This document shows, piece after piece, positions 1 through 64,000 of a stretch of DNA of 64,000 nucleotides (positions are counted from its first letter, which is position 1; each line of letters opens with the position of its first letter). The translations under genes were made by a program, and so were the position numbers. The notes below the pieces were generated by a model. That model did not search any database. It saw nothing but the letters and a program-made list of their open reading frames with translations, and was not told the origin of the DNA. Location: positions 3,812 through 67,811 of the IMG/VR virus record IMGVR_UViG_3300042516_001464. One strand, given 5' to 3'. The DNA is from a virus.

Positions 1-267
1 ATTGGTGGAAGCGTCAGTCCCTACGGATGCACAGAAGTCTTGTTTAGTTTAAAAATTGTGAAAAATAGCGAAAATATTTGTGTGGCTGAAATGGGTGCAT
101 CTGCTGGTACGGGTATATTGGTGGCTGGAGATTACTGCGAATTAGATGACTCTATTGAAGGAAATAAAATAGTTCCGGTTAACCAAATTTTAGGAACTCA
201 TAGCATGACCAACTTGAGCGGTTTAAATGGAGCGGAACCAATCTCACTTATTGTTACCATATCGTGA
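1..267 (+). CDS. Hypothetical virion-region protein, 5' end probably outside the window
   Basis: Frame is open from position 1; its stop overlaps the next start (GTGA). Confidence 0.5.
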   Translation: MGGSVSPYGCTEVLFSLKIVKNSENICVAEMGASAGTGILVAGDYCELDDSIEGNKIVPVNQILGTHSMTNLSGLNGAEPISLIVTIS

Positions 268-674
268 CCTGCCCGCACGCCACACCGATTTCCGAGCGGG
301 TCAATTCATGCGGCCTCGGCCTGCACGGAGGGCGTCCCAGCGCAGGCGTGTGTGTTTACTGCATTTCGCGGGGCGAGAACACGCCCAATCATGCCGCGAA
401 GATCAAAGCCTCACCGCCTAACCTCCCGCAACAAGCCGCAAACCTTGGCAAGGCATTCGTCAATTGGACATCCTATGGTTTTTCCGCTACCCCGCCAGAA
501 ATCCTCGCCGCCCGCGAAGCGACATGCCGCTCCTGTATTGAGTGGGACTCCACCGCGCTGAACAACACTGGCCGCTGTGTAAAGTGTGGATGTAGTACCT
601 GGGCTAAACTGCGCATGGCAAGCGAGCGTTGTCCTATTGGAAAATGGGAAGCTGTTGAAAAAACACTTGAATAA
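264..674 (+). CDS. Cys-rich putative Zn-binding protein
   Basis: CxxC pairs (CVYC, CRSC, CVKCGC) and C-terminal CPIGKW. Confidence 0.65.
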   Translation: MTCPHATPISERVNSCGLGLHGGRPSAGVCVYCISRGENTPNHAAKIKASPPNLPQQAANLGKAFVNWTSYGFSATPPEILAAREATCRSCIEWDSTALNNTGRCVKCGCSTWAKLRMASERCPIGKWEAVEKTLE

Positions 675-695
675 CATAATTGTTAACAATATATT
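667..695 (+). promoter_or_regulatory. Sigma70-like promoter (TTGAAT-N17-TATATT)
   Basis: Consensus-like hexamers ending 9 nt before ATG 705. Confidence 0.5.
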
Positions 696-704
696 TCAAT
701 ATTT

Positions 705-1988
705 ATGCAGCCAATCAAAACAACTAACGCAATGAATCCAGCCCCAGCAAAGGGGATTCAAACACTACCAACTCCGGTAATAGATGATGTCATTATTACT
801 GAAGTAGTGAATGCGTGGAAAGGCGACTATCAGAAGCTGGAGTATGGTACGATGTGGGATAGCGTTCCTCACGGATCACAGCAAGGTAGCTTTCCAGAGC
901 ATAAGCTGGTCTTCCAACAGGTATCAAGTGAAGATGGTCAGTGGGTCAAGCGTATCTGGGTCAATGATCGAGTTAACCAAGACAGCTATAACTACGCAAT
1001 CAAGTATAGTGCTGGATCACAGCAGCACCCAATCTACACAAGAACATACATTGTCCCAAGAGAGGGTTATGCTCCTCTTCCAGACGGAACTCCAGACCCA
1101 TTATTTCCGGGTGCTGTTTTGGTTGATGAGGAAGTAAATAGGTCGGAAGGAGAACTTGATTCAAAGTATATTAGTGTAACAAGGGTTTACGAAACGCTTC
1201 CTGGCCCAATACTTGCGGGGAAACAGATGGTTACCCAGTTTGGCGGTGGTGTAGTTGATGTTACGCAGCAAACAGTATTTACTGGAACTGGAGCAACAGG
1301 AATTGAGATATCTCCAAATTTCAGAACGATACAATCTTCAATTACTCCAGAGGACGTTAGCAAAGCAACGATTAAAACAGCGGAGCTTCCAAGTGGTGAA
1401 GAGTGGCCAGTATTGACAACGTATAAGGATGGGCCGTTCAATGAGAGAATCATTATTGAAAGCCAAGTTGTTCCAATAGGTACTCCGTTACCGGACAATT
1501 CTGGAGCAATTATATGGGAAGCTGAAGATGCGGATAAGTGGAGGAGTATACACACTTCGCGAAATTGTTCTGCATTGCTTGATAAGCAGTTCATTGAATA
1601 TCAAACAACATCGTTTACATTTCCAGCTCTGCTTAAAATAAGAGGAAGGACATTGAGTGATCGGTCAAATATATCATTTCAAAGGCCATCTCAGTCTGGA
1701 ATATTTATAGCAAAAATAATTACAGAATACACGGAAGACTTGCCGGATTTCTTTGAAGAACCATATATAATTTCTACTGTTAGTTTTTCATCCGATGCTG
1801 GAACATTTTCGGGTGTGCTTCACAATTGCTATAATTATGTTTCAGATGACCAGACAATTAGAGCACCGCAAAGCTTTCCAAATTCAATAAATTATGCAAT
1901 TGGAGACGAAGTTTTAATAAGACAATCAACAGAAAAAGAACAAATTGGTTTGTATAAAACAGTTAAAACATATATTGAATTGATATGA
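705..1988 (+). CDS. Putative virion structural (tail) protein
   Basis: 427-aa ORF in the tail module with a beta-rich composition. Confidence 0.55.
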   Translation: MQPIKTTNAMNPAPAKGIQTLPTPVIDDVIITEVVNAWKGDYQKLEYGTMWDSVPHGSQQGSFPEHKLVFQQVSSEDGQWVKRIWVNDRVNQDSYNYAIKYSAGSQQHPIYTRTYIVPREGYAPLPDGTPDPLFPGAVLVDEEVNRSEGELDSKYISVTRVYETLPGPILAGKQMVTQFGGGVVDVTQQTVFTGTGATGIEISPNFRTIQSSITPEDVSKATIKTAELPSGEEWPVLTTYKDGPFNERIIIESQVVPIGTPLPDNSGAIIWEAEDADKWRSIHTSRNCSALLDKQFIEYQTTSFTFPALLKIRGRTLSDRSNISFQRPSQSGIFIAKIITEYTEDLPDFFEEPYIISTVSFSSDAGTFSGVLHNCYNYVSDDQTIRAPQSFPNSINYAIGDEVLIRQSTEKEQIGLYKTVKTYIELI

Positions 1989-2836
1989 ATAATTATTTAT
2001 CACTAAATTTAGTAAACGGAAGACTTAGTAGATTTTCTGGTGGAGGTAGACCAACATTCACCTTGAATGAACTAAATGATGTTCAAATTTACCTCCTTGA
2101 TTATCCAATTCCAGTAACATATCCAGTCGAAGCATTGGGTGATGCATTCTCAGAAATAACAACAAGAGATTTTAATAACCAAGTTTTAACAATAAATGTA
2201 GGCGCAAGAGGTCAAAATAAAATAATATCAACAACTTCCTTTTTTAACCTTCCTACAAATATTATATCATCAACAACATCTAATGTTTTTTATATTAATC
2301 TTGCTGAAGGCACAAGTACAATAAGGGCAAATTATGATGTTAAATTTTCCGTTTCACCAACTCCAATTATTGGATCTTTGTTTTCATTTACAGCAACATT
2401 TGGATATGGTGGAAGTATATTCAGTAATACAAGTGCTGTGTTCTCATTTGAAAATACAATATCTGAAATAAAAAACATTCTTTCAACTGTAATCTACGAC
2501 ACTGCGGTTAGTTTTTACACTAATTATGATAGCGGCGGTAGTTTTATCAACGAATTTACAACAAATCTTTATCAAACATCAGATTATTCTTTTTCTTTTA
2601 TTGGAAACCACACTATGTCGTTTGTTACTTTACCTCCAACAGTATCTTTTAATGTAACATTAAATAATGTAAGTGCGTCTTCAAATCCAGGCAAGTATGG
2701 CAGTCTTGATTTTTCATCATTAAACTGGAACTCCGTTATAGGAACAAAAAAAGAAGTTCCAATCTGGATGGAAGCAATGATAGACAATGAAACAATAGCT
2801 CAAGGAAACGCTATTTTGTGTCGGAAGATGACTTGA
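1985..2836 (+). CDS. Hypothetical virion protein (AT-rich, S/T/N-rich)
   Basis: 283-aa ORF coupled to the upstream gene by ATGA overlap. Confidence 0.6.
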   Translation: MNNYLSLNLVNGRLSRFSGGGRPTFTLNELNDVQIYLLDYPIPVTYPVEALGDAFSEITTRDFNNQVLTINVGARGQNKIISTTSFFNLPTNIISSTTSNVFYINLAEGTSTIRANYDVKFSVSPTPIIGSLFSFTATFGYGGSIFSNTSAVFSFENTISEIKNILSTVIYDTAVSFYTNYDSGGSFINEFTTNLYQTSDYSFSFIGNHTMSFVTLPPTVSFNVTLNNVSASSNPGKYGSLDFSSLNWNSVIGTKKEVPIWMEAMIDNETIAQGNAILCRKMT

Positions 2837-2837
2837 T

Positions 2838-3131
<294 letters not shown>

Positions 3132-3138
3132 AAAAACA

Positions 3139-3167
3139 TTGCATTAAAATAATTTGTAATATAACTT
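3139..3167 (+). promoter_or_regulatory. Sigma70-like promoter (TTGCAT-N17-TAACTT)
   Basis: Intergenic, ends 7 nt before ATG 3175. Confidence 0.45.
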
Positions 3168-3174
3168 TCGCTAA

Positions 3175-4152
3175 ATGAGAATAACACTTGGAGAAGCGAG
3201 GCAACAACTTTACGCCTCAATAGTTCCATCGATTGATAACCAATCGAACATAGATCGCTTTAACTCGTATCTTAATCTTGCACAAGAAAGATTGATTAAT
3301 AGTGGAAAGTGGAACGGAACTATTCTTCCTGTTAGATTTTATTCTCCGAGTGGAATGATTACACTGCCAAGGCGATTTACTTCAGCCCTTGCTGCAAAGT
3401 GGAGCAAAGATTCCGGGAATGGAAACAACGCCACTGGTCCAATTAAGATTCGCAATGGATGGTTTACATACCTTACTCCTATCTCTGACTTGTGGACAGC
3501 TTCCTATTGGCCGAGGTATGGATATAACGAGACATTCTTTGATGACCTTGGTGATGGATTTGTTACATTTGCGAATCCAACATATGAAACATTTACTCTA
3601 AAGGTTGAGATTGAAAATGCAGCTGATGCAAATAAACAAGTTGTTATTAAAGGTAAGGACGAAAACAACAATGATGTGACAATTAATGTTGTGTTGAATA
3701 ATCCAAGCACAACTACAACTCAAGTTTTTAAGAGTATAAACTTCCTTCAAAAATCAATTACAAATGGTGCAGTCAATCTTTATGCTGTAAGTGGAGCTAA
3801 TGAGGAGCAAATCGGCGCATACGAGACAACGGAGACGACTGTGAGCTATCATCGATATGCAGTTCCAAACGAACCTACCATTGATCATCTTGATGTTCTT
3901 TGCAAGATTAGGTTTGTTCCATGCGTATATGATACTGACGAAGTTATTGTTTCTAATCTTGGCGCGTTGAAGAATATGCTTACATCTCTACGATTTGAAG
4001 ATGAGGCAGACTTAGAAAGATCAGAAATGTTTTTTATGAAAGCATTGCAACTACTAAACGGAGAGAGTCGAGAAATCCGTGGTGGTTCGCAATGGAAACT
4101 AAACATTGATAGAGCATCAATGCAATTTGAAAACCTTTGGCCGGGAAGATAA
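3175..4152 (+). CDS. Putative head-tail adaptor / tail tubular protein
   Basis: Helical N- and C-termini (LNLAQERL...ALQLLNGE) resembling podovirus adaptors; tail-module context. Confidence 0.45.
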   Translation: MRITLGEARQQLYASIVPSIDNQSNIDRFNSYLNLAQERLINSGKWNGTILPVRFYSPSGMITLPRRFTSALAAKWSKDSGNGNNATGPIKIRNGWFTYLTPISDLWTASYWPRYGYNETFFDDLGDGFVTFANPTYETFTLKVEIENAADANKQVVIKGKDENNNDVTINVVLNNPSTTTTQVFKSINFLQKSITNGAVNLYAVSGANEEQIGAYETTETTVSYHRYAVPNEPTIDHLDVLCKIRFVPCVYDTDEVIVSNLGALKNMLTSLRFEDEADLERSEMFFMKALQLLNGESREIRGGSQWKLNIDRASMQFENLWPGR

Positions 4153-4155
4153 ATT

Positions 4156-5379
4156 ATGGCAATATTTTCACAAACACCAGGAGAGCTTGAAGTAAAAGCA
4201 GTTTTAGGAAACGACTTTCTATGCAACTTAAACTTTGATGTTGCAATTTCAAACTATGAATTTGAGGCAGGAATCATTCTTCAAGAGTTCCCAAGCAAAA
4301 CAATCTTTCCAATTTCAGTAATAGAAGAATCGGCAAATAAAATCAGTCTTCAATTATCAGCATTAGAAACCGAGACTATTGGAGTTATTTCTAATAGGAA
4401 GTGGTTTTTGAATTGGTCTATTGGCGGTTCAGTTCAGACAATTCTTAGTGGGATGTTTCAGATTTCGGATGTTCCAATTGGATTAAATCAAGGTCAAGAT
4501 GTTGATGTGTCTGTTAATTTTGATGATGTAAATATCACAATTTCATCAATTGCAGCGGTTGGAGCCACTGGCGCAACCGGTATCACTGGCGCAACTGGAG
4601 TACCCGGAGCCACTGGTTCTGGCGCGACTGGTGCTACTGGACTAGGAACTATTTTTTCTCCCACACCTCCCATTCCAGTAAATGGACTAAACTGGGTTGA
4701 TACAACAACAATGCGATATTATCAGTATTATGCTGATGGAACAAGTAGTGCATGGGTTGAGGTGTCAAGTGCTTTTGTTGGCTTGCCTGGAGCGATTGGC
4801 GCGACTGGAGCTACTGGACTTATTGGCGCAACTGGTTCAACTGGACCTATTGGCGCAACTGGATTTATTGGAAATACTGGCGCAACCGGAGCTACAGGCG
4901 TACAAGGCGCAACTGGTCCACAAGGAACTCCGGGTGGCGCAACTGGAGCTTCTGGTGCAACAGGCGCAACTGGGGCAACTGGTGTTGTCCCTGATAACGC
5001 TAGTTTTACAACGATGACAATTACTGGTGAAGCCGCACTTGGAATACCAGTAGAAACAAAACAAAGTCCATCTATTGTAAGCAATGAAGTATCTTTTGAT
5101 TTAACAACAGCAACTTTTTTTGTTGTTTATCTTGATCAAGATGTAACAATAGCATTTGAAAACTCACCATCATCTCCCAAGGTGTTTTCCTTTACGCTTC
5201 AGATTGATGCTAATGGAACCCCATATATTATAACTTGGCCCGCATCTGTTAGGTGGGCTGGCGGGGTTGATCCAGTTATAACATCAGCAAACGGAAAAAG
5301 TGATATATTTGAATTTGTTACACATGATGGTGGTGCAAAATGGTTTGGATTTATTAGTGGTCAAAATTTTTTAAACTAA
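4156..5379 (+). CDS. Tail fibre with collagen-like G-A-T repeats
   Basis: (GATGAT)n tracts; C-terminal [13 protein letters not shown]...DIFEF fibre-type domain. Confidence 0.75.
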
Positions 5380-5573
5380 TGAGTTATACTGGTGGAAAAT
5401 TAATAAACCCATCTTCTAATGGTGGCTTATATAGATATGTAACGCCTTGGGACAATTCATATAGATTTGCTCTTCCAACAAACTTGACTTCTATAGCATA
5501 TGTGGATAGTACTTCATTTGCATCCGGCACAAGATATAAAAGAAAAATTACGATTAAAAACAATATACCATAA
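5379..5573 (+). pseudogene. Short ORF, possibly a truncated DUF2341-like fibre gene
   Basis: Ends just after YKRKITI, which resembles the start of DUF2341-type domains. Confidence 0.3.
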
Positions 5574-5576
5574 CAT

Positions 5577-7277
5577 ATGCCAATAGACTTTCCAAATTCT
5601 CCAACATTAAATCAAGAATTTACCGCAGCTGGTAAAACGTGGAAATGGAATGGATTTGCATGGAATTCAATTACCGTTGCGACAATAGGAGCAACTGGGG
5701 CGACTGGTTTGATTGGAGCTACGGGTGCGCAAGGAACTCCAGGTGGCGCGACTGGCGCAACTGGAGCTTCTGGTGCAACAGGCGCAACTGGAAGCATTGG
5801 AATTCAAGGAGAAATCGGATCGACGGGAGCTACTGGGATACAAGGCATACAAGGTGTTCAAGGAGCCACTGGCTCTACAGGGTTGACTGGATCGCAAGGT
5901 TCCACAGGTGCGACTGGTGTCCAAGGTGTAGAAGGAAGTACTGGAGCTACCGGATTAACTGGCGCGACAGGATTAACATCTCCAGCAGGTGGTATTCGTT
6001 GGGCATATACTGGAAATGGAACTCAAACTAATTTTAATATTGTTGGGTCAATTTCTACTCTTGCAACTGCATTCCTTGTAGCAATTGATGGAGTAGTTCA
6101 AGACCCTAACAATTATACTATTTCTGGGACTGATCTTATAATGTCAGACCCGGTTCCCAATGGTAGTATTATTGTAATTGTTTCTTTAAATGGACTTACT
6201 GGCGCAACTGGGCCGAGCGGAGGTCCAACTGGAGCAACTGGAGCTACTGGTGTAAACGGCATTGATGGAGCAACAGGAGCAACGGGCGTTCAAGGTGATG
6301 TTGGCGCAACAGGTGCTACTGGATTGAGCGGCAACGATGGTGCAACGGGTAGCACAGGTGCTACTGGAGTTGGAGCTACTGGAGCTACAGGAGTCGGAAC
6401 GCAAGGTGCAACTGGCGCAACTGGTGCAACGCTTTCTCCTCAAATTGATATTTACGCTGGCTCAACTACTTGGACAAAACCAGCAAATGCAAAGCAAGTA
6501 GTTATCGAATGCGTTGCTGGTGGCGGTGGTGGTGGATATGGCGGCAAAGGCGCAGCAGGAACTGCTTTGTATGGTGGTGCTGGTGGAGGCGCAGGAGGAT
6601 ATAGTCGAGTTTCTATTGACGCATCTCAACTTACTGAAGCAAGTTATACTGTAACAGTTGGAATTGGTGGAACTGGTGGAATTGGCGCGACTTTAACTAA
6701 TGCTGGACTTGGAACATTTACTCGTTTTATAGGAGCAGTTCAGGGGCAATTAGCTGGTGCAAACTCTGGCGGCGCGCTTGCAGGAAATGGTGGGGTTAAT
6801 TTACCTGCAACAGGTTCTGGTGGTGCGCCTACACCAAATTCAGGAGGCATAGCAAATATAACGGGAACTGCTGGAACAGGAACTGGTTCTGGATTTGCGC
6901 CTACATCCGGAGGTGCTGGAGGTGGACTAACAGCAGCAGCAGTTGTTGGATCACCAACTGGTGTATTTAATGGTGGTTCTGGAGGGAATAACGCAATTGT
7001 TACACTCATAAGCTCTGGTGGCGCAGCGAGTTCAGTCGCAAATGGAGTTTCCGCAACATCAACTGCTGCCAGAACATTATCATCGCTCGTAATCAACGGG
7101 TCTGGCGGCGGAGGTGGTGGTGCTTGCTCGTTCGCTACTGGTTCTGGAGGCAATGGAGCCAATGGTTCTGGATATGGTTCTGGAGGTGGTGGAGGTGGAT
7201 CAACCATTGGTTCTGGAGAAAGAAGTAATGGCGGCAATGGCGCACCCGGAGTCATGGTAATCACAACATACTTTTAA
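5577..7277 (+). CDS. Tail fibre with collagen-like repeats and a Gly-rich C-terminal domain
   Basis: IDFPNSP...WKWNGFAW N-terminus, GAT repeats, TWTKP...AGGGGG domain ending ITTYF. Confidence 0.8.
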
Positions 7278-7389
7278 TTATGGAAATTGACGACTGGCTT
7301 ATTGTTAACTCTGAAACGCATGAAATTGAAATGGGAATCCGTTGGGATGGGAAAACCAATTGGCCTTTGCCAGAAGGAACATATGCTGT
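7272..7389 (+). repeat. 118-bp exact direct repeat, copy 1 (copy 2 at 36757..36874)
   Basis: Base-by-base identity read from the sequence. Confidence 0.9.
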
Positions 7390-7447
7390 GAAACGAAACG
7401 AAGCAGATTTTTCAAAAATCAAATACAAACAACAAGAAGATGAATGA
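7280..7447 (+). CDS. 55-aa putative fibre assembly/chaperone protein (MEIDDWLIV...), copy 1
   Basis: Manually translated; follows the fibre gene; WDG..W.PEG motif; duplicated at 36765. Confidence 0.7.
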   Translation: MEIDDWLIVNSETHEIEMGIRWDGKTNWPLPEGTYAVKRNEADFSKIKYKQQEDE

Positions 7448-7565
7448 TAACGCTACGCTCACAAGCATTTTGGGAACCACCACAAGTTTCACGGGCTTTA
7501 TGGTTAGCATGATGCCGCATATAATTTCGTTTTCAACACAACAATTCCGAATCTTTCAAAATTAA
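7440..7565 (+). pseudogene. Truncated small membrane protein, apparent paralog of 36925..37104
   Basis: MNDNATLTSILGTTTSFTGFMVSMMPHI aligns loosely with MDTNSFNAGMAGIFATATSVGISLLPEI, then diverges and stops; same position after the chaperone copy. Confidence 0.4.
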
Positions 7566-7597
7566 TAATCGTAGGATGAACCTCAAAAAATAATATT

Positions 7598-8539
7598 ATG
7601 CCTATAACGAAAGCAAAAACAGCAGTAGTAAATCTTGACCAAGATACACTTATAAATGGAATTACGATTGGAAGAGGTGGAGGCAATGTTTTTTTCAATA
7701 CAGCCAACGGTGCAGGCGCACTCTTCTCAAACACAACAACAGGAACCAACAACACAGCCAGTGGTAGAAACGCACTCTACTCCAACACAACTGGATTCAA
7801 CAACACAGCCAGCGGTACAGGCGCACTCTTCTCAAACACAACTGGAAGCAACAACACAGCCAGCGGTGTAAACGCACTCAGCTCAAACACAACAGGAAGC
7901 AGCAACACAGCCAGTGGTAGAAACGCACTCCAAACCAACACAATATTCTCAAATGTTGGAGGATTCGGAAACAACGCTCAAGTATCTGGCTCAAATCAAA
8001 TCAGAATTGGCGATGCAAATATTACCAGTGTTACTTGCCAAACTAATGCTTGGTCTGATGAACGAGACAAATCTGATATTCGTGATACTGTTCTTGGCCT
8101 TGATTTCATCAAAGAACTTCGTCCAGTTGATTATAAATGGGACTACCGCGAAGATTATCGCCCAGAAGCACCTGTTTATGTAGGGAAACCAGCAGAACCA
8201 AAAGAAGATGCTTCTGACGAAGACAAGGCTAAATACGCTCAAGAACTTGCTGAATACAATGCTTATGTTGTTTTGAAAGACAAGTGGCTTGAAGACTGCA
8301 AGTGGTCTAACCTTGTTCACGATGGAACACACAAGCGCACTCGCTTCCATCATGGTTTGATTGCCCAAGAAGTTAAATCAGTTATTGAGAAAACTGGAGT
8401 TGATTTTGGAGGATTCCAAGATCACACAATCAAAGGTGGCGATGAGGTTATGACGATTGGTTACACCGAATTAATTGGGCCACTTATCAAGGCAGTCCAA
8501 GAACTTTCAGCTAAAGTTGAAGAATTAGAGTCAAAATAA
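7598..8539 (+). CDS. Tailspike/fibre with 14-aa repeats and a C-terminal intramolecular chaperone (peptidase S74)
   Basis: NNTASGxxALxSNTTG repeats; SDERDK, LRPVDYKW, HGLIAQEV, YTELIGPLIKAVQEL motifs. Confidence 0.85.
   Translation: MPITKAKTAVVNLDQDTLINGITIGRGGGNVFFNTANGAGALFSNTTTGTNNTASGRNALYSNTTGFNNTASGTGALFSNTTGSNNTASGVNALSSNTTGSSNTASGRNALQTNTIFSNVGGFGNNAQVSGSNQIRIGDANITSVTCQTNAWSDERDKSDIRDTVLGLDFIKELRPVDYKWDYREDYRPEAPVYVGKPAEPKEDASDEDKAKYAQELAEYNAYVVLKDKWLEDCKWSNLVHDGTHKRTRFHHGLIAQEVKSVIEKTGVDFGGFQDHTIKGGDEVMTIGYTELIGPLIKAVQELSAKVEELESK
7699..7945 (+). repeat. ~42-bp coding tandem repeats
   Basis: aacaacacagccag...gcactc...aacacaac repeated about 5 times. Confidence 0.8.
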
Positions 8540-8554
8540 TATTTTATTACAAAA

Positions 8555-8932
8555 ATGAAATACCTTCTCGCCATTGCTATCGTTGCTCTTGCTGGATGCA
8601 CTACGCTTCCAGTCGAGCAACCTGCGTTCGCAGGACGATACAAAAACGCCTGTCTTCCAGAAGCTATTGCAATGACGCAAGGTTTGAAGCAGGCAGGAAT
8701 ACAAGCTCGCGTTTTAAGAATATCAACAAACAAATGGAATCATGCCATCTGCGTGTACCTTTATCCTTCTGGATCAAATACCCTATGGGGCTGGGATAGT
8801 TATTGGAAATCAAATAGGCTGCGGGCATTTTCAGATGAACCTAATTCAATTGCCAAGGCATGGATAAACACAACGCTATCTGATGTTATATTTTTGAATT
8901 CACAATTTTTGGATAGCAATTCATTTAAATAG
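8555..8932 (+). CDS. Lipoprotein with a possible Cys-His-Asp triad
   Basis: Signal peptide with lipobox LAGC; ACLPEA...NHAICVY...WGWD. Confidence 0.6.
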   Translation: MKYLLAIAIVALAGCTTLPVEQPAFAGRYKNACLPEAIAMTQGLKQAGIQARVLRISTNKWNHAICVYLYPSGSNTLWGWDSYWKSNRLRAFSDEPNSIAKAWINTTLSDVIFLNSQFLDSNSFK

Positions 8933-8971
8933 TGCTATACATCAAACAATAATCGTTTAACAATAAAACCT

Positions 8972-9484
8972 ATGGCTACATCAATTGAAAAATTCGTAAA
9001 GTTCCAACCTATTCAGAGTGGATTCCAACGCTTCATGCGTGAGCGCAATCAAGAAGGTCGCCCTAAAGTAGATGAAACGCTTCGTGAGCGAGTTAATAAA
9101 TATCGAAATCAAGAGTTCCTTGATAAAGAACTTGAAGACGAAGATAAATACAAACAAGAATACATTGAGGAAGGAGATCAGCTCCCAGAGACAGATGTTA
9201 GGCCAAAGGCAAGTGAGCCTGCTAAACCTCGTAGTGAAGGCGTTCAGCGTATGCAGCGCCGGATGCGTGAATCTCTCGGAGAGAAAGACGATACTCCTAC
9301 TATTACCGTTTCCAAGAAGGCTAAAGAGTCGGAAGAGAGAAAACCTCGATACATTTCTGGTTTTGAGAAAGCTGGAAAGCCATCTCGTATTCGCGTTGGT
9401 GGAAGCAAACCATCAACCAGCCCAGAGCGACTTGAAGCTCGTAAGAAAATGCTTCGCAGGAACGCTATCTTTGGAAGGAAGTAA
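8972..9484 (+). CDS. Hypothetical charged protein
   Basis: 170-aa ORF in operon. Confidence 0.6.
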   Translation: MATSIEKFVKFQPIQSGFQRFMRERNQEGRPKVDETLRERVNKYRNQEFLDKELEDEDKYKQEYIEEGDQLPETDVRPKASEPAKPRSEGVQRMQRRMRESLGEKDDTPTITVSKKAKESEERKPRYISGFEKAGKPSRIRVGGSKPSTSPERLEARKKMLRRNAIFGRK

Positions 9485-9486
9485 TT

Positions 9487-10851
9487 ATGGCAATCACTGC
9501 TTCCAAAAATACCAAACTAAGCAAAGAGCAAGAAGCATTGAATGCATTTGTGGCTAGAAATAGAAACCCACAATACGAATCTCCATTGCAGGAAACAGTT
9601 ACTAAAACAGAAATAAAGACTCCAAGTGGTGGCACTGTTAAATACGGAATAGATACATTGGCAAGAATGCGTGAAACAGAAGCGCAAAATAAGGAAAAAG
9701 AAGTTGCTCGTAGAGAGAAATTTAATACATCACTTGCGTCAATGCAGCAGAATGCAGCTAATACTTTAAAGAAAAGATACGAAGATGAATTGGCTTCCCG
9801 TGGATTTGCCCCACCTCAAAACAGGCAGGAACAAGAGGCTATCGATAAAGCGAGGATGGAAGATTTTAGGGCTACTAGAAAAGCTAATATCGCAGCAGAA
9901 AGAGCTGAAAAAACAGCCTTAACAGATTACTCAAATTACAAAGCAGCCGCTAAGCAAGCTAGATTGAATAATGACTTTGGTGGAGTTGCTTATTATGAAA
10001 GCGAAGCATCAAAAGTAAATAATTATGTTGGTGGAGATATAACAAATGTAACGGCAAGAAGATCATTTTTTAAAGATCAAGCAAACAAAGATTTAATGCG
10101 TGAAGTTAATGCCCGTGTTGAAGCGAGGAAGCAAAAAACACAACAACAACAAACATCAAACCCTGAAGCTTCTTCATTTATTCCCAAATCAACAAGTGCG
10201 CCAATGGGGGTTGGAATTGATTCACTTTCATATCAGTCTCAATACAAGAAGCCGCTTGAAGCAACAGAGCAGCCATTTGGTTTGGTTGCTCCAAGAAAGC
10301 AAGATTATGGCGTGGATTTTTCAAGTATAAGCGAATACAATCCAGCTCAATCAAATACAAGTAAATTTACTTCCGAAAGAGCGATTCAAGGAAATGCGGA
10401 AAATGTAAATCCACAAACTCCATTCCCGCGATATACAGAAGAAAATCAATTCCCAGGTATTTCTAAAATTCCAAGAGTTCAAATAAACCCAGATGAATCT
10501 GCATCGGAATACAACGCCAGAGTTATTCAGGAATACAATAAAAATGTAATTATTCCATCGTTTAATAAGGAAACACAAGAAGCCGTAACTTCTGCAATTG
10601 AACTTAATAAAATAGAGCCATCACTATTTAGGAAGAGGCTTAGTTCTCCTGAAAACCTAAAAGAACATACCAAAGTTTCTACAAAATTAAAATCAGATAG
10701 AAAAGTAATTGTTCAAACAATGAAAGAATTGAAGTCTAAATTCCGCGACTATAATAAATATCCAGCAAATAGTAAGGAGAGAGCGCTTCTTGAAAATCAA
10801 ATTGGCGTTCTTAATGAACAGCTTGGATTCTTTGATAGTTTACTAAATTAA
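9487..10851 (+). CDS. Putative internal virion (ejection) protein
   Basis: Helical A/E/K/Q-rich protein upstream of the giant protein. Confidence 0.5.
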   Translation: MAITASKNTKLSKEQEALNAFVARNRNPQYESPLQETVTKTEIKTPSGGTVKYGIDTLARMRETEAQNKEKEVARREKFNTSLASMQQNAANTLKKRYEDELASRGFAPPQNRQEQEAIDKARMEDFRATRKANIAAERAEKTALTDYSNYKAAAKQARLNNDFGGVAYYESEASKVNNYVGGDITNVTARRSFFKDQANKDLMREVNARVEARKQKTQQQQTSNPEASSFIPKSTSAPMGVGIDSLSYQSQYKKPLEATEQPFGLVAPRKQDYGVDFSSISEYNPAQSNTSKFTSERAIQGNAENVNPQTPFPRYTEENQFPGISKIPRVQINPDESASEYNARVIQEYNKNVIIPSFNKETQEAVTSAIELNKIEPSLFRKRLSSPENLKEHTKVSTKLKSDRKVIVQTMKELKSKFRDYNKYPANSKERALLENQIGVLNEQLGFFDSLLN

Positions 10852-10852
10852 A

Positions 10853-11707
10853 ATGGCAAAGAGAAAATACAATAGGCCTCAAACAATTTATGAGGAGGAA
10901 ATGAGTCCAGAAGAAAAGTATGGAACATCAAGATTTTTTGAATCATTAATTAGGTCTGATCCAGATTCACAATCAAGTTTTGATTATTCTCAACTTGATG
11001 AGAAGTATCCAATTAAATCTATTGGAGGAAGAATGCAACTTGAAGAGCAAAGGCGCAATGAAAATCCTTTTCTTGAAGAAGACATTGCTTATAGAACAAA
11101 TATCATAAAGCAACGCGAATCAGAACTTGGGCTTAAAAAGGCTGCAAGAGATTTGGATATGTATGAATCGCAAATCAATCGCGAGGACGCAATACTTGAG
11201 CAAATTCCAGTTGCAAGGCAAAAACTATCCGATCTAGATGTTCGTGACCCTAATTTCATAAATAAGGCATACGATATTCAAGAACAGCATCCATTAGCGT
11301 TTGAGAGTGATAAATTTCAAAAGTATATCTTTCAACCAATGCTTAATCGTAATTCGCGTTTGATTAGCCGAAAGCAGGATGGAGTAATAACGCAAGAAGG
11401 GTTATCTAAAGCGATGGCAGAAATTTCAAAATATAACGAACTAATTGACGCTAGGGGCGAGGGGGTTGGTGCTTCAACGGAAGAGGATCGTTATCTTGGG
11501 TATTTGCAAAACCAAATTGACCAATTCTACGCGCAGAGGGGAATGGAGAATCCTAATGCAACTATGCCAATGCAAACACAACAAATGAACCGACCAGAAT
11601 CATTTTCATTTAACACTCCAGAAGAAGCGGAAGAGGCTAAAAGAAATAATATCTTGAAAGTAGGAGATAAAGTAATTATAGGTGGGAAGACATACATTAC
11701 TGAATAA
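10853..11707 (+). CDS. Putative internal virion protein
   Basis: Coiled-coil; C-terminal LKVGDKVIIGGKTY motif; coupled to the giant gene. Confidence 0.5.
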   Translation: MAKRKYNRPQTIYEEEMSPEEKYGTSRFFESLIRSDPDSQSSFDYSQLDEKYPIKSIGGRMQLEEQRRNENPFLEEDIAYRTNIIKQRESELGLKKAARDLDMYESQINREDAILEQIPVARQKLSDLDVRDPNFINKAYDIQEQHPLAFESDKFQKYIFQPMLNRNSRLISRKQDGVITQEGLSKAMAEISKYNELIDARGEGVGASTEEDRYLGYLQNQIDQFYAQRGMENPNATMPMQTQQMNRPESFSFNTPEEAEEAKRNNILKVGDKVIIGGKTYITE

Positions 11708-14700
11708 TGCCTTTCCGACTTTTAGATGAAGAGCCTAAAAAACTCGAAACAGAAATTACGCCTCAACAAACGCCAAGGATTGGGAGCTTTCGTCTTTTGG
11801 AAGACGAGCCAGCATTTGCTCAATCATCGCAACCTGCATACAAGTATGATGCTTCTCGTTTTCGCCCCAAGGGATTAACATCTACAAAATCAACGCAAGA
11901 AGCCCCGGAAGAACAAAGTATCTTCCGTCAAGTAGCAGATATCCCACTTGGCATTGCCCGTGGCGGTGTGACTGGTATCAAGATGATGACTGATATTCTT
12001 GGTGCTGATAATCCAGTATCAAAGTCATTAGCTGGAGTTGAGGGATACATGGCAGATTTGATGTCCGCTCAAGCAAAGGAAGATCAACAAGAGATTTCTC
12101 GCATTATGAAAGATGCCGAGGACAAGGGATTCGGCGAGCAGGTTAAGGCTGGTATTAAAGCGTTCAGCATTGCTCCAGTTGATATCATGTCTCAAGCGTT
12201 GGGAACAATGGCTCCTGTGCTTGCAACTGGTCTTGCTGGAAGCGCAGCAAAACTTGGAGCATTGGGGATTAGAGCGGTTCAAACTGGTGTTGGTGCTGGC
12301 ATGGGTGCTGGCATGATTAAAGGCGAGATTTACAATGAGGTTAAAAACGAACTCATTAATTCTGGAACTCCAGAGGAGCTTGCCGAGAAAGCTGCTGTTG
12401 AAGCGCAATCTTACGGAGGAAAGAACCTAGATCAGATTTTACTTGGAGCAGGACTGGGTGCGGCATCTACATTGGGAGCAGAGCAAATCCTTACGAGGCT
12501 TATAACAAAACAAGGCGTTGCTCCATCTGCTGGTATTATATCTCGCACATTAAAGGGAGGTTTTACAGAAGCTATTCCAGAAGGCGTTCAAGCTGCACAG
12601 GAACAATTGGCAAAGAACGTTGCATTGCAGAGAGAGGGATTTGATGTTGACCCATCCCGTGGTGTTGTTGCTGCCGCTACGATGGAAGCTATTGCTGGCG
12701 CACCATTGGGTGGTCTTGCTGGAGCTGTTGAGCAGCCAGCTAAAGTTAAGACTCTTGAAGAGGAGAAATTTGAGCAGACCAATGAGATTGCAAGGAATGC
12801 TGCTGAAAATGGCGCACCACTTACTGCATCCGCACTTCAAGACAAAGCCGCCGCTAATCTAAATCAAGATGAGCTTGCAAGAAAACTTGAAGAAGAACTT
12901 TCGATTTCTGCCGTTAAACCATCTGTAGCCGCACCTATAGCTATTCCTACAAAAGATGAGTATGTCGCAAGGTATTCGGCTATTGCACAGGCAGCACCAG
13001 AAGAACTTACAAGAGCAGAGCAATCGTTCACAAACGAACTCACTACTGCCGATACAGAAGAGAAACGCATCAATGCACAGAACGCATTAGACGCAATTAA
13101 AGAAGTAAAAGCAGCAGCCGCTGCGCAACCACCAACAACATATGCCACTCAAGAAATCATCCAGCAACAAGGCGTTCGTGAAGAACCTCAAGACAGAACT
13201 CAAGTTGGGGCGACCACAGAAACAGGCGTTAGCGATAGCATACTCGACGCAACGAGAAGCAAAGAAGAAAGGCAAGTAGCCAGAGACATCGTAAGCGAAC
13301 TGCAAGCTGTAGCGAACAATACCGCCACAGGCGAGCAGATTGCCCGTCTATCGATGGAAGGACTCGTAGATGTCCGTAGAGGCCAAGCCATCATTAACGA
13401 AGACGGTGAGGGCATTCTCGCGCAAGCACAAGCCCCATTGCCAAAGCTCACGCCAGAAGCAAGGGCTGCTGAAGTTGAAACTGCCCCAGCTACTCCGACT
13501 CCATCAGAACTTATCATTGGAGAAAAACCGCAAGTTTCTCCGATAGTAGGCGAGCAAGTTGCAGAGGCTACTCCAGCAGAACCAACTGTTAAGGAATCCT
13601 TGACAGTTCAGCCTGCACAAGCTGCACCCGTAGCTGCACCAGTAGAACAAGTAGTCACGCCACCAGTAGAGGTTGCACCAACCATTGCGGAGGCCGCTCC
13701 AGTTGAGCCGATTGCTCTTGCACCAGAAACTGCTGCTGTTGATAGATACACAGAGCTATCTCGCAATCCAAAAATCGGAACAGCTAAAGAACGAAAGGCT
13801 TTAGAACCAACTGTAGCAACAACAACATTCAAAACAAGTCGTGGCAGCACTTATTATATTTTGCCAGATGGGAAGATACGCCGAGACAAATACTCTGGAA
13901 CAACAAGTTACTCTGACCAGATTGCTTTTGTTTCTCCCGAAAACGCAGAAAAAATAAAAGAGATTCGGAATGAATATGAAGAAGGCAAGAATACTTCGGT
14001 TGAAATTACTCCAGAAGTAATCCGTTTTCGATTTAACGAAAAGATCGCAGAAGTTCCAATTGCTTCACAGTCACCGCAAGAAGGGCTTTCTCCCTTTGAA
14101 CTATCTGGTGGAAGATACCCGCATTTAGGTGATCCGGTAGTATCTCCCGCACCAGTCACCGAGCAAGCTGCACCAGCAGAAGCTCCCGCGCCAGAGGGTG
14201 CGCCTGCCCCACAAGTTGAACAAGAAATTGAAGTAGGTGATGAAGCGTCTGTTAATCTCGCTGGAAGAAATGAAACTGTAACCATTGCTCGTATAGAAGA
14301 CATCAACGGGGTTCCAACGGCATACTTTGATTATTTTGGATACAAGTCTCGACCATTAGCTGAAATGCAATTGGTTAAAAAATCAAAACAAAACATAGCA
14401 AAGGCTGAAAGAAAAGCAAAAGAGGCAAAGGCATCTCAAATAGAAATTACTCCACCTAAACCAGAAGACTTTTTTTCAAATGAAGAAATAGCAAGTCTTG
14501 TATCTGGAAAAGCTCCTGATGGATGGAAGTCCGACACATCTACACGCGATGATTTTTTTCTAACAGATACAAATGGGAAGCGTTGGAGTTTTAAGCCACA
14601 GTATGAAAATGGTGAAATTACATCAATTCTTATGCGTGCTGAAGGGCAAGTTACAGGCGTTACAATTACTAAAGCGCCCACTCCAGCAGTATCTGAAGCT

Positions 14701-17700
14701 CCAACTCAGCCAGAGGGCATCGCAGTAGGCAACCGCATCAAGTTAGGCAAGAGTCCACAGACATACACCATTGAAGAAGTAATTCCGCAGACAGCAACAG
14801 AGAGAGATTTGGGCGAGCAGTATTACTCTGTGAAGAACGAACGCACTGGAGAGGTGCAAGTAGTAGAGGCAATGGACATGAAGAAAGTTGGTGGGAAGAG
14901 AGCGCGGAAGATGGCAATTTCAGATGGAACGATTTCATACAATCAACTCCCAAGCAACATCCAGAAAGAAGCCGATTTTGTTCCTAACAAAGAATCAACA
15001 TTGTGGAAGTTGGAGCAAGTATCCGTTGAAGACTTGATGGAGAATAGCCCCGCTGGAATGACTGGAGATATTTCTGAAATTGAAGGCTATGATATAGATT
15101 CATTAATTAAAAGCATTAGGAAAGATGGAGTCAAGCAACCCATCGTGATGGTTCGCAATGCAGATGGATCAATTGATATTGAAGGTAATCATCGAGTATA
15201 TGCTGCGTATGAAGCTGGGCTTGATACAATCCCGGCTTATGTCCTACAAAAACAAGGCATTCTTAAACAGGCAGTCGAAGAGAAGATTTCTAAAACAGCA
15301 TTGATTGATAAAGATGGAAGCATCATTAGCGCACCAGACAAAAATCACGCAATGCTAATGGAGGAGAGCCAGTTTAATTTGGATGCTGGCGAGTATCCTC
15401 CAATGGAGAACTATGGGTTTGTTACAAACTTTGGAAGATTCGTTGGTCAGAAGGAAGCGCAGGAGATCGCTCGTAATTCGCAGCAAGTTATAGGAGGGCA
15501 GCAAATCAGCGGAGAGCTTGTTACTGCAATCAACGAAGAAGAGAGTGCGAATATTTTGAGGCTCAATGTCCAAGGTGCTTCTGGAAACAAATTCAATGAA
15601 GCAGGGTTCAAGAGATTCCCCGGCATTGCTGTTACGAGAACTAATTCTGAAACACTAACATCGCATCCGCTATACAATGCTGCCAAACGATTCAACAATG
15701 TAGAGGCTGCTAAAATCATTGTTGATGAATTTGTAGACGATCAAATGGTGTTTGATGTGTTTACCAACATTGATCCAAACAAGCCAGCGTATATTGTGCC
15801 TGTTCTTAAAGGTGAAGCTGATTCAATGAATATGCTTCCAGTCGCATTGGCTGAAAAACTTTCCAATGCAAGCGGAGTCCCCGTGTGGGGTAACTTGATT
15901 CAAGCAACTTCAGAGCAAAGCACAGGCGCTGGGGTGAATGAAAAGACAGAGATATCAAGGCAATTCATGGGTGAAGCTCCTCCAGCCGGATCGCAGATAA
16001 TTATCGTTGATGACTATCTTGCTACTGGCAGAACAATTGCATCGCTTGAAAACATGACTGGAACAGCATCTTCTGTTGCGACAATAGCTTCTGGAAGATA
16101 CGGAAATCAATATGGCTTAACTACTCAACGAGCAGAAAAACTCCTTGAGAAGGCAGGCATTACAAGAGAGAGATTTTATGAAATATATGGACTACAACCA
16201 GAACAAGCAATCACAGGAATCGAGGCCCAGGCTTACATCCTCAATGGGGCCGCTGGCGAAGGTGGACTCACAAGTAGATTCCCTGTCGAAAAAATTTCAC
16301 CAAGCAATGAAGGAATTAAAAACATTGCGAATGTCCCAGAATCAGTAGTTCTATTTGCTGGTGGTGGGCTTACAGAGCTTGGACTTGTTGGGATTGTAAG
16401 AAATGGATATGTTGTTGAGGCCAATCAACGGATAGCTGAATTCTACGAGGAAGCTCATGGCGTTCCTGTAATTCAAGACTATGTCCAGAATGTAAAGTTT
16501 TATGGTATTAATGGAGGTCATCTACACGCATCCCCCGTTTGCAAAAACTTCTCTACTGCTAAAAACAAACAACAAGTTACAGAGCAAGATAAGATTATTG
16601 ACAGAGAAGCTGCTGGCGCTGTAGCTCAAGCAATTAGGGACATACAACCAAATACTGTTTCTATTGAAAATGTAACTGGATACAAAGATACAGAATCATA
16701 CAATTCCATTATCTCTGCGCTTGAGGAGAATGGTTATATTTATGATGCGAATTTTTACAACGCAAATGATTTTGGAGCGCCAACATCTCGCAAGCGTTTG
16801 ATTGTTAGAGCAGTTAAAAAGGGTGGAGTTCTTCCAGAAATACGCAAGAAAAAGAAAAGAATGTCTTGGTATGATGCCGTTAAGGACATCGTAAATGATT
16901 TGCCGGATCACGATATCAATGCCGCGAGGTATCCAGCCAGAATGATGTCCTACTTGGCTGCAAAGGGAATTGATATTTATAATGTTGATCAACCGCTTTT
17001 GATTAGCGGAACTGATGGCAAAACATTCCGCAATGCAGATCAGCCAGCAATGACATTCTTGGCTACTCCAAGGGCGCTTAATATTATTGCTCTTCCTGGT
17101 GGCATCATTAAGAAGGTCACAGCACGGGCAATGGCAAGAATGACTGGCGTTCCAGATTCATTCCCGCTACCAGCAGATGAGGCTCTTGCAAAAACTATTA
17201 TTGGAAACGGAATTCCTCCTGCGCTTACAAGATCGGTAATTGGCGACTTGATTCAGAAGAATGAAAAGCCAGAAGTTGCCGTTCCAAAAGTAGCAGCTGA
17301 AAAGAATCAATATACATTTGATGCAGCTGAAAAAGAAGTTACAAATTTCTTCGGTGAAATGCCGGAAGGAATTGTTATTGTAAACAATACAACCGATCCA
17401 GACTTGCAATTTAAAGCCGGATACGATGTGAAGACAGGTGAAATTATTATTAACCTTGCATACATCGATAAGAAGGAAAATATCGGAGACATTATCTCTC
17501 ACGAACTTGGGCATTATATCTTTGGTGATCCGCAATTCCGGGCAGACTTCCAAGAGTTTTGGGACATGATGACTCCAGAAGAACAGGCTGAAGCTGATAG
17601 GATTATCAACCAATTTTACAACAACGAGACTAACGAAACCAAAATTGAAGAGAAACAGATTCGCGCATTCATGCAGTTGATCTCTGACTCTAAAGCTCAA

Positions 17701-20700
17701 CCACAATGGAAGCAATTGCTAGATAGCATCAAGCGTTGGATGAACAAATACTTTGGAACTAAATTCCAAACAACAGATAGGACTGCATTGGCTATCCTTT
17801 CTACTGCAATGAATCGCTTTGCAAGCGGGGAGCGAATCATCCGTGAGATTGATTCTGGCGTGCTGAAGATGGCAGCAGAGCCAAAGCGTGAGAAGGTAGC
17901 AGGCAAAGAGCGTGGAGAGATCATCACCACTCCAGAAGGGATTATTAAGCAAACGCAAGAGGTGCTACGAAACAAGTTCTTTGATGGAACGGAAGTTTCA
18001 GATAATGCAACTCAACAAGCGTGGAACTATATAGAGCAGTTGTTGGATATTAAATCCGGCGCGGCCAATGCGCTTGCAGGACAGATTAACGATGTAGTTG
18101 ATCAAGAGACGAATTCTGACTCCAGAATGGGGGCAAGTTTGTTTTCTGTATCTTTGGCTAACTATGCCGCGAAGCTCGCTGCTCAAGGTGACATGACAAT
18201 GCTTCCATACATTATCCGCAGGATCAATCGTATGCCAGTTGATAACCTTGCTGGGGGCAGAAGCGAAGCTGGTGAAGCGTTGAGAGCTGCAAGGGAATAT
18301 CAAATCGATGGATTCAATACGCTCAAGACAGAAGACAAGGCGAAGGTTGAAAGAACAGCAGCTACATTGTTTGGAACTGATAAGCCAAGCAAAGATCAAG
18401 TAAAGGTTGTTGAAGATGCTATTAAGGCTTCCGAGGATGAAACAATTGGTAATCCAGAGGATGTTGCCGCTGAAATTGAGAAGGTTGAGAATAGAACTGG
18501 CAGAAGGGTTGTTGACAAGGTCGAAGGTAAGATCAAGGAATCAACAGAACCAAAAAAAGAAGAGCTTCTTATTTCATTTGAGAATTTAGATGCAGACAAA
18601 AAGATCAAAGGCATCACGCTTAAATACAGCCCACAGAAAGTAAATGTAGTCAAAAACATTCAGAACCTCATCATCGGCAAGATGGTTGATTATCGAAAAG
18701 CACTTGTTAATCAAGGCGCAGGTGGACTTGAATCTACATTCTGGCAGACGATGAGCAGTCTGGAAAACAAGCCCGGACCATTGGGTGAGATTGACCAGGC
18801 TCAAAACAACGAGCTTGCAAGAATTGTTAAGAACACGCTTATCAAACTTGGGCTTCAAGGTGAGCCTAAGAATACAAAAATGACGGACATTGAGAAGGTT
18901 GCGTCCATCTTGAACGAGAATAAGTTGAGTGATGAGAAGAGACTTGAAGCTGATCAACGGATTGTTCAAGAGATTGAGCGTAGAAGGCAGAGTGAACTTG
19001 CATCCGGCTCAAGCCCAGAAGCTGTAAATGCAAAATACGATGTCATTCTCGATGCTTGGAATGAAGCGATGAGCAGGCAGTTGAATATGCCGATTAGCGA
19101 TAATATGCTTCAGCGTTTGCTGAAATCGGAAATAAAACAACGCAATACTCAGATTAGCGAACTCATCAATGAGAATGACGGAAGAGTTGTTGAGGAAGTT
19201 AAGAACGACATTGTTGATTCTATTATTCGCAGAATCTATGGTGTTTCTAAAGAGTCCGAAACAGGAATTGAGATGGATGAGGATTACAGCAATCTTCAGT
19301 CATATCTCAAGCAGACGATCAACAATATGTATGCAACAGCTATCCAGAAGAAGAATGCTGCATACGCAAAGCGTCAAGCTGAGAGAAGCCTCAAAAATAA
19401 TGTTGATGCACAAGCGCAATCAATCATCAATCAACTCTCAACGGAGTTAAGTGATACCCCATCATTCTCGCCGCAAATAGAAAACAAGGTTAAGGTTATT
19501 GTTCAACAAGACTTGAGGCAAAATCCAAACATGGGACGTAAGCAACCATGGACAAGCCAGCTTACAGCAAAGCTCATTGACGCTGGTGTGGACGAGACAC
19601 AGGCTCAAACAATCTCTGAACTAACCTGGAGACAGCATGAGATTAAGAAGATGGATCGTGATCTTAAGGAACTCAAGACAGCAGCTGAAAAAGGATCGCT
19701 TGCCGTTATCATTGATCGAATCAAAACAACGCCATTAGAGAAGCAGCAAGAGCCTAACTGGATGCAAGGCGTGATTCGTGAATACTTGGTTGAAGCCGGA
19801 CTATCTGATAAAGCTGCTGAAACTGCCGCGAAACTATACGAAAGCGTAATCTCTGAAAAGTTCGCAGAAGCGAAACAAAAAGCATTTGAAACAACACTTA
19901 ATAAATCCGCTCCGTGGCAAAACTATCTTTCAAGAAATAGCCGACTTGGCAAGGACGCATTGAAGAGAATTCAAGACGCGATTAGAACTGGAGTTCTTGA
20001 TCCAACGCAAAATGTCGAAAGCATTATTGCAAGAGAGAATGGGTGGTCTGGTTTTACTAAAGAACAATTCCAACGCATTGTTCAATTGGACAATGTTATA
20101 TCCAGTCCAGATACAGACCAAGTTACAAAAGCGGAGGCAATGGACGAGCTTAACAAGATCATCGTTAAGGCGAAGATTCCAGTAAGATTCAAGGATGCCA
20201 TCGGCGCATATTATGTTGGTCAGGCGCTTATGGGTATTCCAACGCTAACCGTTAACATTGCGTCACCTATTGGGTTCTCTGTCAGAAATCTTATCACAGA
20301 TATCGGACGCTATGCGTTTACTGAACCATCGAGAATTCCAATGGCATTTGAAACATTCTTGGATAGTATGAAGTCTTGGTATAACCAAAGCTCATACGCA
20401 TTCAGAAACCAAATCTACATGAATGATGTGGTTGAGTATTTGAATGGTCAGAATGTTCTTCGTGAATTGTTTGACAAAGGAAAAGCTCAATGGGCTAAAG
20501 GTGAGTATGCGAACGGCATGGCAAATATGCTTGTTGGCATGACGCAAATTACTGGTCGAGTTCTGTCGGCTTTGGATCAAGGCGCTATCTCTATGTTGGA
20601 GAATCAAAACATTACGAGATATGCGATGGAGGCAATGAAGCAAAGAAACATTCCGCAATCAAAGCGGAAGGAGATTGCCAACATGATCTTTGATACACGC

Positions 20701-22200
20701 AGAAGGACATATGCAGAAAATGTTGCTGCTGGCATGGAGAAAGATCGCGCTGGTGTGCTGGCTGATTTGGCAGTCAGAAGCGAGATTATCAATGCGCTTT
20801 CTCCAGAAGGAATTGATTTCAAGGATGTATTGGATTCTGCTATTAACGACTCATTGCAATCTGTTGGTAGAAACAAGACAATTAATGTTGATGGAATTGT
20901 TAAGGAGAATGAAAGGCTATCTGATGCGGGTGTGCTGTCTTATCTTCCAATTGAATTCCTCCAAAAGATAGCATCCGGCGCGGCAAGTAGTGGGCCATTG
21001 ATGCAGGTATTCTCCAAGATGGTTTATGGATTTGCTCTTGTCCCAGCCAGAGTATTCCATACAACAGCCTGGTATTCTCCATATGGATTCATTCGACTTG
21101 GTATTGATGCTTATAAAAAGAATAAGGGCGAAGATTCGCCATATGCGATGAGTTTGCAAACAGACCTGCAATACAAGCAAAGGCTTACAGACGCTATCGC
21201 CGGATCAATTGTCATGCTTGGACTCGCCGCTCTTGCAAGTGGATCAGCTGATGATGACGAAGAGAAGAAGTTTAAGATTGTTATTACAGGTAATGGTCCA
21301 AGTTATTCAGCAGACAGGCAGTTCTTTGATGCGTGGCATAAAAAGTATAAGCCATACAGCATTAATATTGTTATGGGCGATACCGTTATTCCAATCAACA
21401 TTGGACGAGGCGGCGAGGCATTGTTCTTCCCAATTATGCTTGCTGGCGCATTGGACGATTGGGGAATTAAAAAGAAACTTAATCTTACCAAAAAAGAACC
21501 AGAAGACTTGAACCTCGCTGTGGAAGTGTTGGGGTCATCATTCTTTGCCTTGGCTCAAAGAGGGCCATATGCTGCGTTTACCAAACCATTGTTTGATGCA
21601 TCTAAAGAAGGCAAGATTACAGAAGAACTTGTTAGCCAAGCCGGGTTCTTTGGTAAAACATTTGTTCCGATATTAGGTTCATCTCTTTCAAGGAATATTT
21701 CTGACTTTATTAACGATCCAATTGATAGGTCTTCATTGGAGGGAGCTATCTACGCTAATACACCTATTGTTGGTCCGTGGATGGGCGCTAAAGCTCTTAA
21801 TGCATTGGGGCAACCAATTAGGGCGGACGATTGGGGAGATAGGCTATTTAAGCTCGGAGTGCCAGTTGTATTCTCATTCCCTAAAAATACTCCAGAGAAT
21901 GAACTCAATGAGCTTATCCTTCAGAAAGGAAGTGGACCATCAATCCCAACAAGAGCCAATGCGCAGAAACGATTTGGTGATGTTCTGACAGATAAAGAGT
22001 TTGAAACATATGTGCGTGAATATGGACGAGTTGTGTCTGACAAGATGTTCAAGAACAGGAAACAACTTGAAAAGATGTCTGTCAAAGATTACGATGATGA
22101 ACTTCAAAGATATGTCACGGGATACTCAATCGATGGAATTAAAATTACTGGGGCATCAGATATGGCAGTTCGTGCTGTAAGAAGGATGCGAGGCGAATGA
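11707..22200 (+). CDS. Giant polyvalent internal virion protein (ParB-like, PRTase, C5 DNA MTase, zincin domains)
   Basis: EGNHRVYAA (ParB-like); IIIVDDYLATGRT (PRTase); LFAGGG/SPVC/ENV/RKRL/GNGIPP (C5-MTase); SHELGH (HExxH). Confidence 0.85.
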   Translation: MPFRLLDEEPKKLETEITPQQTPRIGSFRLLEDEPAFAQSSQPAYKYDASRFRPKGLTSTKSTQEAPEEQSIFRQVADIPLGIARGGVTGIKMMTDILGADNPVSKSLAGVEGYMADLMSAQAKEDQQEISRIMKDAEDKGFGEQVKAGIKAFSIAPVDIMSQALGTMAPVLATGLAGSAAKLGALGIRAVQTGVGAGMGAGMIKGEIYNEVKNELINSGTPEELAEKAAVEAQSYGGKNLDQILLGAGLGAASTLGAEQILTRLITKQGVAPSAGIISRTLKGGFTEAIPEGVQAAQEQLAKNVALQREGFDVDPSRGVVAAATMEAIAGAPLGGLAGAVEQPAKVKTLEEEKFEQTNEIARNAAENGAPLTASALQDKAAANLNQDELARKLEEELSISAVKPSVAAPIAIPTKDEYVARYSAIAQAAPEELTRAEQSFTNELTTADTEEKRINAQNALDAIKEVKAAAAAQPPTTYATQEIIQQQGVREEPQDRTQVGATTETGVSDSILDATRSKEERQVARDIVSELQAVANNTATGEQIARLSMEGLVDVRRGQAIINEDGEGILAQAQAPLPKLTPEARAAEVETAPATPTPSELIIGEKPQVSPIVGEQVAEATPAEPTVKESLTVQPAQAAPVAAPVEQVVTPPVEVAPTIAEAAPVEPIALAPETAAVDRYTELSRNPKIGTAKERKALEPTVATTTFKTSRGSTYYILPDGKIRRDKYSGTTSYSDQIAFVSPENAEKIKEIRNEYEEGKNTSVEITPEVIRFRFNEKIAEVPIASQSPQEGLSPFELSGGRYPHLGDPVVSPAPVTEQAAPAEAPAPEGAPAPQVEQEIEVGDEASVNLAGRNETVTIARIEDINGVPTAYFDYFGYKSRPLAEMQLVKKSKQNIAKAERKAKEAKASQIEITPPKPEDFFSNEEIASLVSGKAPDGWKSDTSTRDDFFLTDTNGKRWSFKPQYENGEITSILMRAEGQVTGVTITKAPTPAVSEAPTQPEGIAVGNRIKLGKSPQTYTIEEVIPQTATERDLGEQYYSVKNERTGEVQVVEAMDMKKVGGKRARKMAISDGTISYNQLPSNIQKEADFVPNKESTLWKLEQVSVEDLMENSPAGMTGDISEIEGYDIDSLIKSIRKDGVKQPIVMVRNADGSIDIEGNHRVYAAYEAGLDTIPAYVLQKQGILKQAVEEKISKTALIDKDGSIISAPDKNHAMLMEESQFNLDAGEYPPMENYGFVTNFGRFVGQKEAQEIARNSQQVIGGQQISGELVTAINEEESANILRLNVQGASGNKFNEAGFKRFPGIAVTRTNSETLTSHPLYNAAKRFNNVEAAKIIVDEFVDDQMVFDVFTNIDPNKPAYIVPVLKGEADSMNMLPVALAEKLSNASGVPVWGNLIQATSEQSTGAGVNEKTEISRQFMGEAPPAGSQIIIVDDYLATGRTIASLENMTGTASSVATIASGRYGNQYGLTTQRAEKLLEKAGITRERFYEIYGLQPEQAITGIEAQAYILNGAAGEGGLTSRFPVEKISPSNEGIKNIANVPESVVLFAGGGLTELGLVGIVRNGYVVEANQRIAEFYEEAHGVPVIQDYVQNVKFYGINGGHLHASPVCKNFSTAKNKQQVTEQDKIIDREAAGAVAQAIRDIQPNTVSIENVTGYKDTESYNSIISALEENGYIYDANFYNANDFGAPTSRKRLIVRAVKKGGVLPEIRKKKKRMSWYDAVKDIVNDLPDHDINAARYPARMMSYLAAKGIDIYNVDQPLLISGTDGKTFRNADQPAMTFLATPRALNIIALPGGIIKKVTARAMARMTGVPDSFPLPADEALAKTIIGNGIPPALTRSVIGDLIQKNEKPEVAVPKVAAEKNQYTFDAAEKEVTNFFGEMPEGIVIVNNTTDPDLQFKAGYDVKTGEIIINLAYIDKKENIGDIISHELGHYIFGDPQFRADFQEFWDMMTPEEQAEADRIINQFYNNETNETKIEEKQIRAFMQLISDSKAQPQWKQLLDSIKRWMNKYFGTKFQTTDRTALAILSTAMNRFASGERIIREIDSGVLKMAAEPKREKVAGKERGEIITTPEGIIKQTQEVLRNKFFDGTEVSDNATQQAWNYIEQLLDIKSGAANALAGQINDVVDQETNSDSRMGASLFSVSLANYAAKLAAQGDMTMLPYIIRRINRMPVDNLAGGRSEAGEALRAAREYQIDGFNTLKTEDKAKVERTAATLFGTDKPSKDQVKVVEDAIKASEDETIGNPEDVAAEIEKVENRTGRRVVDKVEGKIKESTEPKKEELLISFENLDADKKIKGITLKYSPQKVNVVKNIQNLIIGKMVDYRKALVNQGAGGLESTFWQTMSSLENKPGPLGEIDQAQNNELARIVKNTLIKLGLQGEPKNTKMTDIEKVASILNENKLSDEKRLEADQRIVQEIERRRQSELASGSSPEAVNAKYDVILDAWNEAMSRQLNMPISDNMLQRLLKSEIKQRNTQISELINENDGRVVEEVKNDIVDSIIRRIYGVSKESETGIEMDEDYSNLQSYLKQTINNMYATAIQKKNAAYAKRQAERSLKNNVDAQAQSIINQLSTELSDTPSFSPQIENKVKVIVQQDLRQNPNMGRKQPWTSQLTAKLIDAGVDETQAQTISELTWRQHEIKKMDRDLKELKTAAEKGSLAVIIDRIKTTPLEKQQEPNWMQGVIREYLVEAGLSDKAAETAAKLYESVISEKFAEAKQKAFETTLNKSAPWQNYLSRNSRLGKDALKRIQDAIRTGVLDPTQNVESIIARENGWSGFTKEQFQRIVQLDNVISSPDTDQVTKAEAMDELNKIIVKAKIPVRFKDAIGAYYVGQALMGIPTLTVNIASPIGFSVRNLITDIGRYAFTEPSRIPMAFETFLDSMKSWYNQSSYAFRNQIYMNDVVEYLNGQNVLRELFDKGKAQWAKGEYANGMANMLVGMTQITGRVLSALDQGAISMLENQNITRYAMEAMKQRNIPQSKRKEIANMIFDTRRRTYAENVAAGMEKDRAGVLADLAVRSEIINALSPEGIDFKDVLDSAINDSLQSVGRNKTINVDGIVKENERLSDAGVLSYLPIEFLQKIASGAASSGPLMQVFSKMVYGFALVPARVFHTTAWYSPYGFIRLGIDAYKKNKGEDSPYAMSLQTDLQYKQRLTDAIAGSIVMLGLAALASGSADDDEEKKFKIVITGNGPSYSADRQFFDAWHKKYKPYSINIVMGDTVIPINIGRGGEALFFPIMLAGALDDWGIKKKLNLTKKEPEDLNLAVEVLGSSFFALAQRGPYAAFTKPLFDASKEGKITEELVSQAGFFGKTFVPILGSSLSRNISDFINDPIDRSSLEGAIYANTPIVGPWMGAKALNALGQPIRADDWGDRLFKLGVPVVFSFPKNTPENELNELILQKGSGPSIPTRANAQKRFGDVLTDKEFETYVREYGRVVSDKMFKNRKQLEKMSVKDYDDELQRYVTGYSIDGIKITGASDMAVRAVRRMRGE

Positions 22201-22823
22201 TTGAATACGAGTATATTGACAAGTCAACCTCCCCTCCCGGCGGGTGGAAGATAAAAGTTCCACAAACTGGAGTTGAGTTTAAACATTATGACTATCGATC
22301 AATATGTAAGTCATACAAGAATCATTGCGCTGCAAATGATATATTCTTAACTCCTACATGGGAGGAAGAGTTTATTTCAGAGATGTGTAAACAGAATACG
22401 CATTGGGGCAGAATGTGCGTGAATGTAGATATGAAGAAAATACCAAGACGAAGACTTTCACTAACATCTGTTCTTTCATTCTTGAACATGATGAAAACAT
22501 GGGCTGAATCAACTTTGTCTGGAAAGGCTGCATTTGTTAGCCGAGAAGAAGCTGAGAAACGGGCTACAATTTGCGCAACATGCCCAATGAATACTACGCT
22601 CCAATTCTCATGCGGAGCGTGTATGGGGGCGGTTATAACGCTATTAAGCTCTATCCTTGGAAATAGGAAGACAGAACGAGACAACGAACTGGGTGCTTGC
22701 TTAGTATGTAGTTGCTCGTTGAAAGCTGCCGTCCATGTCCCGCTAAATGTGCAGAGGGATGGATTGAGTGAAGAAATTAAACAAGACTTTGAGAAAATAA
22801 AACATTGCTGGAAACATATATGA
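22197..22823 (+). CDS. Cys-rich Zn-binding protein with an N-terminal SPPGGW module
   Basis: CATC, CGAC, CLVCSC, HCW; C-terminal half resembles 264..674. Confidence 0.65.
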   Translation: MIEYEYIDKSTSPPGGWKIKVPQTGVEFKHYDYRSICKSYKNHCAANDIFLTPTWEEEFISEMCKQNTHWGRMCVNVDMKKIPRRRLSLTSVLSFLNMMKTWAESTLSGKAAFVSREEAEKRATICATCPMNTTLQFSCGACMGAVITLLSSILGNRKTERDNELGACLVCSCSLKAAVHVPLNVQRDGLSEEIKQDFEKIKHCWKHI

Positions 22824-23773
22824 ACTTCTTACACGAAAGAGACTTTGGTGATATTATTTTAAGCTTGGCAGTTGTTAGGTCTGCAACAAAAAGCAAGTCA
22901 AACTACTACATTCAAAACAACCCTAATGCCGTTAAGTTACTATCGCCACTTATTGAGTTTCAGACATATATAGATAAGTGCTGTAGCTATAAAAATCAAA
23001 ACATTGACGAGTCATTTGTTGACTTTAGAAAAGGTGGTTTAGAGTGGGGAAAACCGCTTATAGTAAATCATGCAAGTTGGGTTAAACGAGAAGTGGACTT
23101 GTCTAAACCTTGGCTAACTGCTCCTGTGGATAAGAAATACAAGGGGGCAATTATTGTTAACAAGACACAAAGATATGCGAATCCGCTATTCCCATGGGGT
23201 CAGCTTGTTAAGATACTTGGTAACAAGATGCTATTCGTTGGGCATGAGAATGAATATGATATTTTTTGCAAGAAATATGGCAAGGTAGAGCGGTTGATAA
23301 TCAATGATTACCTTGAACTTGCAACTGCTATAAATAGCTCTGATTGTTTTATTGGGAATCAGAGTTCTGCAAATTGTGTGGCTGAAGGATTAAAACACAA
23401 AACAATTCAAGAGGTTTGTTTATGGCAACCAGATTGTATCTATAAACGAGACAATGCTGCATTTTGTTACGATGGAACAATAGACACAACAATATCTGGA
23501 ATTGATATTGAGATAACAAGAGAGATACAGAAGCTTGATAGGCATGAATCCCCTCCTGGTGGATGGAAGTTAACGACAAATGTTAAAACGCTTAGAAGTT
23601 ATGCAATTGATGTTTTAATAAACGAGGCGAGAAACAATGGTGTTGTTGGGAAAAATAAAGAGATAGAGGAGATGATTATTTCGGAAACATCTAATGATCG
23701 TAAGTATGATCCAATTGTCGAAAGATTCATGCATGATATAAAGCGTGTTGAGGAATTACTACAGAAAGCATGA
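22820..23773 (+). CDS. Glycosyltransferase (GT-B, GT9/heptosyltransferase-like) with a C-terminal SPPGGW module
   Basis: DFGDIILS and ELATAINSSDCFIGNQSS motifs. Confidence 0.65.
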   Translation: MNFLHERDFGDIILSLAVVRSATKSKSNYYIQNNPNAVKLLSPLIEFQTYIDKCCSYKNQNIDESFVDFRKGGLEWGKPLIVNHASWVKREVDLSKPWLTAPVDKKYKGAIIVNKTQRYANPLFPWGQLVKILGNKMLFVGHENEYDIFCKKYGKVERLIINDYLELATAINSSDCFIGNQSSANCVAEGLKHKTIQEVCLWQPDCIYKRDNAAFCYDGTIDTTISGIDIEITREIQKLDRHESPPGGWKLTTNVKTLRSYAIDVLINEARNNGVVGKNKEIEEMIISETSNDRKYDPIVERFMHDIKRVEELLQKA

Positions 23774-24348
23774 ACGAGACAAGTAAAGCAATGCGGCGAA
23801 GAATGATTGAAGATGAGCTTGGAATCTTCAATTGGAGTAAAATTATCAAAGGCAAGGGGATTGATGTTGGATGTGGTCCGGACAAGGTGTGGGATGACAA
23901 CTGCATAGCATTCGATCAAGAGCAGGGTGACGCAAATAAAATATCTGAATACTTTGGGGATGGGTTTGATTACTTGCACGCCTCGCAATGCTTGGAACAT
24001 ATGCATGATCCATATGCGGCGATGGTTGAGTGGTTAAAAATAATCAAGAGTGGTGGACACGCAATTATATCAATACCAGACTGGACGCTTTACGAGGGAT
24101 GGGTTTGGCCGTCTCGCTATAATCCAGACCACAAAAGCACATGGAGTTTTACATTTGAGCAAAGTCCATCAAAGCATCATGTGAATATCTATAAATTCCT
24201 AGATAAGTTATCTCCTTATTGTTACGCTAAGAGGGTAATGCTGATAGATAATAATTATAACTACAGCGCATCTACGAGTATTGATCAGACATTTGAAGAA
24301 TCAAATGGAGTTGAGGCATTTATTGAAATGGTTTTATGCAAGCTGTAA
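23770..24348 (+). CDS. Class I SAM-dependent methyltransferase
   Basis: GIDVGCG, FDYLHASQCLEH, IIKSGG motifs. Confidence 0.85.
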   Translation: MNETSKAMRRRMIEDELGIFNWSKIIKGKGIDVGCGPDKVWDDNCIAFDQEQGDANKISEYFGDGFDYLHASQCLEHMHDPYAAMVEWLKIIKSGGHAIISIPDWTLYEGWVWPSRYNPDHKSTWSFTFEQSPSKHHVNIYKFLDKLSPYCYAKRVMLIDNNYNYSASTSIDQTFEESNGVEAFIEMVLCKL

Positions 24349-24899
24349 TCGTTAAAGCAAAATTACAAATAGCAGAAGTTGATAAACTTGTTCAATACTG
24401 CAAACAGTTAGACGGAACTGTCGTCAAAATTATCCAGAATGACGAGAAGGTTACGAGCTATCCAGAACGCAATAATCATGCGTTACAGCAGGCGTTTAAC
24501 GCAATGGGTGACGAGCCTTTCATTTGGCTTGAACCTGATAGCATTCCGTTGAAGGAGGGGTGGGTTGCTGCACTTGAGGAAGAGTATCGTAAGCTTGGGA
24601 AACATATAATGTTATCAAGTGACACTCACCCTCCGCACGATATTGTCGGAGGAATAGGTGTGTATGGAGGTTTAGCCAAAAAGCTAATACCGGCAGGGAT
24701 TAAGGCAGATGGATGGGATGGATGGACAATAAAGAACATCAAGCCATTAGTTTCCTTCACTCCGTTAATTCAACACACATACGGAGACTATTCAAAAGGG
24801 GGATGTGACCAGCATATCTTTCCAAGAGACAATCACATTATCCGCGAAGATGCCGTGATATTCCACAGAGACAAACAGCAGGGATTAATCAATAGATAG
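24336..24899 (+). CDS. Putative glycosyltransferase (GT-A-like)
   Basis: FIWLEPDSIP (DxD-like), GIGVY, GWD, IFHRDK. Confidence 0.5.
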   Translation: MQAVIVKAKLQIAEVDKLVQYCKQLDGTVVKIIQNDEKVTSYPERNNHALQQAFNAMGDEPFIWLEPDSIPLKEGWVAALEEEYRKLGKHIMLSSDTHPPHDIVGGIGVYGGLAKKLIPAGIKADGWDGWTIKNIKPLVSFTPLIQHTYGDYSKGGCDQHIFPRDNHIIREDAVIFHRDKQQGLINR

Positions 24900-26682
24900 A
24901 ACGGAACTTGCTGAACGCTTGCTTCCATCCGCTGCTTACAACCTTATTGTTCGCATTTAACGCCTTTGTTGCCTTTCCGCTATCAAGGTTCAGCCTCTCC
25001 CTCGCAAGAGCTAATAGACCCATCCCTGCGTCAGCAATGTCAGGGGATATTCCAAACCTTGATTTCATTTCCGACTTAGGCAGAACTTTAATGCGGAGAG
25101 CCAGATTCTTTTCTCCATTAGGATCAAGCTTCCTCATGCACATTTCCCGCAGCAAGTCATCGCTTATGCCCTTGATCTGACCAGTGCGCATATACTCTTT
25201 GGCTGAATACCAAATTTCAGATACAGAGTTTACATACCTTTCGTGTGATGGAGTTGGATCATAAGCTGACACTGGATTTTCAGATGCTCGCCCACCAAAT
25301 TGAAGGCCATATACATCTTTTGACCATGCTACGGAGATAAAATCTCCTAGCGGACCACCAGCGCCGGACTTATCGTATCCAGCATTCTTAGGCTGAACGC
25401 CTCTCGCCAAGCACTCATTACGAAACCACTGCACTACCTGCTGTGATCTCGTCATGGATTTGTCAGTAACATCCTCACTGAATACAAGAAACTCGTCATA
25501 CTGAAGTCCTCGATAACCATGCGGTTCAGCAAGCTTCCCAACAGTTCCGAAATAAAGCACCGTTCTATCTCCACCATTGGTAAATGAAGGATCAAGGAAC
25601 GCAACCTTCGCCTTATCATTATCAAGCCATACAGCTTTATCTGTAGCCTTTGAATTTAATATTTCAATCTCTGAGTAGATTTGATCCGTAATTCCAGCCG
25701 GACACCAAAATCCACGATACATACGCCAGAATGACGATGTGTTCTTTGCATCTTCTGGAATCTTGTCAAAGTCTTGTGGACCCTCCATCCATGGATAAAT
25801 CTTCTTTCGTGCGATCATGTTTGGATTCTTCAACCCGTCAAAGTGCAAGCACACTCCACGATCTGTTTTCCACTCCTCATCGTCGACATCAATAGAATCC
25901 CATCCTCCGCTTGGCTTGGCGAACTTACCAAACGCATCAACATAGGAAGCCGGGTTTGAAATGCCGATAAACTGAAAGCGTTCGCAACCTTTGGACAAGT
26001 TAAAGAACGCAACTTCAGTAATAGCTTCAGATAACTCTGAAAGTTCGTCAGCAACAAAGATTACATTTTTGTTGTGGATACCTTGCATCTTGCCAGTAGC
26101 GTCACGCTCTTTCTTTTTCTCACCAGGAATAAGCACAATTCCAGAAAGGTCTGATCGCTTTCCGTCTCTTCCGACATAGCTAATCTTATTCTCCGAATCT
26201 ACGAGATGCCCTGGTAATCCAAGTTGTTCACACACTCCCCAATACCTTGTGATCTTTCCCCATATACGCTGCTTGGATGCTTTGATCGTGGTGGATGTGG
26301 CAAGAACAGTTGTATTCTCTGGATCGCAAAGGTAGTTGATGATAGCCCAAATTGCGTATGCTTCAGACTTACCACAACCGCCAGACCCGGCTATAGCGAG
26401 ATACTCATGGTCACAAGCTGCGCGAATCATTCGTTCAGCCCATGGATGCCAAATGAAATTTACAGCAGCCTTCGCGTCTCTTTCCGGCCAAAACGCTTTT
26501 GCTATCCTTTGGAAGTGGTGAAATGTATCAACGCCACCAGTGTCTTTAGGTATTCTGTTTTTAATCTTCTCACGAAACATAGCCAGCTCAATAGCTATTT
26601 GGTGAGTATTCTTGCGCCAGTTAAATCCATATTGATGCAAGTAGCCATCCATTGGATCGCCAAAAATAGGAGCGAAATTCAT
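24889..26682 (-). CDS. terL: Terminase large subunit
   Basis: Walker A GSGGCGKS, Walker B IFVADE, coupling ISNP, nuclease FLDPS..GGD and SPDIADA. Confidence 0.9.
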   Translation of the reverse strand: MNFAPIFGDPMDGYLHQYGFNWRKNTHQIAIELAMFREKIKNRIPKDTGGVDTFHHFQRIAKAFWPERDAKAAVNFIWHPWAERMIRAACDHEYLAIAGSGGCGKSEAYAIWAIINYLCDPENTTVLATSTTIKASKQRIWGKITRYWGVCEQLGLPGHLVDSENKISYVGRDGKRSDLSGIVLIPGEKKKERDATGKMQGIHNKNVIFVADELSELSEAITEVAFFNLSKGCERFQFIGISNPASYVDAFGKFAKPSGGWDSIDVDDEEWKTDRGVCLHFDGLKNPNMIARKKIYPWMEGPQDFDKIPEDAKNTSSFWRMYRGFWCPAGITDQIYSEIEILNSKATDKAVWLDNDKAKVAFLDPSFTNGGDRTVLYFGTVGKLAEPHGYRGLQYDEFLVFSEDVTDKSMTRSQQVVQWFRNECLARGVQPKNAGYDKSGAGGPLGDFISVAWSKDVYGLQFGGRASENPVSAYDPTPSHERYVNSVSEIWYSAKEYMRTGQIKGISDDLLREMCMRKLDPNGEKNLALRIKVLPKSEMKSRFGISPDIADAGMGLLALARERLNLDSGKATKALNANNKVVSSGWKQAFSKFRSIY

Positions 26683-26723
26683 AAAAATATATTACAAGAA
26701 ATTTGAATTATCACAAATTATTA

Positions 26724-26751
26724 TTGCAATGAAATCACAATATGTTATCTT
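26724..26751 (+). promoter_or_regulatory. Sigma70-like promoter (TTGCAA-N16-TATCTT, TG extension)
   Basis: Divergent from terL, ends 9 nt before ATG 26761. Confidence 0.45.
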
Positions 26752-26760
26752 CCATACGCC

Positions 26761-27117
26761 ATGACACTCCTACAAGCATTGGGAATACACAAAACAAAGT
26801 CAGAGATTTTCATTGACGAAAAGCGTCCAGACATTGATTTTGAAATTATTGTTAAACCAGAAGATTATGTTAATGGAATTAAACACGACCTTACAAAGTC
26901 TCCACTTGCTCTTGCGGTATCACGCGCAATCGATGGAAGCGGATTCGTGCTTGATAGGGCAGGCTTTAAAGTTATCATTATTTCTCGCGGCATTTACGAG
27001 TATGCTTTCTTTATGCCTCGGAGGGTGTGGAGGAAGGTGAATTGCCAAGAGTTCGTTGATGAACGATATCCATCGTCTCCGATAAAGTTCACGGCAACAT
27101 TTACAATGTTATTTTAA
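26761..27117 (+). CDS. Hypothetical protein
   Basis: 118-aa ORF, first of the rightward operon. Confidence 0.6.
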   Translation: MTLLQALGIHKTKSEIFIDEKRPDIDFEIIVKPEDYVNGIKHDLTKSPLALAVSRAIDGSGFVLDRAGFKVIIISRGIYEYAFFMPRRVWRKVNCQEFVDERYPSSPIKFTATFTMLF

Positions 27118-27118
27118 T

Positions 27119-28069
27119 ATGAAGCTAGTAATACCAGTATCTCGGCATGATCGTCATTTGATCCCCGCCCTCTTGAAATCAATCGAAACATTCAACCCAG
27201 GCTCTGAGCATGAACTGCTTGTATTTGGATCACGCGAAGTTGAATCTGATGTGTTAGAGATTGAGGCAAAAATTAAACATTTATTTAATCTGTCTGAAAC
27301 CTTGATCATAGATGACACGATGCTTGGATGGCCTATGTCGTGTAACTTTTATTTCCAGCAATTGTGTAGATATATTTCTGGCAAAAAAGATATCGATTCA
27401 TTTATGTGGTTTGAACTTGATACCACAATTATGAAGGATAACTGGCTGGATATAATTTCTGATGAATACTATTCAGACACAACAAAAGCGGTAAAAGAGA
27501 AGCGTGAGCCTGCTATTTATCTTGGATCGCGGGAAAGAGTTTACGAGGGAAGGAATGGAGAGCTTTTGCCGGAATCTCTTGCTGGTCAACGAATGGCTCC
27601 AGTTGGAGTGTATTCCAGAGAAATATGTCTTTCGCATGTATTGAATTCCTTGTCTATGGTTAATAGGCATTGGACGCATGTAATCCAATGGTATGTTGTT
27701 AAGAGATTAAAAAACTCTTCATTGATTCAAAATAACTGGCGCACAAAAAACTATCGCCATGAAGATAAAAACATTGTATGTGATTCTGATGCCAATTTAG
27801 CTTGGGATGTTCACTGGAATAAACCAGTTGATGAAGGTGCTGTCCTTGTGCATGGATGCAAGGACGGTTCTCTTTTCAAGTTATTGTTGGACAATAATAA
27901 TAACGATATGAAAATGGTTAAAAATTTATCAGTTGAGGATGCTGAAGACATCTTGGATGACATCGAAGATGTTACGGATTCTGATGTAGAAAAACATTCT
28001 AAATTGCATAGACAACGCATATCAAACATCAAGTCCCTTAAAAAGAAACAAAAGGAAAAAGAAGAATGA
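27119..28069 (+). CDS. Putative glycosyltransferase (GT-A-like), related to 24336..24899
   Basis: LVIPVS start, GWP, FMWFELDT, VGVY, LVHGCKDGS. Confidence 0.55.
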   Translation: MKLVIPVSRHDRHLIPALLKSIETFNPGSEHELLVFGSREVESDVLEIEAKIKHLFNLSETLIIDDTMLGWPMSCNFYFQQLCRYISGKKDIDSFMWFELDTTIMKDNWLDIISDEYYSDTTKAVKEKREPAIYLGSRERVYEGRNGELLPESLAGQRMAPVGVYSREICLSHVLNSLSMVNRHWTHVIQWYVVKRLKNSSLIQNNWRTKNYRHEDKNIVCDSDANLAWDVHWNKPVDEGAVLVHGCKDGSLFKLLLDNNNNDMKMVKNLSVEDAEDILDDIEDVTDSDVEKHSKLHRQRISNIKSLKKKQKEKEE

Positions 28070-30366
28070 GCGATGTATTAGCAACACTTTCTAAAGATGG
28101 AACGCCTCCCGGTTCAAGAATCAAAGATGCAAGATCAGCCTATGAGATTTGGGAGACACTACGACGAGCGGATGCCGTTTCGTCTTTTGACCGCAGTAAG
28201 ATTGACGCTGCGTATGATAACGAGCGACCATACGATGAGAGGGCGTTGATTAACGCAGGACAGGCATATCGCGTAAATGTATCTTGGGGATTCGCGAAAC
28301 AAGTCCTCGATACAGCACTTGCTGGATATACAGACATTATCAATGCACCGCAAACATTCTTCTCATGCCCTACGCTTCACGGATCGCAAACAGAGAATGA
28401 TGAACTTTCACAGGTAGTCGCTCAAGAGGTTACTGCCGCAATTCGTTCTTGGCGCAATTTCTTCCCAACATACCTAAAGCTGTGCAATAGCTTTATTAAG
28501 CATGGCGTTGGAGTTGTTATGTTCAACGATGAGTGGGATTGGCGTTGGAAGGCAACAGATATGTCTGACTTCAAAATCCCTCGCAAAACGGAGATTGGTC
28601 AAGACAACATTGATGTTGCTGCCTGCCTCCGTTTCTATAGCCCAACGCAACTCTATCAGTTGATTAAAGATGAGGAGACTGCAAGAATCCACGGGTTCAA
28701 TATTGAGGCTTGCCGTAGAGCAATCATCCAATCTGTAAATAATAACAACAACTATTATAACTTTAGGCAGTATGATTGGGAGAAGTTGGAGATGGAGTTG
28801 AGGAACAATGATTTGTTCTTCACTACTCAAGCAGCCAACCAACAATCAATTCGCGTGGTTCATTTGTGGGTCACAGAGTTTGATAATCGTGTATCACACT
28901 TTATGATAAATGATGACAATTCTGTCCAAGATTTCTTGTTCAAGAAGATTGGAAGATTTGAGAATAGTTATCAGGCATACACTGTGTTTACTTATGGCGT
29001 TGGGACTAATGGATACTACCATGGCGTTCGTGGGCAGGGATACGATGTGTTCGCAATCAATGGCGCATTGAATCGAGCATATTGCTCTTTGCTTGAGATC
29101 GCATCGTTTGGTTCTGCTCCAACATTCCAGCCAAAAGATGAGACTGCTTTGCAAGAAATGCAGTTTATCCCAAATGGAATTTATAATTTGCTTTCACCCG
29201 GAATTGATGTCATTAAGGATACTATAGTTCCCAATGTATCAAATGGAACTCTTCCAATTGTAAGCGCATTTACGCAGCTATTCCGTGAAAGAACATCTGC
29301 TTATAATACGGAGTCTTTGGTTAATACTTCTGTTGAGAAGTCAGCTACACAAGTACGCGCTGAACTTAGCAATATTGCTAAAATGAGCGTGTCAAGTTTG
29401 AATCTATTCTTTGATCCATGGGAATCATTGGTTCGTGAAATGGTTCGTCGCATGAAGCGTAAAGACTACGATGCCCGTGAACCCGGAGGGAAGCAAGTTA
29501 TTGAGCTACACAAGCGTCTCCTTCGTCGTGGCTCTGAATCATTTGGCGCAAAGGATCGGTATCTTCAAGCATTCTTCAACCTCGATGTTGATAGGCTGCG
29601 TGTAACAAAACCGGTGGGCGCAGGTTCTGAAGCCGCTCGTATGGTTTCGTTTGATCGACTCATGGGAATATTTGGTAGCTTGCCAGATTTCGGCAAACAG
29701 AATCTTATTTGGGACATTGCATCTGAAACAGCAGGATATGAGAATGCTGCTCGTTATGCAGTTCAGCCTGGTGAGTCTGATCGTCCTACGGTTGACGCAT
29801 CTATCGCTCAAGTTGAGAACAACCAACTTATCGCTGGTGGTAGCATCCAAGTTCTTGATGGTCAGAATAACCTTGTTCATGCCAAGGTTCACACAGAAGC
29901 ACTCAATCCGCTTGTGTCACAGGCTCAAGAGTTGCTTGAGCTTGACCCAATGCAGCTTGCTCCTATGCTTGGAGGAATCAATGCGCTTAATGCACACGTT
30001 GCACAACACGTTGAGCTTCTATCTCAAGACCCGCAAATGCGTAGTGAGTCTGCTATGTTCCGACAAGTATTGCAGAATGCAGATGAGATTTTGCACAATG
30101 GAACTCTGAAGGTTCAGAAGTTAATGGGAGAACAAGAGCGGCAATCAATGATGCAGGGAGAAGAAGAGCAACCTCAACCACAAATTGATCCCGCTATATT
30201 GGCAAAGATTGATTCTGAAAGAGCAGTTCGCCAAGCCAAACTTGAGATGGATATGCAGTCCCATCAACAGAAAATGATTATGCGTCAGCAAGAAGCATCG
30301 CAAAAACTTGCCTTGCGTGATGCAGAGGTAGCGAGTAAGATTCAACGCGAAGGTATTAGGGCATGA
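28066..30366 (+). CDS. Portal protein
   Basis: 766 aa directly upstream of scaffold/MCP; KSATQVRA motif; Q-rich helical C-terminus typical of P22-like portals. Confidence 0.75.
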   Translation: MSDVLATLSKDGTPPGSRIKDARSAYEIWETLRRADAVSSFDRSKIDAAYDNERPYDERALINAGQAYRVNVSWGFAKQVLDTALAGYTDIINAPQTFFSCPTLHGSQTENDELSQVVAQEVTAAIRSWRNFFPTYLKLCNSFIKHGVGVVMFNDEWDWRWKATDMSDFKIPRKTEIGQDNIDVAACLRFYSPTQLYQLIKDEETARIHGFNIEACRRAIIQSVNNNNNYYNFRQYDWEKLEMELRNNDLFFTTQAANQQSIRVVHLWVTEFDNRVSHFMINDDNSVQDFLFKKIGRFENSYQAYTVFTYGVGTNGYYHGVRGQGYDVFAINGALNRAYCSLLEIASFGSAPTFQPKDETALQEMQFIPNGIYNLLSPGIDVIKDTIVPNVSNGTLPIVSAFTQLFRERTSAYNTESLVNTSVEKSATQVRAELSNIAKMSVSSLNLFFDPWESLVREMVRRMKRKDYDAREPGGKQVIELHKRLLRRGSESFGAKDRYLQAFFNLDVDRLRVTKPVGAGSEAARMVSFDRLMGIFGSLPDFGKQNLIWDIASETAGYENAARYAVQPGESDRPTVDASIAQVENNQLIAGGSIQVLDGQNNLVHAKVHTEALNPLVSQAQELLELDPMQLAPMLGGINALNAHVAQHVELLSQDPQMRSESAMFRQVLQNADEILHNGTLKVQKLMGEQERQSMMQGEEEQPQPQIDPAILAKIDSERAVRQAKLEMDMQSHQQKMIMRQQEASQKLALRDAEVASKIQREGIRA

Positions 30367-30701
30367 CACAAAGACAACTATTCCAACTAAACTCTGACAA
30401 AGTATCTCAACTAACTTTACTTCTGGAGTCTCCGCTTCTTAAAGAAGCATTTACTATTGTTAGACTAGAATGCGCTCCAAAAGCTCCAACTGATATTGAA
30501 GCAGCCAAGTCTATTGGTGCAGAAGATTTCTTGAACAAGCTAACGCTACTTACTAAAGTATCTCAAAAGAAATTGAATGACTTAGATAAGGAGTATATCG
30601 TTCAAGCGAGGAAAAAACTTTTGTCCACTGGATTATACACAGAGGATGAAATATTGGAGGCAGAACGCCTTTCAATGCAAACAAACAATCAACAGGAGTA
30701 A
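30363..30701 (+). CDS. Small head-module protein
   Basis: Coupled to portal. Confidence 0.55.
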   Translation: MTQRQLFQLNSDKVSQLTLLLESPLLKEAFTIVRLECAPKAPTDIEAAKSIGAEDFLNKLTLLTKVSQKKLNDLDKEYIVQARKKLLSTGLYTEDEILEAERLSMQTNNQQE

Positions 30702-30828
30702 TAACATGAAAGCAACAGAAACTACTAAAGCAGTAACTAAAGCAACTTCCGGCAAGAAAACGAGCGTTGGAACTAAGAACAAATCTTGGGGCGACCGTCA
30801 TCGTGCAGTAATCAAAAAATAAATAACT

Positions 30829-31989
30829 ATGTCTGAACAAACACAAGAAGCACCAGTATCCACAGATTCAGCAATCTCCAATCTACGGAGTGCGCTAACA
30901 TCCATTGCAAACAATGACCTATCGATCCAGCCGCCGAAGGAGAGTAAGCCAATTGAACCTACTCCAACTTCACCAGGAACGGAGGCAAAGCAAGAAGCGC
31001 CGAATAACTCCAATGGAGGAGTTGAGGAAAATAAAACTGAAGTTACTGCAAAAGATGTTCAGCCGGAAGCAGAGCCTACTGAAGACAAAGCAAAGATTCG
31101 GTGGAAAGAGCTAAAGCAAGCTGAGTCTGATCTAAAGAATGCACAGCGAGAACTCGCTGAACTAAAAGCTATGGGGGAAGAAAGTCAGCAAGCCGCAAGG
31201 GAAGTTGCTGAACTTAAAGAACAGCTTGAAGCAATCCAGAAAGAACGAGAAGAACTCGATGGTGAACTCTATATGTCTAGGGTTCAATCAACCCGTGAAT
31301 GGAAGCAGTATATTACTGAGCCATTGAATCAAATAATTCAAGATGCTGAATTCTTTTCGCAAAGAAACAAGGCTGATACGGGTGAGCTTATTGACGCGCT
31401 TCAGGCTGATACGAATGGTGATCCAGCTAAACTTGAAAACCTCATTGCTGATTGGTCTGAGCGTGACAAGACAAAGGTGTGGGCGTTAGCTGATAACCTT
31501 CTGCAAATTGAGAAGCGCAAGTCTGATCTTGAATCCAATTCAAAGGCTGCATACGAGGCTTCTATGGAGCGTAATAGTATGGAGCAGCAAGAACAATATA
31601 AACAATATATTGCACAGCGCGAAACCGCTGTGAGCGAAGTCTTGCCAAAGATTAGTGAAAAAGTATTTAGCCTATTGCCGGAAGACAAGCGACCAGACAT
31701 CAATAAACTTCAACAAGAAGTAATGGGTTATGATGAGTGGCCTGAGAACTTGAAGGTTTATGGAATCCTTGGAGCAACAGTTCTTCCAGACTTGGTTGAT
31801 CAAATCTCTTCATTGCAAAAAGAACTGAGCGAGGCTAGGGACAATAATGTAAAACTCCGTGGTGGCGCTCCAGCCGCTGCTGGTGGTAATTCTCCTAGGT
31901 CTCCTGCTGATACAGCAAAGCAAGTTGACTATACAAAGGTAGACACAGATGACTTTGTTAAGAGCTTAGTAAGTAGGATTTCTGTATAA
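30829..31989 (+). CDS. Capsid scaffolding protein
   Basis: Acidic, P-rich N-terminus and coiled coil, between portal and MCP. Confidence 0.65.
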   Translation: MSEQTQEAPVSTDSAISNLRSALTSIANNDLSIQPPKESKPIEPTPTSPGTEAKQEAPNNSNGGVEENKTEVTAKDVQPEAEPTEDKAKIRWKELKQAESDLKNAQRELAELKAMGEESQQAAREVAELKEQLEAIQKEREELDGELYMSRVQSTREWKQYITEPLNQIIQDAEFFSQRNKADTGELIDALQADTNGDPAKLENLIADWSERDKTKVWALADNLLQIEKRKSDLESNSKAAYEASMERNSMEQQEQYKQYIAQRETAVSEVLPKISEKVFSLLPEDKRPDINKLQQEVMGYDEWPENLKVYGILGATVLPDLVDQISSLQKELSEARDNNVKLRGGAPAAAGGNSPRSPADTAKQVDYTKVDTDDFVKSLVSRISV

Positions 31990-32013
31990 CATTTGCGTCT
32001 GGTGTAGATGCTG

Positions 32014-32049
32014 AATAGAGTGGGATTAAAACCCCACTCTATTTTTTTT
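32014..32049 (+). terminator. Rho-independent terminator
   Basis: AATAGAGTGGG-loop-CCCACTCTATT followed by a T-run. Confidence 0.8.
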
Positions 32050-32298
32050 AATTATTATTAAAAATAATGCTTGCATATTTAAACAACTTAAATTATTTCT
32101 CGCAATGCAAGTTGTAAGGCTTGTTTAAAAATCTTACACGGATCGCTGATTCCTTAACATCAGTAAATAAAACTGAGCTTAATAAATCCGAAAGGTCTTT
32201 GAAGTGGCTCAACAAAGAAAAACTAAACAGAATTGCATTCGGTAACTCAAACACTTTTGCAGTTCACAAATTAAACTTAAATTTAGAAAGATAAAATT

Positions 32299-33486
32299 AT
32301 GGCACAATATGATCTCGCTGATGTAAACAATCAGCTCCAACAAGAAGCAGGCCGAATCGGTGAAATGATTTCGGCAAAACTTATCGCAACTGACCCTTGG
32401 AATCGTCTTGTCAAACAAGACACCTTCCCTGCCGGAATGGGCGAATCTATCCAGACCCTCATCCAAGAGCGTACAACCGTTCCTAACGCATCCTCAACTG
32501 CGTGGGAAGATGTTGGCACTAACGATGGAACTGGCAACACCTGTAACCCAACTCCTCAAGTTGTTGAGTTTGCTCGCACACTCAAGAGCTACAACCTCCA
32601 GCAGTCCGCTATCCGTTCGCCTGGTTTCTGCGTGAACGATCTCCGCACTGCATGGAAGGCTGAAGAGCAGCTTGCTGGTGAAGTCAAAGTTCTTAAAGAG
32701 AACTCTCAGTGGTTCTGGGGCAACCGTTATCGCGATGAGTTCTCTCGTCTCGCTGGCAACAAGGTTGTGACTGATGTGAATGATACTCTGGCTATGTCCA
32801 CAAGTGGATCGAATCAGGCGTTCCCTGCTTCTGCTCCAGCTTTTGCTCTCGACCAAGGTATCCTTGATCAGTTCTATCTTGACCTCTCCCGTGATGCGGC
32901 TGAAGGTAACTACGCGATTGTTGATGGCGAGCCTCAGTATGCTCTCATCTGCTCTCCTGAAACGAGCAACTACCTCAAGAAACAGAACGCTGATATCCGT
33001 CAGGATTTGCGCTTCTCTTCGCAGGTTGATGAGCTTATCAAGCCATTCGGAGCAGCATTCAGCTACAGCGGATTCGTCCACTTGGTTGATCGCCAAGCCC
33101 CTCGTTACACCTTCACTGATGGCGCGTTCGTTCGTGTGCCGTTCTTCACTACTTCCCCTGCCGGAACCGGCAACAAGGCAGTTGTGAACCCAGCATACCG
33201 CACTGCTCCGTATGAAGTGAGCTTCATCTACAACCCACATGTCTACACCTCGCGTGTTGCACAGGTCATCACAAGCCCAGGCTCTGGTCTGAAGTTTGAT
33301 CCTGTCAACTATCGTGGTGAGTTCATGTGGATCAACAACAAGGATAACGCCAACAACATCCTCGGTGTTAATGGCTACTTCTATGCCTTGTTCATGCAGG
33401 GTTCTCAGCCTAAGCGCACCGAATGGGGTTATGCTATCATGCACCTTCGTTGCAATCCTGCTACGCTGTATCAATCCTGCTCGTAA
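32299..33486 (+). CDS. Major capsid protein
   Basis: 395 aa after scaffold, strongly biased codon usage, followed by a terminator. Confidence 0.75.
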   Translation: MAQYDLADVNNQLQQEAGRIGEMISAKLIATDPWNRLVKQDTFPAGMGESIQTLIQERTTVPNASSTAWEDVGTNDGTGNTCNPTPQVVEFARTLKSYNLQQSAIRSPGFCVNDLRTAWKAEEQLAGEVKVLKENSQWFWGNRYRDEFSRLAGNKVVTDVNDTLAMSTSGSNQAFPASAPAFALDQGILDQFYLDLSRDAAEGNYAIVDGEPQYALICSPETSNYLKKQNADIRQDLRFSSQVDELIKPFGAAFSYSGFVHLVDRQAPRYTFTDGAFVRVPFFTTSPAGTGNKAVVNPAYRTAPYEVSFIYNPHVYTSRVAQVITSPGSGLKFDPVNYRGEFMWINNKDNANNILGVNGYFYALFMQGSQPKRTEWGYAIMHLRCNPATLYQSCS

Positions 33487-33499
33487 GAGCTAACCAATC

Positions 33500-33537
33500 T
33501 AATGCGGGGAGGCGAAAATCTCCCCGCATTATTTTTA
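33500..33537 (+). terminator. Rho-independent terminator
   Basis: TAATGCGGGGAG...CTCCCCGCATTA then TTTTT. Confidence 0.85.
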
Positions 33538-33558
33538 TAATTTAACAAAGGATTTACT

Positions 33559-33864
33559 ATGGAAGAAAAAGAAAAAGGTGGTCTTGCTGTAATGATTGGT
33601 ATGGGAGCAGCTTCTAATGAAGTTACATTTACCGCTCCAGAAGGAATGGATGTTTCCGAACTAAAAGAAGGCGAAGAGAAAGAAATTCTCGCCATGGTTC
33701 GTTATGATGGTGATGGAGAGTTTACATTGGTTTCAGTCGATGGATTTCCATTGGGTGAAGAGGAAGAAGAGATGCCGGAAGGATACGAAGAAGAGGGCGA
33801 AGAAGTTAAAGAAGAGGAAGAGTCCTATCCACAACGGCTTCAGTCTCGCGCAGGACTAGCTTGA
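33559..33864 (+). CDS. Highly acidic small protein
   Basis: E-rich 101-aa ORF. Confidence 0.6.
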   Translation: MEEKEKGGLAVMIGMGAASNEVTFTAPEGMDVSELKEGEEKEILAMVRYDGDGEFTLVSVDGFPLGEEEEEMPEGYEEEGEEVKEEEESYPQRLQSRAGLA

Positions 33865-33865
33865 T

Positions 33866-34804
33866 ATGGCGCAGACTCCACAATACGGTGATTCTGAACA
33901 TAACCTTCTGCTAAAGATAGCAGAGAACTTTGGTGTTGCTGCTAATTCGGGGGATTCCAAAAATAGCATTCTGTATAAGATTGCAAATACGACATATCAG
34001 AGTGCAGTAACCCCGCCATCTCCTTCATATGATCCAGATGCATTAGCATATGTTCAAGCGTCTGGAGCTACCGACATACAGAATATCAATGCGTTTGTTG
34101 TTGGGATTAAAGCGTTAGGATTGTGGAATAGCATGGTATGTTGGCCTCTTCGTTCCTCGCAGAACGCAGGAACGGGATCAACTGCATACTCGCTTGGTGG
34201 ACTTGGAAGTTACAATGGAACCCTTGTTAATGGACCGACTTGGGGTGCGGACGGGGTGACAAGCGTGGGGGGGATATCAACCCCTCACATCAGCACACTA
34301 GGACGCAATAGAACATCTTATACAAACCGCTCAATTTTAATTATAGTTAAACCAATAGGCTACAGCTTTGATGATTCGTTTTTTGGAACATCAAATTATG
34401 GGCTTAATTATTCTGGTTCTGGCGGTGGAATATATATGTATAGGATCAGACCTTCTAATGTTGTTGGATTTCAAGCTGGAGCTGTTTCAGCATTTAAATT
34501 TATAAATGCTATAACAGCAATACCTAATGGGAGTTTTGCTCTGTTTACATCAGTTGTCGATGCAGGCTTGGCAAAATCAAAAACAAACGCCGATACATTC
34601 GCGGTTAATGCCAACACGATCGCTCCTATAACAGATACCAACTCTCTTAAATTACTATCTAATGGAAGCGCCGAAACATTAAGGGGTCTTGTCGGAACAA
34701 TGGCATTTGCTATGGATTGCAATACAGCATTTTCTCAAACTCAGGCAGACTCCATACGCTCACTTTACAAATCTACCCTCGGCCAAGGACTCGGACTACC
34801 ATGA
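33866..34804 (+). CDS. Putative capsid decoration / lectin-like virion protein
   Basis: N-terminal GDxxxxLLxKIA motifs; YDPDALAY, GTLVNGPTW. Confidence 0.55.
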   Translation: MAQTPQYGDSEHNLLLKIAENFGVAANSGDSKNSILYKIANTTYQSAVTPPSPSYDPDALAYVQASGATDIQNINAFVVGIKALGLWNSMVCWPLRSSQNAGTGSTAYSLGGLGSYNGTLVNGPTWGADGVTSVGGISTPHISTLGRNRTSYTNRSILIIVKPIGYSFDDSFFGTSNYGLNYSGSGGGIYMYRIRPSNVVGFQAGAVSAFKFINAITAIPNGSFALFTSVVDAGLAKSKTNADTFAVNANTIAPITDTNSLKLLSNGSAETLRGLVGTMAFAMDCNTAFSQTQADSIRSLYKSTLGQGLGLP

Positions 34805-35028
34805 GTGAACATCCTCCAATGACACGTTACAGAGCTACAGAGCTTCACGACAATGATCTTCCATGGTTCTGTTGGGATCAAACCGCAACAGATAAGACTC
34901 GTTCCATGCAGTGGGGTGTAACGCTTGTGCCAATTCCAGACGATTTTGAGAACCCTACAGAGTGGACATGGAGTGCGATGCTTCCAGAAGGAACGCAATT
35001 GCCAGATTGGATTCAACAAATTTCTTAA
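34801..35028 (+). CDS. Small Trp-rich protein
   Basis: ATGA-coupled ORF. Confidence 0.5.
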   Translation: MSEHPPMTRYRATELHDNDLPWFCWDQTATDKTRSMQWGVTLVPIPDDFENPTEWTWSAMLPEGTQLPDWIQQIS

Positions 35029-35070
35029 CAAAATTCTTGCAAAACAAAACTAACAACTTATAAAAAATAT

Positions 35071-36762
35071 ATGGCTCAACAACCAATACATGGAGACGGA
35101 AATTTAAATCTGCTATATAAGATTGCAGATAACACCTATGATATTTCGCAAGGTGGTGGTGGCACTGGTGGTAATGGGGCGACTGGTGCAACTGGAGCTA
35201 CAGGATTAACTGGAGCTACAGGAAGCACAGGTGCAACAGGCGTTGCTGGTGGGCAAGGTTCCACAGGTGCTACCGGAATCGCTGGAGGTCAAGGTTCGAC
35301 GGGGGCAACCGGAACTGCTGGAGTTGATGGTGCTACAGGAGCTACAGGGGTAGGGGCAAGCGGTTCTACTGGAGCAACAGGTTTGCAAGGCGCAACTGGA
35401 TTGACTGGCGCAGGTGGAGCATCTGGATATTGGGGTTCCTTCTGGTCAAACCAAGACCAAAGTGCAGCTAACACAACTACGGCCTATCCAGTTACCTTTA
35501 ACAATACAGACCCAGACTCAATTGGGGTTAGCGTTGTTTCAAATAGTCAGATTACTTTTGCAAATGCTGGCGTGTATAACATTCAATTTTCCGCGCAAGC
35601 AGACAGGGTTTCCGGTTCTGGCTCGGACAGCATTGATATTTGGTTCAGGAAAAATGGAACAGATATTCCAGAAAGCAATGGTGTTATAACAGTTGCAGGT
35701 GGTGCAGCGGCGGCAAAAACAATTGCGTCTTGGAATTATATGCTGAAGCTGTCAGCGGCAGATTATGTAGAATTGGTGTGGAGAACATCAGATACTAATT
35801 TACAATTCATTCACGAGGCTTCCGCAACAAGCCCAACAAGACCAGCAATTCCAAGTGTAATAGTTACTGCTCAACAAGTAATGAACACGCAACTTGGGCC
35901 TCAAGGGGCAACTGGTGCTACTGGAGTTCCACTTTCTCCTCAAATTGACAGATTCATTGGTTCTGACACATGGACAAAACCAGTAGGCGCAAAGCAAGTT
36001 TTGTTTGAATGCGTTGCAGGTGGTGGCGGTGGTGGTGCAGGATTGAAAGTTGCCGCTGGAACTGCGGTTTCTGGTGGCGGCGGCGGCGGTAGCGGCGGAT
36101 ACTCACGCGCACTAATAAATGCCGCAGACTTGCCTGATACTGATGTATATACAGTTACAGTTGGTTCTGGCGGGTCTGGAGGTGTCGCTGGAGGAACTGC
36201 GGCTACCCCCGGCGGAATTTCAAGGGTGTCTGGTTCAACCATTGGAATATTTATCAACGCAGCAGTAGGCTCGGCTGGTGGCGTTGGCGTATCAGGAGCA
36301 AATAGCGCGGTAGGAATTGCTGGCGCACCTGCTGGTAATTCTGGTGGTGCTGGAAACATAACTGGATCAGGCGGAAATGGAACGGGGCAAAATTATGCTC
36401 CATCATCTGGCGGTGCTGGAGGCGGATGCTCAACGACAACGCCATTTCCCGGAGGGGTTGGTGGGGCGGCATGGTTTATTAGTGGCGGCGCGGGAAGTGC
36501 TGGAACGGCATCAACACTTGCTAATGGAGGAAACGGAGGAACTATAGCAACGCGGGCAATACCATCACTTGTTATGAATGGCGGTGGTGGTGGCGGCGGT
36601 GGCGCGACAACTGCAAGCGGATTTAGCGGTGGTAACGGAGGAAGCGGAACTGGCTACGGAACTAGCGGAGGAGGCGGGGGATCATGTTCTGCGGCATCTG
36701 GAACTGGTGGTAATGGAGGTAATGGCGCACCCGGTATTGTAATGATCACAACTTATTTTTAA
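35071..36762 (+). CDS. Collagen-like fibre with a Gly-rich C-terminal domain, paralog of 5577..7277
   Basis: GAT repeats, beta-rich middle domain, shared LSPQID...TWTKP...ITTYF C-terminus. Confidence 0.8.
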
Positions 36763-36874
36763 TTATGGAAATTGACGACTGGCTTATTGTTAACTCTGAA
36801 ACGCATGAAATTGAAATGGGAATCCGTTGGGATGGGAAAACCAATTGGCCTTTGCCAGAAGGAACATATGCTGT
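36757..36874 (+). repeat. 118-bp exact direct repeat, copy 2
   Basis: Identical to 7272..7389. Confidence 0.9.
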
Positions 36875-36935
36875 TAAACGGAGCGAAGCAGACTATTCAA
36901 TCATAAAAGAAAAACCACAAAACGATGGATACTAA
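36765..36935 (+). CDS. 56-aa putative fibre chaperone, copy 2
   Basis: Manually translated; first 39 aa identical to the 7280 ORF. Confidence 0.7.
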   Translation: MEIDDWLIVNSETHEIEMGIRWDGKTNWPLPEGTYAVKRSEADYSIIKEKPQNDGY

Positions 36936-37104
36936 TTCATTTAACGCAGGTATGGCAGGAATTTTCGCAACTGCAACATCAGTTGGCATTTCATTACTGC
37001 CAGAAATTGAAACATGGCTGCGAATTGGTTCTCTTTGTATTGGTATTGTTGTTGGCATTGCATCTCTTGCTGTAATTATTAGAAACTGGAACAAGCCAAA
37101 ATGA
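36925..37104 (+). CDS. Small two-TM membrane protein (holin/antiholin-like)
   Basis: MDTNSF...WLRIGSLCIGIVVGIASLAVIIRNWNKPK; lysis context. Confidence 0.55.
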   Translation: MDTNSFNAGMAGIFATATSVGISLLPEIETWLRIGSLCIGIVVGIASLAVIIRNWNKPK

Positions 37105-37271
37105 AAACCATTTCACTCATCACGCTTCTATCTATGGCGCTATTGACTGGGTGCGCTGTAACATATCCAATAAAAGATGGTAGTGTTACTTTGTCATTTA
37201 CCCCTCCACCAGAACTTCTAAACAAATACGGAATCAACTACGAGTTTCCTAAACCGAAAGGCACAAAATGA
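37101..37271 (+). CDS. Small lipoprotein (spanin-like)
   Basis: MKTISLITLLSMALLTGC lipobox; Pro-rich; lysis cassette. Confidence 0.55.
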   Translation: MKTISLITLLSMALLTGCAVTYPIKDGSVTLSFTPPPELLNKYGINYEFPKPKGTK

Positions 37272-37438
37272 AAATTGTAAATCTACTGCTTGAAAAATTG
37301 AGTGAGAATTCTACCTGGAGAGGTATTATCCTAATCGCCACAGCGGTTGGCGTGCAGCTTGAGCCAGAGCTTCAAGAGTCAATCATCGTTGCTGGTCTTG
37401 GGTTGGTTGGTTTGATCAATGTTATTCGTAAAGGTTAA
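37268..37438 (+). CDS. Holin
   Basis: LSENSTWRGIILIATAVG...GLGLVGLINVIRKG, two TM segments, directly before the endolysin. Confidence 0.65.
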   Translation: MKIVNLLLEKLSENSTWRGIILIATAVGVQLEPELQESIIVAGLGLVGLINVIRKG

Positions 37439-37449
37439 TACCTTTCTTT

Positions 37450-38004
37450 ATGCCAAGCAGAATTGACATGGCTAAATTCATTCTGGACTCTGAAGCCAGA
37501 AGGGATAAGCAGGGTAATTTGAGAGTGTATGATCTACCTGCCGCTGATGGCGGGGGATCGTATGAGGTAGCCGGAATCAATGATCTCTATCATCCAGAAG
37601 CTGCAAGGAAATTAAAGAACCTTATTCAAGAAGGGAAGCATTTTGAAGCGGAAGAGTATGCCAAGGCGTATCTGTTGGACTACACGAATGTAGTTTCTAA
37701 CTGGACCCGCAACCCTGCTGTTGAAGCATTCCTTCGTGACACTGCATTTAATCGAGGTCCAAAGGGTGCGCTGCGTGTATTGCAGATCGCATTAGGTGTG
37801 CCGGACGATGGCAAGTGGGGTCCAGTTACTCAAGCGGCTATGGGGAAAGGAACTCCAGAAGAACTCTTACAGAAACTCCGCAAGGCAAGAGAGACATATG
37901 AGCTTCGTATCGCACCTCCGATTGGAGCAAGAAAACAATTTTGGGTTGGACTACAAAACAGGTGGAACAAAGCATTTTATTTTAGCAAAGAATTTATTGT
38001 TTAA
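37450..38004 (+). CDS. Endolysin (GH108-like lysozyme with peptidoglycan-binding region)
   Basis: DGGGSYEVAGI, DTAFNRG, LQIALGVPDDGKWGPVT, GLQNRW. Confidence 0.75.
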   Translation: MPSRIDMAKFILDSEARRDKQGNLRVYDLPAADGGGSYEVAGINDLYHPEAARKLKNLIQEGKHFEAEEYAKAYLLDYTNVVSNWTRNPAVEAFLRDTAFNRGPKGALRVLQIALGVPDDGKWGPVTQAAMGKGTPEELLQKLRKARETYELRIAPPIGARKQFWVGLQNRWNKAFYFSKEFIV

Positions 38005-38146
38005 CATATGAGTGAACCAAGTAAACCCAACGAAGATGTGTTGTATCTGCATAAAGAAAATCTCAAGCTAAAAGAGATATTGAGGCAGTGCTTAAAGGCA
38101 AGGCAGATTGCTCATGTGAAACAGATCATTAGGGAGGCATTAACTA

Positions 38147-39091
38147 ATGAGCGATAAAAAAGACTGGAAGACAAAGGCGCTTGAAATGATTGGCGTTGAG
38201 GGCGAGCCTCCTCGGCAACGTAAAACATTTTCCACGGAAAAGAAAACAATACAAGCGAGTGGAGATGAGAATATCCCTAAAGAAGTATTGGATAAATACA
38301 ATGAGCTTTATAGGTCTGGAGTTAAGAACATATCGCTTGAGGACTTGATTGCAGATTACTATGGAGGATCAGAAAACCTTCAAACGGAAATATCAAAAGC
38401 AAAGGAAGCAAGGGCAAATCGTAATCCCAAATCATTTGAAGATAAATCAATGGAGATGTATTACGATAAGATTTCAGAGAAGATTCCAGTTCGTTCAAGT
38501 AAAACAATGGCTTCTCATTATATTCCAGATGAGAAAAAGGCCGTTGTATCAGACCCTGAATCATACACTAAATTCCTTTCACGAATTGCGGAGAAGGGAT
38601 TAAGCGGATCAAAAAAAGACGAGGAAGAGTTTGACAAATTTCTTGAAAAAAACAGATACACCCGTGGCGACTATGCGGAAATGATGGGGAATCCATTAAG
38701 TCAATACATGGGAGCTGTTGAACATGAAGTTGGGCATCATGCGACTGGGCCAATGGAGGGAAACCTTGGTATGACATTTACTCATATATCAGATAAGGGC
38801 GAGCTTTCTAATCAGCTTGGAAGAATCCAGCGAGAAGCATATCAGTTGTATGGAGAAAGATTCACTCCAGAAACTCTTGAAGATTTTATGGTTCAACAAG
38901 AAAGTATTCCAGAAAAAGAAAGATTCAAGAACTTCTCACCAGATACAAGGCGCGGGCTTCGTGAATTGTATGATTCATACAAGGGGGAGAATCCAATGCT
39001 TAAAGAGAATCAAAGAATTTGGCCTGCTGCCAAGGCGAGGATTCCAGAATTCGTTAAAAACAAACAATCTGAAAAAACAAAATTAGTATAA
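38147..39091 (+). CDS. Hypothetical protein with an HExxH motif
   Basis: EHEVGHH plus downstream E. Confidence 0.6.
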   Translation: MSDKKDWKTKALEMIGVEGEPPRQRKTFSTEKKTIQASGDENIPKEVLDKYNELYRSGVKNISLEDLIADYYGGSENLQTEISKAKEARANRNPKSFEDKSMEMYYDKISEKIPVRSSKTMASHYIPDEKKAVVSDPESYTKFLSRIAEKGLSGSKKDEEEFDKFLEKNRYTRGDYAEMMGNPLSQYMGAVEHEVGHHATGPMEGNLGMTFTHISDKGELSNQLGRIQREAYQLYGERFTPETLEDFMVQQESIPEKERFKNFSPDTRRGLRELYDSYKGENPMLKENQRIWPAAKARIPEFVKNKQSEKTKLV

Positions 39092-39104
39092 TTCAAAAAT
39101 ATTT

Positions 39105-39132
39105 TTGACTTATTAACATTTCCTGCTAACTT
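39105..39132 (+). promoter_or_regulatory. Sigma70-like promoter (TTGACT-N16-TAACTT, TG extension)
   Basis: Ends 9 nt before ATG 39142. Confidence 0.55.
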
Positions 39133-39141
39133 ATTCACAAC

Positions 39142-39429
39142 ATGAAGAGAATCTCTGTTAAGATTGATGGAGCAAAATGGAAGGTTCTTTTCAAGAAGCC
39201 AACGCCAAATGATTACATCGGAATCGAGGAAGACGATATTGGCCTTTGCGTAGCTGAAGAGAAGAAGATATTTGTGACACCTAATCCAGATAGCGTTCTT
39301 GGAACAGCAATACATGAAGTCTTACACGCAGTCTTCCCGCAACTAAACGAAGATGCAATCATAGCTGGCGAGGAAGCGTTAATTGATTTGTTAGATAAAT
39401 TCCCTAAAGAACTTTTGAATGAGTCTTGA
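39142..39429 (+). CDS. Small zincin-like metallopeptidase
   Basis: IGLC...KIFV...TAIHEVLHA. Confidence 0.65.
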   Translation: MKRISVKIDGAKWKVLFKKPTPNDYIGIEEDDIGLCVAEEKKIFVTPNPDSVLGTAIHEVLHAVFPQLNEDAIIAGEEALIDLLDKFPKELLNES

Positions 39430-39477
39430 GAAAGGACGGGTAATCCAATCAGCTTAAAATACGAACAGTATAATTCA

Positions 39478-39678
39478 TTGGTTAAAACACAGAAGTTTCT
39501 TCGTGACCTTCTATACACGGATACTCGTCCAAAGAAAGTATCTGAACTAAAGGAAAGGGCATATCGTTGCCTTCGTCACTTCCCTCACCTAAAGGAGAAT
39601 GGTGAACCAATGTTTAGCCAGGATGACTTTCCATGTCCTAAAATTCAATTCACACAAGAATATGGCAGCAATAAATAA
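39478..39678 (+). CDS. Hypothetical protein (start uncertain)
   Basis: AYRCLRHFP; frame extends upstream without an ATG. Confidence 0.45.
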   Translation: MVKTQKFLRDLLYTDTRPKKVSELKERAYRCLRHFPHLKENGEPMFSQDDFPCPKIQFTQEYGSNK

Positions 39679-40396
39679 ACAATGGAAGAAGTGGATGGCT
39701 GTTAGCTGTTCACATGGAGATCATATTGATCCAGAAGCGAGGGATGCTGTATTGCGGTTCAAGGAGCAATTTCGCCCACATACTATAGTCCATTTGGGAG
39801 ACTTCATTGATGCGGCAGCTGCCCGTTCTGGAGCCATGAATGATCCTAACGCTTCGGATCGTGCAGCATCGGTAGCTGAAGACCTTTCAGCGGGTGTTGA
39901 TTTTTTACAGGAGCTTCGGCCAAATCATATCCTATATGGAAACCATGAGGACAGATTGTTCCGGCTTGCAAATTCGCCTAATGCATTAGCCGCTCATGCT
40001 GCAACATTAGTTATCCAAGAGATCGAGAAGACAGCAAAAAGTCTTAAAGCTGCTACATATTCCTACGATATGCAGTCTCATCCTATCATTGGCGGGGCAA
40101 AGTTTATCCACGGGTTCATGTATAATGTCGCCAGTATCAGAGATCACGCAGAGACATTTGGAACTTGCGTCATGGGACATATTCACAGAACCGGCATAGA
40201 ACAAGCCAGAACATTGAATGGGGCTACCGGATACTCCGTTGGTATGCTAATGCGTTTTAACGCCGATTATGCGAAAGCAAAGAGGCAAACTCTGGCATGG
40301 ACACAAGGGTTTGGTTACGGATTTTACACTGACACACAAATAACAATAAACTTATGCGAAAGAAAACGGGGAGTTCCGTGGATGTTGCCGCTATAA
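39662..40396 (+). CDS. Calcineurin-like metallophosphoesterase
   Basis: SCSHG, HLGDFID, GNHE, FIHG, GHIH motifs. Confidence 0.85.
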   Translation: MAAINKQWKKWMAVSCSHGDHIDPEARDAVLRFKEQFRPHTIVHLGDFIDAAAARSGAMNDPNASDRAASVAEDLSAGVDFLQELRPNHILYGNHEDRLFRLANSPNALAAHAATLVIQEIEKTAKSLKAATYSYDMQSHPIIGGAKFIHGFMYNVASIRDHAETFGTCVMGHIHRTGIEQARTLNGATGYSVGMLMRFNADYAKAKRQTLAWTQGFGYGFYTDTQITINLCERKRGVPWMLPL

Positions 40397-40617
40397 ATTC
40401 AGCCTGGTCTGATTTATTTAATCAAAACAAGGCGAGAACAATTGAAGAACTACGAGAAGAAGGGTGGCTATCTATTCCAGAGATTGCATCCAGATTAAAT
40501 AAAGGGCGGTGTGCAGCCAAAGCTACAATGGATAGACTTGGTGCAGAGCATAAAAACATTTATGTTCTTATTGATGGCATTGTAAGAAAAGTTGGATTCT
40601 TTAGGTTAAAAGAATGA
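40354..40617 (+). CDS. Small HTH-like protein
   Basis: GWLSIPEIASRLNK. Confidence 0.5.
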   Translation: MRKKTGSSVDVAAINSAWSDLFNQNKARTIEELREEGWLSIPEIASRLNKGRCAAKATMDRLGAEHKNIYVLIDGIVRKVGFFRLKE

Positions 40618-40646
40618 AGGGGGAGGAGATTTCTCCCCTCCCCCAC
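40618..40646. terminator. Hairpin between convergent genes
   Basis: GGGGGAGG..CCTCCCCC stem. Confidence 0.5.
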
Positions 40647-40690
40647 CAATGAACACACAAGCTAGGCAACACAAACCCAGCAAGTTCAAG

Positions 40691-41095
40691 TTATTTTATT
40701 GTTTCCCAATAGTCAATTGGATAATTAATTTCTATTTCTGTTTTCTCGTTGTCGAATCCTTTGACTTTTTCTTGTTCGACTTGGAGCTTGATTGTCCATG
40801 GGTTGTCTTCAGGTAGGAGTTTAGCGTGTCGCAAGCCATCGAGTAGATTCTTTGTAGAGGCTGCTGCGTTGTCTGGATCAAGGCATCTGACCCGGAACAG
40901 AGTGAAGCGGACTTCAATGCGTCCAGTAGCGCGTCCCAAGCTAACTTCTTTTCTTTGTATTGAACTGCCCAGTGCTGGCGCATGGTCTTGTTTAGCGATG
41001 GTGTTCTGTATAGGACTGTGAGCTTTAGTTGCATTGGCTTGGATAAATGATTTAGATGCGTTTGGAAATGCGAGTAGGAGTTCTTTCTCTGTCAT
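40691..41095 (-). CDS. RusA-like Holliday junction resolvase, catalytic frame
   Basis: RCLDPDNAAASTKNLLDGLRHAKLLPEDN matches the RusA DxDN..K..D..D pattern. Confidence 0.75.
   Translation of the reverse strand: MTEKELLLAFPNASKSFIQANATKAHSPIQNTIAKQDHAPALGSSIQRKEVSLGRATGRIEVRFTLFRVRCLDPDNAAASTKNLLDGLRHAKLLPEDNPWTIKLQVEQEKVKGFDNEKTEIEINYPIDYWETIK
40732..41034 (-). CDS. Overlapping-frame ORF carrying a RusA-like N-terminal segment
   Basis: MQLKLTVLYRTPSLNKTMRQHW resembles the RusA-family N-terminal PS(L/V)N motif. Confidence 0.5.
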   Translation of the reverse strand: MQLKLTVLYRTPSLNKTMRQHWAVQYKEKKLAWDALLDALKSASLCSGSDALIQTTQQPLQRIYSMACDTLNSYLKTTHGQSSSKSNKKKSKDSTTRKQK

Positions 41096-41379
41096 AGAAT
41101 ATATCCATTTTCTTTTGCCCACTTGGGATTGTCATGCACCTCGCAATGGCATCTGCGGCATAGCGATAAGAATGTATCCTTGTTGCATAGATTCTTTCCT
41201 CGCTTCGCCATGTGATGGATGTCATCAGCGCCGAAACCGCAAATAGCACAGAATGGGTTCAATGCGAAGTGTTCCTTCTTTGCTTGCTGGTATAGCGTAA
41301 GCTCTTTTGCGTGTCGTTTAGAAACCTTATTCATAGGTTTCTTTGATGTTAGTCTACTTCTTCTTTTTAGCAGGGGCAT
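41092..41379 (-). CDS. Small HNH / Zn-finger nuclease
   Basis: CAICG..DIHH...NL...LCRRCHCEVH. Confidence 0.75.
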   Translation of the reverse strand: MPLLKRRSRLTSKKPMNKVSKRHAKELTLYQQAKKEHFALNPFCAICGFGADDIHHMAKRGKNLCNKDTFLSLCRRCHCEVHDNPKWAKENGYIL

Positions 41380-41560
41380 AGTATGACTCCATGGATGTTA
41401 ATACTTCAAGGCATTCGCTATTCGTGATTGGCGATTTAACACATTTAGGAAAGTCTTTTCCGCGCATATGCATATCACCTAACTTGTTTAACTTAAACGG
41501 AGAGACGAATACTTTCATCTCTCCATTCTCCAATCCAATAAATGGTATCAACTCATTCAT
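41354..41560 (-). CDS. Hypothetical protein
   Basis: ORF in the leftward operon. Confidence 0.5.
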   Translation of the reverse strand: MNELIPFIGLENGEMKVFVSPFKLNKLGDMHMRGKDFPKCVKSPITNSECLEVLTSMESYYAPAKKKK

Positions 41561-41819
41561 CTAATTTAGCGAGAACATTTTTAAGCCAGGCATCTTTCTT
41601 CTTAGGCTTTTTCTTTGGCTTCTTTTTGATTGGCTTCCTAACTCTCTTGAGTCTGTAGATGTCAGGTATTGTACTGCTATCTGTATAAATTTCATGTGTT
41701 ATTGTTTTATGTTTCTTTTTACAATACCTCAACCTACGAACGAAAGATATATCATCATCTGTTGTTAGCGTTCTTGAGTCTGTGACATCTGTATCCAATC
41801 CGCAAATACTACACTTCAT
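41553..41819 (-). CDS. NrdR-N-like zinc ribbon protein
   Basis: MKCSICG..TDVTDSR...VRRLRYC...TITHE. Confidence 0.7.
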   Translation of the reverse strand: MKCSICGLDTDVTDSRTLTTDDDISFVRRLRYCKKKHKTITHEIYTDSSTIPDIYRLKRVRKPIKKKPKKKPKKKDAWLKNVLAKLDE

Positions 41820-42199
41820 TTTATAAACTTCTTAGCTTCGTCCATTAGAAACATTTTTTCAACAGCTTCATCTACTCCATATGCTGGATATTCAATTTGT
41901 TTTATTAGTAACTTAATTAATTCAACTGATTTAGTTAACTTGTCATACAGATTCTCAAGTTCACCAACCATTTTGTCATGGTGCTCGGCTTCTTTCTGCG
42001 AGTCAATACGCAGGACATCGCGTTCGTTGCACAATTTATTAACCGCAAGCATATGCTCGGTGGCGAGTGCATCGTATTTCTCCATTGCCTCGTCTCGCTC
42101 CCCCTCTAATCTCTTGATTACTTTCATCGCTAAATCCCGTTGGTCTTGCAGATTTATTATATCAGAACGAAGAGAATCAATCTCAGAAATTTCACTCAT
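41816..42199 (-). CDS. Coiled-coil hypothetical protein
   Basis: ERDEA-type heptads; coupled ORF. Confidence 0.55.
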   Translation of the reverse strand: MSEISEIDSLRSDIINLQDQRDLAMKVIKRLEGERDEAMEKYDALATEHMLAVNKLCNERDVLRIDSQKEAEHHDKMVGELENLYDKLTKSVELIKLLIKQIEYPAYGVDEAVEKMFLMDEAKKFIK

Positions 42200-42528
42200 T
42201 TCGTATCCTTCCCATGAATCGCATTGAGTAGCGCATCATATTCTTTACAGACAAAGCTATATGATCCAATTGGCAATTGTTTGTTTATTGCTACAAGCAA
42301 GCGGCTGGCTGCATCGTGAACTTTTTTGTGGTCATCATATGATACCCACTCTCCATCTGGAACAATCTTCCTCAATGTGTCGCGCTCTAAACGTAGGCTC
42401 AATACCTCTGCTCGTAGGGAATCAATTTCACATTGCGCCAATAGACTGCGATTGTATTCCAACAAATCGTCAGCTCGCCTTGGGCATCTGATGGAGAACT
42501 CTTCTTCGTGGTGTGGCGTATATTCCAT
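42196..42528 (-). CDS. Hypothetical protein
   Basis: PDGEWVSYDD; coupled ORF. Confidence 0.55.
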   Translation of the reverse strand: MEYTPHHEEEFSIRCPRRADDLLEYNRSLLAQCEIDSLRAEVLSLRLERDTLRKIVPDGEWVSYDDHKKVHDAASRLLVAINKQLPIGSYSFVCKEYDALLNAIHGKDTK

Positions 42529-42529
42529 A

Positions 42530-42928
42530 TCAATCTTTCTTCAAGAGTTCCTCAATGATCTTTTCCGTTACTTCATGCAGCGATGGATAACATAGAACAT
42601 GGAACGATGCGCCATGCTTCTTGATAAATGCCGTCCAATCTTTATGCTCTTCTTTAGTGAGCTTGATCTTCTGAGGTCTTGCCTCGCCTGCCTTACGGAC
42701 GATTTCCATCAGCTTGTCTTGCTTCTTGTGCGCGGCAGCTTGGATTTCAGCCCGGTCTGGATAGACGCACTGCCGGATGCTGGTGCAGCCTGGTGCTACC
42801 TTGACGAGCCAGTAGCCTTCATCAAGCCCGTGGTATGCGTTAGGATCATTGATTGGGATATATCGCTTCCCGACCTTGCGGTAGAGTATATCTGACTCTA
42901 CTTGTGCTATGCGTTGTTGTGCGTTCAT
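42530..42928 (-). CDS. Hypothetical protein
   Basis: LYRKVGKRYIP; start just after a leftward promoter. Confidence 0.6.
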   Translation of the reverse strand: MNAQQRIAQVESDILYRKVGKRYIPINDPNAYHGLDEGYWLVKVAPGCTSIRQCVYPDRAEIQAAAHKKQDKLMEIVRKAGEARPQKIKLTKEEHKDWTAFIKKHGASFHVLCYPSLHEVTEKIIEELLKKD

Positions 42929-42937
42929 GCAAAAAAT

Positions 42938-42969
42938 ATCTTGCACTAAATACAGTGTTGCGTCAATAT
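42938..42969. promoter_or_regulatory. Overlapping divergent sigma70 promoters
   Basis: Minus TTGACG-N17-CAAGAT and plus TTGCAC-N17-CAATAT, each ending 9 nt before an ATG. Confidence 0.55.
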
Positions 42970-42978
42970 CTGATTTCC

Positions 42979-43152
42979 ATGAAACACACATTCATTCACC
43001 TTGGCTGCGAGGTTAAGATCGCAGGTAACGATGTCACAATTTATCGGAAAGACGGAGGTATTGATAAGATGAAATTAAAAGTAATCTCAGATCAAGACAC
43101 CGCTGAAGAGTTCATCAAGGACTACATCACGCTCACTATTGTTAAACAATAA
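42979..43152 (+). CDS. Small hypothetical protein
   Basis: MKHTFIHLGCEV..., after the promoter. Confidence 0.5.
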   Translation: MKHTFIHLGCEVKIAGNDVTIYRKDGGIDKMKLKVISDQDTAEEFIKDYITLTIVKQ

Positions 43153-43199
43153 ACCAGAAAAACGATTGACAAATGACAATTGTTTTTTAGGCTTATTGC

Positions 43200-43622
43200 A
43201 TGAGTTGCATACCAGACATTCAAACCACAAACGAAATGTATAATCTATATCTAAAAGGATATAGTATTTCTCAAGTTGGAAAAGCGTTTCAAGTATCAAG
43301 GCAAACCGTATTCCAGAGATTTAAAAGAGCGGGAATGGAACTTCGATCAAAAGCGCTTTTGCCATTCATGGTTTTTAATGGGAAAAAATATACATTAAGA
43401 AATAATGGATATTTAGCCTGCACAGGTGGAGTTCGCTCTTCAATGCATCGCGATGTTTGGTGTTTTCACAATGGGGAAATACCAGAAAATTATGACATTC
43501 ATCACATCAATGGAAACAAAACAGACAATCGTTTAGAGAATCTACAAATTTTACCTAAATCAGAGCATACAAAACTGCACGGATTTAGGGGAAACCAACA
43601 CACAAAAAATAGAAACAAATGA
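43200..43622 (+). CDS. HNH homing endonuclease with an N-terminal HTH
   Basis: YSISQVGKAFQVSRQTV; MHRDVW...IHHINGNKTDNRLENL...EHTKLH. Confidence 0.85.
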   Translation: MSCIPDIQTTNEMYNLYLKGYSISQVGKAFQVSRQTVFQRFKRAGMELRSKALLPFMVFNGKKYTLRNNGYLACTGGVRSSMHRDVWCFHNGEIPENYDIHHINGNKTDNRLENLQILPKSEHTKLHGFRGNQHTKNRNK

Positions 43623-45913
43623 AACCATGCACAATAATAATACCATCGTCCCTTACATCAGTCTTTGTTCCGGCTATGAAGGCATCGGAATTGGACTCCA
43701 CCGCTGTATCCGAAATCTTCGCTGCATCTCTTACTGCGAGAGGGAATCATTCGCCATCGCAAACTTGGTTGCGAAAATGGAAAAAGGATTACTGGACTCA
43801 GCTCCTGTTTTCACAGATGTCACAAATTTCCCATGGGGAGACTTCACTCCATACATGGCTAAAGGAATTTTGTCCTTTGGATGGCCGTGTCAACCAGTCT
43901 CAAGCGCAGGAAAGCGAAAAGCAACAGAAGATGAGCGATGGTTATTCGACATCATCGCAGATGGAATTTCAATTATGCAACCCGGAATGCTCTTCGCAGA
44001 AAATGTCGAAGGACTCTTATCAGCAAAAATGCCAGACGGATCAAGCGTCTTCGGACACTGCATCGAGAGATTGGAGAAGCTACATTATAAAGTTGAGGCA
44101 GGAATATTCAGTGCGAGCGAAACAGGCGCTCCGCACCAACGCAAAAGAATCTTTATCCTGGCCTACCGCGAGGAGCAGGGATTGGAAGGACTCAGGGAAC
44201 TTGAGTCAAACTTCCTATGGAATGACATTGGGCAGGATGGCGCAGCAGAATGCGAATTGGCCTACGCCAGCGGTGATGGATACAACGGGAGGCAGCTACA
44301 AGACGGAATGGGTAGATGGAAGGGCGGTCAGCTACCACAATCACAAAGAGGAGAATCCGGTAGCTTACGGGGCCAAACTTTCGGATGCAGTGGCGAATTG
44401 GCCTACAGCGAGAACATCGGATTGCAAGAATCCATCAATACAGAGAATGAAAGTTGGATCGGATGGTGGAAACAAAATCCAGCTGCGGGAAGCAGTAGCG
44501 AAGGAGGAGATGAGTTGTTCCAATACGGAGGAATTAGTGTGGTTAACCCCAACGACAACACAAATACAGAGGCGGGATATGCAGAAGCGGATAGACTATC
44601 GGGAGAGCATAGGCCGGAAGTATGTGCCGGGTTCATTGGAGGAACAGATGCAGCATCACTCAAACGAACCAGTGAATTGGCCGACACCTACAACAGCGGA
44701 AGCTGGGAAGATATCAAACCAGCCGAATTACGGACAGATATGCTTGAGCAATCATCCGGCAATTGTTGGAACTCCCAATCGTCCGAAGGGGATCAAAGAT
44801 GGCCTTCTCGCCCAGGACAAACACAATACGCATGGGAACCACCCAGAACTATTGGAAAAATGGAAAATGGTTCCTGGTTGGGGCGACAAATATCAAGTCA
44901 GCAATCACGGAAGAATGCAGTCCAAGGCGAGTGGGGATTGGAGAGAGATGACCTTAACAATCAAGGACACGGGATATCTGAATGCGAGCTTGAGGCACGA
45001 AGGAAAACAGAAAAAAGTAACGATCCACATTCTGGTTGCGATGCTGTTTCTTGGGGAAAGGCCAAGTGGATTGGTGATAAATCACATAGACGGCAACAAG
45101 TTGAACAACTGCATTTGGAATCTGGAATATGTGACAGCAGCAGAGAACAACCGCCATGCTCAAATGATGGGTTTGAATTGCACGAAAGGAGAATCCAATC
45201 CAATGGCGAAGCTCAATACAGACCAGGTAGAGGAGATACTACAATCAACGGAATCGCAGTTAGTAATAGCGAAGCGGATGAATGTATGCCAACAAACCAT
45301 ATCGTTGATTCGTTCTGGAAAAAGGTGGAAAGGTTTGAAGCAAGAGTCATGGCCGACACCAACGATGCAGGACGGCAAGCAGGGAGGGATAACTCCATCT
45401 CAGATGGTGGAAGGAGCTGGTCACACGGGACTGCTTCACATTGCAGCAATAAAGCAAGAGCAATGGAGGACACCATCTGTAGCGGAAGCAAAGAATCAAA
45501 ATACATCAACACAAGTTTATCTTCAGAACCAAGTCGGAGCTACTCCGAAACAATGGGCGACTCCTCAAGCGAGCGACCACGTGGAGGGACGCAGGACGGA
45601 CTTGGACAGCAATCAGAAATGTTTGGGGAGAGACATGAAGAAGTGGGCGACTCCGAGTGCGTTCGACTTCAAGGATGGGGAGAGCAGGGAACAATGGGAG
45701 AAGAGAGCTGCATTCCAAGCGGAGAAGGGCGTGAGTCTTCAACTTCCGCTCAAGAGCCAATCGATACAGGAGGCGGGAACGATGAGTCCCAGTTCAGCAA
45801 AATTGAATGCGAGATGGGTCGAAACTCTCATGTCGCTTCCAATGGGATGGGTATGCCCGTCATGTCCAGCCTCTGTGATTCAGAACTGGAAGAAATTTAT
45901 GAGTGGATGGTGA
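43619..45913 (+). CDS. C5 methyltransferase beta frame (WPTP repeats, motif IX-like) with an embedded NUMOD4-HNH endonuclease
   Basis: Nine W(P/L/R/A)T(P/A) repeats; LNARWVETLMSLPMGW; YQVSNHGR...HIDGNKLNN...ENNRH. Confidence 0.75.
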   Translation: MKPCTIIIPSSLTSVFVPAMKASELDSTAVSEIFAASLTARGNHSPSQTWLRKWKKDYWTQLLFSQMSQISHGETSLHTWLKEFCPLDGRVNQSQAQESEKQQKMSDGYSTSSQMEFQLCNPECSSQKMSKDSYQQKCQTDQASSDTASRDWRSYIIKLRQEYSVRAKQALRTNAKESLSWPTARSRDWKDSGNLSQTSYGMTLGRMAQQNANWPTPAVMDTTGGSYKTEWVDGRAVSYHNHKEENPVAYGAKLSDAVANWPTARTSDCKNPSIQRMKVGSDGGNKIQLREAVAKEEMSCSNTEELVWLTPTTTQIQRRDMQKRIDYRESIGRKYVPGSLEEQMQHHSNEPVNWPTPTTAEAGKISNQPNYGQICLSNHPAIVGTPNRPKGIKDGLLAQDKHNTHGNHPELLEKWKMVPGWGDKYQVSNHGRMQSKASGDWREMTLTIKDTGYLNASLRHEGKQKKVTIHILVAMLFLGERPSGLVINHIDGNKLNNCIWNLEYVTAAENNRHAQMMGLNCTKGESNPMAKLNTDQVEEILQSTESQLVIAKRMNVCQQTISLIRSGKRWKGLKQESWPTPTMQDGKQGGITPSQMVEGAGHTGLLHIAAIKQEQWRTPSVAEAKNQNTSTQVYLQNQVGATPKQWATPQASDHVEGRRTDLDSNQKCLGRDMKKWATPSAFDFKDGESREQWEKRAAFQAEKGVSLQLPLKSQSIQEAGTMSPSSAKLNARWVETLMSLPMGWVCPSCPASVIQNWKKFMSGW

Positions 45914-46014
45914 AGTGTGAGAATCGCACGGATGAATTACGCTTGCTGGGTAATGGCGTGGTTCCGGCAACAGCAACGAAAGCATTCATAACTTTATTCA
46001 ACAAACTCAAATGA
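43627..46014 (+). CDS. C5 cytosine DNA methyltransferase, alpha frame (motifs I, IV, VI, VIII, X)
   Basis: SLCSGYEG, GWPCQPVS, AENVEGL, APHQRKRIFI and C-terminal LRLLGNGVVP. Confidence 0.85.
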   Translation: MHNNNTIVPYISLCSGYEGIGIGLHRCIRNLRCISYCERESFAIANLVAKMEKGLLDSAPVFTDVTNFPWGDFTPYMAKGILSFGWPCQPVSSAGKRKATEDERWLFDIIADGISIMQPGMLFAENVEGLLSAKMPDGSSVFGHCIERLEKLHYKVEAGIFSASETGAPHQRKRIFILAYREEQGLEGLRELESNFLWNDIGQDGAAECELAYASGDGYNGRQLQDGMGRWKGGQLPQSQRGESGSLRGQTFGCSGELAYSENIGLQESINTENESWIGWWKQNPAAGSSSEGGDELFQYGGISVVNPNDNTNTEAGYAEADRLSGEHRPEVCAGFIGGTDAASLKRTSELADTYNSGSWEDIKPAELRTDMLEQSSGNCWNSQSSEGDQRWPSRPGQTQYAWEPPRTIGKMENGSWLGRQISSQQSRKNAVQGEWGLERDDLNNQGHGISECELEARRKTEKSNDPHSGCDAVSWGKAKWIGDKSHRRQQVEQLHLESGICDSSREQPPCSNDGFELHERRIQSNGEAQYRPGRGDTTINGIAVSNSEADECMPTNHIVDSFWKKVERFEARVMADTNDAGRQAGRDNSISDGGRSWSHGTASHCSNKARAMEDTICSGSKESKYINTSLSSEPSRSYSETMGDSSSERPRGGTQDGLGQQSEMFGERHEEVGDSECVRLQGWGEQGTMGEESCIPSGEGRESSTSAQEPIDTGGGNDESQFSKIECEMGRNSHVASNGMGMPVMSSLCDSELEEIYEWMVKCENRTDELRLLGNGVVPATATKAFITLFNKLK
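44858..45340 (+). mobile_element. NUMOD4-HNH-HTH homing endonuclease inserted in frame in the beta ORF
   Basis: WKMVPGWGDKYQVSNHGR, HILVAMLFLG, INHIDGNKLNN, GESNPMAKL...TISLIRSGKRW. Confidence 0.75.
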
Positions 46015-46193
46015 CAAACGAACAGAAGGTTTGGCTTGCACTCCAGTCTGCAAAGACTGATATTATTCTTGCGATTTCTGATTACAAAAAACCAGATCGC
46101 GCAGCTTGCATGGATTGGGTAGACCAAGCCACAGCAAAGTTAATGGAGGTTTACGCAATACTGCGAGACGACAAAGGAGGATACGAGCTTTAA
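46011..46193 (+). CDS. Hypothetical protein
   Basis: ATGA-coupled to the alpha MTase frame. Confidence 0.55.
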   Translation: MTNEQKVWLALQSAKTDIILAISDYKKPDRAACMDWVDQATAKLMEVYAILRDDKGGYEL

Positions 46194-46456
46194 TATTTCG
46201 GAGCAATAATGTGGTAATGTGGCGGGTGTTCAAACCTTGGCGGGTCTGCATCTGGTAAACAAGTAGCCATTCCCGTAACCACATAAAACGGGAACTCCAA
46301 AGTATCGTTAAACAATACTTGAACACTACAATCGCTTAGTGTATTGTCCAAATTTGCTGTAGAGATACAGTCATTCGCGTGAGAACGAATGCAACGCAAG
46401 ATTAAATTGAAACCATATATATCGACTACCTCTCGTAGATCATTCTCACCCGTCAT
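46190..46456 (-). CDS. Hypothetical protein
   Basis: Fills a gap between plus-strand genes. Confidence 0.4.
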   Translation of the reverse strand: MTGENDLREVVDIYGFNLILRCIRSHANDCISTANLDNTLSDCSVQVLFNDTLEFPFYVVTGMATCLPDADPPRFEHPPHYHIIAPKY

Positions 46457-46498
46457 TTCAACGGTCTTGCGCTACGAGGGGGGTCGGCCCCATTTATT

Positions 46499-47326
46499 AT
46501 GAATGAATTGAAGAAGGAATTTAGAGGCGTGTGGATTCGCGCCAGTCTATGGAGACGACAAGACTTAACATGGTTTGAGAAATGCCTAATCGCTGAGATT
46601 GATTGCTTCGCTGGAAATTGTTTTGCAAGCAACGCATACTTAGCGGAGATGATGGGAACAACTGAGTCTCGTTTAGCAAATGCTCTGAGCAAATTGAGAG
46701 GCATGGGATTGATCATTGATGGAAGTTTCAATGGTAGAGTTCGCCAGATTTTAGTGTCAAATGAAGTATCATCTGACCCAACGGCAGGGTTCACACAGGA
46801 GTTAAAGCAGGGTTCACCTATATGTGAAGGCAGACTTAACCCCAGTGTGAACATAGATACTACTATAGAACAAAGCATAGAACATACTCCTTCGGAGTTT
46901 GAAAAATTCTATTCTGCATACCCTCGTAAAATTTCAAAAGCAAACGCTGAGAAGGCATGGAAAAAACAGAAGTGTGTCCTTGCCGAAGTAATGCCAGCAC
47001 TTCAGAAACAAATGAAGCTATGGAACGATCCTCAATACATTCCTCATCCAGCTTCATGGCTCAATGGCAGAAGGTGGGAGGACGAATTACCGAGCGGTAA
47101 TAAATCTGCCTCAACGCAATCAAATGTACGAGCAGTCATACCGAGCGGTAACATTGATCCGTCAACCAAGAAGAAGCAATGGTATACACTCTGCGAGGAG
47201 CGTGGAGAGAAGCAAGCATTCAAGGATTGGCTAATGGAAACCCGGCCTGAAGAATGGAGTGATTTCCTGCCGTCAATGGATGTCCGCTGGTGGGTTGAAT
47301 TTTGTAATAGACCAGTTGAGTTTTAG
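46499..47326 (+). CDS. Replication initiator / replisome organizer
   Basis: N-terminal wHTH (ASNAYLAEMMG); FEKFYSAYPRK...PHPASWLNGRRWEDE. Confidence 0.8.
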   Translation: MNELKKEFRGVWIRASLWRRQDLTWFEKCLIAEIDCFAGNCFASNAYLAEMMGTTESRLANALSKLRGMGLIIDGSFNGRVRQILVSNEVSSDPTAGFTQELKQGSPICEGRLNPSVNIDTTIEQSIEHTPSEFEKFYSAYPRKISKANAEKAWKKQKCVLAEVMPALQKQMKLWNDPQYIPHPASWLNGRRWEDELPSGNKSASTQSNVRAVIPSGNIDPSTKKKQWYTLCEERGEKQAFKDWLMETRPEEWSDFLPSMDVRWWVEFCNRPVEF

Positions 47327-47577
47327 TGGATACAATCAAACCGAACACATGAGATACGCGAGACTTCTTTGGCTCTACATCAAGCGCGAATACTACATCG
47401 CGCAGCTGGTATGGCTTGAATTCAAAGTCGCAATCATCAAGTCACTCTCCAAATGAAAGAATTATTATTTATGATAGCATTAGCTATCGCATTTATCATC
47501 ACAATTTCCGCTTGGCAACGGGCAACCAAGCCGGACTTCACAATATGCCCACTCTGCAATCAACACACAAACACACA

Positions 47578-48339
47578 ATGAAAGAATCAGGACATTATTA
47601 CGATCTCACAGGCAAAGCAGTCTTTGAGGTTCCAAACAAATCAAAAGGTGGAATGCGCGGAACAACTCTCCGAGACGCGAAAGCACTTGGACTCCTTCCG
47701 TCAGTAACAACAATCTTCAAATGCCTCGCTGCTCCAGAACTTGATAAGTGGAAGCAACAACAGGTTCTAATGGCAAGTCTCACACTTCCTCGTAACGAAG
47801 GCGAAAGCGATGAAGATTATTGCTCGCGTATTATGACGGATGCCTTCAAGCAAGTGGAGGATGCAGCTGATCTTGGAACACAAATCCACAAGGCGCTTGA
47901 GTTACACTTCCAAGGTCAACCATACGATCCAATCATGGAAGAGTATGTCGCGCCGGTTAAGAAGTGGGTGGATCATAATCGAGTCAAATTTCTACAGCAT
48001 GAACTTCGCCTGGTTAACCCGGAGGTTGGCTATGCTGGAACTACAGACGCGCTCATTGAGAAAGATGGTGTGCTGTATGTCTTGGACTACAAGAGCCGGA
48101 AGACCAAATCGGAATACGAGATCAAGCCATGGAGTAAGGAGCCAATGCAGATCGCTGCTTATGCCCATGTTGCAAAGGCAACCCGTGGTGTGAACCTTTA
48201 CATCAGCACAACAGAACCAGGGCGTATCGGCGAGGCTTGGTATGATGAGAAGACTCTCAAGGAAAACTATGAGGCATTCACTCATGTCTGCAAATACTGG
48301 CAGTTCGCAAACAATTATGTGCCTCCAGTAAGTTTCTAA
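47578..48339 (+). CDS. PD-(D/E)xK exonuclease
   Basis: PSVTTI, GTQIHKALE, YAGTTD..VLDYKS, QIAAY. Confidence 0.8.
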   Translation: MKESGHYYDLTGKAVFEVPNKSKGGMRGTTLRDAKALGLLPSVTTIFKCLAAPELDKWKQQQVLMASLTLPRNEGESDEDYCSRIMTDAFKQVEDAADLGTQIHKALELHFQGQPYDPIMEEYVAPVKKWVDHNRVKFLQHELRLVNPEVGYAGTTDALIEKDGVLYVLDYKSRKTKSEYEIKPWSKEPMQIAAYAHVAKATRGVNLYISTTEPGRIGEAWYDEKTLKENYEAFTHVCKYWQFANNYVPPVSF

Positions 48340-48358
48340 AAAAAATAAAAACTTTTTA

Positions 48359-48386
48359 TTGACCGCATAGGAAAAGCAAATATAAT
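48359..48386 (+). promoter_or_regulatory. Sigma70 promoter (TTGACC-N16-TATAAT)
   Basis: Near-consensus, ends 9 nt before the erf ATG. Confidence 0.7.
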
Positions 48387-48395
48387 AAGAGCCGC

Positions 48396-49100
48396 ATGAA
48401 CACACAAAGCGAAAACATCGGCGAGCTTGCAGCCGCATTAGCAAAGGCGCAGGCCGAAGTCGGAACCGTAACCAAGGATTCAGCGAATCCATACTTCCGC
48501 TCAAATTACGCGAGTCTTGCAGCAGTATGGGAAGCTACGCGTCCAATCCTATCCAAACACCAGTTGAGTGTTGTCCAGATGCCGTCACACGACGAGGCTG
48601 GATACTATGTAGAGACTCAATTGATGCACTCATCTGGTCAATGGATTCGTAGCCGGACTTACATGAAGCCAGCGAAGGACGATCCACAAGGCATCGGTTC
48701 GCTGATTAGCTACGCTCGACGCTATGCTCTCCAAGCAGTCACCATGATTTGCCCTGACGACGATGACGGTGAAGCTGCAATGGGACGCACTGCTCCACAA
48801 AAGGCAGCGCCAAGGGTGGAGACACCTAAAGCTATCGCAAAACGCGATACAGAGGCAACCAATAGCGAAGAACCAAAGCAGAAGTTTAATGGCGCGAAGC
48901 ATCAGGAACTCTTCCAAGAGTTGATGAAGGCAGGTATCACGCAGGATGATTTCATGTCGGCGCTCCGTCATGCTGGAACTATTCCAGAGAACGCTAAAGA
49001 TTTCTTTCTTATGAAGGAAGCAACTGCCCAAAAATTCTTGGGCGAATTAACAACAACAATCGGTGTGGTTCGTGAATGGATCGCACTCTACAAAAAATAA
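48396..49100 (+). CDS. erf: ERF-family single-strand annealing protein
   Basis: KDSANPYFRSNYASL, LMHSSGQW, QGIGSLISYARRYAL, DDDGE. Confidence 0.9.
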   Translation: MNTQSENIGELAAALAKAQAEVGTVTKDSANPYFRSNYASLAAVWEATRPILSKHQLSVVQMPSHDEAGYYVETQLMHSSGQWIRSRTYMKPAKDDPQGIGSLISYARRYALQAVTMICPDDDDGEAAMGRTAPQKAAPRVETPKAIAKRDTEATNSEEPKQKFNGAKHQELFQELMKAGITQDDFMSALRHAGTIPENAKDFFLMKEATAQKFLGELTTTIGVVREWIALYKK

Positions 49101-49104
49101 TAGT

Positions 49105-49326
49105 ATGGCTAAAGAAAACACAGGAACACTAAGTAAAAACAAATACAAAAAAGAGGACAAGCACCCAGACATCAAGGGTAAAATCAATGTTGCTGGAAAA
49201 GAATACGAGCTTGCTGGATGGCAGAACACAAATGAGAATGGTTCGTATTATTCGCTAAAGATTTCAGAGCCTCGCGCTAAGGAAGACTTCAAGCCAAAAG
49301 ATACAGACTTGAACGAGGACTTCTAA
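49105..49326 (+). CDS. Small ssDNA-binding protein (DUF736-like)
   Basis: NKYK..DKHPDIKGKINV.GKEYELAGW; acidic tail ending EDF. Confidence 0.7.
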   Translation: MAKENTGTLSKNKYKKEDKHPDIKGKINVAGKEYELAGWQNTNENGSYYSLKISEPRAKEDFKPKDTDLNEDF

Positions 49327-49336
49327 TTACTCGGCC

Positions 49337-49382
49337 TTGGGGAGGTGGGGTTTTTGCATTTCCCTACCTCCCCAAACATTTT
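49337..49382 (+). terminator. Putative terminator hairpin
   Basis: TTGGGGAGGT...ACCTCCCCAA. Confidence 0.5.
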
Positions 49383-49388
49383 AAATAT

Positions 49389-49535
49389 ATGAAAAAGTAT
49401 CCAGTTCTCGGAGTTATCTTGCCGGATGCGGTAAAGAAAGAGCTAAAGAAACGAGCCGTTAAGAACGGACGATCTATGTCAACAGAAGCTGCGCGAATCA
49501 TTGCCAAGGAAGTTGGCATGGAAGATGCTGAATAA
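49389..49535 (+). CDS. Arc-like ribbon-helix-helix regulator
   Basis: Manually translated VILPDAVKKELKKRAVKNGRSMSTEAARII. Confidence 0.75.
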   Translation: MKKYPVLGVILPDAVKKELKKRAVKNGRSMSTEAARIIAKEVGMEDAE

Positions 49536-49544
49536 GCATTCGCA

Positions 49545-50612
49545 ATGAACACACACACACTGAAGGGTTCTTTCTCTACCCCAAAGGGAATCATAACGCG
49601 CCAGCAACTTGCTGAAATGCTTTCTGGCAAGCATAAAACCGACATCAAGACGGCACTCAAACTCATCTCAATCTGTGAGCGAGAGCTTGAGCTTGAAGAA
49701 GATGCGCCAAACAATCACTTCGCATTATTGGAAGAGGCTTGTGCTATCATTCAGTTTGATCGAGGTGAGATTGACGCAAGGGAGCTGAAGATGACTATTG
49801 TTAAACAAGAACTTGAGGTTGGAACTGAAGAGTCAATTCTCAATGCGGCATTGAATACACGATTGGATAACGGATATTCCAAGTTGTCTGAACGATATGA
49901 TTTCGGTGAGTTTATGACGCAATTCCGTCCAAAGGAAGGGGTTATTCCTACTCCAGAGGACTACGCTGCGGCTATTGGAATGGGCGTTGATATGTCATCC
50001 AAGGGAATGTGGCTTGCAGGTGATGGCATCCGTTACCTTTATGCTACTAGGCATGAGAATGTTCTTACGCAAATCGCGGCAAGCCTCAAGCTATCGTATA
50101 GCCATGTAAGTAATTGGCATCGAGCCGCATCGAGGATTCCTTCTCACCTGCGTAATGAGATTAGCCCAACTGTTGCTGTTGAGATTGCTACGGCAAAGTT
50201 CTCCGACGATGAGCAAGAGAACAACCGCAAAGTGTTGCAACTTGTTGATCAAGCCAGGAAAGAGAAGTGGTCCTGCCAAGAAGCTCGCTCCCATGTGCGA
50301 GCAGAGAAAGGTGGAGTAATTGAGAAACCGGTAAAACTATCTTGGGTTCAAGAGTTTGGTGGAAACGAAGACCTTCTTGTTATCGCTTGCCAATGGTCGA
50401 TTGGTGGTGGTGCTGGAGAATTGGATCAGTTTCATTTCATTGGTAAGTTGGTTAAAATTTTCCATCGTCTGTCTATAAATACACAGGGAGCAATCCGATT
50501 GATCATCAATGATAGGTTAAAGGAGCATGATGCTCTTGAACTTCGCGATTCTGCTGGATTGTTTGACGAAGACACGCTGCAAGAGTTGAGGAAATTGCGA
50601 AATGACAATTGA
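49545..50612 (+). CDS. Hypothetical protein, possibly DNA-binding
   Basis: 355-aa ORF; WLAGD helical motif. Confidence 0.6.
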   Translation: MNTHTLKGSFSTPKGIITRQQLAEMLSGKHKTDIKTALKLISICERELELEEDAPNNHFALLEEACAIIQFDRGEIDARELKMTIVKQELEVGTEESILNAALNTRLDNGYSKLSERYDFGEFMTQFRPKEGVIPTPEDYAAAIGMGVDMSSKGMWLAGDGIRYLYATRHENVLTQIAASLKLSYSHVSNWHRAASRIPSHLRNEISPTVAVEIATAKFSDDEQENNRKVLQLVDQARKEKWSCQEARSHVRAEKGGVIEKPVKLSWVQEFGGNEDLLVIACQWSIGGGAGELDQFHFIGKLVKIFHRLSINTQGAIRLIINDRLKEHDALELRDSAGLFDEDTLQELRKLRNDN

Positions 50613-50910
50613 AATTATTAAAGGCAGTGATAATCCTGTATCGGATTTTTTCTCATCGCCATCCAACACACCAGAGACGAATGCACTAACATCGGTTGGA
50701 TTGGAAAATGCCGACCGAGAATGTGTGCCAGCAGATTTTGCACGAAAACTAGAGCGAGAGCGCGACGAGGCGCGGGAGCAAATCAAAGAGCTGATTTATA
50801 TTTCAGAACGGGCTATCGCTTTGGCTGAAATAGATTTTGAAAACGACAAGTTTGGAATCGTGTCTGAACTCTGGGATGGGGTGGAACGGATAAAGGAGGG
50901 CGCGAAATGA
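50602..50910 (+). CDS. Hypothetical protein
   Basis: TPETNA...VPADFARKLERERDEAR. Confidence 0.55.
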   Translation: MTIEIIKGSDNPVSDFFSSPSNTPETNALTSVGLENADRECVPADFARKLERERDEAREQIKELIYISERAIALAEIDFENDKFGIVSELWDGVERIKEGAK

Positions 50911-51149
50911 AAGAGTATAAACGATGCAGAGAGATAGGAGTGACTATAATCCAAGAACCAATGAATCATGTAAACAGGAATAATTTACATGAGTGCTTAA
51001 CGAAAGCTGGGATGAGTTCAGAATTATACTCCAAGTTGTATGGAGTCCAGACGCAATACATCGGAGGACCATACGCCTGGGATGTTGAAGCCGTTCTTGA
51101 GCGCATGATGTCCGGCAAACTAACTGGAACTCAACTCTTGATGGACTAA
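50907..51149 (+). CDS. Hypothetical protein
   Basis: Coupled ORF. Confidence 0.5.
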   Translation: MKEYKRCREIGVTIIQEPMNHVNRNNLHECLTKAGMSSELYSKLYGVQTQYIGGPYAWDVEAVLERMMSGKLTGTQLLMD

Positions 51150-51763
51150 TGCACTACGCACTAAACGCACCAGTTCCGCAGCACATCTACGGATATGTTG
51201 AGAAGAGAATCCTATTCGGTCTTGATGATGTTGAAGGATACGAACCTTGCGTAATTACTGGCGTGACATCTATCCCAGGGCGAGCATTGCACTTCTCTAT
51301 TCTCTGCGAAAGCGGGGCGCAATGGGCAAGGATTCCGATACATTGCTTATTCCACAAGCTACCATGCGGTGATCAGAAGCCCGTGTATGAGGTTTTTGAC
51401 CTTCAGATGTGGGACTGCATGGGTCTGGAGTTTAGCGTTGTTCAATACACATATTTTCGAGAGATGTCTTGCACCTTCCGAAATAGGGAAGGCGTGTGTG
51501 TTCCAGCTCAATATTGGTTCACGCTGGATCATACCGACAACGGATATAGTCTGTCTCCAACACAACACAAATGCTTTCACTTATTGAAATGTTGTGATGG
51601 GTCCGGGCAGATCGCAGCCATGCCGAATAATAGAATCGTGTGGCATGATCCATCGTTTGTTAAGCTTGGTGATGTTCCTAAATATAAAGTGATGGCAGAT
51701 GTGACATGGCACTGCGAGCAACAAGCTCTTGACAATCCGCACGATACAGCATTTACTGAATAA
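51149..51763 (+). CDS. Conserved-looking phage hypothetical protein
   Basis: GRALHF..ESGAQW.R.P, LQMWDC, HK, GQIAAMPNNRI. Confidence 0.6.
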   Translation: MHYALNAPVPQHIYGYVEKRILFGLDDVEGYEPCVITGVTSIPGRALHFSILCESGAQWARIPIHCLFHKLPCGDQKPVYEVFDLQMWDCMGLEFSVVQYTYFREMSCTFRNREGVCVPAQYWFTLDHTDNGYSLSPTQHKCFHLLKCCDGSGQIAAMPNNRIVWHDPSFVKLGDVPKYKVMADVTWHCEQQALDNPHDTAFTE

Positions 51764-51917
51764 AAATTATGGCTAAATCAGACTACTACGATGACCCTGA
51801 GTCCTATTGGGAAGATAAACGATGGGCCGAAGAACAAGACGCGAGGGATAAATTAGCTCGATGGGAGAGCCAGAATCCTAATCATGTATATGGTCAACGA
51901 GAACCAGAGGAAAATTA

Positions 51918-52415
51918 ATGGCACGGGCTAAAGGACAGGACTTGACTCCAAAGGAGCGTGAGTTTTGCAAGTTTCTTGCAACCGGCATTCCAGTCTATCG
52001 TGCATTCTTCCAAGCAGGATACAAGGCAACGAATAACAAGTATGCCAGCATGAAGGGGTCTGCTATTTCTGCTCGTCCTAATTGCGCTAAGTATATTGCT
52101 GAACTGAAGGAGGCTCAGTGGCTATCGAGTGTGATGAGCATCGCTGAGAAGCGTTCTCTCATGGCTGAGATCGCCCGGTCTAAACCATCAGACATCACCG
52201 AGGATTCGCCAGTTGCCTCTATATCGATAGATGGTGAGGGAAATAGGTCGATACAAGGACCGAAAGTTTCCGACAAGCTAAAGGCCATTGAGCTTGATGC
52301 TCGTATCTCCGGCGAACTAACCCAGGAGAATGATTCCAGAACTCAGATCGCGATCCAGTTGGTGAATGATCGTCTTGAGATTCCATCTCTTGAGGTTAAA
52401 GAGATAGAAGAGTAA
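51918..52415 (+). CDS. terS: Terminase small subunit
   Basis: LTPKEREFC...AFFQAGY N-terminal HTH; DKLKAIEL. Confidence 0.75.
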   Translation: MARAKGQDLTPKEREFCKFLATGIPVYRAFFQAGYKATNNKYASMKGSAISARPNCAKYIAELKEAQWLSSVMSIAEKRSLMAEIARSKPSDITEDSPVASISIDGEGNRSIQGPKVSDKLKAIELDARISGELTQENDSRTQIAIQLVNDRLEIPSLEVKEIEE

Positions 52416-52455
52416 ACAAAAAACCCGCTCCGATTAAAGAGCGGGTGTTTTGTTT
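52414..52455. terminator. Bidirectional terminator
   Basis: AAACAAAA-ACCCGCTC...GAGCGGGT-GTTTTGTTT between convergent genes. Confidence 0.8.
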
Positions 52456-52480
52456 AGCTTGTATTTAGCTTGCGTTTAGC

Positions 52481-55432
52481 TTACTCGCAGATGTCTGCTC
52501 GCTTTGTGATGCGCGTGAATGCTGCGTCTCCTTTGCGTTTGAATGACAGAACTTTGCCGCACTTTGATACGATACAGCAGTTCTGCTTGATGTTTTCCAT
52601 CCCATAAATCTCTGCCATTGCGAGGGATTCAAATGTGATGTCCTGCGATGCCGTTGAGAGCTTGACGAATGTCATTATCCGTTCCTCCTTGCGCGATTGA
52701 GTGCTGCGCGACATTGCATCATCAACAATGTGTCACCGTCACCATAGGCATCGAGGACTGCTTCCAGTGCCTCCATCATTTCTCGCCTTGAAGACTCGCC
52801 GGATAGTGGTGAATCTTTGAATCTGAATAGTGGTTTCTGTTTATGTAATGCGTGTGTTCTCATTTTTTCTTTGGGTTGTATGTTGATTGGAATCTTGGTG
52901 TTTGCTGAGTGTTGGCTGATGCGTTCCAGAGTCTCATGTAGGCTTCTGGAGGCAGGCAATGGCTTCCGATGGTTGTTTTGCTTGGTATTGTTTTCATTGT
53001 GTGTTTTGTGTTTGTTTCTGTCATAATCTGACAGCTTCCGGCATGATTGCCAGACTGCTGCACACTCCGTAGAATGTGCAGAGTGTCTGACTATTCCCCT
53101 CGCGCCTCTGATATAGCTTTGTGACAGATTGCGATGATGTCTGCTCGGCAGTCATTCTTTTCGCAGGCTAATACCGCGATCTGCATTAGTGCTTCTAACA
53201 TCATTGGCGCTGATGCCTTAACAGGGTCGAATTTGCGTTTGCGTTTCACTTTTGTCCATGAGTATGGTGTGTTTTTCATTTTGAGAATGTTGCTTTTACT
53301 TGGTGAGGTGAAATGTATGGGTGTGCAGCAAGGAATTTAGCTTTCGCTTCCTTACAGGTCTTGCTCCATGTTGTTGAGCATTCGTAGACCCAACCGGAAT
53401 TTGGTAGGCCGCGCAAGAATCGGCGTGTGTAGATGTCTATTTTCACTTGTAAACCTTTCCAAGGCGCTCCATTTCGCGCCACATCGCTTTGTATCGAGGA
53501 ACATTTCGGCGTTGACCATCCCGGCGAATCCATTCCGCATCGTGGAGTGTTCCGTCCGGCCAATACCAAGCCGTGCATTTTCCGGTCCAACATGGTGATG
53601 TGATGTCCCGCAGGACGAATTCACCGGCAGCGAATATGCCTCCGGATAGTATTTGTTTTCTTATCTTCATTTGGCGTTTGTAGCAGTCAATCATATTTCG
53701 CGTGTTTTGTATTCAAAATGCGCCCAAATGGCTTGATTGATGCGCTCCAGATCAGTAGCGCCGGACAAGTGTGATTCGACTGCAATGAAGAATGCGGTCA
53801 AATCCTCATCGATTGGCTGATCGTAAAGACCATTCGCATCATCGCCCTGGAAATAATTCAAGCCGACAATCATTTCATTTTCTGTAGTGACAACGATGTG
53901 CCTGTCGTGATCGGCACACCAGTATAGTTCTTTGCTTTTTATTCTCATGGTGTTGTATGTGTTTATTGTTAACGATTGCGGAAAGGCTTTAGCCTCTCCC
54001 TGCTGCCTCCCCCGATGTTGAGAGAGGCAGTATGGGAGCGTCTAAATCTTCCCTAATGCGCTTTCTAAATCGCGCCTTAGTGTGTTTCTGATTAGATCAG
54101 CCTGCTTCCGGGCATGTTCCATTATTTTGCCTGCCTCCTCGTTTGCATCTTTTATGGTGTATTTTGCCTGCTCCCGTGCGGTGTTGAGCATTCCATCATG
54201 CAATCGGCGTGTTTCACTCCATGAGGATGTCGGAAGGATGTCGCACTTCATGTCATGCTCAATGAAGGGGATTTGATCTCGCAGCCATTCACCGCAATAG
54301 GAGTCGATTCCAAGTGTGTTGACGGCTTCTAGGAGGATTTGGATTTCTTGTGCTTTGGTCATGTGTTTGGGTTTTGTTGAGGGTTGGATTTTTGCGTAGC
54401 ATGATTCATGCCAGTGAATGTTTGCGTTTGCGTGTGTTCCCATCCGGCGAGGAGAGAGTGAATCAGACTAGCCTCTCGTTTTGAGATGCGTTGCCTCGAT
54501 GTGTTGATGCATTGCTGGACAGCCTCCCGCGAATATAGTGGACGCTGAGTGTGGATCGTGTGTGTTCTCATGTTTTTAGTTTTGTTTACTGTTAACCTCG
54601 AAAGAATATCCCAGCTTGTCGCAATAGTGTGTTGTGAGCGTGAATCGCGAAGGATCGTCCCATCCTTGTCGTGTCATGTGTTTTTCAACCCATGCCCAGG
54701 CCGCTTTTTTGTGGACCTCCTCGCCCGATAGCTCGTATGGGTATGGGATTGACTTTGTTTTTCCTCCGAATGTTGCTTTGATTCGAGAGCCTGTCGTATC
54801 GGTGGCCGGAATGTATTTGGTGCGTATTAGGATTAGCATAAGATGAAAATGAGTGTTGATGTGATGAGTGATAGTGTGAGGAGCAGGTGAAAGAAACGGG
54901 CCTTTGCTAGTGTGTTTTGCTTGTGAGAGTTAAGTTTATTCATGTGTTTTTCTCCTTATTTCATTCCACAGATTGTTTTAAGTTCGGCTTTTAATGCTTT
55001 CGCCTTTTCGCCTCGATAGGATGAAGCGTTGCATAGAAAGTATCGGACGATACTTTCGCCGGAATCATAGCCATAACTATCCTGGAGCGTGTTCAGTTCC
55101 ATCATGGCAGCGAGGTAGGGTCTTGCCGCAAAGTTAACTTTGCTTCCCCAGTCTGAGCGGATATCGCGGGCAATTGCACTTAGTGTGCGTGTGTGTGTTT
55201 TGTCTGACATAGTTTTTGGTGTTTGGTGTTTGGTGTTTGGTTTTTATTTGAAGCGGGCTTTTTGTTCATCCGTTCCATGTTTGGCAACGGTTTCCTTTAC
55301 TTTTTCCAATGTATATAGTTTGCGAAAAACCCGGCTAGGGTAAAACCCGCCGAACATGTTCGGAGACCCTGGGAAGATTAATGTCACTGGGTATTTTCCA
55401 TCACGCCTGGGTTGAGATATTTGAATTGTCAT
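52481..55432 (-). other. Cluster of ~13 small leftward early-type ORFs (e.g. 52481-52675, 52675-52863, 53091-53279, 53276-53446, 53443-53694, 53691-53948, 54042-54362, 54359-54571, 54576-54839, 54956-55210, 55244-55432)
   Basis: Tightly packed same-strand small ORFs with overlapping stop/start codons and CA-rich leaders. Confidence 0.65.
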
Positions 55433-55513
55433 ATATTTAGTGTGTTTAATGTGTTTAATTCTGGCAATCCCGCCAGACTACGCCCGCCCATTAAAGAGCG
55501 GGCGCTTGTCTGA

Positions 55514-56188
55514 TTAGATTACAAAACCGGATGTGTCTTTTTTCGCTTTGCCTTTAGCCTTTAATGCGACAACAACGCCCCTAGGGTCCAAGAATCGCAA
55601 ATCAGACTCGTCTCCATTAAAGCAGACTTTGCCTTTCCATGTTTTAGGGATGTCAGAAAATACCGCCGCAATGTTCCCTCCTCTTTCCATGATCTCATCA
55701 CAGGCAGCCTCGTTATCCTCTTTTCTGGAAAATGTGAGAGAGTAATTTTGGGGAAGCTTCCCATCTAAAAAATCAAGCATCCTTTGCTTGTTAGGTGTAT
55801 AGTCATAAAATGGGACATCTGGAAAGGATTCCATTAATCCCATTTTGTGCCATGGAATATCGCTAGTCCCATTTAAACGCACGCAAGGCAACATCCCGGC
55901 TTTTTCCGCCTTCTTTACTAAAGCTTGAATATCCTTTTTGAGATCATTTAAAAATGCATTTTTATCCTTAAAAAATGCTAGCGTCTTGCGGAGACGAGCA
56001 GATTTGACATTATCAAACGCCCCCCGCCCTGCGGAGAAAAGACAAGCGGCGCGACATCCGGCGCTTGCGTGCGGACAAACATTCCGTCCGCTAATGTCTG
56101 CAGGAGTCAAATAAAGGATGCCGGTCATGTAGCCTTTAGCCTGGCCTTTTTTAGTTTTTGCGTTTGTATCAATAGATAGTAATTTCAT
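55514..56188 (-). CDS. gp88-like protein with a Cys cluster (radical SAM-related)
   Basis: VCPHASAGCRAACLF, VRLNGTSDI, FYDYT, GDESDLRFLD. Confidence 0.7.
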   Translation of the reverse strand: MKLLSIDTNAKTKKGQAKGYMTGILYLTPADISGRNVCPHASAGCRAACLFSAGRGAFDNVKSARLRKTLAFFKDKNAFLNDLKKDIQALVKKAEKAGMLPCVRLNGTSDIPWHKMGLMESFPDVPFYDYTPNKQRMLDFLDGKLPQNYSLTFSRKEDNEAACDEIMERGGNIAAVFSDIPKTWKGKVCFNGDESDLRFLDPRGVVVALKAKGKAKKDTSGFVI

Positions 56189-56236
56189 GGGATTTGATTT
56201 GAATTGATTTGATGCCATTGCGGCATCTCATGACAT

Positions 56237-56252
56237 AGCAAAGCCCGTGCCA
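56237..56252 (-). promoter_or_regulatory. Sigma54-type -24/-12 promoter (TGGCACGGGCTTTGCT)
   Basis: Exact TGGCAC-N5-TTGC match facing the early genes; weaker copies at 56298-56313 and 56429-56444. Confidence 0.65.
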
Positions 56253-56314
56253 GCTTTTCAGTGTATTTTCTCCAATGGTTTACGCGAAAAAATACGTAGC
56301 ACATTCCATGCCAA

Positions 56315-56369
56315 GGCATTTTTTGCCGCTTTTCTAGGCAATTCTTGCCGGTAGCAGGCAACATTTGCC
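56315..56369. promoter_or_regulatory. Three GGCA-N5-TGCC palindromes (candidate activator sites)
   Basis: At 56315, 56337 and 56357; spaced 22 and 20 bp. Confidence 0.55.
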
Positions 56370-56779
56370 CAGGTCATTTGACTCGATTCTTGCAAGTGGA
56401 AAATATCCAGGGCTTTGCGCGGAATCGCAGCAGATAGTGTGCCAATATTGGAAAGAATAAGGGGAAAAGGATTAATCGCTGTATCGCTGTACAGCGATAT
56501 TTGCTAGGATGCATTGGCAAGGCGTCCGTCATTCATTCCGGCGACATCATGCCGACATCGCATCCGGCGATATCATGCGGATCATTGGCAAGCTATCGCA
56601 TCCGGTGGCCTGCCATCCGGCTTTCAATTTTGGGCAATGGTGACATAGCAGCCAATCAAACAAAACGATTCTTGCGCCCTCCTCACTCGATTATTCTTGC
56701 AAGCTACTTGCAACAAAGGGGATGCGTCCACTATCTACTACCCATCTTATCGGAAGTTATAGAATTAAATCATTGCAAT

Positions 56780-56975
56780 GCAACACGATACAACGCAAGC
56801 GGCACAGCGCAGCGGCGCAGCACAGCGGAGCGGAGCGGATGACATAAGAGCGGAGGGACGGCGCAGCGGCACAGCACAGCACAGCGGAGGGTGGCACAGC
56901 GTAGGGGTGGCACAGCGTAGAGCGGAGGGCGGCAGGGGTGACGGGGCGGGGGGGTACGCAGCCGGTGCGTGGCAC
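56780..56975 (+). repeat. GC-rich, purine-skewed degenerate repeats (GCACAGCG / GCGGAG)
   Basis: Multiple gcacagc copies in a non-coding region. Confidence 0.75.
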
Positions 56976-57023
56976 GGAAACTATGCCCCAAATAAAAATA
57001 TAAAAATATAAAAATAAAAAACT

Positions 57024-57097
57024 TACCCTCGGCTGGGATCGAACCAGCAACCATCGAATTAGAAGTACGATACTCTATCCTATTGAGCTACGAGGGT
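57024..57097 (-). tRNA. tRNA-Arg (UCU), no encoded CCA
   Basis: Cloverleaf: acceptor ACCCTCG/CGAGGGT, D arm GCTC/GAGT, anticodon loop CT-TCT-AA, T arm GCTGG-TTCGATC-CCAGC. Confidence 0.9.
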
Positions 57098-57272
57098 GTA
57101 ATGTTCTGTATGTGGGGCGTTACGCTGGTTAATGTTGCGTATATGGTGTGTTAAGTGTTGTTTTGTTGTTTAATGCGTCAAATTTGAGTCGTTATGCTAT
57201 GACGGATGATTTATATGTCATAGAGATAAAAACGCGATATAGGGCATCCTCGCGCAATTGTGGGTATATATT

Positions 57273-57584
57273 TTAAGCGTTGTTGCTACTGGTATCTGAA
57301 TCGGTGGATTCTTCTTTGCGGACTATATAGGACATATCGATTCCTTGGGTTTGCATGAATTGAAGGATTATTTCTTGGTCCCTTTCGAGTTCTTCTACCT
57401 TTTCGATGAGTTCCTCTGTGTCTTCTATGAGTTCTGCTCTTTCTTCTTTGAGTTGTTCTATGATTGATCCGAGGAATCTTACGCCTTCTGTCATGGCCTG
57501 GGCTATCTTTACTGGATCACCCTTGCCTTTAGATAGGGAGGCGATTGCTTCGTCTATGGCTACGAGTTGTGGGAATGGGGTCAT
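57273..57584 (-). CDS. Coiled-coil hypothetical protein
   Basis: 103-aa ORF. Confidence 0.55.
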   Translation of the reverse strand: MTPFPQLVAIDEAIASLSKGKGDPVKIAQAMTEGVRFLGSIIEQLKEERAELIEDTEELIEKVEELERDQEIILQFMQTQGIDMSYIVRKEESTDSDTSSNNA

Positions 57585-57856
57585 ATGAGAGATAGTTTAT
57601 CACACTTGTCCAGTACACACCCTCTGGAATATGTGTGAGGAAAATTGATTTTTATTGAGTGTTTCCCTACACAGCATTTCAGAAACCCCTATAATGTGTG
57701 GGGAGCGTGGGGAGCGTGGAGAACCATACCACATATTCAGCACTCCTCTCTCCTTTAGGTGTGCGACAAATTGGTTTTTAAATGAAATCTCCCTACACAG
57801 GCGTTTCAAAATCCCTATAATGTGTGTGACACTTTTGTGTATCGCGTGGAATGGGG

Positions 57857-58227
57857 TCATATTGGGATAGCAGTGATGCGGGACTTTAGTTCTTCTCCGT
57901 TGTATTTAAAGGTTACTACATCGTATCCTTGCTCGTCTTCCTCGATGTTTATGAACTCTACCTCTCGCATGGGGATGAACTCACCATTAGTTAGGTGAAG
58001 GCAGGGTTCACTTAACATTTGTGGTTTAGCCTTCATTTGGCAGCTATTACCTTTAGGATAAAAACGCATACCAAAAGTAGAAATATAAGTGCAAAATTAA
58101 CCAATAGAGGCGATAACACCAACCACCAACTCCAGTCAATCACGCTCGTTAGCTTCAGCGTAATGAATATCAAGGTAAGATAATTACAGAAGCTGCCTCC
58201 AATATATATTGTTTTTTTGTCGCTCAT
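57857..58227 (-). CDS. Two small ORFs (57857-58069 and membrane protein 58033-58227)
   Basis: TLIFITLKLTSVIDWSWWLVLSPL transmembrane motif. Confidence 0.55.
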
Positions 58228-58240
58228 AGTGTTAAAAGTA

Positions 58241-58315
58241 ATCCCCGCTGTAGTAGTCCCCCGCTACGCAGAGGCATTGCCCCACTACACTTTCGTCCGG
58301 CATAAGAACGGGGAA
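58241..58315 (-). ncRNA. Candidate small structured RNA
   Basis: Closing stem UCCCCGUU/AGCGGGGA, inner GUAGU/ACUAC stem and a GAAA hairpin. Confidence 0.45.
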
Positions 58316-58319
58316 ATTG

Positions 58320-58541
58320 TTACTTTGCGTTATTTATAATTTTCTTTAGTCCATCCTTTAGATTAAACAGAGTGCATTGATCTCCGTCTGCCAAATGTGC
58401 GTTTTCCTTTAGGCAGGCTTTAACCAACTTGATTAACTCATTCCTTTGATGTTCCATCATTCGTGAAACATCAGCCAACCTAAAACTCCATTGTCCTTTG
58501 CTATCAAGAATAGCCTGGTCGGTTTCTGGCGTTTTAATCAT
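58320..58541 (-). CDS. Hypothetical protein
   Basis: TPETD...EHQRNE; coupled ORF. Confidence 0.5.
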   Translation of the reverse strand: MIKTPETDQAILDSKGQWSFRLADVSRMMEHQRNELIKLVKACLKENAHLADGDQCTLFNLKDGLKKIINNAK

Positions 58542-58780
58542 TTCATGGATTTACTTCCCCGGCATTTCCATTTTTTCCTCGACAGGCGGTTTGGGCTATT
58601 CGGATCATTCTTCCAGTCACCCTTGATCTTAGCGGATCGAGCGCAATACGCATCACCACGCTTTGAGCCTGGATCAACATTTGCTCCTTTTTGTCCGTAA
58701 GAAACCTTACGAGTTCTTCCTGTCTGTGGATTTTTTACTATTTTAACTGACGCTTTGCCAGTTGCAGGTTTTGATTTCAT
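58538..58780 (-). CDS. Small basic protein (DUF6321-like)
   Basis: SYGQKG...YCARS...SPNRLSRKKWKC. Confidence 0.6.
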   Translation of the reverse strand: MKSKPATGKASVKIVKNPQTGRTRKVSYGQKGANVDPGSKRGDAYCARSAKIKGDWKNDPNSPNRLSRKKWKCRGSKSMK

Positions 58781-58932
58781 TTCTTCTTTGCAGTTTTTGC
58801 TGATTGTTTGAATGCTTGTGCTGTAGGAGCGCCCTTGCTACCCGGCTTCCTCATCTTCTCGCCACTTCCGGCAGCGATGCGATTGCGTTTAGCGTGAATT
58901 GCGGCATAAAGCCCTTGTGGTTTCTTATTCAT
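58777..58932 (-). CDS. 51-aa basic peptide
   Basis: Manually translated GLYAAIHAKRNRIAAGSGEKMRKPGSKGAPTAQAFKQSAKTAKKK. Confidence 0.65.
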   Translation of the reverse strand: MNKKPQGLYAAIHAKRNRIAAGSGEKMRKPGSKGAPTAQAFKQSAKTAKKK

Positions 58933-59528
58933 ATTTTTTGTGTGGTTTGTGAAAGTAGCCTTGAACTAAATCGCCGTTTCTACGATATATGTAGCCATTA
59001 AAAAGTTCTTTGATTGCTCGGAAAAGGTCTTTGGTTAGGCATTTTTTATGAATGCGAACAGGCGTGTCTTCTACTTTTGCTGGAGATTTAAGCTCCATAT
59101 CGCATACAGCGCATTTCATTTCTTCACCTTCCCTGCTGTTGTAACATAAAACCTTATGTTTTGTCCATCTGTTAAATCTTTTTTCAAGAAAACATGAGCG
59201 GATTCAACTATTGTCCCCTCATCATTTGACCTATTTATGACATTCTTAAGAGCAGTGTTGATGTCTTCCACTATCATTTCAAAAAGCGCAGAGTTCTCAT
59301 TATGCTTTTCTGTATTGATCCATTCAGTTAAAACTGCATGACACTTAACATTTTGCTCCATACTATTTCTTCTTCCAGTCAATTTCGTCGTAGTTGTCCC
59401 AATACTTCTTTGTGATTGGTCTTGGTTTATCGCCCTTGCCAGCTCCATCAGTTTTGGATTTCAACGCCTTGATTCTGGCTTTCCTATCATCGTCGTGTTT
59501 TAGTTTCATTGTGGTTTTTTTAAAGTTT

Positions 59529-60345
59529 CGCAGGAACGAGTATGCATCCTCTTTTCAGGTGTTGGGTTGCCAAGGTTACGCCTCCTACCCCGCTATGCAG
59601 CGGATCGGTGACTCGGTAATATACCTCCCAACCTCGATGTGGCAGTGGCTAGAAATCCCTAACCTAACCGCTCATCCGGCAATTATTACACCTGCCTGCT
59701 ATATTAGTCTCCTCAACTATAGCGTCCTATAGTCTCATCTGTTAATTCAGATTCGGGCGATGCCAGAACAGGTCTGACAGAGCGGTAACCGGAAGTAGTT
59801 TTGATACGGGTTGGCGCGTTACTACCAATCATGGTTTCAGTTTCGGCCCCATGTAATGCCGATAGGCTGTTGATGCCAGTTAAACAAGGTTGCTTCAAAG
59901 CTCGCAACTTAGCTGCATGACTCCATGCTTCCCGTAAAGTTTACTACCAAGACCTTTCATTACCTTTCGGTGAAAAGTTCCCTACAGAGTAAATGTTGAT
60001 TCTAGACTCATTGCATTGTCTTCTGTCGCGGATATAGCTTTGCAGGCTTATGCGCTTGGTAGTTTGCAATCCAGTTAATGTTAGCTCTTGTCGCATCCAT
60101 GGGGCTTACGAGACGAGGGCATGAACCCCGTTTCCATTAACCAGATTAAATATATCAAAGATCATTACCACTGATTCGCATCGCTGGCTCAATGGTCAAG
60201 CCTCTGTGGATTCCCTGCCTCTGGCAGATAATAAAATTGGGGCTGTCTCTCCAGCCATGTCACGCCTTACACCAGTTAATGGAACTGGCAACTAAGGTGG
60301 GCGTTCACCGACTTATGGAAATGTGGTCGTTCAGCGACTCCAAGG
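59529..60345 (-). ncRNA. Array of candidate structured ncRNAs, including an ~400-nt module at 59529-59935
   Basis: Successive self-closing stems with G-U pairs and a GAAA loop on the minus strand; no credible ORF. Confidence 0.6.
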
Positions 60346-60399
60346 AAATAGTTTATTTGTCATGTATTTAATTTATTTTATTTTAAAAAAAAGTAAAGC

Positions 60400-61671
60400 C
60401 TATTGTTCAGCAACTCCCTCCTCCAATCGAGCCATATGCTTATGGAACCTCAATGGGATTATTGGCGTTGTTCCGTTCCTATTGTGTGTGATGTGAAGAA
60501 CATATGCGTATGGATCATCTGACTCTTCCGCTGGCATGATCTTTGTGAGGCTATCGCAGTCCATCTCAAATGTCCGGCTCTCGCGGATCGTGTTATCCTC
60601 GTTGAGTTGAGCAAGCAGAACCACACACACATTCAACTCTTTCGCTACGATCTTCGTCATGCGGCTGATCTCTGCTACTTGGCGTTCCCTGCTTTCCTTT
60701 AGATTGCTTGGAGTCACAAGTTGCGCGTAGTCCAACATAATAATCTCACACTTGTTCTCAGCAACTAACCTTCTTGCCCTGGCTCTAAATTGATTCACCG
60801 TCATTGAGGCTTCATCAACAATGTGGATTGGAGCCTTCATTCCCTGCGCCATGAAATTTGATACCTTGGCGAAGTCTGCTCTGCTGAGTTTCCCATCACG
60901 GAGATCATTCATTCCAATCTGTGCATGGCAGGATGTGATCTTGTCTACGAGTTCACCAGCGCCCATCTCAAGCGATATGATCCCAATTGGAACTTTCTTA
61001 TCTATGGCTGGAGTAGTAACCATCTGAAGTGCTGCTGTGGTCTTACCCTGCTTGGCGCGTCCAGCTACAATGTGAACCGTCTGAGGCCGGAATCCTCGCG
61101 TTGACATATTCCACTTTGGGAAACATGAATCATGTCCTCGATTGATTGCGCCTCCAGTTCTTGCCGCCTCTTCCCATGCCGTGATCCTGCTGTTGAATAC
61201 TTCCGCAATGTGAACAGATTCGGTTTTTGTTGTCATCATTCCGGTTATCTCACGGCTTGCGGCTTCCTTGATATCTTCTGGGTCTTGAGTCCTATCAAGC
61301 GCATCTGCCGCCATTCTCTTCGCAGCAAAGTGTATTTTTCTACGAAGGTAGCAATCGGATATTGTTTTGAAGTATTCATCCCAGTTAGCGGATGAGTAAA
61401 CAACAGTGTAGATTTGCGTGATGTAGTGTTCCCCGCCAATTCCCTCAAGAAGTCCGGCTGCTTGCAACTCAGAGGTTATTGTTAACAAGTCTATAGGTTT
61501 CTTGTCAAAATACATCTTAACCAATGTAGCCCAGATGTCTTGGTGTGCTGGAAGGTTAAAGTGTTCCAGTGTAATAATATCGGCAATTTTGCCAATGATT
61601 CGCGTGTCTTGCATGCAAGAGCAAAGCAAGCCTTGCTCCGCGCCCATATCGGACGGTAGTTGTTTTTCCAT
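60400..61671 (-). CDS. dnaB: Replicative DNA helicase
   Basis: AEQGLL N-terminal domain, Walker A AGRAKQGKT, ISLEM, LDYAQL, LAQLN, NRNG. Confidence 0.92.
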   Translation of the reverse strand: MEKQLPSDMGAEQGLLCSCMQDTRIIGKIADIITLEHFNLPAHQDIWATLVKMYFDKKPIDLLTITSELQAAGLLEGIGGEHYITQIYTVVYSSANWDEYFKTISDCYLRRKIHFAAKRMAADALDRTQDPEDIKEAASREITGMMTTKTESVHIAEVFNSRITAWEEAARTGGAINRGHDSCFPKWNMSTRGFRPQTVHIVAGRAKQGKTTAALQMVTTPAIDKKVPIGIISLEMGAGELVDKITSCHAQIGMNDLRDGKLSRADFAKVSNFMAQGMKAPIHIVDEASMTVNQFRARARRLVAENKCEIIMLDYAQLVTPSNLKESRERQVAEISRMTKIVAKELNVCVVLLAQLNEDNTIRESRTFEMDCDSLTKIMPAEESDDPYAYVLHITHNRNGTTPIIPLRFHKHMARLEEGVAEQ

Positions 61672-61682
61672 AGTCGAGGTCG

Positions 61683-61710
61683 ATTATAGAGAAACTTCAG
61701 AACTTGTCAA
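61683..61710 (-). promoter_or_regulatory. Consensus sigma70 promoter (TTGACA-N16-TATAAT) for dnaB
   Basis: Perfect hexamers ending 11 nt before the ATG. Confidence 0.8.
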
Positions 61711-61952
61711 CGCATTCCGAAAAGATTTAAAAGGTCTTTTAAACCCTCAGAGTCTTCAGACATTTTTCTATTGGGTGGAAGTTCGTTTGTATACGATTCA
61801 TCGTATATTCCTTCTTTATACGCCACATCGTATGTCGTCTCAAAGAACTTCTTAAATCCTTTTGCAGACATGACAACCTTGCCATCTACGAGTTGATTGA
61901 CAAGTGATGGGTTTTTAAGTAGATAGTATTCAAACAATTTTTCTTTACTCAT
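61707..61952 (-). CDS. Hypothetical protein
   Basis: 81-aa ORF. Confidence 0.55.
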   Translation of the reverse strand: MSKEKLFEYYLLKNPSLVNQLVDGKVVMSAKGFKKFFETTYDVAYKEGIYDESYTNELPPNRKMSEDSEGLKDLLNLFGMR

Positions 61953-61982
61953 TTTTTTAAAGCTATAATTATAATAAACATT

Positions 61983-63246
61983 ATGGAATCAATACAAGAA
62001 GCATATATTAAACTTTTAAATAATCAACAATCTAGTGGAAACAATGATTGGGTAAATGAATTTCAAGAACTTAACGCAACAAAAGATAAGGCAAGAAAAA
62101 GTGAACTTTTTGCAAAATTAAAATCAGACCTTGAAAAGAATAGCGGAGGAAATAAAACGCTTGTCCGAGCCTCTGAACTTGAGGGCGCTGGATTTTATCA
62201 CCCGTCATTAACTGGAGGGAGTATGTATTCCACAATTGATACAGAACGCGCTTACAGAGCAAAAGACCCCAATTCAGCCGAGTTTAAACAACGCAACATT
62301 GAAGCGCAGAACAAGAGTAAAGAAGATGAATATAAAGCAAAACTAAGAGTTGCACAAAATAAAGCCGCTCGACCATGGCTATTTGGTGGATAATAAAATT
62401 ATGAAAAAATACAACTCACTTAAAGCATTTTACGATCAACCCAAAAACGGCAAGAAAATTACCAAGGGACAACAGCAAGGTAAAAAAGGCTTTACAAAAA
62501 ATCGTGAGACAGGAAAGGTAACTGGAAAACAACTCGGAAAACTTAACTACTAAAATACTATGATGTATAAACAGAAAATGCCAGGATCAGAATCAATTTC
62601 ATCTTCATATGGAAAAATAATGGGTGAATCTGGACTTGATGCCGGAATGGAAATTGAAGATGCACAAAGAAAATCTTTTATGGATTTTATGCAAAAAGCT
62701 AAATCTGGACAAGTTCAAGGGCAAGGAAGATTTTCTGGTAAATATGAACCTACCGCTATTGGGTTTCAAAAATATCTTTCAGATAATGCGGCGTACCAGC
62801 TTGATCAAGGGGCAGGAGGCAAGGCATATTATGATAAAATTTCTAAAATCGATTGGAGTAAAATTTAAAACTAAATTACTAATATGAAAAAACCTATAGT
62901 TGGAAATTACAATTGGTCGCCACAACAAATGGCAAGAGTTAACGCGCAGCGTGAGGCGAAAGGACGAGCACCATTGGCTAGTTATAATCAAGCGCAAGAT
63001 ACTCAAGAGTATGATGATTATTATAATGAAATAAAGAAACGTGTAGGCAGTAGTGGCATTAAAAAAAGCCAATACGATATTGATAAGGAAAAGGAAAGTG
63101 GAACTTCACTTAGTAAGAGGATTAAAGAACGAGACACTTCATTTGGAGAGAAATTTGGAAAGAAACAAATGCTACCACAGGGAATGAGCGGATTTCGTGG
63201 AGCTATCTCTTATTCGCCTCGCGATTACGGGTCAGGCAATGCGTAA
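61983..63246 (+). CDS. Run of four small hydrophilic ORFs (61983-62393, 62401-62553, 62560-62868, 62884-63246)
   Basis: Tandem K/G/S/Q-rich ORFs with AT-rich spacers. Confidence 0.55.
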
Positions 63247-63322
63247 TTACCGCCTTGTTCGTCCTTCAGCAAATGCACATAAAGCAATAATTGCCCAAGC
63301 AAGAATTATTGCAAAAGTTTGA

Positions 63323-63529
63323 TCATTCATGGAGTTCTATTGTTTCGGCGTTATACCACATCGTTTCGTCTTCCCAATATAGCTCGTTCTTTTCCATGCG
63401 ATTTGTACCTCTTGCATCTGGGAATTCTTTTCTTATGTAGGCCATCATTGCCTTCTTGGTTTTAAATGCTGCTTCTGGAAAGCCGCGCCCTTCTCCTTTA
63501 AATGCGTTTGATAGAACGTAAATTTTCAT
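63323..63529 (-). CDS. Hypothetical protein
   Basis: Coupled to the deaminase stop. Confidence 0.5.
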   Translation of the reverse strand: MKIYVLSNAFKGEGRGFPEAAFKTKKAMMAYIRKEFPDARGTNRMEKNELYWEDETMWYNAETIELHE

Positions 63530-64000
63530 ATTCCAAGTATCTTTGCTCCGTTTGGGTATGTGCCTCGATAAATTTCAGATTGGTCTTGTTTAACAATAAA
63601 CACAGAAGGTTTTCCGCTATGATCCCAATACGATGTTAGTTTTGGCTTCTTGAACTGAACAAGCTCAATTCCCATTTTTTCTGCAACCTCAAGAGCCGTA
63701 GAGTCATTTGCATAAACACTCTGGTAGATAACTTTTTTTATCTTATATGCAGCTATGGCTTTTATGCAGTCACCGCATGGTAGAAGTGTGCAGTAAAGAA
63801 CATCGCCATCTCCAGGCTTAATGAATCTTAGCGCGTTCTGCTCTGCATGGATTACATACTTCCTGCGCTGATCACGATCAGACCAGTCTTCTTCTACTCC
63901 CTGTGGGAATCCATTGTATCCAACTGATGCGATAGAATGATCTTCTCGTAGGATTACAGCACCAACCTGATGCCATGGGTCTTTGCTTTTTTTGGCTACA
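63526..64000 (-). CDS. dCMP deaminase (start outside the window)
   Basis: Manually translated SKDP..QVGAVI...GYNGFP...IHAEQNA...PCGDC. Confidence 0.9.
   Translation of the reverse strand, partial: VAKKSKDPWHQVGAVILREDHSIASVGYNGFPQGVEEDWSDRDQRRKYVIHAEQNALRFIKPGDGDVLYCTLLPCGDCIKAIAAYKIKKVIYQSVYANDSTALEVAEKMGIELVQFKKPKLTSYWDHSGKPSVFIVKQDQSEIYRGTYPNGAKILGI

Follow-up and report, generated by a model that had tools for sequence, protein, structure and literature searches.

Two nested reading frames may share the fold of a RusA-like resolvase in a phage genome

A RusA-like resolvase gene of this phage consists of two nested ORFs in different frames, and we propose, with a probability of about 50%, that these encode two chains that assemble into one resolvase. 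The locus is marked by frame-specific selection, conserved start codons, stop-free frames, and part-by-part homology to canonical RusA-like proteins. From this arrangement we infer that both ORFs are translated, that their products assemble, and that the assembly cleaves junctions.

All positions given here are those of the window, i.e. the whole 64,000-nucleotide stretch of DNA that was analyzed, and all features discussed lie on its minus strand. The outer frame, ORF B (41095-40691, 134 amino acids plus stop), consists of an N-terminal peptide, a linker that we term the "shadow linker," and a RusA-like catalytic core. ORF A (41034-40732, 100 amino acids plus stop) is nested inside ORF B in the +1 frame. 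The ORF list of the window gives an overlap of 303 nt and places B at -1 relative to A, and both ORFs were found where the initial annotation had put them. Frame A starts with the residues MQLKLTVLYRTPSLNKTMRQHW, and frame B contains the stretch CLDPDNAAASTKNLLDGLRHAKLLPEDN.

ORF B directly follows an HNH/DUF968-like ORF of 95 amino acids (41092-41379), whose stop overlaps the start of B; in 15 of 15 clade members, the ATG of B and the TGA of the upstream ORF overlap as ATGA. The upstream ORF matches PHROG HNH endonuclease families with E-values down to 9.6e-7, and Pfam DUF968 with 6.3e-6 and 26.8 bits, which lies under the cut-off of 27.8. It shares the frame of ORF A, and an extra stop in this frame precedes the ATG of A in 8 of the 15 clade members, a reason to reject read-through from the HNH ORF into A. 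The resolvase gene sits in a replication/recombination module, with the HNH-like gene adjoining.

The frame under purifying selection changes twice along the gene. Among 12 distinct close relatives, selection acts on frame B (nt 1-60), then on frame A (nt 62-172), and then again on frame B (nt 172-402). The N-terminal segment MTEKELLLAFPNASKSFIQA (41095-41036, gene nt 1-60) shows a pN/pS of 0.154 in frame B; this part of B, which had been described as unrelated, is thus a conserved coding segment of that frame. The following segment (40924-41034, residues 1-37 of A) has a pN/pS of 0.081 in frame A versus 1.92 in frame B, whereas the catalytic core (40694-40924, residues 58-134 of B, with the pattern GRIEVRF..LDPDN..K..D..ED) has 0.249 in frame B versus 0.907 in frame A. 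In the alternative frame, values across the three segments range from 0.9 to 2.3.

The distribution of variable columns follows the same order. At B codon positions 1, 2, and 3, there are 7, 1, and 15 variable columns in the N-terminal segment, 24, 6, and 5 between nt 61 and 183, and 13, 4, and 27 in the core, B position 1 being the wobble position of frame A. The L026 clade repeats the pattern, with five of five variable columns of the A segment at the A wobble position. Residues 9-29 of A are invariant in all 15 clade members, and family-wide the amino acid identity of the A segment is 0.73 in frame A, 0.36 in frame B, and 0.34 in frame C. The A segment read in frame B, i.e. the shadow linker (40925-41035, B residues about 21-57), is therefore no more conserved than the non-coding frame C. 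The same comparison for the core read in frame A, the "shadow tail" (40735-40923, A residues 38-100), gives 0.39 versus 0.35. Both shadow regions are unconstrained in sequence, yet stop-free.

The core encoded in frame B is homologous to RusA-like resolvases and carries their D-x-D-N..K..D..D pattern. In support of the initial annotation, frame B matches PHROG RusA-like families (phrog_1682, 5.6e-7; phrog_34, 4.4e-6), and a six-frame search of the genome with phrog_1682 returned the frame-B match alone (3.9e-8). Asp-73, Asp-75, Asn-76, Lys-82, Asp-86, and Asp-97 are invariant in 78 family sequences, and the aspartates among them would correspond to the catalytic aspartates of Escherichia coli RusA. 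When aligned by hhalign with the protein of the distant locus L030, the 78-sequence alignment gives a probability of 97.8% (E = 1.3e-12), residues 53-123 of B falling on residues 52-116 of L030. The L030 protein itself passes Pfam RusA (23.0 bits, cut-off 22.8) and matches annotated RusA-like resolvases of Gordonia phages.

Neither frame A nor frame B has a Pfam match at E ≤ 10, and Pfam RusA recognizes just 2 of the 78 family members (best E = 0.0019). The 78-sequence profile found no RusA among PDB sequences, the one match (E = 0.44) being a chance match. In the AF2 model of B alone (pLDDT 87), residues 3-9 and 15-23 are helices with block-mean pLDDT values of 89-90, and the shadow linker is coil; a Foldseek search of the PDB with this model returned no RusA chain and no match at E ≤ 0.001 (best E = 0.074).

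What the core lacks is probably supplied by frame A, whose residues 1-37 would form β1, the TPSLN loop, and the HW helix α1 of the RusA fold. The profile of frame A aligns by hhalign with the N terminus of canonical RusA-like proteins (an alignment of eight sequences), with residues 2-31 on residues 2-33 (score 19.8, E = 0.0019). None of 200 column shuffles of the frame-A profile reached this score (mean 9.7, S.D. 2.1, maximum 19.6). The similarity to a RusA N terminus claimed for frame A from the outset thus holds, as an alignment that is collinear but weak in absolute terms. Joined to the core, the A segment aligns from end to end with the canonical proteins (residues 1-81 on 1-97, score 61.5), whereas scores of 52.9 and 53.6, respectively, are obtained for the core by itself and for a join in which A is reversed. 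The initial annotation had suggested comparing each frame and their join with RusA profiles; the comparison bears out B (by PHROG) and the join, and A by itself has no RusA match in Pfam or PHROG. Likewise, a PHROG scan of 26 A-ORFs yielded no RusA family, a protein atlas search with the A peptide gave no usable match, and the hhalign comparison of frame A with the single L030 sequence was insignificant (probability 0.2%).

AF2 models A with a helix at residues 16-46, with block-mean pLDDT values of 89-90 for residues 21-40. A complex prediction of the core with the A peptide scores 0.52, compared with 0.01 for the best of three controls, with at least 93% of contacts agreeing between runs and a partner pLDDT of at least 75. 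Of 80 solved complexes, 58 attain the mark used for such predictions, as do 2 of 110 mismatched pairs; mark-reaching scores of up to 0.60, however, include just 7 of the 80 solved complexes but both of the mismatches. In addition, halves of a split gene can pass through likeness to a solved fold. The prediction may therefore be taken as weak support for an association of A with the core.

The missing Pfam and PHROG matches of the A segment and its insignificant alignment with L030 would also suit a different situation, in which ORF B alone is the resolvase and A is an independent overprinted gene, for instance for a regulator or inhibitor, that merely resembles a RusA N terminus. ORF B is complete and its start is coupled to the upstream gene, and AF2 models its conserved N-terminal peptide as two confident helices. 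We nevertheless consider an autonomous B improbable. Of 61 distinct loci, all have the A segment but just 21 have an FP[NRH][AG]S-type motif in the B N terminus, and frame B shows no constraint where β1 to α1 are expected. Moreover, no RusA fold in the PDB was matched by the model of B alone, the A profile is collinear with the canonical N terminus above all shuffles, and the complex prediction weakly supports association.

Start codons and open frames are conserved for both ORFs. In frame A, an ATG lies exactly 8 codons before an invariant tyrosine in 36 of 59 distinct loci; when the range is set to 7-12 codons before this tyrosine, the start is ATG in 49 of the 59 loci and GTG or TTG in 8, and 2 have none. 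An SD-like motif precedes the A start in 6 of 57 loci; in this phage, such motifs are rare and found for 9 of 35 long ORFs. Frame B has a start codon upstream of the A segment in 61 of 61 distinct loci. The A segment contains no frame-B stop in any of 11 diverse loci, for which the per-locus chance of this is 0.019-0.73 under genome codon usage. Likewise, B is open there in 58 of 58 distinct loci, versus 43.0 expected when the codons of the segment itself are permuted. The openness of B is hence strong only in comparison with genome codon usage and not striking against permutation of its own codons. All 58 distinct loci keep frame A open for the first 45 core codons, versus 15.8 expected under permutation of synonymous codons. 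Within the clade, 14 of 15 members have an ORF A that extends to codon 100; the exception, L001, stops at codon 74 and stands outside the 58-locus count.

The split extends far beyond this phage. Both frames were found in 14 IMG/VR relatives and are identical in all 15 clade members, and the same arrangement is present in L016-L029. In a survey of viral, genome, and metagenome collections with a looser motif, the hidden frame was detected in 69 of 73 loci (61 distinct), in agreement with the initial view that the split is genuine. A first motif pass had found the frame-A motif in 48 of 62 usable metagenome loci, and when 13 of the 14 misses were inspected by eye, 10 proved to have a variant of the motif in frame A. 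None of the 73 surveyed loci carries both parts in one frame, and the only single-frame loci are of the distant L030 type (L101 and L103 were inspected).

At the protein level, the family comprises 577 representative clusters at E ≤ 1e-3. Among 150 listed representatives, the motif is absent from the frame of the core in all B-type proteins, and eight of eight matches to the A segment are A-only ORFs from public gene calls (P0169-P0176). ORF B has 20 homologues at E ≤ 0.01 among 29 candidates, 15 of which are 134-amino acid forms with 81-97% identity. Residues 1-40 of frame A, used as a protein query, retrieved only P0017 and P0021, which are odd joins from single contigs. A tblastn search with both frames gave no match in 50,697 phage records, a profile from the closer 16-sequence alignment recovered just one genome locus, and a locus search with the L030 protein returned L030 alone.

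An assembly error, to which the initial annotation had drawn attention, or an indel-broken pseudogene can practically be dismissed as the origin of the split. Some assemblies do contain indels, and the public proteins P0017, P0127, and P0021 join the frames at odd places. However, the layout is kept in all 15 clade members and in the 69 loci from unrelated samples, and both parts are under strong purifying selection. Logan contigs of four runs from four studies, two of which may be the source DNA, show no indel, and the stretch is held by 20 DNA runs from 18 studies. No RNA run holding the stretch was found among the runs listed.

The switch from frame A to frame B can be placed by the substitution pattern at 40922-40926 (gene nt 170-174): the CTG/TTG difference at nt 170 leaves the residue of A unaltered, and the GGA/GGG difference at nt 174 that of B. 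Family-wide, the switch falls between the A motif ..A[FW]xAL and the B motif V-R-F. Of 61 distinct loci, 52 have a distance of 29 codons from the tyrosine of A to the valine of B; in the others it is 33 (7 loci) or 28 (2 loci). The initial annotation had located the junction further upstream, at TAC AAA GAA AAG AAG (40945-40959). This site is unsupported as a frame junction: substitutions of the frame-A type continue for 6-8 codons beyond it, placing the switch ∼20 nt downstream, and the A[FW]xAL residues that follow it are kept in frame A throughout the family with synonymous changes. The A_AAG tetramer within it, suggested as slippery, is absent in 4 of 11 distinct distant sequences (L019, L021, L024, and L025).

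A tight junction of this kind would be expected from a programmed -1 frameshift, in which ribosomes start at the A ATG (41034) and slip near nt 170-174 to make a single RusA-like chain of ∼114 amino acids, the product started at B and the unshifted A product being by-products or isoforms. The constraint on A ends within 1-2 codons of the onset of constraint on B, the shift has the required -1 direction, and the nearly fixed spacing resembles that of a structural loop. Furthermore, the joined A+B sequence aligns end to end with canonical single-chain proteins, many members have an AGGAG-like stretch (from conserved K-E-K codons) at a distance of about 21-24 nt on the upstream side of V-R-F, and, given that no natural in-frame fusion is found, the shift would have to be maintained.

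Recoding signals, however, were not recovered at the switch. Comparison of the distinct sequences revealed no X XXY YYZ heptamer or homopolymer common to the members, and the A-frame codons vary at this position (GCG TTA CTG TCC, GCA CTC GCG TCC, GCA TTA TCG TAC, and others). RNAalifold, which covers pseudoknot-free structures, predicted 0 pairs for 13 sequences that reach from -15 to +120 relative to the junction, so that no conserved downstream structure is apparent, and the A_AAG site is both upstream of the switch and not conserved. A frameshift alone would also fail to account for the open frame and upstream start of B in 61 of 61 loci, for the purifying selection on its N-terminal peptide, and for the absence of frame-A stops over the core in all 58 loci. 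We regard a frameshifted single chain as less probable than two chains, but as a serious alternative. A tRNA scan for a four-base anticodon as the agent of a shift found one ordinary tRNA-Arg(TCT) only. Transcriptional slippage was rejected as well, because the A-runs close to the KEKK codons lack conservation. Of the two mechanisms originally offered, frameshifting and two-chain overprinting, the latter fits better and the former less well, since both ORFs are open, A has its own start, and neither slippery site nor structure was found.

Because the selected frame does run B to A to B, translation might instead begin at the B ATG, shift by +1 near nt 55-62, and shift back by -1 at nt 170-174, yielding the N-terminal peptide, β1-α1, and core in one chain. 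The C5-methyltransferase of the phage has the same X, X+1, X order, and P0021 joins the B N terminus in frame to A; this protein stems from a single contig, however, which may carry an assembly indel. Such double recoding is very improbable in our view. Neither junction has a recognizable +1 or -1 shift site; moreover, the conserved A ATG lies exactly at β1. In the L026 clade, ∼30 codons with frame-A stops separate the N-terminal motif from the A start, and the upstream part of B is variable and without the motif in 40 of 61 loci. The stop-free state of both frames would again be left unexplained.

We thus prefer two nested ORFs that give rise to two chains. ORF B would be started at the ATG coupled to the upstream gene, and its product would consist of the N-terminal peptide, an unconstrained linker, and the core (β2-α2-β3-β4) with the D-x-D-N..K..D..D acidic site. 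Translation of ORF A would begin at its conserved internal ATG, in the +1 frame; the first ∼37 residues of the product would provide the missing β1, PSLN loop, and α1, and the rest would be an unconstrained tail. Both chains would then join non-covalently to a complete RusA-like unit, comparable with M.EcoHK31I. Several observations speak against this two-chain reading. The stop-free A tail of ∼60 residues has no explanation under it, and L001 shortens this tail. The tight junction is one that a covalent α1-β2 loop would also give. In addition, an SD-like motif seldom precedes the A start, though such motifs are rare in this phage, and for the A segment alone neither Pfam nor PHROG gives a RusA match and the hhalign E-value is just 0.0019.

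We hold it at slightly less than even odds that a widespread RusA-like family is obligatorily "frame-partitioned," with products of nested frames that assemble, and that the C5-methyltransferase of the same phage is organized likewise. If so, this would point to overprinting as a general and overlooked route by which phages split single-domain enzymes, annotated as one ORF with a meaningless middle. The public family records examined hold either the B ORF with about 36 shadow residues or the A ORF with about 60, and any profile, structure prediction, or function call derived from these records consequently rests in part on the wrong frame. If a frameshift makes the fusion after all, a conserved -1 shift without a recognizable slippery site would be equally notable for the recoding field. 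If made as two chains, this would to our knowledge be the first resolvase with a fold divided between two overlapping frames, and our literature search found no description of another.

Compared with canonical RusA and RusA-like resolvases (PF05866; Gordonia phages Ruthy, Lucky10, and Denise), the family described here has the core pattern and its alignment in common, and the A segment aligns where these proteins have the N-terminal strand, the P-x-x-(L/A)N loop, and the HW helix. Whereas canonical RusA-like proteins are made as one chain from one frame, the N-terminal third is encoded in the +1 frame in every family member examined. Furthermore, the connection from α1 to β2 lacks ∼18 residues of the canonical length, an additional peptide is present at the N terminus of the B chain, and the ORFs of the window fall short of Pfam RusA.

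In genes such as dnaX, IS3-family orfA/orfB, and those of the phage tail chaperones G/GT, frameshifting depends on a slippery heptamer, to which an SD-like element and a downstream structure are often added. As in such -1 frameshift genes, a step of -1 leads from the upstream to the downstream part, and a fusion would restore the canonical protein. Unlike in them, no common heptamer or conserved structure was found in the present family, and its downstream frame is open with its own start far upstream.

Nested genes with cooperating products are known from the Rz/Rz1 spanin of phage lambda, where one gene is reported to be embedded in the +1 frame of the other and the products to be subunits of one complex (PMC5295617, PMC6139136). 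Rz and Rz1 are, however, unrelated proteins of a membrane-spanning complex and not two pieces of one ancestral fold. A closer parallel is the C5-methyltransferase M.EcoHK31I, whose β chain is encoded wholly within the α gene in another frame (PMC2836561). Two reports describe a fold on two polypeptides, the nested one with its own internal start (PMC2836561; PMC3404938). Similarly, ORF A lies wholly inside ORF B with its own start, and both frames are kept as ORFs. M.EcoHK31I belongs to a different enzyme family, and the need for both chains is proven there, whereas it is inferred here; also unlike M.EcoHK31I, both of our ORFs span nearly the whole gene, each with a long unconstrained part. 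The C5-methyltransferase of this phage (locus 43619-46014) looks like the M.EcoHK31I type, with the same nested frame topology, in support of the initial suggestion that frame splitting recurs in this phage. If our reading is correct, M.EcoHK31I, the sole experimentally proven case that we found, would no longer be an oddity but one instance of a design that recurs.

The resolvase locus lies on the minus strand and holds two nested reading frames. ORF B, which contains the RusA-like catalytic core, runs from an ATG at 41095 to a stop at 40691 and encodes 134 amino acids. ORF A (ATG at 41034, stop at 40732, minus strand; 100 amino acids) sits wholly within B in the +1 frame, so that a -1 step leads from A to B, in agreement with the initial annotation. 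An upstream HNH/DUF968-like ORF (41379–41092, minus strand) overlaps the start of B, its TGA and the ATG of B forming ATGA. The source record, a virus genome of 67,811 bp with direct terminal repeats, carries a completeness rating of 100%. Full-length 134-amino acid relatives of B (81–97% identity) occur among public metagenome proteins, and 15 IMG/VR loci were found for the gene, of which 14 cover it entirely.

Three-frame translation of 15 clade sequences revealed that residues 9–29 of frame A (YRTPSLNKTMRQHWAVQYKEK) are invariant in all 15, and that nearly every residue read from the same bases in frame B is variable. For the 12 distinct sequences, we counted variable columns by B codon position (1, 2, 3), numbering nucleotides from the B ATG. 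The counts are 7, 1, and 15 in nt 1–60; 24, 6, and 5 in nt 61–183, where B position 1 coincides with the wobble position of A; and 13, 4, and 27 in nt 184–402. The pN/pS ratios (Nei-Gojobori) are 0.154 for B and 2.28 for A in nt 1–60 (A: nt 5–61), 1.92 for B and 0.081 for A in nt 61–171 (A: nt 62–172), and 0.249 for B and 0.907 for A in nt 172–402 (A: nt 173–361). The order of the selected frame is therefore B, A, B. The switch from A to B is bounded by nt 170, where a CTG/TTG change is synonymous in A, and nt 174, where GGA/GGG is synonymous in B, corresponding to 40926–40922. The A_AAG slip site at 40945–40959, initially proposed as the junction, is thus misplaced, the switch lying ∼20 nt further downstream. 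Among the same 12 sequences (window 40694–41095 overall), pS is 0.18 in the 3′ half (nt 172–402) versus 0.43–0.47 in the 5′ half (nt 1–172). The low synonymous divergence persists past the A stop, and differing recombination histories of the two halves are as likely a cause as dual-coding constraint.

Neither frame matched Pfam at E ≤ 10, and tblastn of both against the annotated phage collection gave no match. RusA-like PHROG families matched frame B only (phrog_1682, E = 5.6e-7, residues 38–123; phrog_34, E = 4.4e-6), so that direct HMM searches identified the core and left frame A without a match. The core also aligned with a distant single-frame relative, L030 (hhalign, 97.8% probability, E = 1.3e-12), whose protein passes Pfam RusA (23.0 bits versus the 22.8 cut-off) and also has matches among the RusA-like resolvases annotated in Gordonia phages. 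From L030 and Gordonia-phage records we built a canonical alignment of eight sequences. The frame-A profile fell on canonical residues 2–33 (hhalign, QLKLTVLYRTPS--LNKTMRQHW.. over THTITIPTRRPIMLANDQRRWHW..) with a score of 19.8 (E = 0.0019), a value reached by none of 200 column shuffles of the profile (mean 9.7, sd 2.1, maximum 19.6). When the A segment was joined to the B core by script, residues 1–81 aligned to 1–97 with a score of 61.5, whereas the core alone (52.9), the natural B ORF (54.4), and a join with reversed A (53.6) all aligned over the core only. The resemblance of frame A to the RusA N terminus noted in the initial annotation thus holds at the profile level, and, judged by sequence, frame A is that N terminus. 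AF2 predicts a confident helix at residues 16–46 of ORF A (block-mean pLDDT 89–90 at residues 21–40) and, for ORF B, two N-terminal helices, a coil at 24–59, and a strand–helix–strand–strand core; a comparison of the model of B alone with the PDB found no RusA fold. Set beside these alignments, the alternative that B acts alone and A is an unrelated overprinted gene appears improbable.

The stretch is present in 20 DNA runs, which come from 18 lake and freshwater metagenome studies. Contigs from four runs of four studies, two of which may be the source of the window DNA, contain no inserted or deleted base and differ by four substitutions only, all at the wobble position of the inferred coding frame. 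The frame split is real, as confirmed by relatives and sequencing runs alike; a single-base assembly error, which the initial annotation had considered, has a negligible chance of explaining it. Four public gene calls are odd, each coming from a single contig. P0001 (206 amino acids) has the core in tandem repeat, in P0017 and P0127 frame A runs into frame B at or immediately before the DPDN motif (deleted by the P0017 join), and P0021 joins the B N terminus in frame to A. None of the four restores the canonical junction, and each is probably a rare variant or the product of an assembly indel.

Searching 1.84 billion representatives by phmmer with the core (B residues 58–134) gave 577 matches at E ≤ 1e-3, 84 of them with E ≤ 1e-10. 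Among the 150 matches listed, all B-type proteins carry ..P[ND]P[KE]P[QK]R[DH]QAPALG.. before the core and none has the PSLN..HW motif in frame; the motif was flagged only in P0017 and P0021, both frame-A calls. DNA of distant members (one Chthoniobacteraceae MAG and IMG/VR contigs L017–L029) shows the P[ND]P[KE]P.. stretch to be the shadow of a +1-frame peptide, M-K-[LI]-x-L-T-V-x-Y-R-T-P-S-L-N-V-T-K-R-Q-H-W-x-x-Q-x-K-E-K-x-x-A-[FW]-x-A-L. Across 11 diverse loci, frame A has a mean pairwise identity of 0.73 over the A segment, compared with 0.36 for B and 0.34 for the third frame; over the core, B has 0.69, A 0.39, and the third frame 0.35.

Scanning metagenomes yielded a further 64 loci; a strict motif placed the A peptide in frame A at 48 of the 62 that were usable. 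Thirteen of the 14 misses (all but L102) were checked by eye: in 10, frame A carries a variant of the motif; in one, the wrong core had been picked; and two are of the single-frame L030 type. A relaxed motif classed 69 of 73 loci as split (61 of these distinct); the other four comprise a wrong pick, two loci short of upstream DNA, and a His-for-Tyr variant. No in-frame fusion of A segment and core was seen in any locus surveyed, and a consensus-like A segment used in a word-based search returned eight proteins only, all A-only ORF calls with shadow tails. Both frames are therefore conserved in relatives, and the frame-split resolvase is a conserved trait of a large environmental family, one that current annotation misreads. 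In a sister clade (L026–L029 and L090–L093), ∼30 extra codons with stops in frame A separate the B N-terminal motif from the A start, and the A start region recurs in decayed form next to that motif, which suggests that this region was duplicated or displaced.

Both ORFs carry their own starts. An ATG lies exactly eight codons before the invariant Tyr of frame A in 36 of 59 distinct loci; within 7–12 codons before it, 49 have an ATG and eight more a GTG or TTG. Frame A is closed by a stop just upstream in 8 of the 15 clade members. Frame B is open across the whole A segment with an upstream start codon in 61/61 distinct loci (ATG in 53). With genome codon usage, the chance that B is open is 0.019–0.73 per locus (11 loci; product ∼8e-10, ignoring shared ancestry). 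Permuting the segment's own codons gives a small contrast (58 observed, 43.0 expected), because T is already avoided at the risky wobble positions of these codons. All 58 of 58 distinct loci keep frame A open through the first 45 core codons, versus 15.8 expected under synonymous permutation; L001, a clade member outside the 58, has a stop at A codon 74.

A -1 frameshift fusing the A segment to the B core would account for a constraint on A that stops within one or two codons of that on B, for the nearly fixed spacing (of 61 distinct loci, 52 have 29 codons, seven have 33, and two have 28), and for the collinearity of the join with single-chain RusA-like proteins. It would, however, require a shift lacking a recognizable signal: members share no slippery heptamer at the switch, RNAalifold on 13 sequences (-15 to +120) detected no conserved pairing, A runs are not conserved, and the only tRNA in the window is an ordinary tRNA-Arg(TCT) (57024–57097, minus strand). 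It also fails to explain why both frames are open and why the B N terminus is conserved, and we consider it rather unlikely; a double shift (B to A to B) within one chain is very improbable. Of the frameshift and two-chain overprinting initially offered, overprinting is the better. Two separately translated chains from A and B would complement each other, which fits the starts in both ORFs, the openness of both where the sequence is free, and the absence of frameshift signals. We assign this two-chain reading a probability of about 0.5, based on the ORF evidence, the M.EcoHK31I precedent, and the phage methyltransferase layout. Complex prediction for core and A peptide lends weak support (score 0.52, best of three controls 0.01; contact agreement between runs at least 93%, partner pLDDT at least 75). 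Of 80 solved complexes 58 reached the mark, as did 2 of 110 mismatched pairs; mark-reaching scores ≤0.60 occurred in only seven of the 80 and in both mismatches.

The upstream HNH/DUF968-like ORF shares the frame of A; in the window, 19 sense codons plus its own TGA lie between the two. Because 8 of the 15 clade members have a further stop in this interval, read-through into A is unlikely. GGAG, GAGG, or AGGA occurs at -20 to -4 in only 9 of 35 long ORFs in the window and many leaders are AT-rich, which suggests that the phage host makes little Shine-Dalgarno use.

Frame splitting appears to recur in this phage, as the initial annotation had suspected from its methyltransferase. On the plus strand, ORF 43627–46014 encodes a C5-methylase N-half (Pfam, 1.2e-27, profile 4–168 of 324) and ends in what we take to be a motif-X-like stretch. 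The +1-frame ORF 43619–45913 (plus strand) has repeated WPTP modules, a NUMOD4-HNH (HNH_3) insertion, and, presumably, a motif-IX-like stretch. The nested frames are open for 764 and 795 codons, and both are likewise open (371 and 379 codons) in a shorter relative (L108, 785–1926). The frame order X, X+1, X is that of the resolvase locus, and the motifs of 43619–46014 suggest a two-chain methylase of the M.EcoHK31I type, interrupted by an HNH insertion. Elsewhere, a single 3497-amino acid ORF (11707–22200, plus strand) has a complete C5 DNA_methylase domain (Pfam match 16351–17253, profile 6–323 of 324, E = 1.2e-26).

No account of a frame-split or frameshifted RusA-like resolvase turned up in searches of the full-text literature. 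The PRFect preprint (PMC10274946) names "RusA/RuvC" among predicted frameshifts in actinophage genomes, an entry for which Sharples and Lloyd 1991 is the sole citation. In M.EcoHK31I, a proven precedent (PMC2836561, PMC3404938), the α chain carries motifs I–VIII and X plus the TRD, a different frame within the α gene encodes the whole β chain (motif IX), and both chains are needed. The phage resolvase and C5-methyltransferase share this nested other-frame layout; RusA-like resolvases and M.EcoHK31I-type nested two-chain designs are each known, and it is their apparent combination that is new.

Follow-up and report, generated by a model that had tools for sequence, protein, structure and literature searches.

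A homing-endonuclease-type insert that is stop-free in both reading frames of a putative two-frame phage C5-methyltransferase gene

The host gene and its two reading frames

The window, a 64,000-nt stretch of a virus record (IMGVR_UViG_3300042516_001464, positions 3,812 to 67,811) that comes from a lake phage, contains two long, overlapping open reading frames on its plus strand. Translation gave a beta ORF of 764 codons at 43619..45913 (+) and an alpha ORF of 795 codons at 43627..46014 (+). The beta frame is the alpha frame shifted by one base and has no stop before 45911, and over the whole gene the alpha frame contains no stops and the third frame 53. Directly upstream is a free-standing HNH endonuclease gene (43200..43622, +, 140 aa), the product of which matches HTH_7 and HNH_3 in Pfam. 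Its TGA stop overlaps the ATG of beta (ATGA), in agreement with the first-pass annotation, which had placed a second, free HNH at 43200 immediately before the locus. The same gene was found in the same place in seven other contigs at 74–98% amino acid identity, and it is absent upstream in loci L171, L169 and L184.

Alpha residues 11–187 correspond to motifs I–VIII of the C5-methyltransferases (Pfam PF00145, E = 1.2e-27), and the match covers only positions 4–168 of the 324 in the profile. By composition, this is followed by about 550 hydrophilic residues that match no family, and then by a C-terminus with a motif-X-like element (RLLGNGVVP, 45940..45966, +), which is invariant or nearly so in a 20-row alignment and which alpha reaches only if it is read through the insert described below. 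Beta begins with a part that overlaps the catalytic motifs of alpha, continues through nine WPTP-like modules interrupted by an HNH insert, and carries a motif-IX-like element near its end (residues 729–744, 45803..45850, +) that is nearly invariant in two family alignments. Beta residues 67–275 match PHROG 1008, 'DNA methyltransferase'. As a set, the recognition domain and motifs IX–X do not share a polypeptide with motifs I–VIII of alpha, the motif-IX-like element being in beta. The elements at 45803..45850 and 45940..45966 are what we take to be motifs IX and X. Pfam recognised neither motif in short C-terminal fragments of alpha and beta or in whole short family members, so the two names are provisional and draw on the complex model given below. 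A further conserved element lies just 5′ of the insert at 44800..44847 (+) and is coded in both frames; its alpha frame reads WPSRPGQTQYAWEPPR. Each of the eight relatives shown has it in the alpha frame, and it is nearly invariant in the 20-row alignment.

The same layout recurs in related loci. In a census of 78 evaluable loci, which includes several near-identical contigs, alpha and beta were each free of stops in 73, and 68 loci had both frames open, with 6–50 stops in the third frame. Most loci have twin start codons 2–10 nt apart, and the two ORFs overlap by 0.9–2.3 kb. The exceptions were L055, with one alpha stop, L074 and L075, with one beta stop each, and L071, L072, L079 and L082, which have several alpha stops after motif VIII and yet conserve the C-terminal part of alpha, so that this part can be made in another way there. 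In current annotation, one frame of these genes is called 'methyltransferase' and the other hypothetical. The beta profile was matched by 17,750 protein clusters at E up to 0.001, of which the best 150 were considered and 112 of those checked, and these matches point to a widespread gene family. When positions 43100–46200 were compared with GenBank phages by megablast, there was no match, and tblastn with the last 188 residues of beta against the same phages returned one weak record only, Phage C72C1. Judged by these GenBank records, the gene family is almost absent from cultured phages. We found no description of a two-frame phage cytosine methyltransferase in the literature searched.

Structures were predicted for short family members, as the alpha and beta alignments of the window have only three rows. 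The predicted fold of alpha from one of them, L010, matched M.HhaI (E = 5.5e-11) and also M.HaeIII, and the short member's alpha was predicted to have high-confidence C-terminal helices. When alpha of the short member was modelled in complex with the C-terminal half of the same member's beta, the ipSAE was 0.89, compared to 0.01 for the best control; 58 of 80 solved complexes and 2 of 110 mismatched pairs reached the ipSAE mark. Three runs shared at least 71% of their contacts, with a partner pLDDT of at least 64. In the predicted interface, the WPSRP..WEPPR element and the C-terminus of alpha are packed against the first module and the motif-IX-like element of beta, and the dual-coded element at 44800..44847 falls within it. 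Since C5 methyltransferases have been solved as single chains, this result may reflect likeness to a known fold. The model suggests that alpha and beta probably assemble into one enzyme.

C5 methyltransferases made of two polypeptides from overlapping genes are represented by the M.AquI type, in which the split falls between motifs VIII and IX and the overlap is short. The gene in the window resembles M.AquI in that two polypeptides from overlapping genes would make up a C5 methyltransferase. Unlike in M.AquI, the ORFs of this family overlap over 0.9–2.3 kb, and alpha comprises motifs I–VIII and a motif-X-like end, with the recognition modules and the motif-IX-like element assigned to beta.

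The endonuclease insert and its alleles

The insert occupies 44849..45346 (+), 498 nt or 166 codons, with edges defined by alleles that lack it. In beta the insertion point separates two codons, in alpha it follows the first base of a codon, and translation puts the insert between WPTP-like modules 5 and 6 of beta. It is fused in frame in beta, opens with CTA TTG, and has no clear start and no stop of its own. A NUMOD4 motif is found at beta residues 413–459 (44855..44995, +; Pfam PF07463, E = 3.8e-8, 33.9 bits against a cut-off of 23.4), followed by an HNH_3 catalytic core at residues 469–512 (45023..45154, +; PF13392, E = 1.2e-12, 47.7 bits against a cut-off of 24.8). The His and Asn residues of this core do not vary when the insert is aligned with free homologs (columns H85, N97 and N106). 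A probable helix-turn-helix at residues 543–567 (45245..45319, +) scored below threshold in Pfam (CENP-B_N, 12.8 bits, cut-off 21.2), and the region aligns with the C-termini of the free homologs. The first-pass annotation had described a complete NUMOD4-HNH-HTH unit between WPTP repeats 5 and 6 at 44858–45340. Its position, the NUMOD4 and the HNH were confirmed, the helix-turn-helix was seen below threshold only, and the alleles without the insert gave slightly wider edges.

The insert aligns end to end with free HNH proteins of 170–190 aa, in which the first residues are M-E-x-W-K where the insert has L-L-E-K-W-K. The structure of I-HmuI (PDB 1u3e), an HNH nicking homing endonuclease of Bacillus phage SPO1, matches insert residues 4–123 at E = 2.3e-13. 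The two have in common the NUMOD4-like N-terminus, the HNH core and the length, 166 codons compared to the 174-residue chain of 1u3e. I-HmuI is made as a separate protein, from a coding region that lies within a group I intron of a DNA polymerase gene. In contrast, the copy in the window has no intron around it and is translationally fused within another protein. It thereby also differs from the usual NUMOD4/HNH_3 homing endonucleases in being neither free-standing nor in an intron or intein. A promoter and terminator scan of 42900–46300 gave five matches, compared to a shuffled expectation of 4.9, and nothing inside the insert.

Alleles without the insert were found in L005–L009, L025, L169 and L171; among these are sister phages of 67.8 and 69.0 kb that share the neighbouring genes. 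They map the insertion site to 44849/45346, just 3′ of the conserved dual-coded element, which is a likely landmark or target of the endonuclease. Three independent alleles with the insert are available as DNA, from the window, L002 and L184, and in each the insert is 498 nt long with no alpha stop. The pairwise differences are 22, 15 and 17 nt. In the same order, the ratios of silent to changing differences are 20:2, 11:4 and 14:3 in beta and 2:20, 3:12 and 1:16 in alpha, and protein-level constraint on the insert is thus seen in beta only. Between these alleles the insert is 95.6–97.0% identical at the nucleotide level, compared to 86–89% for the first 540 nt of the gene, 63–78% for the 60 nt 5′ of the insert and 30–48% for the upstream modules.

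Two proteins extend this set. P0080 carries the insert, at 89% amino acid identity, between different modules, and P0091 has a 57.5%-identical HNH copy at the same kind of site; the contigs encoding these two proteins were not found in scans of viral contigs. The insert is scarce, occurring in one other distinct contig among 80 viral loci and in one of 82 proteins, and HNH_3 was found in 2 of the 112 scanned beta-like representatives from the best 150 of the 17,750 clusters. The single metagenome scan gave one locus, L184. The distribution is disjunct, with the insert present in the window, L002, L184, P0080 and P0091 and absent from the close alleles L005–L009, L025 and L171. An HNH pattern match in a further protein, P0013, was a false positive.

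As an additional allele look-up, the contigs of four DNA runs were compared with the window. One contig contained the insert and had a 141-nt deletion upstream of it. Two contigs departed from the window sequence at 44837 and 44847 and rejoined it at 45607; with short sides of 34–39 letters and a likeness below 95%, they give a weak hint that HNH-less alleles exist in the same lakes. A fourth piece of 226 nt, which was 12% divergent, kept alpha open over 75 codons with 19 of its 27 differences applied, a partial and weak observation.

That the locus is an artefact, with a chimeric contig or indel errors creating false long ORFs in what is a metagenome-derived virus record, is refuted as far as the present data allow: the insert and the two-frame layout were also seen in separately assembled sequences (L002, L184 and contigs from further runs), 10 sequencing runs contain every word sampled from the stretch, and the layout recurs in dozens of divergent loci.

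Absence of alpha-frame stops across the insert

Within the insert of the window the alpha frame has no stop and the third frame has 19. Free homologs of the endonuclease were then read in the frame equivalent to alpha. None of 84 was stop-free, the mean being 0.113 stops per codon and the median about 16 stops, and the 55 homologs with at least 140 codons had 3 to 37 stops. Among a further 65 free homologs, none had one stop or fewer. When the codon order of the insert was shuffled, 0 of 20,000 shuffles were stop-free, with a mean of 9.2 stops. The stop-free alpha frame across the insert is therefore not a matter of chance, and the figure of roughly 5e-4 given earlier for uniform codons was conservative.

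The codons themselves show how the frame is kept open. An alpha stop can arise where a T-ending beta codon stands before a codon starting with AA, AG or GA, and this combination is never used in the insert. T-ending codons occupy 0 of 53 such risk positions compared to 29 of 112 safe ones (Fisher p = 4e-6), and over beta 44159–45850 they occupy 0 of 171 risk contexts compared to 104 of 392 safe ones (p = 4e-19). Composition does not explain the open alpha frame, because the third frame has 17–19 stops in the same 498 nt across the three alleles. Together with the stop counts in the homologs, this context-specific avoidance supports the proposal, made from the sequence of the window, that selection keeps alpha continuous through the insert. 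The purge of stops from the second frame suggests that both readings of the gene are needed.

A foreign gene inside a suspected overlapping gene provides a built-in control, as free relatives have about 16 stops and the inserted copies in three alleles have none. This is unusually clean comparative evidence that a long and poorly conserved alternative frame must stay open.

Origin and possible role of the insert

We consider it probable that the insert is an I-HmuI-type homing-endonuclease gene that has lost its own start and stop, has become fused into beta of a two-frame phage C5-methyltransferase gene, is kept stop-free in both frames by codon choice, and is most likely still selfish. Alpha would supply the catalytic domain with motifs I–VIII and a far-downstream C-terminal piece comprising the WPSRP..WEPPR element and the motif-X-like end. 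Beta, which is offset by one base, would supply the modular DNA-recognition part and the motif-IX-like element. Both ORFs would be translated from start codons a few bases apart, and their products would probably form one enzyme. As alpha would reach its C-terminal piece only by reading through the middle of beta, an insert could persist only if it were a multiple of three and stop-free in both frames. The endonuclease appears to meet this requirement through codon choice alone, and two-frame compatibility would be cheap, since a synonymous substitution in beta is enough to avoid any alpha stop. In alpha, the insert would merely contribute 166 hydrophilic linker residues. It lies at a module boundary, directly 3′ of the most conserved stretch of the variable region. 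Its scattered occurrence and its near identity between divergent alleles make it most likely that the insert, produced as part of beta, is still selfish and homing. Of the two origins proposed in the first-pass annotation, a selfish insert tolerated by both frames fits best, with 95.6–97% identity in the insert against 30–89% in its flanks and its absence from sister phages. What speaks against this account is that a free endonuclease gene would bring some 15–20 alpha-frame stops with it when first settling.

The second proposed origin, a domesticated nuclease, would make the HNH unit a functional and no longer selfish part of beta, which might, for instance, nick or grip DNA and so lend the methylase an activity that resembles restriction or acts against competitors. 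We regard this as improbable. The unit is always translationally fused, with no start or stop of its own, and its protein sequence is strongly constrained (20:2, 11:4 and 14:3). Adaptation to the alpha frame implies long residence, and P0091 has a 57.5%-identical copy at a similar site. Without its own start, stop or a recognisable promoter, the endonuclease is as compatible with a domain that is permanently fused and possibly co-opted as it is with a selfish one. However, it is sporadic (one other distinct contig among 80 viral loci, 1 of 82 proteins, 2 of 112 representatives), sister phages do without it, and it is more alike between alleles than the surrounding host gene, which is a mark of recent spread. 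The nuclease is not a constant part of the family, unlike in fused nuclease-methylase restriction-modification enzymes. The suggested one-locus restriction-modification-like system found no support, because the nuclease is missing from nearly all family members.

Another explanation is that alpha is not translated across the insert at all. Ribosomal frameshifts from alpha to beta and back to alpha, or separate production of the C-terminal piece of alpha, would then deliver the conserved end, and the missing stops would have another cause, such as composition or RNA constraint. The persistence of the C-terminal part of alpha in the four loci in which alpha is broken after motif VIII (L071, L072, L079 and L082) means that read-through is not the only route in the family, and gene calls P0231, P0113, P0040 and P0168 join the N-terminus of alpha to beta in one frame. 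Against this, the third frame has 17–19 stops in the same stretch, and the avoidance of T-ending codons is confined to places at which an alpha stop would result. Frameshifting also gives no cause for the open middle of alpha or the open N-terminus of beta, which are both open in 68 of 78 loci, and the openness of the beta N-terminus is itself unlikely under codon shuffling (mean 5.9 stops, P = 0.0002). We hold this explanation to be unlikely.

That the insert is spliced out, either from the RNA as a group I or II intron or from the protein as an intein, has a very slight chance of being correct. I-HmuI-type endonucleases are typically intron-encoded, and the insert adjoins a highly conserved stretch, as introns and inteins often do. 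However, a permissive Rfam scan of 42800–46400 (E up to 1) gave four sub-threshold small-RNA matches and no intron family, Pfam gave no Hint or intein domain at E up to 0.1, and the junction residues, L at the start and E|S at the end, are not intein-like. The earlier impression that intein ends and an intron core were lacking was thus correct. A spliced element would moreover have no need for both frames to be open.

A broader version of the homing account is more likely than not. In it, the host gene would be one of a large and so far undescribed group of phage C5-methyltransferase genes that are read in two frames over 0.9 to 2.3 kb from twin starts, with products that are complementary halves of one enzyme. 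The endonuclease would be a homing element that has evolved two-frame transparency, and the WPSRP..WEPPR stretch would be its homing site, doubly constrained and therefore unusually conserved. If this is true, the stop-purged insert is a natural experiment showing selection on the read-through of a non-conserved frame.

Free-standing phage homing endonucleases, such as mobE in the nrd genes of T-even phages, retain a start and a stop of their own and divide the host gene in two. The arrangement in the window is similar in that a phage HNH endonuclease gene is lodged in or beside a conserved gene, but here the insert leaves both host frames continuous.

The closest published arrangement is the ShiLan domain, a 'hidden' out-of-frame HNH endonuclease that is inserted in DNA methylase genes of actinophages (Arsenault, Gosselin and Gogarten 2025, PMC11855218). 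The two have in common a methylase frame that is stop-free across the insert (here 498 nt, a multiple of three) with the nuclease in another frame, an insertion that adjoins conserved residues with no intein or intron signature, and a disjunct distribution that suggests homing (PMC11855218). In contrast, the ShiLan HNH is described as having its own GTG start and TAA stop within the insert and zinc-finger flanks (PMC11855218), whereas the HNH in the window is of the NUMOD4/I-HmuI type, lacks a stop and continues in frame into a second long ORF. A further difference from ShiLan as described is that the present host gene appears to be read in two frames along its entire length, which would require an insert free of stops in both. 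The locus thus extends the recently described hidden HNH in a methylase gene to a case in which two host frames are respected.

A locus open in two frames and its nuclease insert

Two long ORFs on the plus strand overlapped almost fully, one base out of step: beta, of 764 codons (43619-45913), which carries WPTP-like modules, and alpha, of 795 codons (43627-46014), which carries C5-methyltransferase motifs I-VIII and a motif-X-like end. Over 43619-46014 the alpha and beta frames each held 0 internal stops and the third frame 53, so that the alpha frame does stay open through the insert, as the first-pass annotation had reported. The C5 DNA-methylase family was confined to alpha residues 11-187 (Pfam, E = 1.2e-27), and in a model of the alpha of a short family member, taken alone, the N-terminal 175-185 residues matched M.HhaI and M.HaeIII. 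The translation of beta contained nine WPTP-like modules, with the nuclease between the fifth and the sixth. The source record is a 67.8 kb virus with direct terminal repeats, of which the window covers 64 kb, and the window sequence was found again in lake-water metagenomes.

A complete NUMOD4-HNH-HTH unit had been claimed between repeats 5 and 6. The position stood, as did NUMOD4 (beta residues 413-459) and HNH_3 (residues 469-512), both above the curated Pfam cut-off; the helix-turn-helix after HNH_3 matched only below the Pfam threshold. The nuclease segment aligned over its full length with free-standing HNH proteins of 170-190 residues (Escherichia, Staphylococcus, Alicyclobacillus and Bacillus phages), whose N-terminal M-E-x-W-K corresponded to L-L-E-K-W-K in the insert and whose C-terminal residues corresponded to the insert end. 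The HNH His and Asn residues were invariant in this alignment, and the closest solved structure was I-HmuI (1u3e, E = 2.3e-13).

A search of IMG/VR with a beta alignment gave 80 loci out of 152 confirmed candidates, mostly shorter nuclease-free alleles. HNH-less alleles, the comparison proposed at first pass for mapping the insertion site, were at hand (L005-L009, L025 and L171), and the close ones (L005-L009 and L025) set the edges of the insert at 44849-45346 on the plus strand, 498 nt or 166 codons. In the beta frame it enters at a codon boundary, and in the alpha frame it interrupts a codon behind its first base. It sits directly 3' of a WPSRPG..WEPPR stretch in the alpha reading and directly 5' of the next module's W-P-T-P. 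An insert of equal length occupied the same place in two other assemblies, one from IMG/VR (L002) and one a JGI metagenome contig (L184), and sister phages with the same neighbour genes lacked it (L025, a 67,805-bp contig, and L171, a 68,965-bp contig). An intron or intein was rejected, in agreement with the first reading: a permissive Rfam scan of 42800-46400 returned no intron family and only four sub-threshold small-RNA matches, no Hint domain was identified by Pfam, and the residues at the junctions did not resemble those of an intein. Promoter-like or terminator-like sites in the insert did not exceed the shuffled expectation.

The second, free HNH gene noted just before the locus was also recovered, at 43200-43622 upstream of beta; it encodes 140 residues with HTH_7 and HNH_3 (Pfam), and its stop overlaps the beta start. 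Its occurrence was sporadic. Seven other contigs (L002, L003, L005-L008 and L025) carried it, at 2582-3001 and 74-98% identity, where its stop likewise overlapped the beta start as ATGA, and it was missing from L169, L171 and L184.

The open alpha frame across the insert

By four independent measures, the open alpha frame across the insert was more than chance. The stops of free homologs in the alternate frame, a comparison suggested by the first-pass annotation, were counted in 84 homologs (4 GenBank phages and 80 IMG/VR loci), and not one was stop-free in the equivalent frame. The 55 homologs of at least 140 codons had 3-37 stops there, and the alpha-equivalent frame was the richest of the three in stops, with a mean of 0.113 per codon. 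None of a further 65 homologs (at least 100 codons, from 69 loci; one contig in common with the first set) had one stop or fewer. The free HNH gene upstream had 9 stops in this frame. When the codon order of the insert was shuffled, alpha acquired 9.2 stops on average and never fewer than 2, with 0 of 20,000 shuffles stop-free. For alpha to acquire a stop, a beta codon must end in T and the next codon must begin AA, AG or GA. Before codons of this kind, T was found in 0/53 cases in the insert compared to 29/112 elsewhere (Fisher p = 4e-6), and over beta 44159-45850 the same count was 0/171 compared to 104/392 (p = 4e-19). Base composition was rejected as the cause, as the third frame had 19, 17 and 17 stops in three alleles. 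The free-homolog counts, the codon shuffles and the codon context supported the main proposal of the first pass, that selection keeps alpha continuous, and the underlying observation was confirmed overall.

The inserts of three alleles differed pairwise at 22, 15 and 17 positions. Silent and changing differences were 20:2, 11:4 and 14:3 in beta and 2:20, 3:12 and 1:16 in alpha; therefore, the nuclease is kept as a protein and alpha is kept only open. The alpha reading of the insert was hydrophilic (GRAVY -1.1, 23% hydrophobic residues) and resembled the rest of the middle of alpha. The main worth of these results is as evidence, from comparison, that selection keeps the long alternative frame open in this methylase gene family.

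The two-frame layout in the gene family

The two-frame layout, examined in the window and in loci L001-L082, L169-L172 and L184, belongs to the gene family and not to the window phage alone. A census covered the window and 86 loci, of which 78 were evaluable, with patterns for motif I and the motif-X-like element together in a single frame; near-duplicate loci were retained. Alpha was stop-free between these patterns in 73/78, and beta was stop-free up to its motif-IX-like element in 73/78, with the pattern missed in three more and one stop in two. Both frames were clean in 68/78, and stops in the third frame ranged from 6 to 50, with a median of 15. Most loci had twin start codons 2-10 nt apart, often ATGTGG, which supplies the ATG of beta and the GTG of alpha. 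GenBank phage C75C1 showed the same layout, with only the alpha frame annotated, as DNA methyltransferase. At E up to 0.001, a profile of the C-terminal half of beta matched 17,750 protein clusters; the methylase family lay in the same frame as beta in one of 112 representatives from the best 150 of these clusters, and in 0/82 proteins of a separate beta-relative search. One beta-like protein, P0120, had a PD-(D/E)XK nuclease domain past the motif-IX-like element (residues 310-521, E = 2.7e-7), and one other beta-like representative had an AP2 domain.

Several alleles broke the layout. Four loci (L071, L072, L079 and L082) had several alpha stops just after motif VIII, at about 3540-3900 in each, after which alpha reopened and still encoded the conserved WPARPG..LGG..RLLGNGVVP end, so read-through is not the sole route to that part. 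Single stops occurred in alpha in L055 and in beta in L074 and L075. In four gene calls (P0231, P0113, P0040 and P0168) an alpha N-terminus of 55-100 residues was followed by the beta reading in one frame, and in P0113 the motif-X-like end shared the frame of the motif-IX-like element; these calls could reflect either indel errors or alleles whose frames really are swapped. In L058 (3001-4224), beta extended about 100 codons past the motif-IX-like element into more W-A-T-P modules, and alpha ended before beta, the opposite of the usual order.

For one short member, alpha modelled in complex with the C-terminal half of beta gave an ipSAE of 0.89 (best of three controls, 0.01), a score that may mean likeness to a known fold rather than binding because C5 methyltransferases have been solved as single chains. 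The ipSAE mark was reached by 58/80 solved complexes and 2/110 mismatched pairs. Runs had at least 71% of contacts in common, with a partner pLDDT of at least 64. The modelled contacts joined the alpha WPSRP..WEPPR element and C-terminal helices to the first module and motif-IX-like element of beta.

Probable mobility of the nuclease and diversity at its site

Among published systems, the nearest is the ShiLan domain, found in the methylase genes of actinophages. There the methylase frame is read through the insert without stops, an HNH endonuclease is hidden in another frame, intein and intron features are absent and the distribution is disjunct (PMC11855218). Viewed from alpha, the window insert belongs to this category. 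Unlike ShiLan, it lacks a stop codon and continues in frame into another long ORF, its nuclease belongs to the I-HmuI type, and the gene that hosts it is open in two frames along its whole length. It extends this recently described arrangement of an HNH hidden in a methylase. No description of a two-frame phage cytosine methyltransferase was found in the literature searched, supplements aside.

Identity among the three alleles was 95.6-97.0% in the insert, as against 86-89% in the gene's opening 540 nt, 63-78% over the 60 nt immediately 5' of the insert and 30-48% in the modules upstream. A related protein, P0080, had the nuclease at 89% identity with different modules on either side. The nuclease was rare, occurring in 1 other distinct contig among 80 IMG/VR beta-relative loci, in 1/82 beta-related proteins and in 2/112 representatives scanned. 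This pattern agrees better with the spread of a selfish element than with a domain fixed long ago. A more divergent copy (P0091, 57.5% identical) again came just after the same conserved element as the insert and before a W-A-T-P module, which suggests a long association of the nuclease lineage with the insertion site.

The HNH-less proteins P0004, P0005 and P0007 had another insertion at this site, of about 60 residues and no recognised family, lying between a ..THGN.. element and the next W-P/A-T-P module; P0006 lacked it. Alleles differed by shuffling and duplication of recognition modules: in L002 (3001-5115) the module 3' of the nuclease was also present as the first module, and the WPSRP..WEPPR element occurred twice in L025 and L005 (about 3764-4054). 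Lake metagenome contigs (runs X13 and X14) held several alleles over window positions 44200-46000, including one with the nuclease and a 141-nt in-frame deletion at 44658-44798, one with a 12% divergent nuclease copy, and contigs that left the window sequence at 44837 and 44847.

What the first reader, a model, noticed from the sequence alone, without database searches (positions are those of the whole stretch)
59529..59935. ~400-nt highly structured candidate large ncRNA
Seen on the minus strand: the ends pair (CGGGAA..GAGU.AUGCA with UGCAUACUC.UUCCUG). Internal helices include GUUGC/GCAAC, UCGGC/GCCGA, ACCGCUC/GAGCGGU (long range), UGUCAGA/UCUGGCA, AUCUG/CAGAU, GACUAUAG/CUAUAGUU, GGUUAGG/UCUAGCC, CCGCU/AGCGG and CGAGGUU/AACCUUG, with a possible pseudoknot UACUUCC/GGAGGUA. 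It lacks tmRNA, RNase P and group I intron hallmarks. Inferred: a large phage ncRNA, possibly a new class.
Basis: partly seen in the sequence, partly recalled or inferred. Interest (0 to 1): 0.8.

Follow-up and report, generated by a model that had tools for sequence, protein, structure and literature searches.

The report
Array of three novel phage RNAs
The flagged 400 bases of this lake-water phage hold three separate, conserved small structured RNA genes of unknown function, packed head to tail like tRNA genes, and one of them seems built to pair with a copy of itself.

Summary
The structure is real, but it is not one large RNA. The window is a 67.8-kb lake phage. The finding lies in an 890-nt ORF-poor gap between dnaB and small ORFs on the minus strand.

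Related phages show three independent cassettes. RNA-A is 59936-59805, RNA-B about 59797-59707, and RNA-C 59701-59526. In other phages they occur alone, in other orders (A-C, C-A, C-B, A-D-C), or directly beside tRNA genes, always on one strand.

Covariation supports the local helices:
- RNA-A: 36 pairs, 17 with compensatory changes.
- RNA-C: 35 pairs including a pseudoknot, 20 compensatory.
- RNA-B: two hairpins are supported.

No Rfam-15 family matches any cassette, and no ORF is conserved.

RNA-C is the most informative. It is widespread in IMG/VR and metagenome contigs, mostly one copy per locus, and hit 1 contig in the scan of 185,579 species' genomes. It has an invariant three-way-junction core. 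Its hairpin-loop hexamer is self-complementary in 96 of 110 distinct sequences, across nine different palindromes. That points to a kissing-loop homodimer.

Function is unknown. The closest analogues are ROOL/GOLLD and T4 species 1/2 RNAs. Expression and processing are not shown.

The parts
59805..59936 (-). RNA-A, about 132 nt. Closing stem UACGGG (59936-59931) with CCCGUA (59810-59805). Hairpins GCAUG-GAGU-CAUGC, GUUGC-loop-GCAAC and UGGC-loop-GCCU. H-type pseudoknot UCGGC/GCCGA plus CAUGG/CCAUG. Hairpin UUGG-loop-CCAA.
   Evidence: The pattern scan found 68 IMG/VR stretches, giving 45 distinct sequences. On 24 of those 45: 36 pairs, 95.8% of cells paired, 17 pairs with changes on both sides against 2-6 in slid controls, and 0 of 500 shuffles as high.
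59707..59797 (-). RNA-B, about 90 nt. Hairpin UGUCAGA/UCUGGCA (59779-59761). Hairpin AUCUG-AAUUAA-CAGAU (59752-59737). Hairpin ACUAUAG-GACG-CUAUAGU (59733-59716). Possible closing stem UUCC (59794-59791) with GGAG (59712-59709).
   Evidence: The scan found 43 IMG/VR stretches, giving 36 distinct sequences. On 26 of those 36, the second hairpin has 3 of 5 pairs covarying and the third 6 of 7 (86% and 92% of cells paired). The closing stem is only 54% paired in that alignment, so it is not established.
59526..59701 (-). RNA-C, about 176 nt. P1 is GCAGG (59699-59695) with CCUGC (59534-59530). P2 is CAGGUGU with ACACCUG. The inner domain has a GAUG/CAUC helix. The pseudoknot is GAGGU (59635-59631) with ACCUU (59576-59572), plus UGGG (59630-59627) with CCCA (59566-59563). 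The junction is CUGAAAAG (59558-59551). Hairpin P3 is GAG-G AUGCAU A-CUC (59551-59538), with the self-complementary loop AUGCAU at 59547-59542. Then GUU, then the 3' strand of P1.
   Evidence: Scans: 63 and 83 IMG/VR stretches, and 73 metagenome stretches. Covariance model R1 finds one copy in each of 63 sources. On 31 sequences: 35 pairs in 7 helices, 93.3% paired, 20 pairs with double changes against 4-10 slid. On 100 model-aligned sequences: 96.3% paired, 19 of 28 pairs. The MFE fold of the window copy gives the same helices, z = -2.62.
60152..60227 (-). Cassette F, 76 nt, starting CUGCC-AGA-GGCAG. It lies upstream in the same array and outside the finding.
   Evidence: Found at 82-95% identity in 19 loci, beside A, C or D in various orders. 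Structure was not tested by covariation. MFE z = -1.77.
59939..60151 (-). 213-nt stretch present in the window but absent from all 9 sister loci, between cassette F and RNA-A.
   Evidence: Alignment. No match among the loci held. Metagenome contigs of other contexts carry 59945-60062.
60228..60400 (-). First unit after the dnaB stop. It has a promoter-like site (60409-60380), repeated GUCGNUGAACGNCCAC boxes, and a terminator-like hairpin GGCUG-GAGAGA-CAGCC followed by a U-rich run (60256-60241).
   Evidence: Consensus scan. Conserved in 16 loci of the sister clade. Not studied further.
59363..59509 (-). 48-aa ORF that starts about 20 nt after RNA-C. It is conserved in the sister clade only.
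   Evidence: No Pfam family.
60400..61671 (-). DnaB-type replicative helicase, upstream neighbour on the same strand.
   Evidence: Pfam DnaB_C 8.4e-48 and DnaB 7e-23.

Best explanation
The region is part of an array of small, separately folding RNA genes on the minus strand of a virulent lake phage.

- RNA-A, RNA-B and RNA-C are three unrelated families. Each is a compact fold (shown by covariation). RNA-A and RNA-C are each shut by their own closing stem.
- They behave in evolution like tRNA genes in a phage tRNA island. They are gained, lost, reordered and swapped for tRNAs between close relatives, always co-oriented, with linkers of a few bases (shown).
- Most likely the array is transcribed as one precursor with its neighbours and cut by the host's tRNA/RNA-processing nucleases into stand-alone stable RNAs (inferred from packing and from the T4 precedent).
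- RNA-C has an invariant three-way-junction core (AGGCAG / CUGAAAAG / CGUYCCU), an H-type pseudoknot, and a hairpin whose 6-nt loop is self-complementary whatever its sequence. Two RNA-C molecules therefore probably join by a loop-loop kissing contact into a symmetric dimer (inferred from covariation).
- What the RNAs do is not known. My working guess is trans-acting accessory RNAs, with a particle or decoy that binds a host or phage factor during infection, in the manner proposed for ROOL/GOLLD (speculative).
For: Cassette independence:
- Nine sister loci show the mosaic. L003 has tRNA-Ala in place of A. L002 has tRNA-Met between A and B. L006, L008 and L010 lack B.
- Orders seen in the loci held: FABC, FAC, ADC, CAD, CADF, BDA, CB, CF. 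In every locus with two or more cassettes all lie on one strand. C occurs alone in 81 loci, B in 37, A in 25.

Placement in tRNA islands:
- RNA-C starts 3-4 nt after the CCA of a tRNA in L042, L046, L056, L065 and L078. It is followed by a tRNA in L063 and L065.
- RNA-B follows a tRNA in L131.

Structure:
-, with counts given under parts.
- The closing stem P1 of RNA-C changes as whole pairs: UAGCAGG/CCUGCUA, UUCAACAGG/CCUGUUGAA, UUGCGGCAGG/CCUGCCGCAA.
- The divergent L100a changes the otherwise constant A-U pair to G-C.

Strand:
- One pair is G-U in 31 of 31 sequences, and another in 9 of 31. On the other strand these would be A-C. So the fold belongs to the transcript of the minus strand, the strand of the flanking genes.

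Self-complementary loop:
- Of 117 distinct pattern matches, 7 come from 8 loci with no model hit. These are chance matches, and 0 of 7 are palindromic.
- Of the other 110, 96 have an exact palindromic hexamer, and 107 if G-U is allowed.
- Nine different exact palindromes occur: AUGCAU, CGGCCG, GCGCGC, CGCGCG, UCGCGA, GUGCAC, UGCGCA, UUGCAA, AGCGCU. Chance would give 1 in 64.
- The central two bases cannot pair within a hairpin, so the constraint points to a second molecule.

Restricted to phages: 1 hit in the scan of 185,579 species' genomes, on a 51.8-kb contig.

Not coding:
- The best frame is stop-free in only 8 of 31 sequences.
- 92 of 121 and 77 of 81 indel runs are not multiples of 3.
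- No Pfam family.

Precedents:
- T4 rnaC and rnaD are annotated small stable RNAs, 1 and 6 nt apart, right after tRNA-Arg.
- ROOL and GOLLD are phage RNAs near tRNA islands, of unknown function, held in multimers by kissing loops (PMC12286853, passages read).
Against: - No direct evidence of transcription, of discrete ends or of dimerisation. The only RNA-library data are assembled contigs, which cannot show ends or expression.
- In the window no tRNA adjoins the array, so the processing route is assumed.
- The closing stem of RNA-B is not supported (54% paired).
- The window's own RNA-C P1 extension has A-G and A-A mismatches.
- Ascertainment: homologues were found with sequence patterns that fix some positions. 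The scan forced UGCAU, although searches left the loop free. Alignment A4 was fitted to the model. The sequences are related, so the shuffle controls overstate significance. The slid-partner controls are the fairer comparison.
- 3 of 110 RNA-C sequences have loops that are not self-complementary (GCGCAC, UCGCGC, GAAGCC).
- Nothing links the RNAs to any protein partner or phenotype.
Confidence: 0.6

Rival explanations
1. One large (~400 nt) ornate RNA, closed by pairing of its 5' and 3' ends. A, B and C would be its domains.
For: - In the window and in L004 the three lie directly next to each other in the order A-B-C.
- About 15 nt at the start of A are complementary to the end of C.
- The centroid fold of the 407 nt pairs the ends.
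Against: - Each unit occurs without the others and in the reverse order. C-A is seen in L036, L037, L041, L049, L069 and L074.
- tRNAs replace or split the units.
- The proposed end pairs are used in local helices that covary locally, while the A side is invariant.
- Where RNA-C's loop is GUGCAC (L096) or GCGCGU (L180, L196), RNA-A keeps GCAUGGAGUCAUGC. So there is no co-variation between A and C.
- The whole-region fold is no better than shuffles (z = -1.0).
Confidence: 0.04
2. The cassettes, or some of them, are new self-cleaving ribozymes that cut the array or tRNA precursor into pieces. RNA-C's invariant three-way-junction core would be a catalytic centre.
For: - About 21 nt at the RNA-C junction are invariant, while the helices around them vary.
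- Compact folds with pseudoknots, tightly packed against tRNA 3' ends.
- CUGAAAAG resembles the hammerhead CUGANGA strand. The hammerhead motif is recalled, not retrieved by a call.
- Recalled knowledge: self-cleaving ribozyme classes cluster in phage-like neighbourhoods.
Against: - No match to any ribozyme family of Rfam 15, even at E<=10 or E<=1.
- The positions that correspond to hammerhead G8 and the GAAA strand are A and GUY (sequence).
- A dimerisation loop is not expected of a cis-cleaving unit.
- No cleavage data.
Confidence: 0.15
3. A cis-acting leader (riboswitch or translational operator) of the 48-aa ORF that starts 20 nt downstream.
For: RNA-C ends about 20 nt before an ATG in the window clade, and likewise in L030, L057, L040 and L077.
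Against: In other phages RNA-C is followed by a tRNA, by RNA-A, B or F, or by the end of a convergent gene. The downstream ORF is conserved only in the sister clade. No terminator or sequestering helix follows it.
Confidence: 0.05
4. DNA-level elements next to the helicase gene, such as a replication origin, iterons or protein-binding palindromes, rather than RNA.
For: The position beside dnaB. The repeated boxes in 60400-60228. The palindromic hexamers.
Against: - Helices hold G-U pairs, 31 of 31 at one position, which would be A-C on the other strand.
- The cassettes sit co-oriented inside tRNA arrays far from any dnaB.
- Base-pair covariation with pseudoknots is not a property of duplex binding sites.
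- The purines flanking the hexamer break the DNA palindrome.
Confidence: 0.03
5. Small protein-coding genes: the 64-aa TTG ORF 59713-59907 on the minus strand, or the 112-aa TTG ORF 59394-59732 on the plus strand.
For: The ORFs exist in the window.
Against: No Pfam family. No frame stays open in more than 8 of 31 homologues. Most indels are not multiples of 3.
Confidence: 0.01

Closest known systems
ROOL and GOLLD RNAs (Rfam families; cryo-EM paper PMC12286853, passages read)
   Same: Phage-encoded, located in or beside tRNA islands, ornate folds with pseudoknots, function unknown. Intermolecular kissing loops are conserved by covariation and build RNA-only multimers. RNA-C shares the setting and shows the signature of a self-complementary loop.
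   Different: ROOL and GOLLD are single RNAs of about 580 and over 800 nt (the ROOL size is recalled). RNA-A, B and C are 90-190 nt and are separate units. No similarity to either Rfam model. A single palindromic loop predicts a dimer, not necessarily a cage.
Phage T4 species 1 and species 2 RNAs (rnaC, rnaD)
   Same: Small stable RNAs of 139 and 119 nt with no assigned function. They are packed 1 and 6 nt apart directly after tRNA-Arg in the phage's tRNA cluster (annotation of NC_000866). The gene layout is the same as for RNA-C, A and B in lake phages.
   Different: No homology: model R1 scores 5 bits or less over rnaC (2909-3047) and lists no match within rnaD. The T4 RNAs end in tRNA-like T-arm and acceptor sequences, which the three cassettes lack.
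Retroviral dimerisation initiation site (HIV-1 DIS), recalled knowledge
   Same: A hairpin whose loop carries a 6-nt palindrome that differs between lineages (GCGCGC or GUGCAC in HIV-1) and is flanked by purines. It makes a loop-loop kissing homodimer. RNA-C P3 has the same design, and two of the same hexamers occur.
   Different: A different molecule and setting. For RNA-C dimerisation is inferred from sequence only.
Hammerhead ribozyme
   Same: A three-way junction with a conserved core. One junction strand, CUGAAAAG, resembles CUGANGA(G).
   Different: The essential G8 and the GAAA strand are absent, and the third strand differs. No Rfam hammerhead hit.
Unnamed candidate structured RNAs from IMG/VR (8,495 'DNAVirus_X' motifs; PMC10690425, passages read)
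   Same: Same data source and the same kind of object: covarying intergenic motifs of phages, some tRNA-like.
   Different: Those motifs are 29-151 nt (mean 67) and are listed only in supplementary files, which I could not open. Parts of A, B or C may already be among them. The text read describes no cassette arrays and does not contain the word 'kissing'.

Membership tests
GOLLD / ROOL (Rfam) | Match to the family covariance model | tested here: not met
   No match at gathering score in the window or in 15 array loci. None at E<=10 in 59300-60500. None at E<=1 in 15 further loci.
GOLLD / ROOL (Rfam) | One large RNA (over 500 nt) with a single overall architecture | tested here: not met
   Three units that occur apart and in different orders.
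GOLLD / ROOL (Rfam) | Phage-encoded and near tRNA genes | tested here: met
   RNA-C abuts tRNAs in L042, L046, L056, L063, L065 and L078. tRNAs lie inside the sister arrays.
GOLLD / ROOL (Rfam) | RNA-only multimer held by intermolecular contacts | not testable with these tools
   Only the sequence signature is available: a self-complementary loop in 96 of 110 sequences.
tRNA / tmRNA | Cloverleaf or tRNA-like domain recognised by ARAGORN or Rfam | tested here: not met
   The only tRNA in the window is tRNA-Arg at 57024-57097. Nothing at the cassettes in other loci.
RNase P RNA, group I / II introns | Match to the Rfam models | tested here: not met
   Searches give no such match. No interrupted gene flanks the cassettes.
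Hammerhead and other self-cleaving ribozymes in Rfam | Conserved catalytic core (hammerhead: CUGANGA, GAAA, cleavage-site strand; recalled), or a match to the model | tested here: not met
   The RNA-C junction reads CUGAAAAG / CGUY / AGGCAG. No Rfam ribozyme match. Catalysis itself was not tested.
T4 species 1 / species 2 RNA | Sequence or structure homology | tested here: not met
   R1 with filters off on the T4 tRNA region scores 5 bits or less over rnaC and lists no match within rnaD. RNA-A and RNA-B were not modelled against it.
T4 species 1 / species 2 RNA | Small RNA gene packed within a phage tRNA cluster | tested here: met
Riboswitch / cis-regulatory leader | Constant position upstream of one gene family, with an expression platform | tested here: not met
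   Downstream neighbours vary: tRNA, other cassettes, a convergent gene, or different ORFs.

The most novel reading that the evidence does not exclude
Lake phages carry exchangeable cassette arrays of at least five unrelated, previously uncatalogued structured RNA classes (A, B, C, D, F). These are deployed like tRNA islands and often inside them. RNA-C is a miniature self-assembling RNA, a kissing-loop dimer or larger RNA-only particle with an invariant junction core. It would be a small counterpart of ROOL/GOLLD. The cassettes together would form an RNA-based accessory arsenal for host takeover or counter-defence.
Probability: 0.35. Interest if true: 0.85.

Novelty: new variant of a known kind. 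Interest (0 to 1): 0.75.

Why it matters
Phage RNAs near tRNA islands (GOLLD, ROOL, T4 species 1/2) are a long-standing puzzle. They are conserved and elaborate, and none has a known function.

This locus adds three compact families of 90-190 nt with good covariation support. It also shows that such RNAs are shuffled as cassettes along with tRNAs.

RNA-C is small enough for direct tests such as native gels, SEC, probing and cryo-EM. It also carries a clear, mutable prediction: dimerisation through a palindromic loop. That makes it a tractable entry point to what self-associating phage RNAs do.

The cassette arrays also mark a class of intergenic "hot spot" in uncultured lake phages that gene callers leave blank.

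Tried and rejected
- **Whole-region folding.** Energy does not support the finding. The plus strand is no better.
- **Cultured phages.** blastn of 59400-60500 against 50,697 phage records found no match. The helicase finds only relatives below 30% identity. So no isolate or host is at hand.
- **First RNA-B pattern.** It was mis-spaced by me. Its 12 hits, L017-L028, are treated as chance and were dropped from all counts.
- **Exact 23-mer of RNA-A.** It found only the sister contigs.
- **Sequencing runs.** The stretch is held by lake or freshwater DNA runs. Two RNA libraries hold small shares. When laid, they give contigs covering 59530-59642, 59674-59940 and 59970-60062. Contigs cannot show transcription, ends or level, and their ends at cassette borders probably reflect assembly-graph branching at the mosaic joints. 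I draw no conclusion from them.
- **Bacteroidota-type promoter.** I considered reading the box GATCTTTGA as a -7 element before each cassette. I set it aside because a start there would remove covarying 5' strands.
- **T4 homology.** rnaC and rnaD show no homology to RNA-C.
- **Literature.** Four searches and two papers read in passages turned up no description of these RNAs. One search found nothing. One paper was seen in outline only and is unrelated to these RNAs (manA and EGFOA). A search on T4 species 1/2 RNA gave nothing useful.
Full report
**Setting.** The window is almost all of a 67,811-bp virus record with direct terminal repeats. Its DNA is held by lake and freshwater metagenome runs. 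The finding (59529-59935, minus strand) lies in an 890-nt stretch without a credible ORF. Upstream is a DnaB-type helicase gene (60400-61671; Pfam DnaB_C 8.4e-48). Downstream is a run of small ORFs that starts with a 48-aa ORF at 59509. Everything here is on the minus strand. The only catalogued RNA in the window is tRNA-Arg(UCU) at 57024-57097. A permissive Rfam search of 59300-60500 gave three weak lncRNA/sRNA matches with E from 0.16 to 3.7 and scores far below gathering. None is a known bacterial or phage RNA class.

**Is the observation more than chance?** By folding energy alone it is not. The 407 nt fold at -126 kcal/mol against -119.6 +/- 6.4 for shuffles (z = -1.0, with 15 of 100 shuffles as good). 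The plus strand gives z = +0.27. The case rests on comparison with relatives.

**The region is modular.** The helicase protein brought in nine IMG/VR loci with 87-96% identical helicases. Aligning the DNA after the helicase stop shows a mosaic.
- Block A (59938-59805) is present in six loci that reach that far.
- In L003, block A is replaced by a tRNA-Ala gene.
- L002 has a tRNA-Met gene inserted between blocks A and B.
- Block B (59804-59705) is missing in L006, L008 and L010.
- Block C (59704-59526) keeps its two ends but has a different interior in L002 and L003.
- The window alone has 213 extra bases (60151-59939).
- A 76-nt block F (60227-60152) precedes A in several loci.

**Three families, each widespread on its own.**
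- A pattern from the 3' end of C found 63 IMG/VR stretches. With the loop left free it found 83, and 73 metagenome stretches.
- A pattern from A found 68 stretches.
- A corrected pattern from B found 43. My first B pattern was mis-spaced, and its hits were discarded.
- In the loci held, the cassettes occur alone (C in 81 loci, B in 37, A in 25) or together in many orders: FABC, FAC, ADC, CAD, CADF, BDA, DAD, AF, CB, CF. In every locus with two or more cassettes all lie on one strand. D is a further cassette that is not in the window.
- In L042, L046, L056, L065 and L078, RNA-C begins 3-4 nt after the CCA end of a tRNA gene, inside arrays of 2 to 18 tRNAs in the stretches held. In L063 and L065 a tRNA follows it. 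RNA-B follows a tRNA in L131.
- None of the cassettes matched any Rfam-15 family, either at gathering score in 15 array loci or at E<=1 in 15 further loci.
- A scan of one genome for each of 185,579 prokaryote species found the RNA-C pattern once. That hit is on a 51.8-kb contig of a metagenome-assembled genome that also carries A and D. So the family looks confined to free phage genomes.

**Structure of RNA-C.** I sorted 53 distinct full-length sequences from the first scan by interior: 31 of the window's type, 20 of a second type, and 2 others. For the 31:
- RNAalifold predicted 28 pairs, 15 of them with compensatory changes.
- I added a P1 extension and a pseudoknot that I had seen by eye. 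This gives 35 pairs in 7 helices, with 93.3% of cells paired.
- 20 pairs and 166 cells show changes on both sides, against 4-10 pairs and 14-39 cells when partners are slid by 1-3 columns. 0 of 500 shuffles reach the cell count or the covariation score.
- The pseudoknot helix (UGGG/CCCA in the window) is paired in 100% of cells and covaries at 2 of 4 pairs, for example UGAGG/CCUCA in L086.
- A covariance model built from these sequences finds exactly one copy in each of 63 sources, including the other interior types.
- On 100 model-aligned sequences from 99 sources, 96.3% of cells pair and 19 of 28 pairs covary. That alignment leans towards the model.
- The window copy's MFE fold gives the same helices, z = -2.62.

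The common scaffold runs as follows: P1 (8-11 bp, changing as whole pairs), then P2, then a variable interior ending in an H-type pseudoknot. It continues with the junction strand CUGAAAAG, hairpin P3, GUY, and the 3' strand of P1. About 21 junction nucleotides (AGGCAG, CUGAAAAG, CGUYCCU) are constant. In the divergent L100a copy, one of the constant P1 pairs changes from A-U to G-C. G-U pairs, 31 of 31 at one position, tie the fold to the minus-strand transcript.

**The self-complementary loop.** I pooled the three scans. Two of them left the loop free. This gave 117 distinct matches.
- Seven come from the eight metagenome loci where the model finds nothing. They are chance matches and serve as a control: 0 of 7 have a palindromic loop hexamer.
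- Of the other 110, 96 have an exact palindrome, and 107 if G-U is allowed. Three do not.
- Nine different exact palindromes occur, where chance gives 1 in 64.
- The inner two pairs of such a hexamer, including the central GC or CG step, cannot form within one hairpin. The simplest reading is pairing with the same loop of a second molecule, a kissing-loop homodimer. This design is known from retroviral dimerisation sites (recalled) and from ROOL, GOLLD and OLE. It is an inference and nothing here measures it.

**RNA-A and RNA-B.**
- For RNA-A I used 24 of 45 distinct sequences. There are 36 pairs in 7 helices, and 95.8% are paired. 17 pairs show double changes against 2-6 slid, with 0 of 500 shuffles as high.
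- Its closing stem changes from UACGGG/CCCGUA to UACUGGG/CCCAGUA and to GUGAGGCG/CGCCUCGC.
- Each stem of its H-type pseudoknot has one covarying pair. Parts of that pseudoknot were fixed by my search pattern.
- For RNA-B I used 26 of 36 distinct sequences. Two of the ten left out, L154 and L161, look like chance matches. The two 3' hairpins covary at 3 of 5 and 6 of 7 pairs. The closing stem is not supported in that alignment (54% paired).

Three proposed features connect different cassettes: the terminal helix, the long-range ACCGCUC/GAGCGGU helix, and the pseudoknot UACUUCC/GGAGGUA. The 5' partner of the terminal helix never varies. The 3' partner varies and is compensated inside RNA-C's own hairpin. 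Where RNA-C's loop differs (L096, L180, L196), RNA-A stays the same. So there is no sign of A-C pairing, within or between molecules.

**Not coding and not a DNA site.**
- No reading frame anchored on the conserved 3' motif is stop-free in more than 8 of 31 RNA-C homologues.
- 92 of 121 indel runs (RNA-C) and 77 of 81 (RNA-A) against the window are not multiples of three.
- The window's ORFs in the region hit no Pfam family.
- Strand-specific G-U pairs and pseudoknots argue against a duplex-DNA element.

**How it most likely works.** Shown: three compact, covarying folds. They are inherited as cassettes, co-oriented, and tightly packed among themselves and with tRNAs. Inferred: transcription as a precursor and release by the nucleases that process tRNA precursors. 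In tRNA arrays, cutting at the flanking tRNA ends would by itself free RNA-C with a few extra bases. T4 offers an annotated precedent, with the small stable RNAs rnaC and rnaD lying 1 and 6 nt apart after tRNA-Arg. They are not homologous to RNA-C. Inferred: RNA-C dimerises. Speculative: the RNAs act in trans on a host or phage factor. A catalytic role for the invariant RNA-C junction is not excluded. Its strand CUGAAAAG recalls the hammerhead, but the hammerhead's essential positions are absent.

**Novelty and limits.**
- Rfam 15 holds none of the three.
- Four literature searches and two papers read in passages found no description.
- A 2023 survey lists 8,495 unnamed IMG/VR motifs of 29-151 nt in supplements that I could not open. 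Pieces of these RNAs may be among them.
- Expression is untested. RNA-library contigs overlap the cassettes but prove nothing.
- Homologues were gathered by sequence patterns, which fixes some columns and misses divergent members.

**Verdict.** This is a real and interesting non-coding locus. It consists of three new small structured RNA families in a phage RNA-cassette array. It is not one large RNA.

Noticed in passing
window 59939-60151 (minus strand): 213 bases between cassette F and RNA-A that none of the 9 sister loci has. Part of it (about 59945-60062) turns up in other contexts in metagenome contigs, including an RNA-library contig with the highest depth laid (35). It may be a further RNA cassette.
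   Followed up: partly
window 60152-60227 (minus strand): Cassette F, 76 nt, starting CUGCC-AGA-GGCAG. It is found in 19 loci at 82-95% identity, next to A, C or D in different orders. Its structure was not tested by covariation.
   Followed up: partly
window 60228-60400 (minus strand): Right after the dnaB stop there is a promoter-like site, two copies of a GUCGNUGAACGNCCAC box and a terminator-like hairpin with a U-rich run (60256-60241). This is possibly a separate small RNA with its own terminator.
   Followed up: no
L034 about 7520-7600 (minus strand), and many loci: Cassette D (AUGGUCGGCGGAUGAG...GAGUUAACCCGGCC) is not in the window. It sits about 50 nt after RNA-A in more than 20 loci and shares a GGAUGAG box with the interior of RNA-C.
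   Followed up: no
L238 2711-3118; L100 2580-3203: Two phages carry two RNA-C genes. L238 has two near-identical copies about 90 nt apart. L100 has a divergent copy (core CGGGCAG/CUGAAGG, loop AGCGCU) and, about 290 nt further on, a fourth interior type (loop UGCGCA) that model R1 misses.
   Followed up: partly
L087 (genome contigs, contig of 51,842 bases): The only hit of the RNA-C pattern among the species' genomes scanned is in a metagenome-assembled genome labelled Woesearchaeota. The contig carries A, D and C like the phage arrays. It is probably a phage contig binned with the archaeon.
   Followed up: no
window 56800-57021: A stretch with G+C up to 0.685, against about 0.43 around it. 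It holds 2.7 copies of a 16-nt repeat (56879-56920) and an A+T-rich 8-nt repeat (56992-57021), just before tRNA-Arg(UCU) at 57024-57097. No convincing ORF.
   Followed up: no
L002 9190-9266; L006 7941-8014; L008 7179-7252; L010 7143-7216: The tRNA-Arg(UCU) gene about 2.5 kb downstream of the array is kept in four of the sister loci, whereas the tRNAs inside the array (Met in L002, Ala in L003) differ between them.
   Followed up: no
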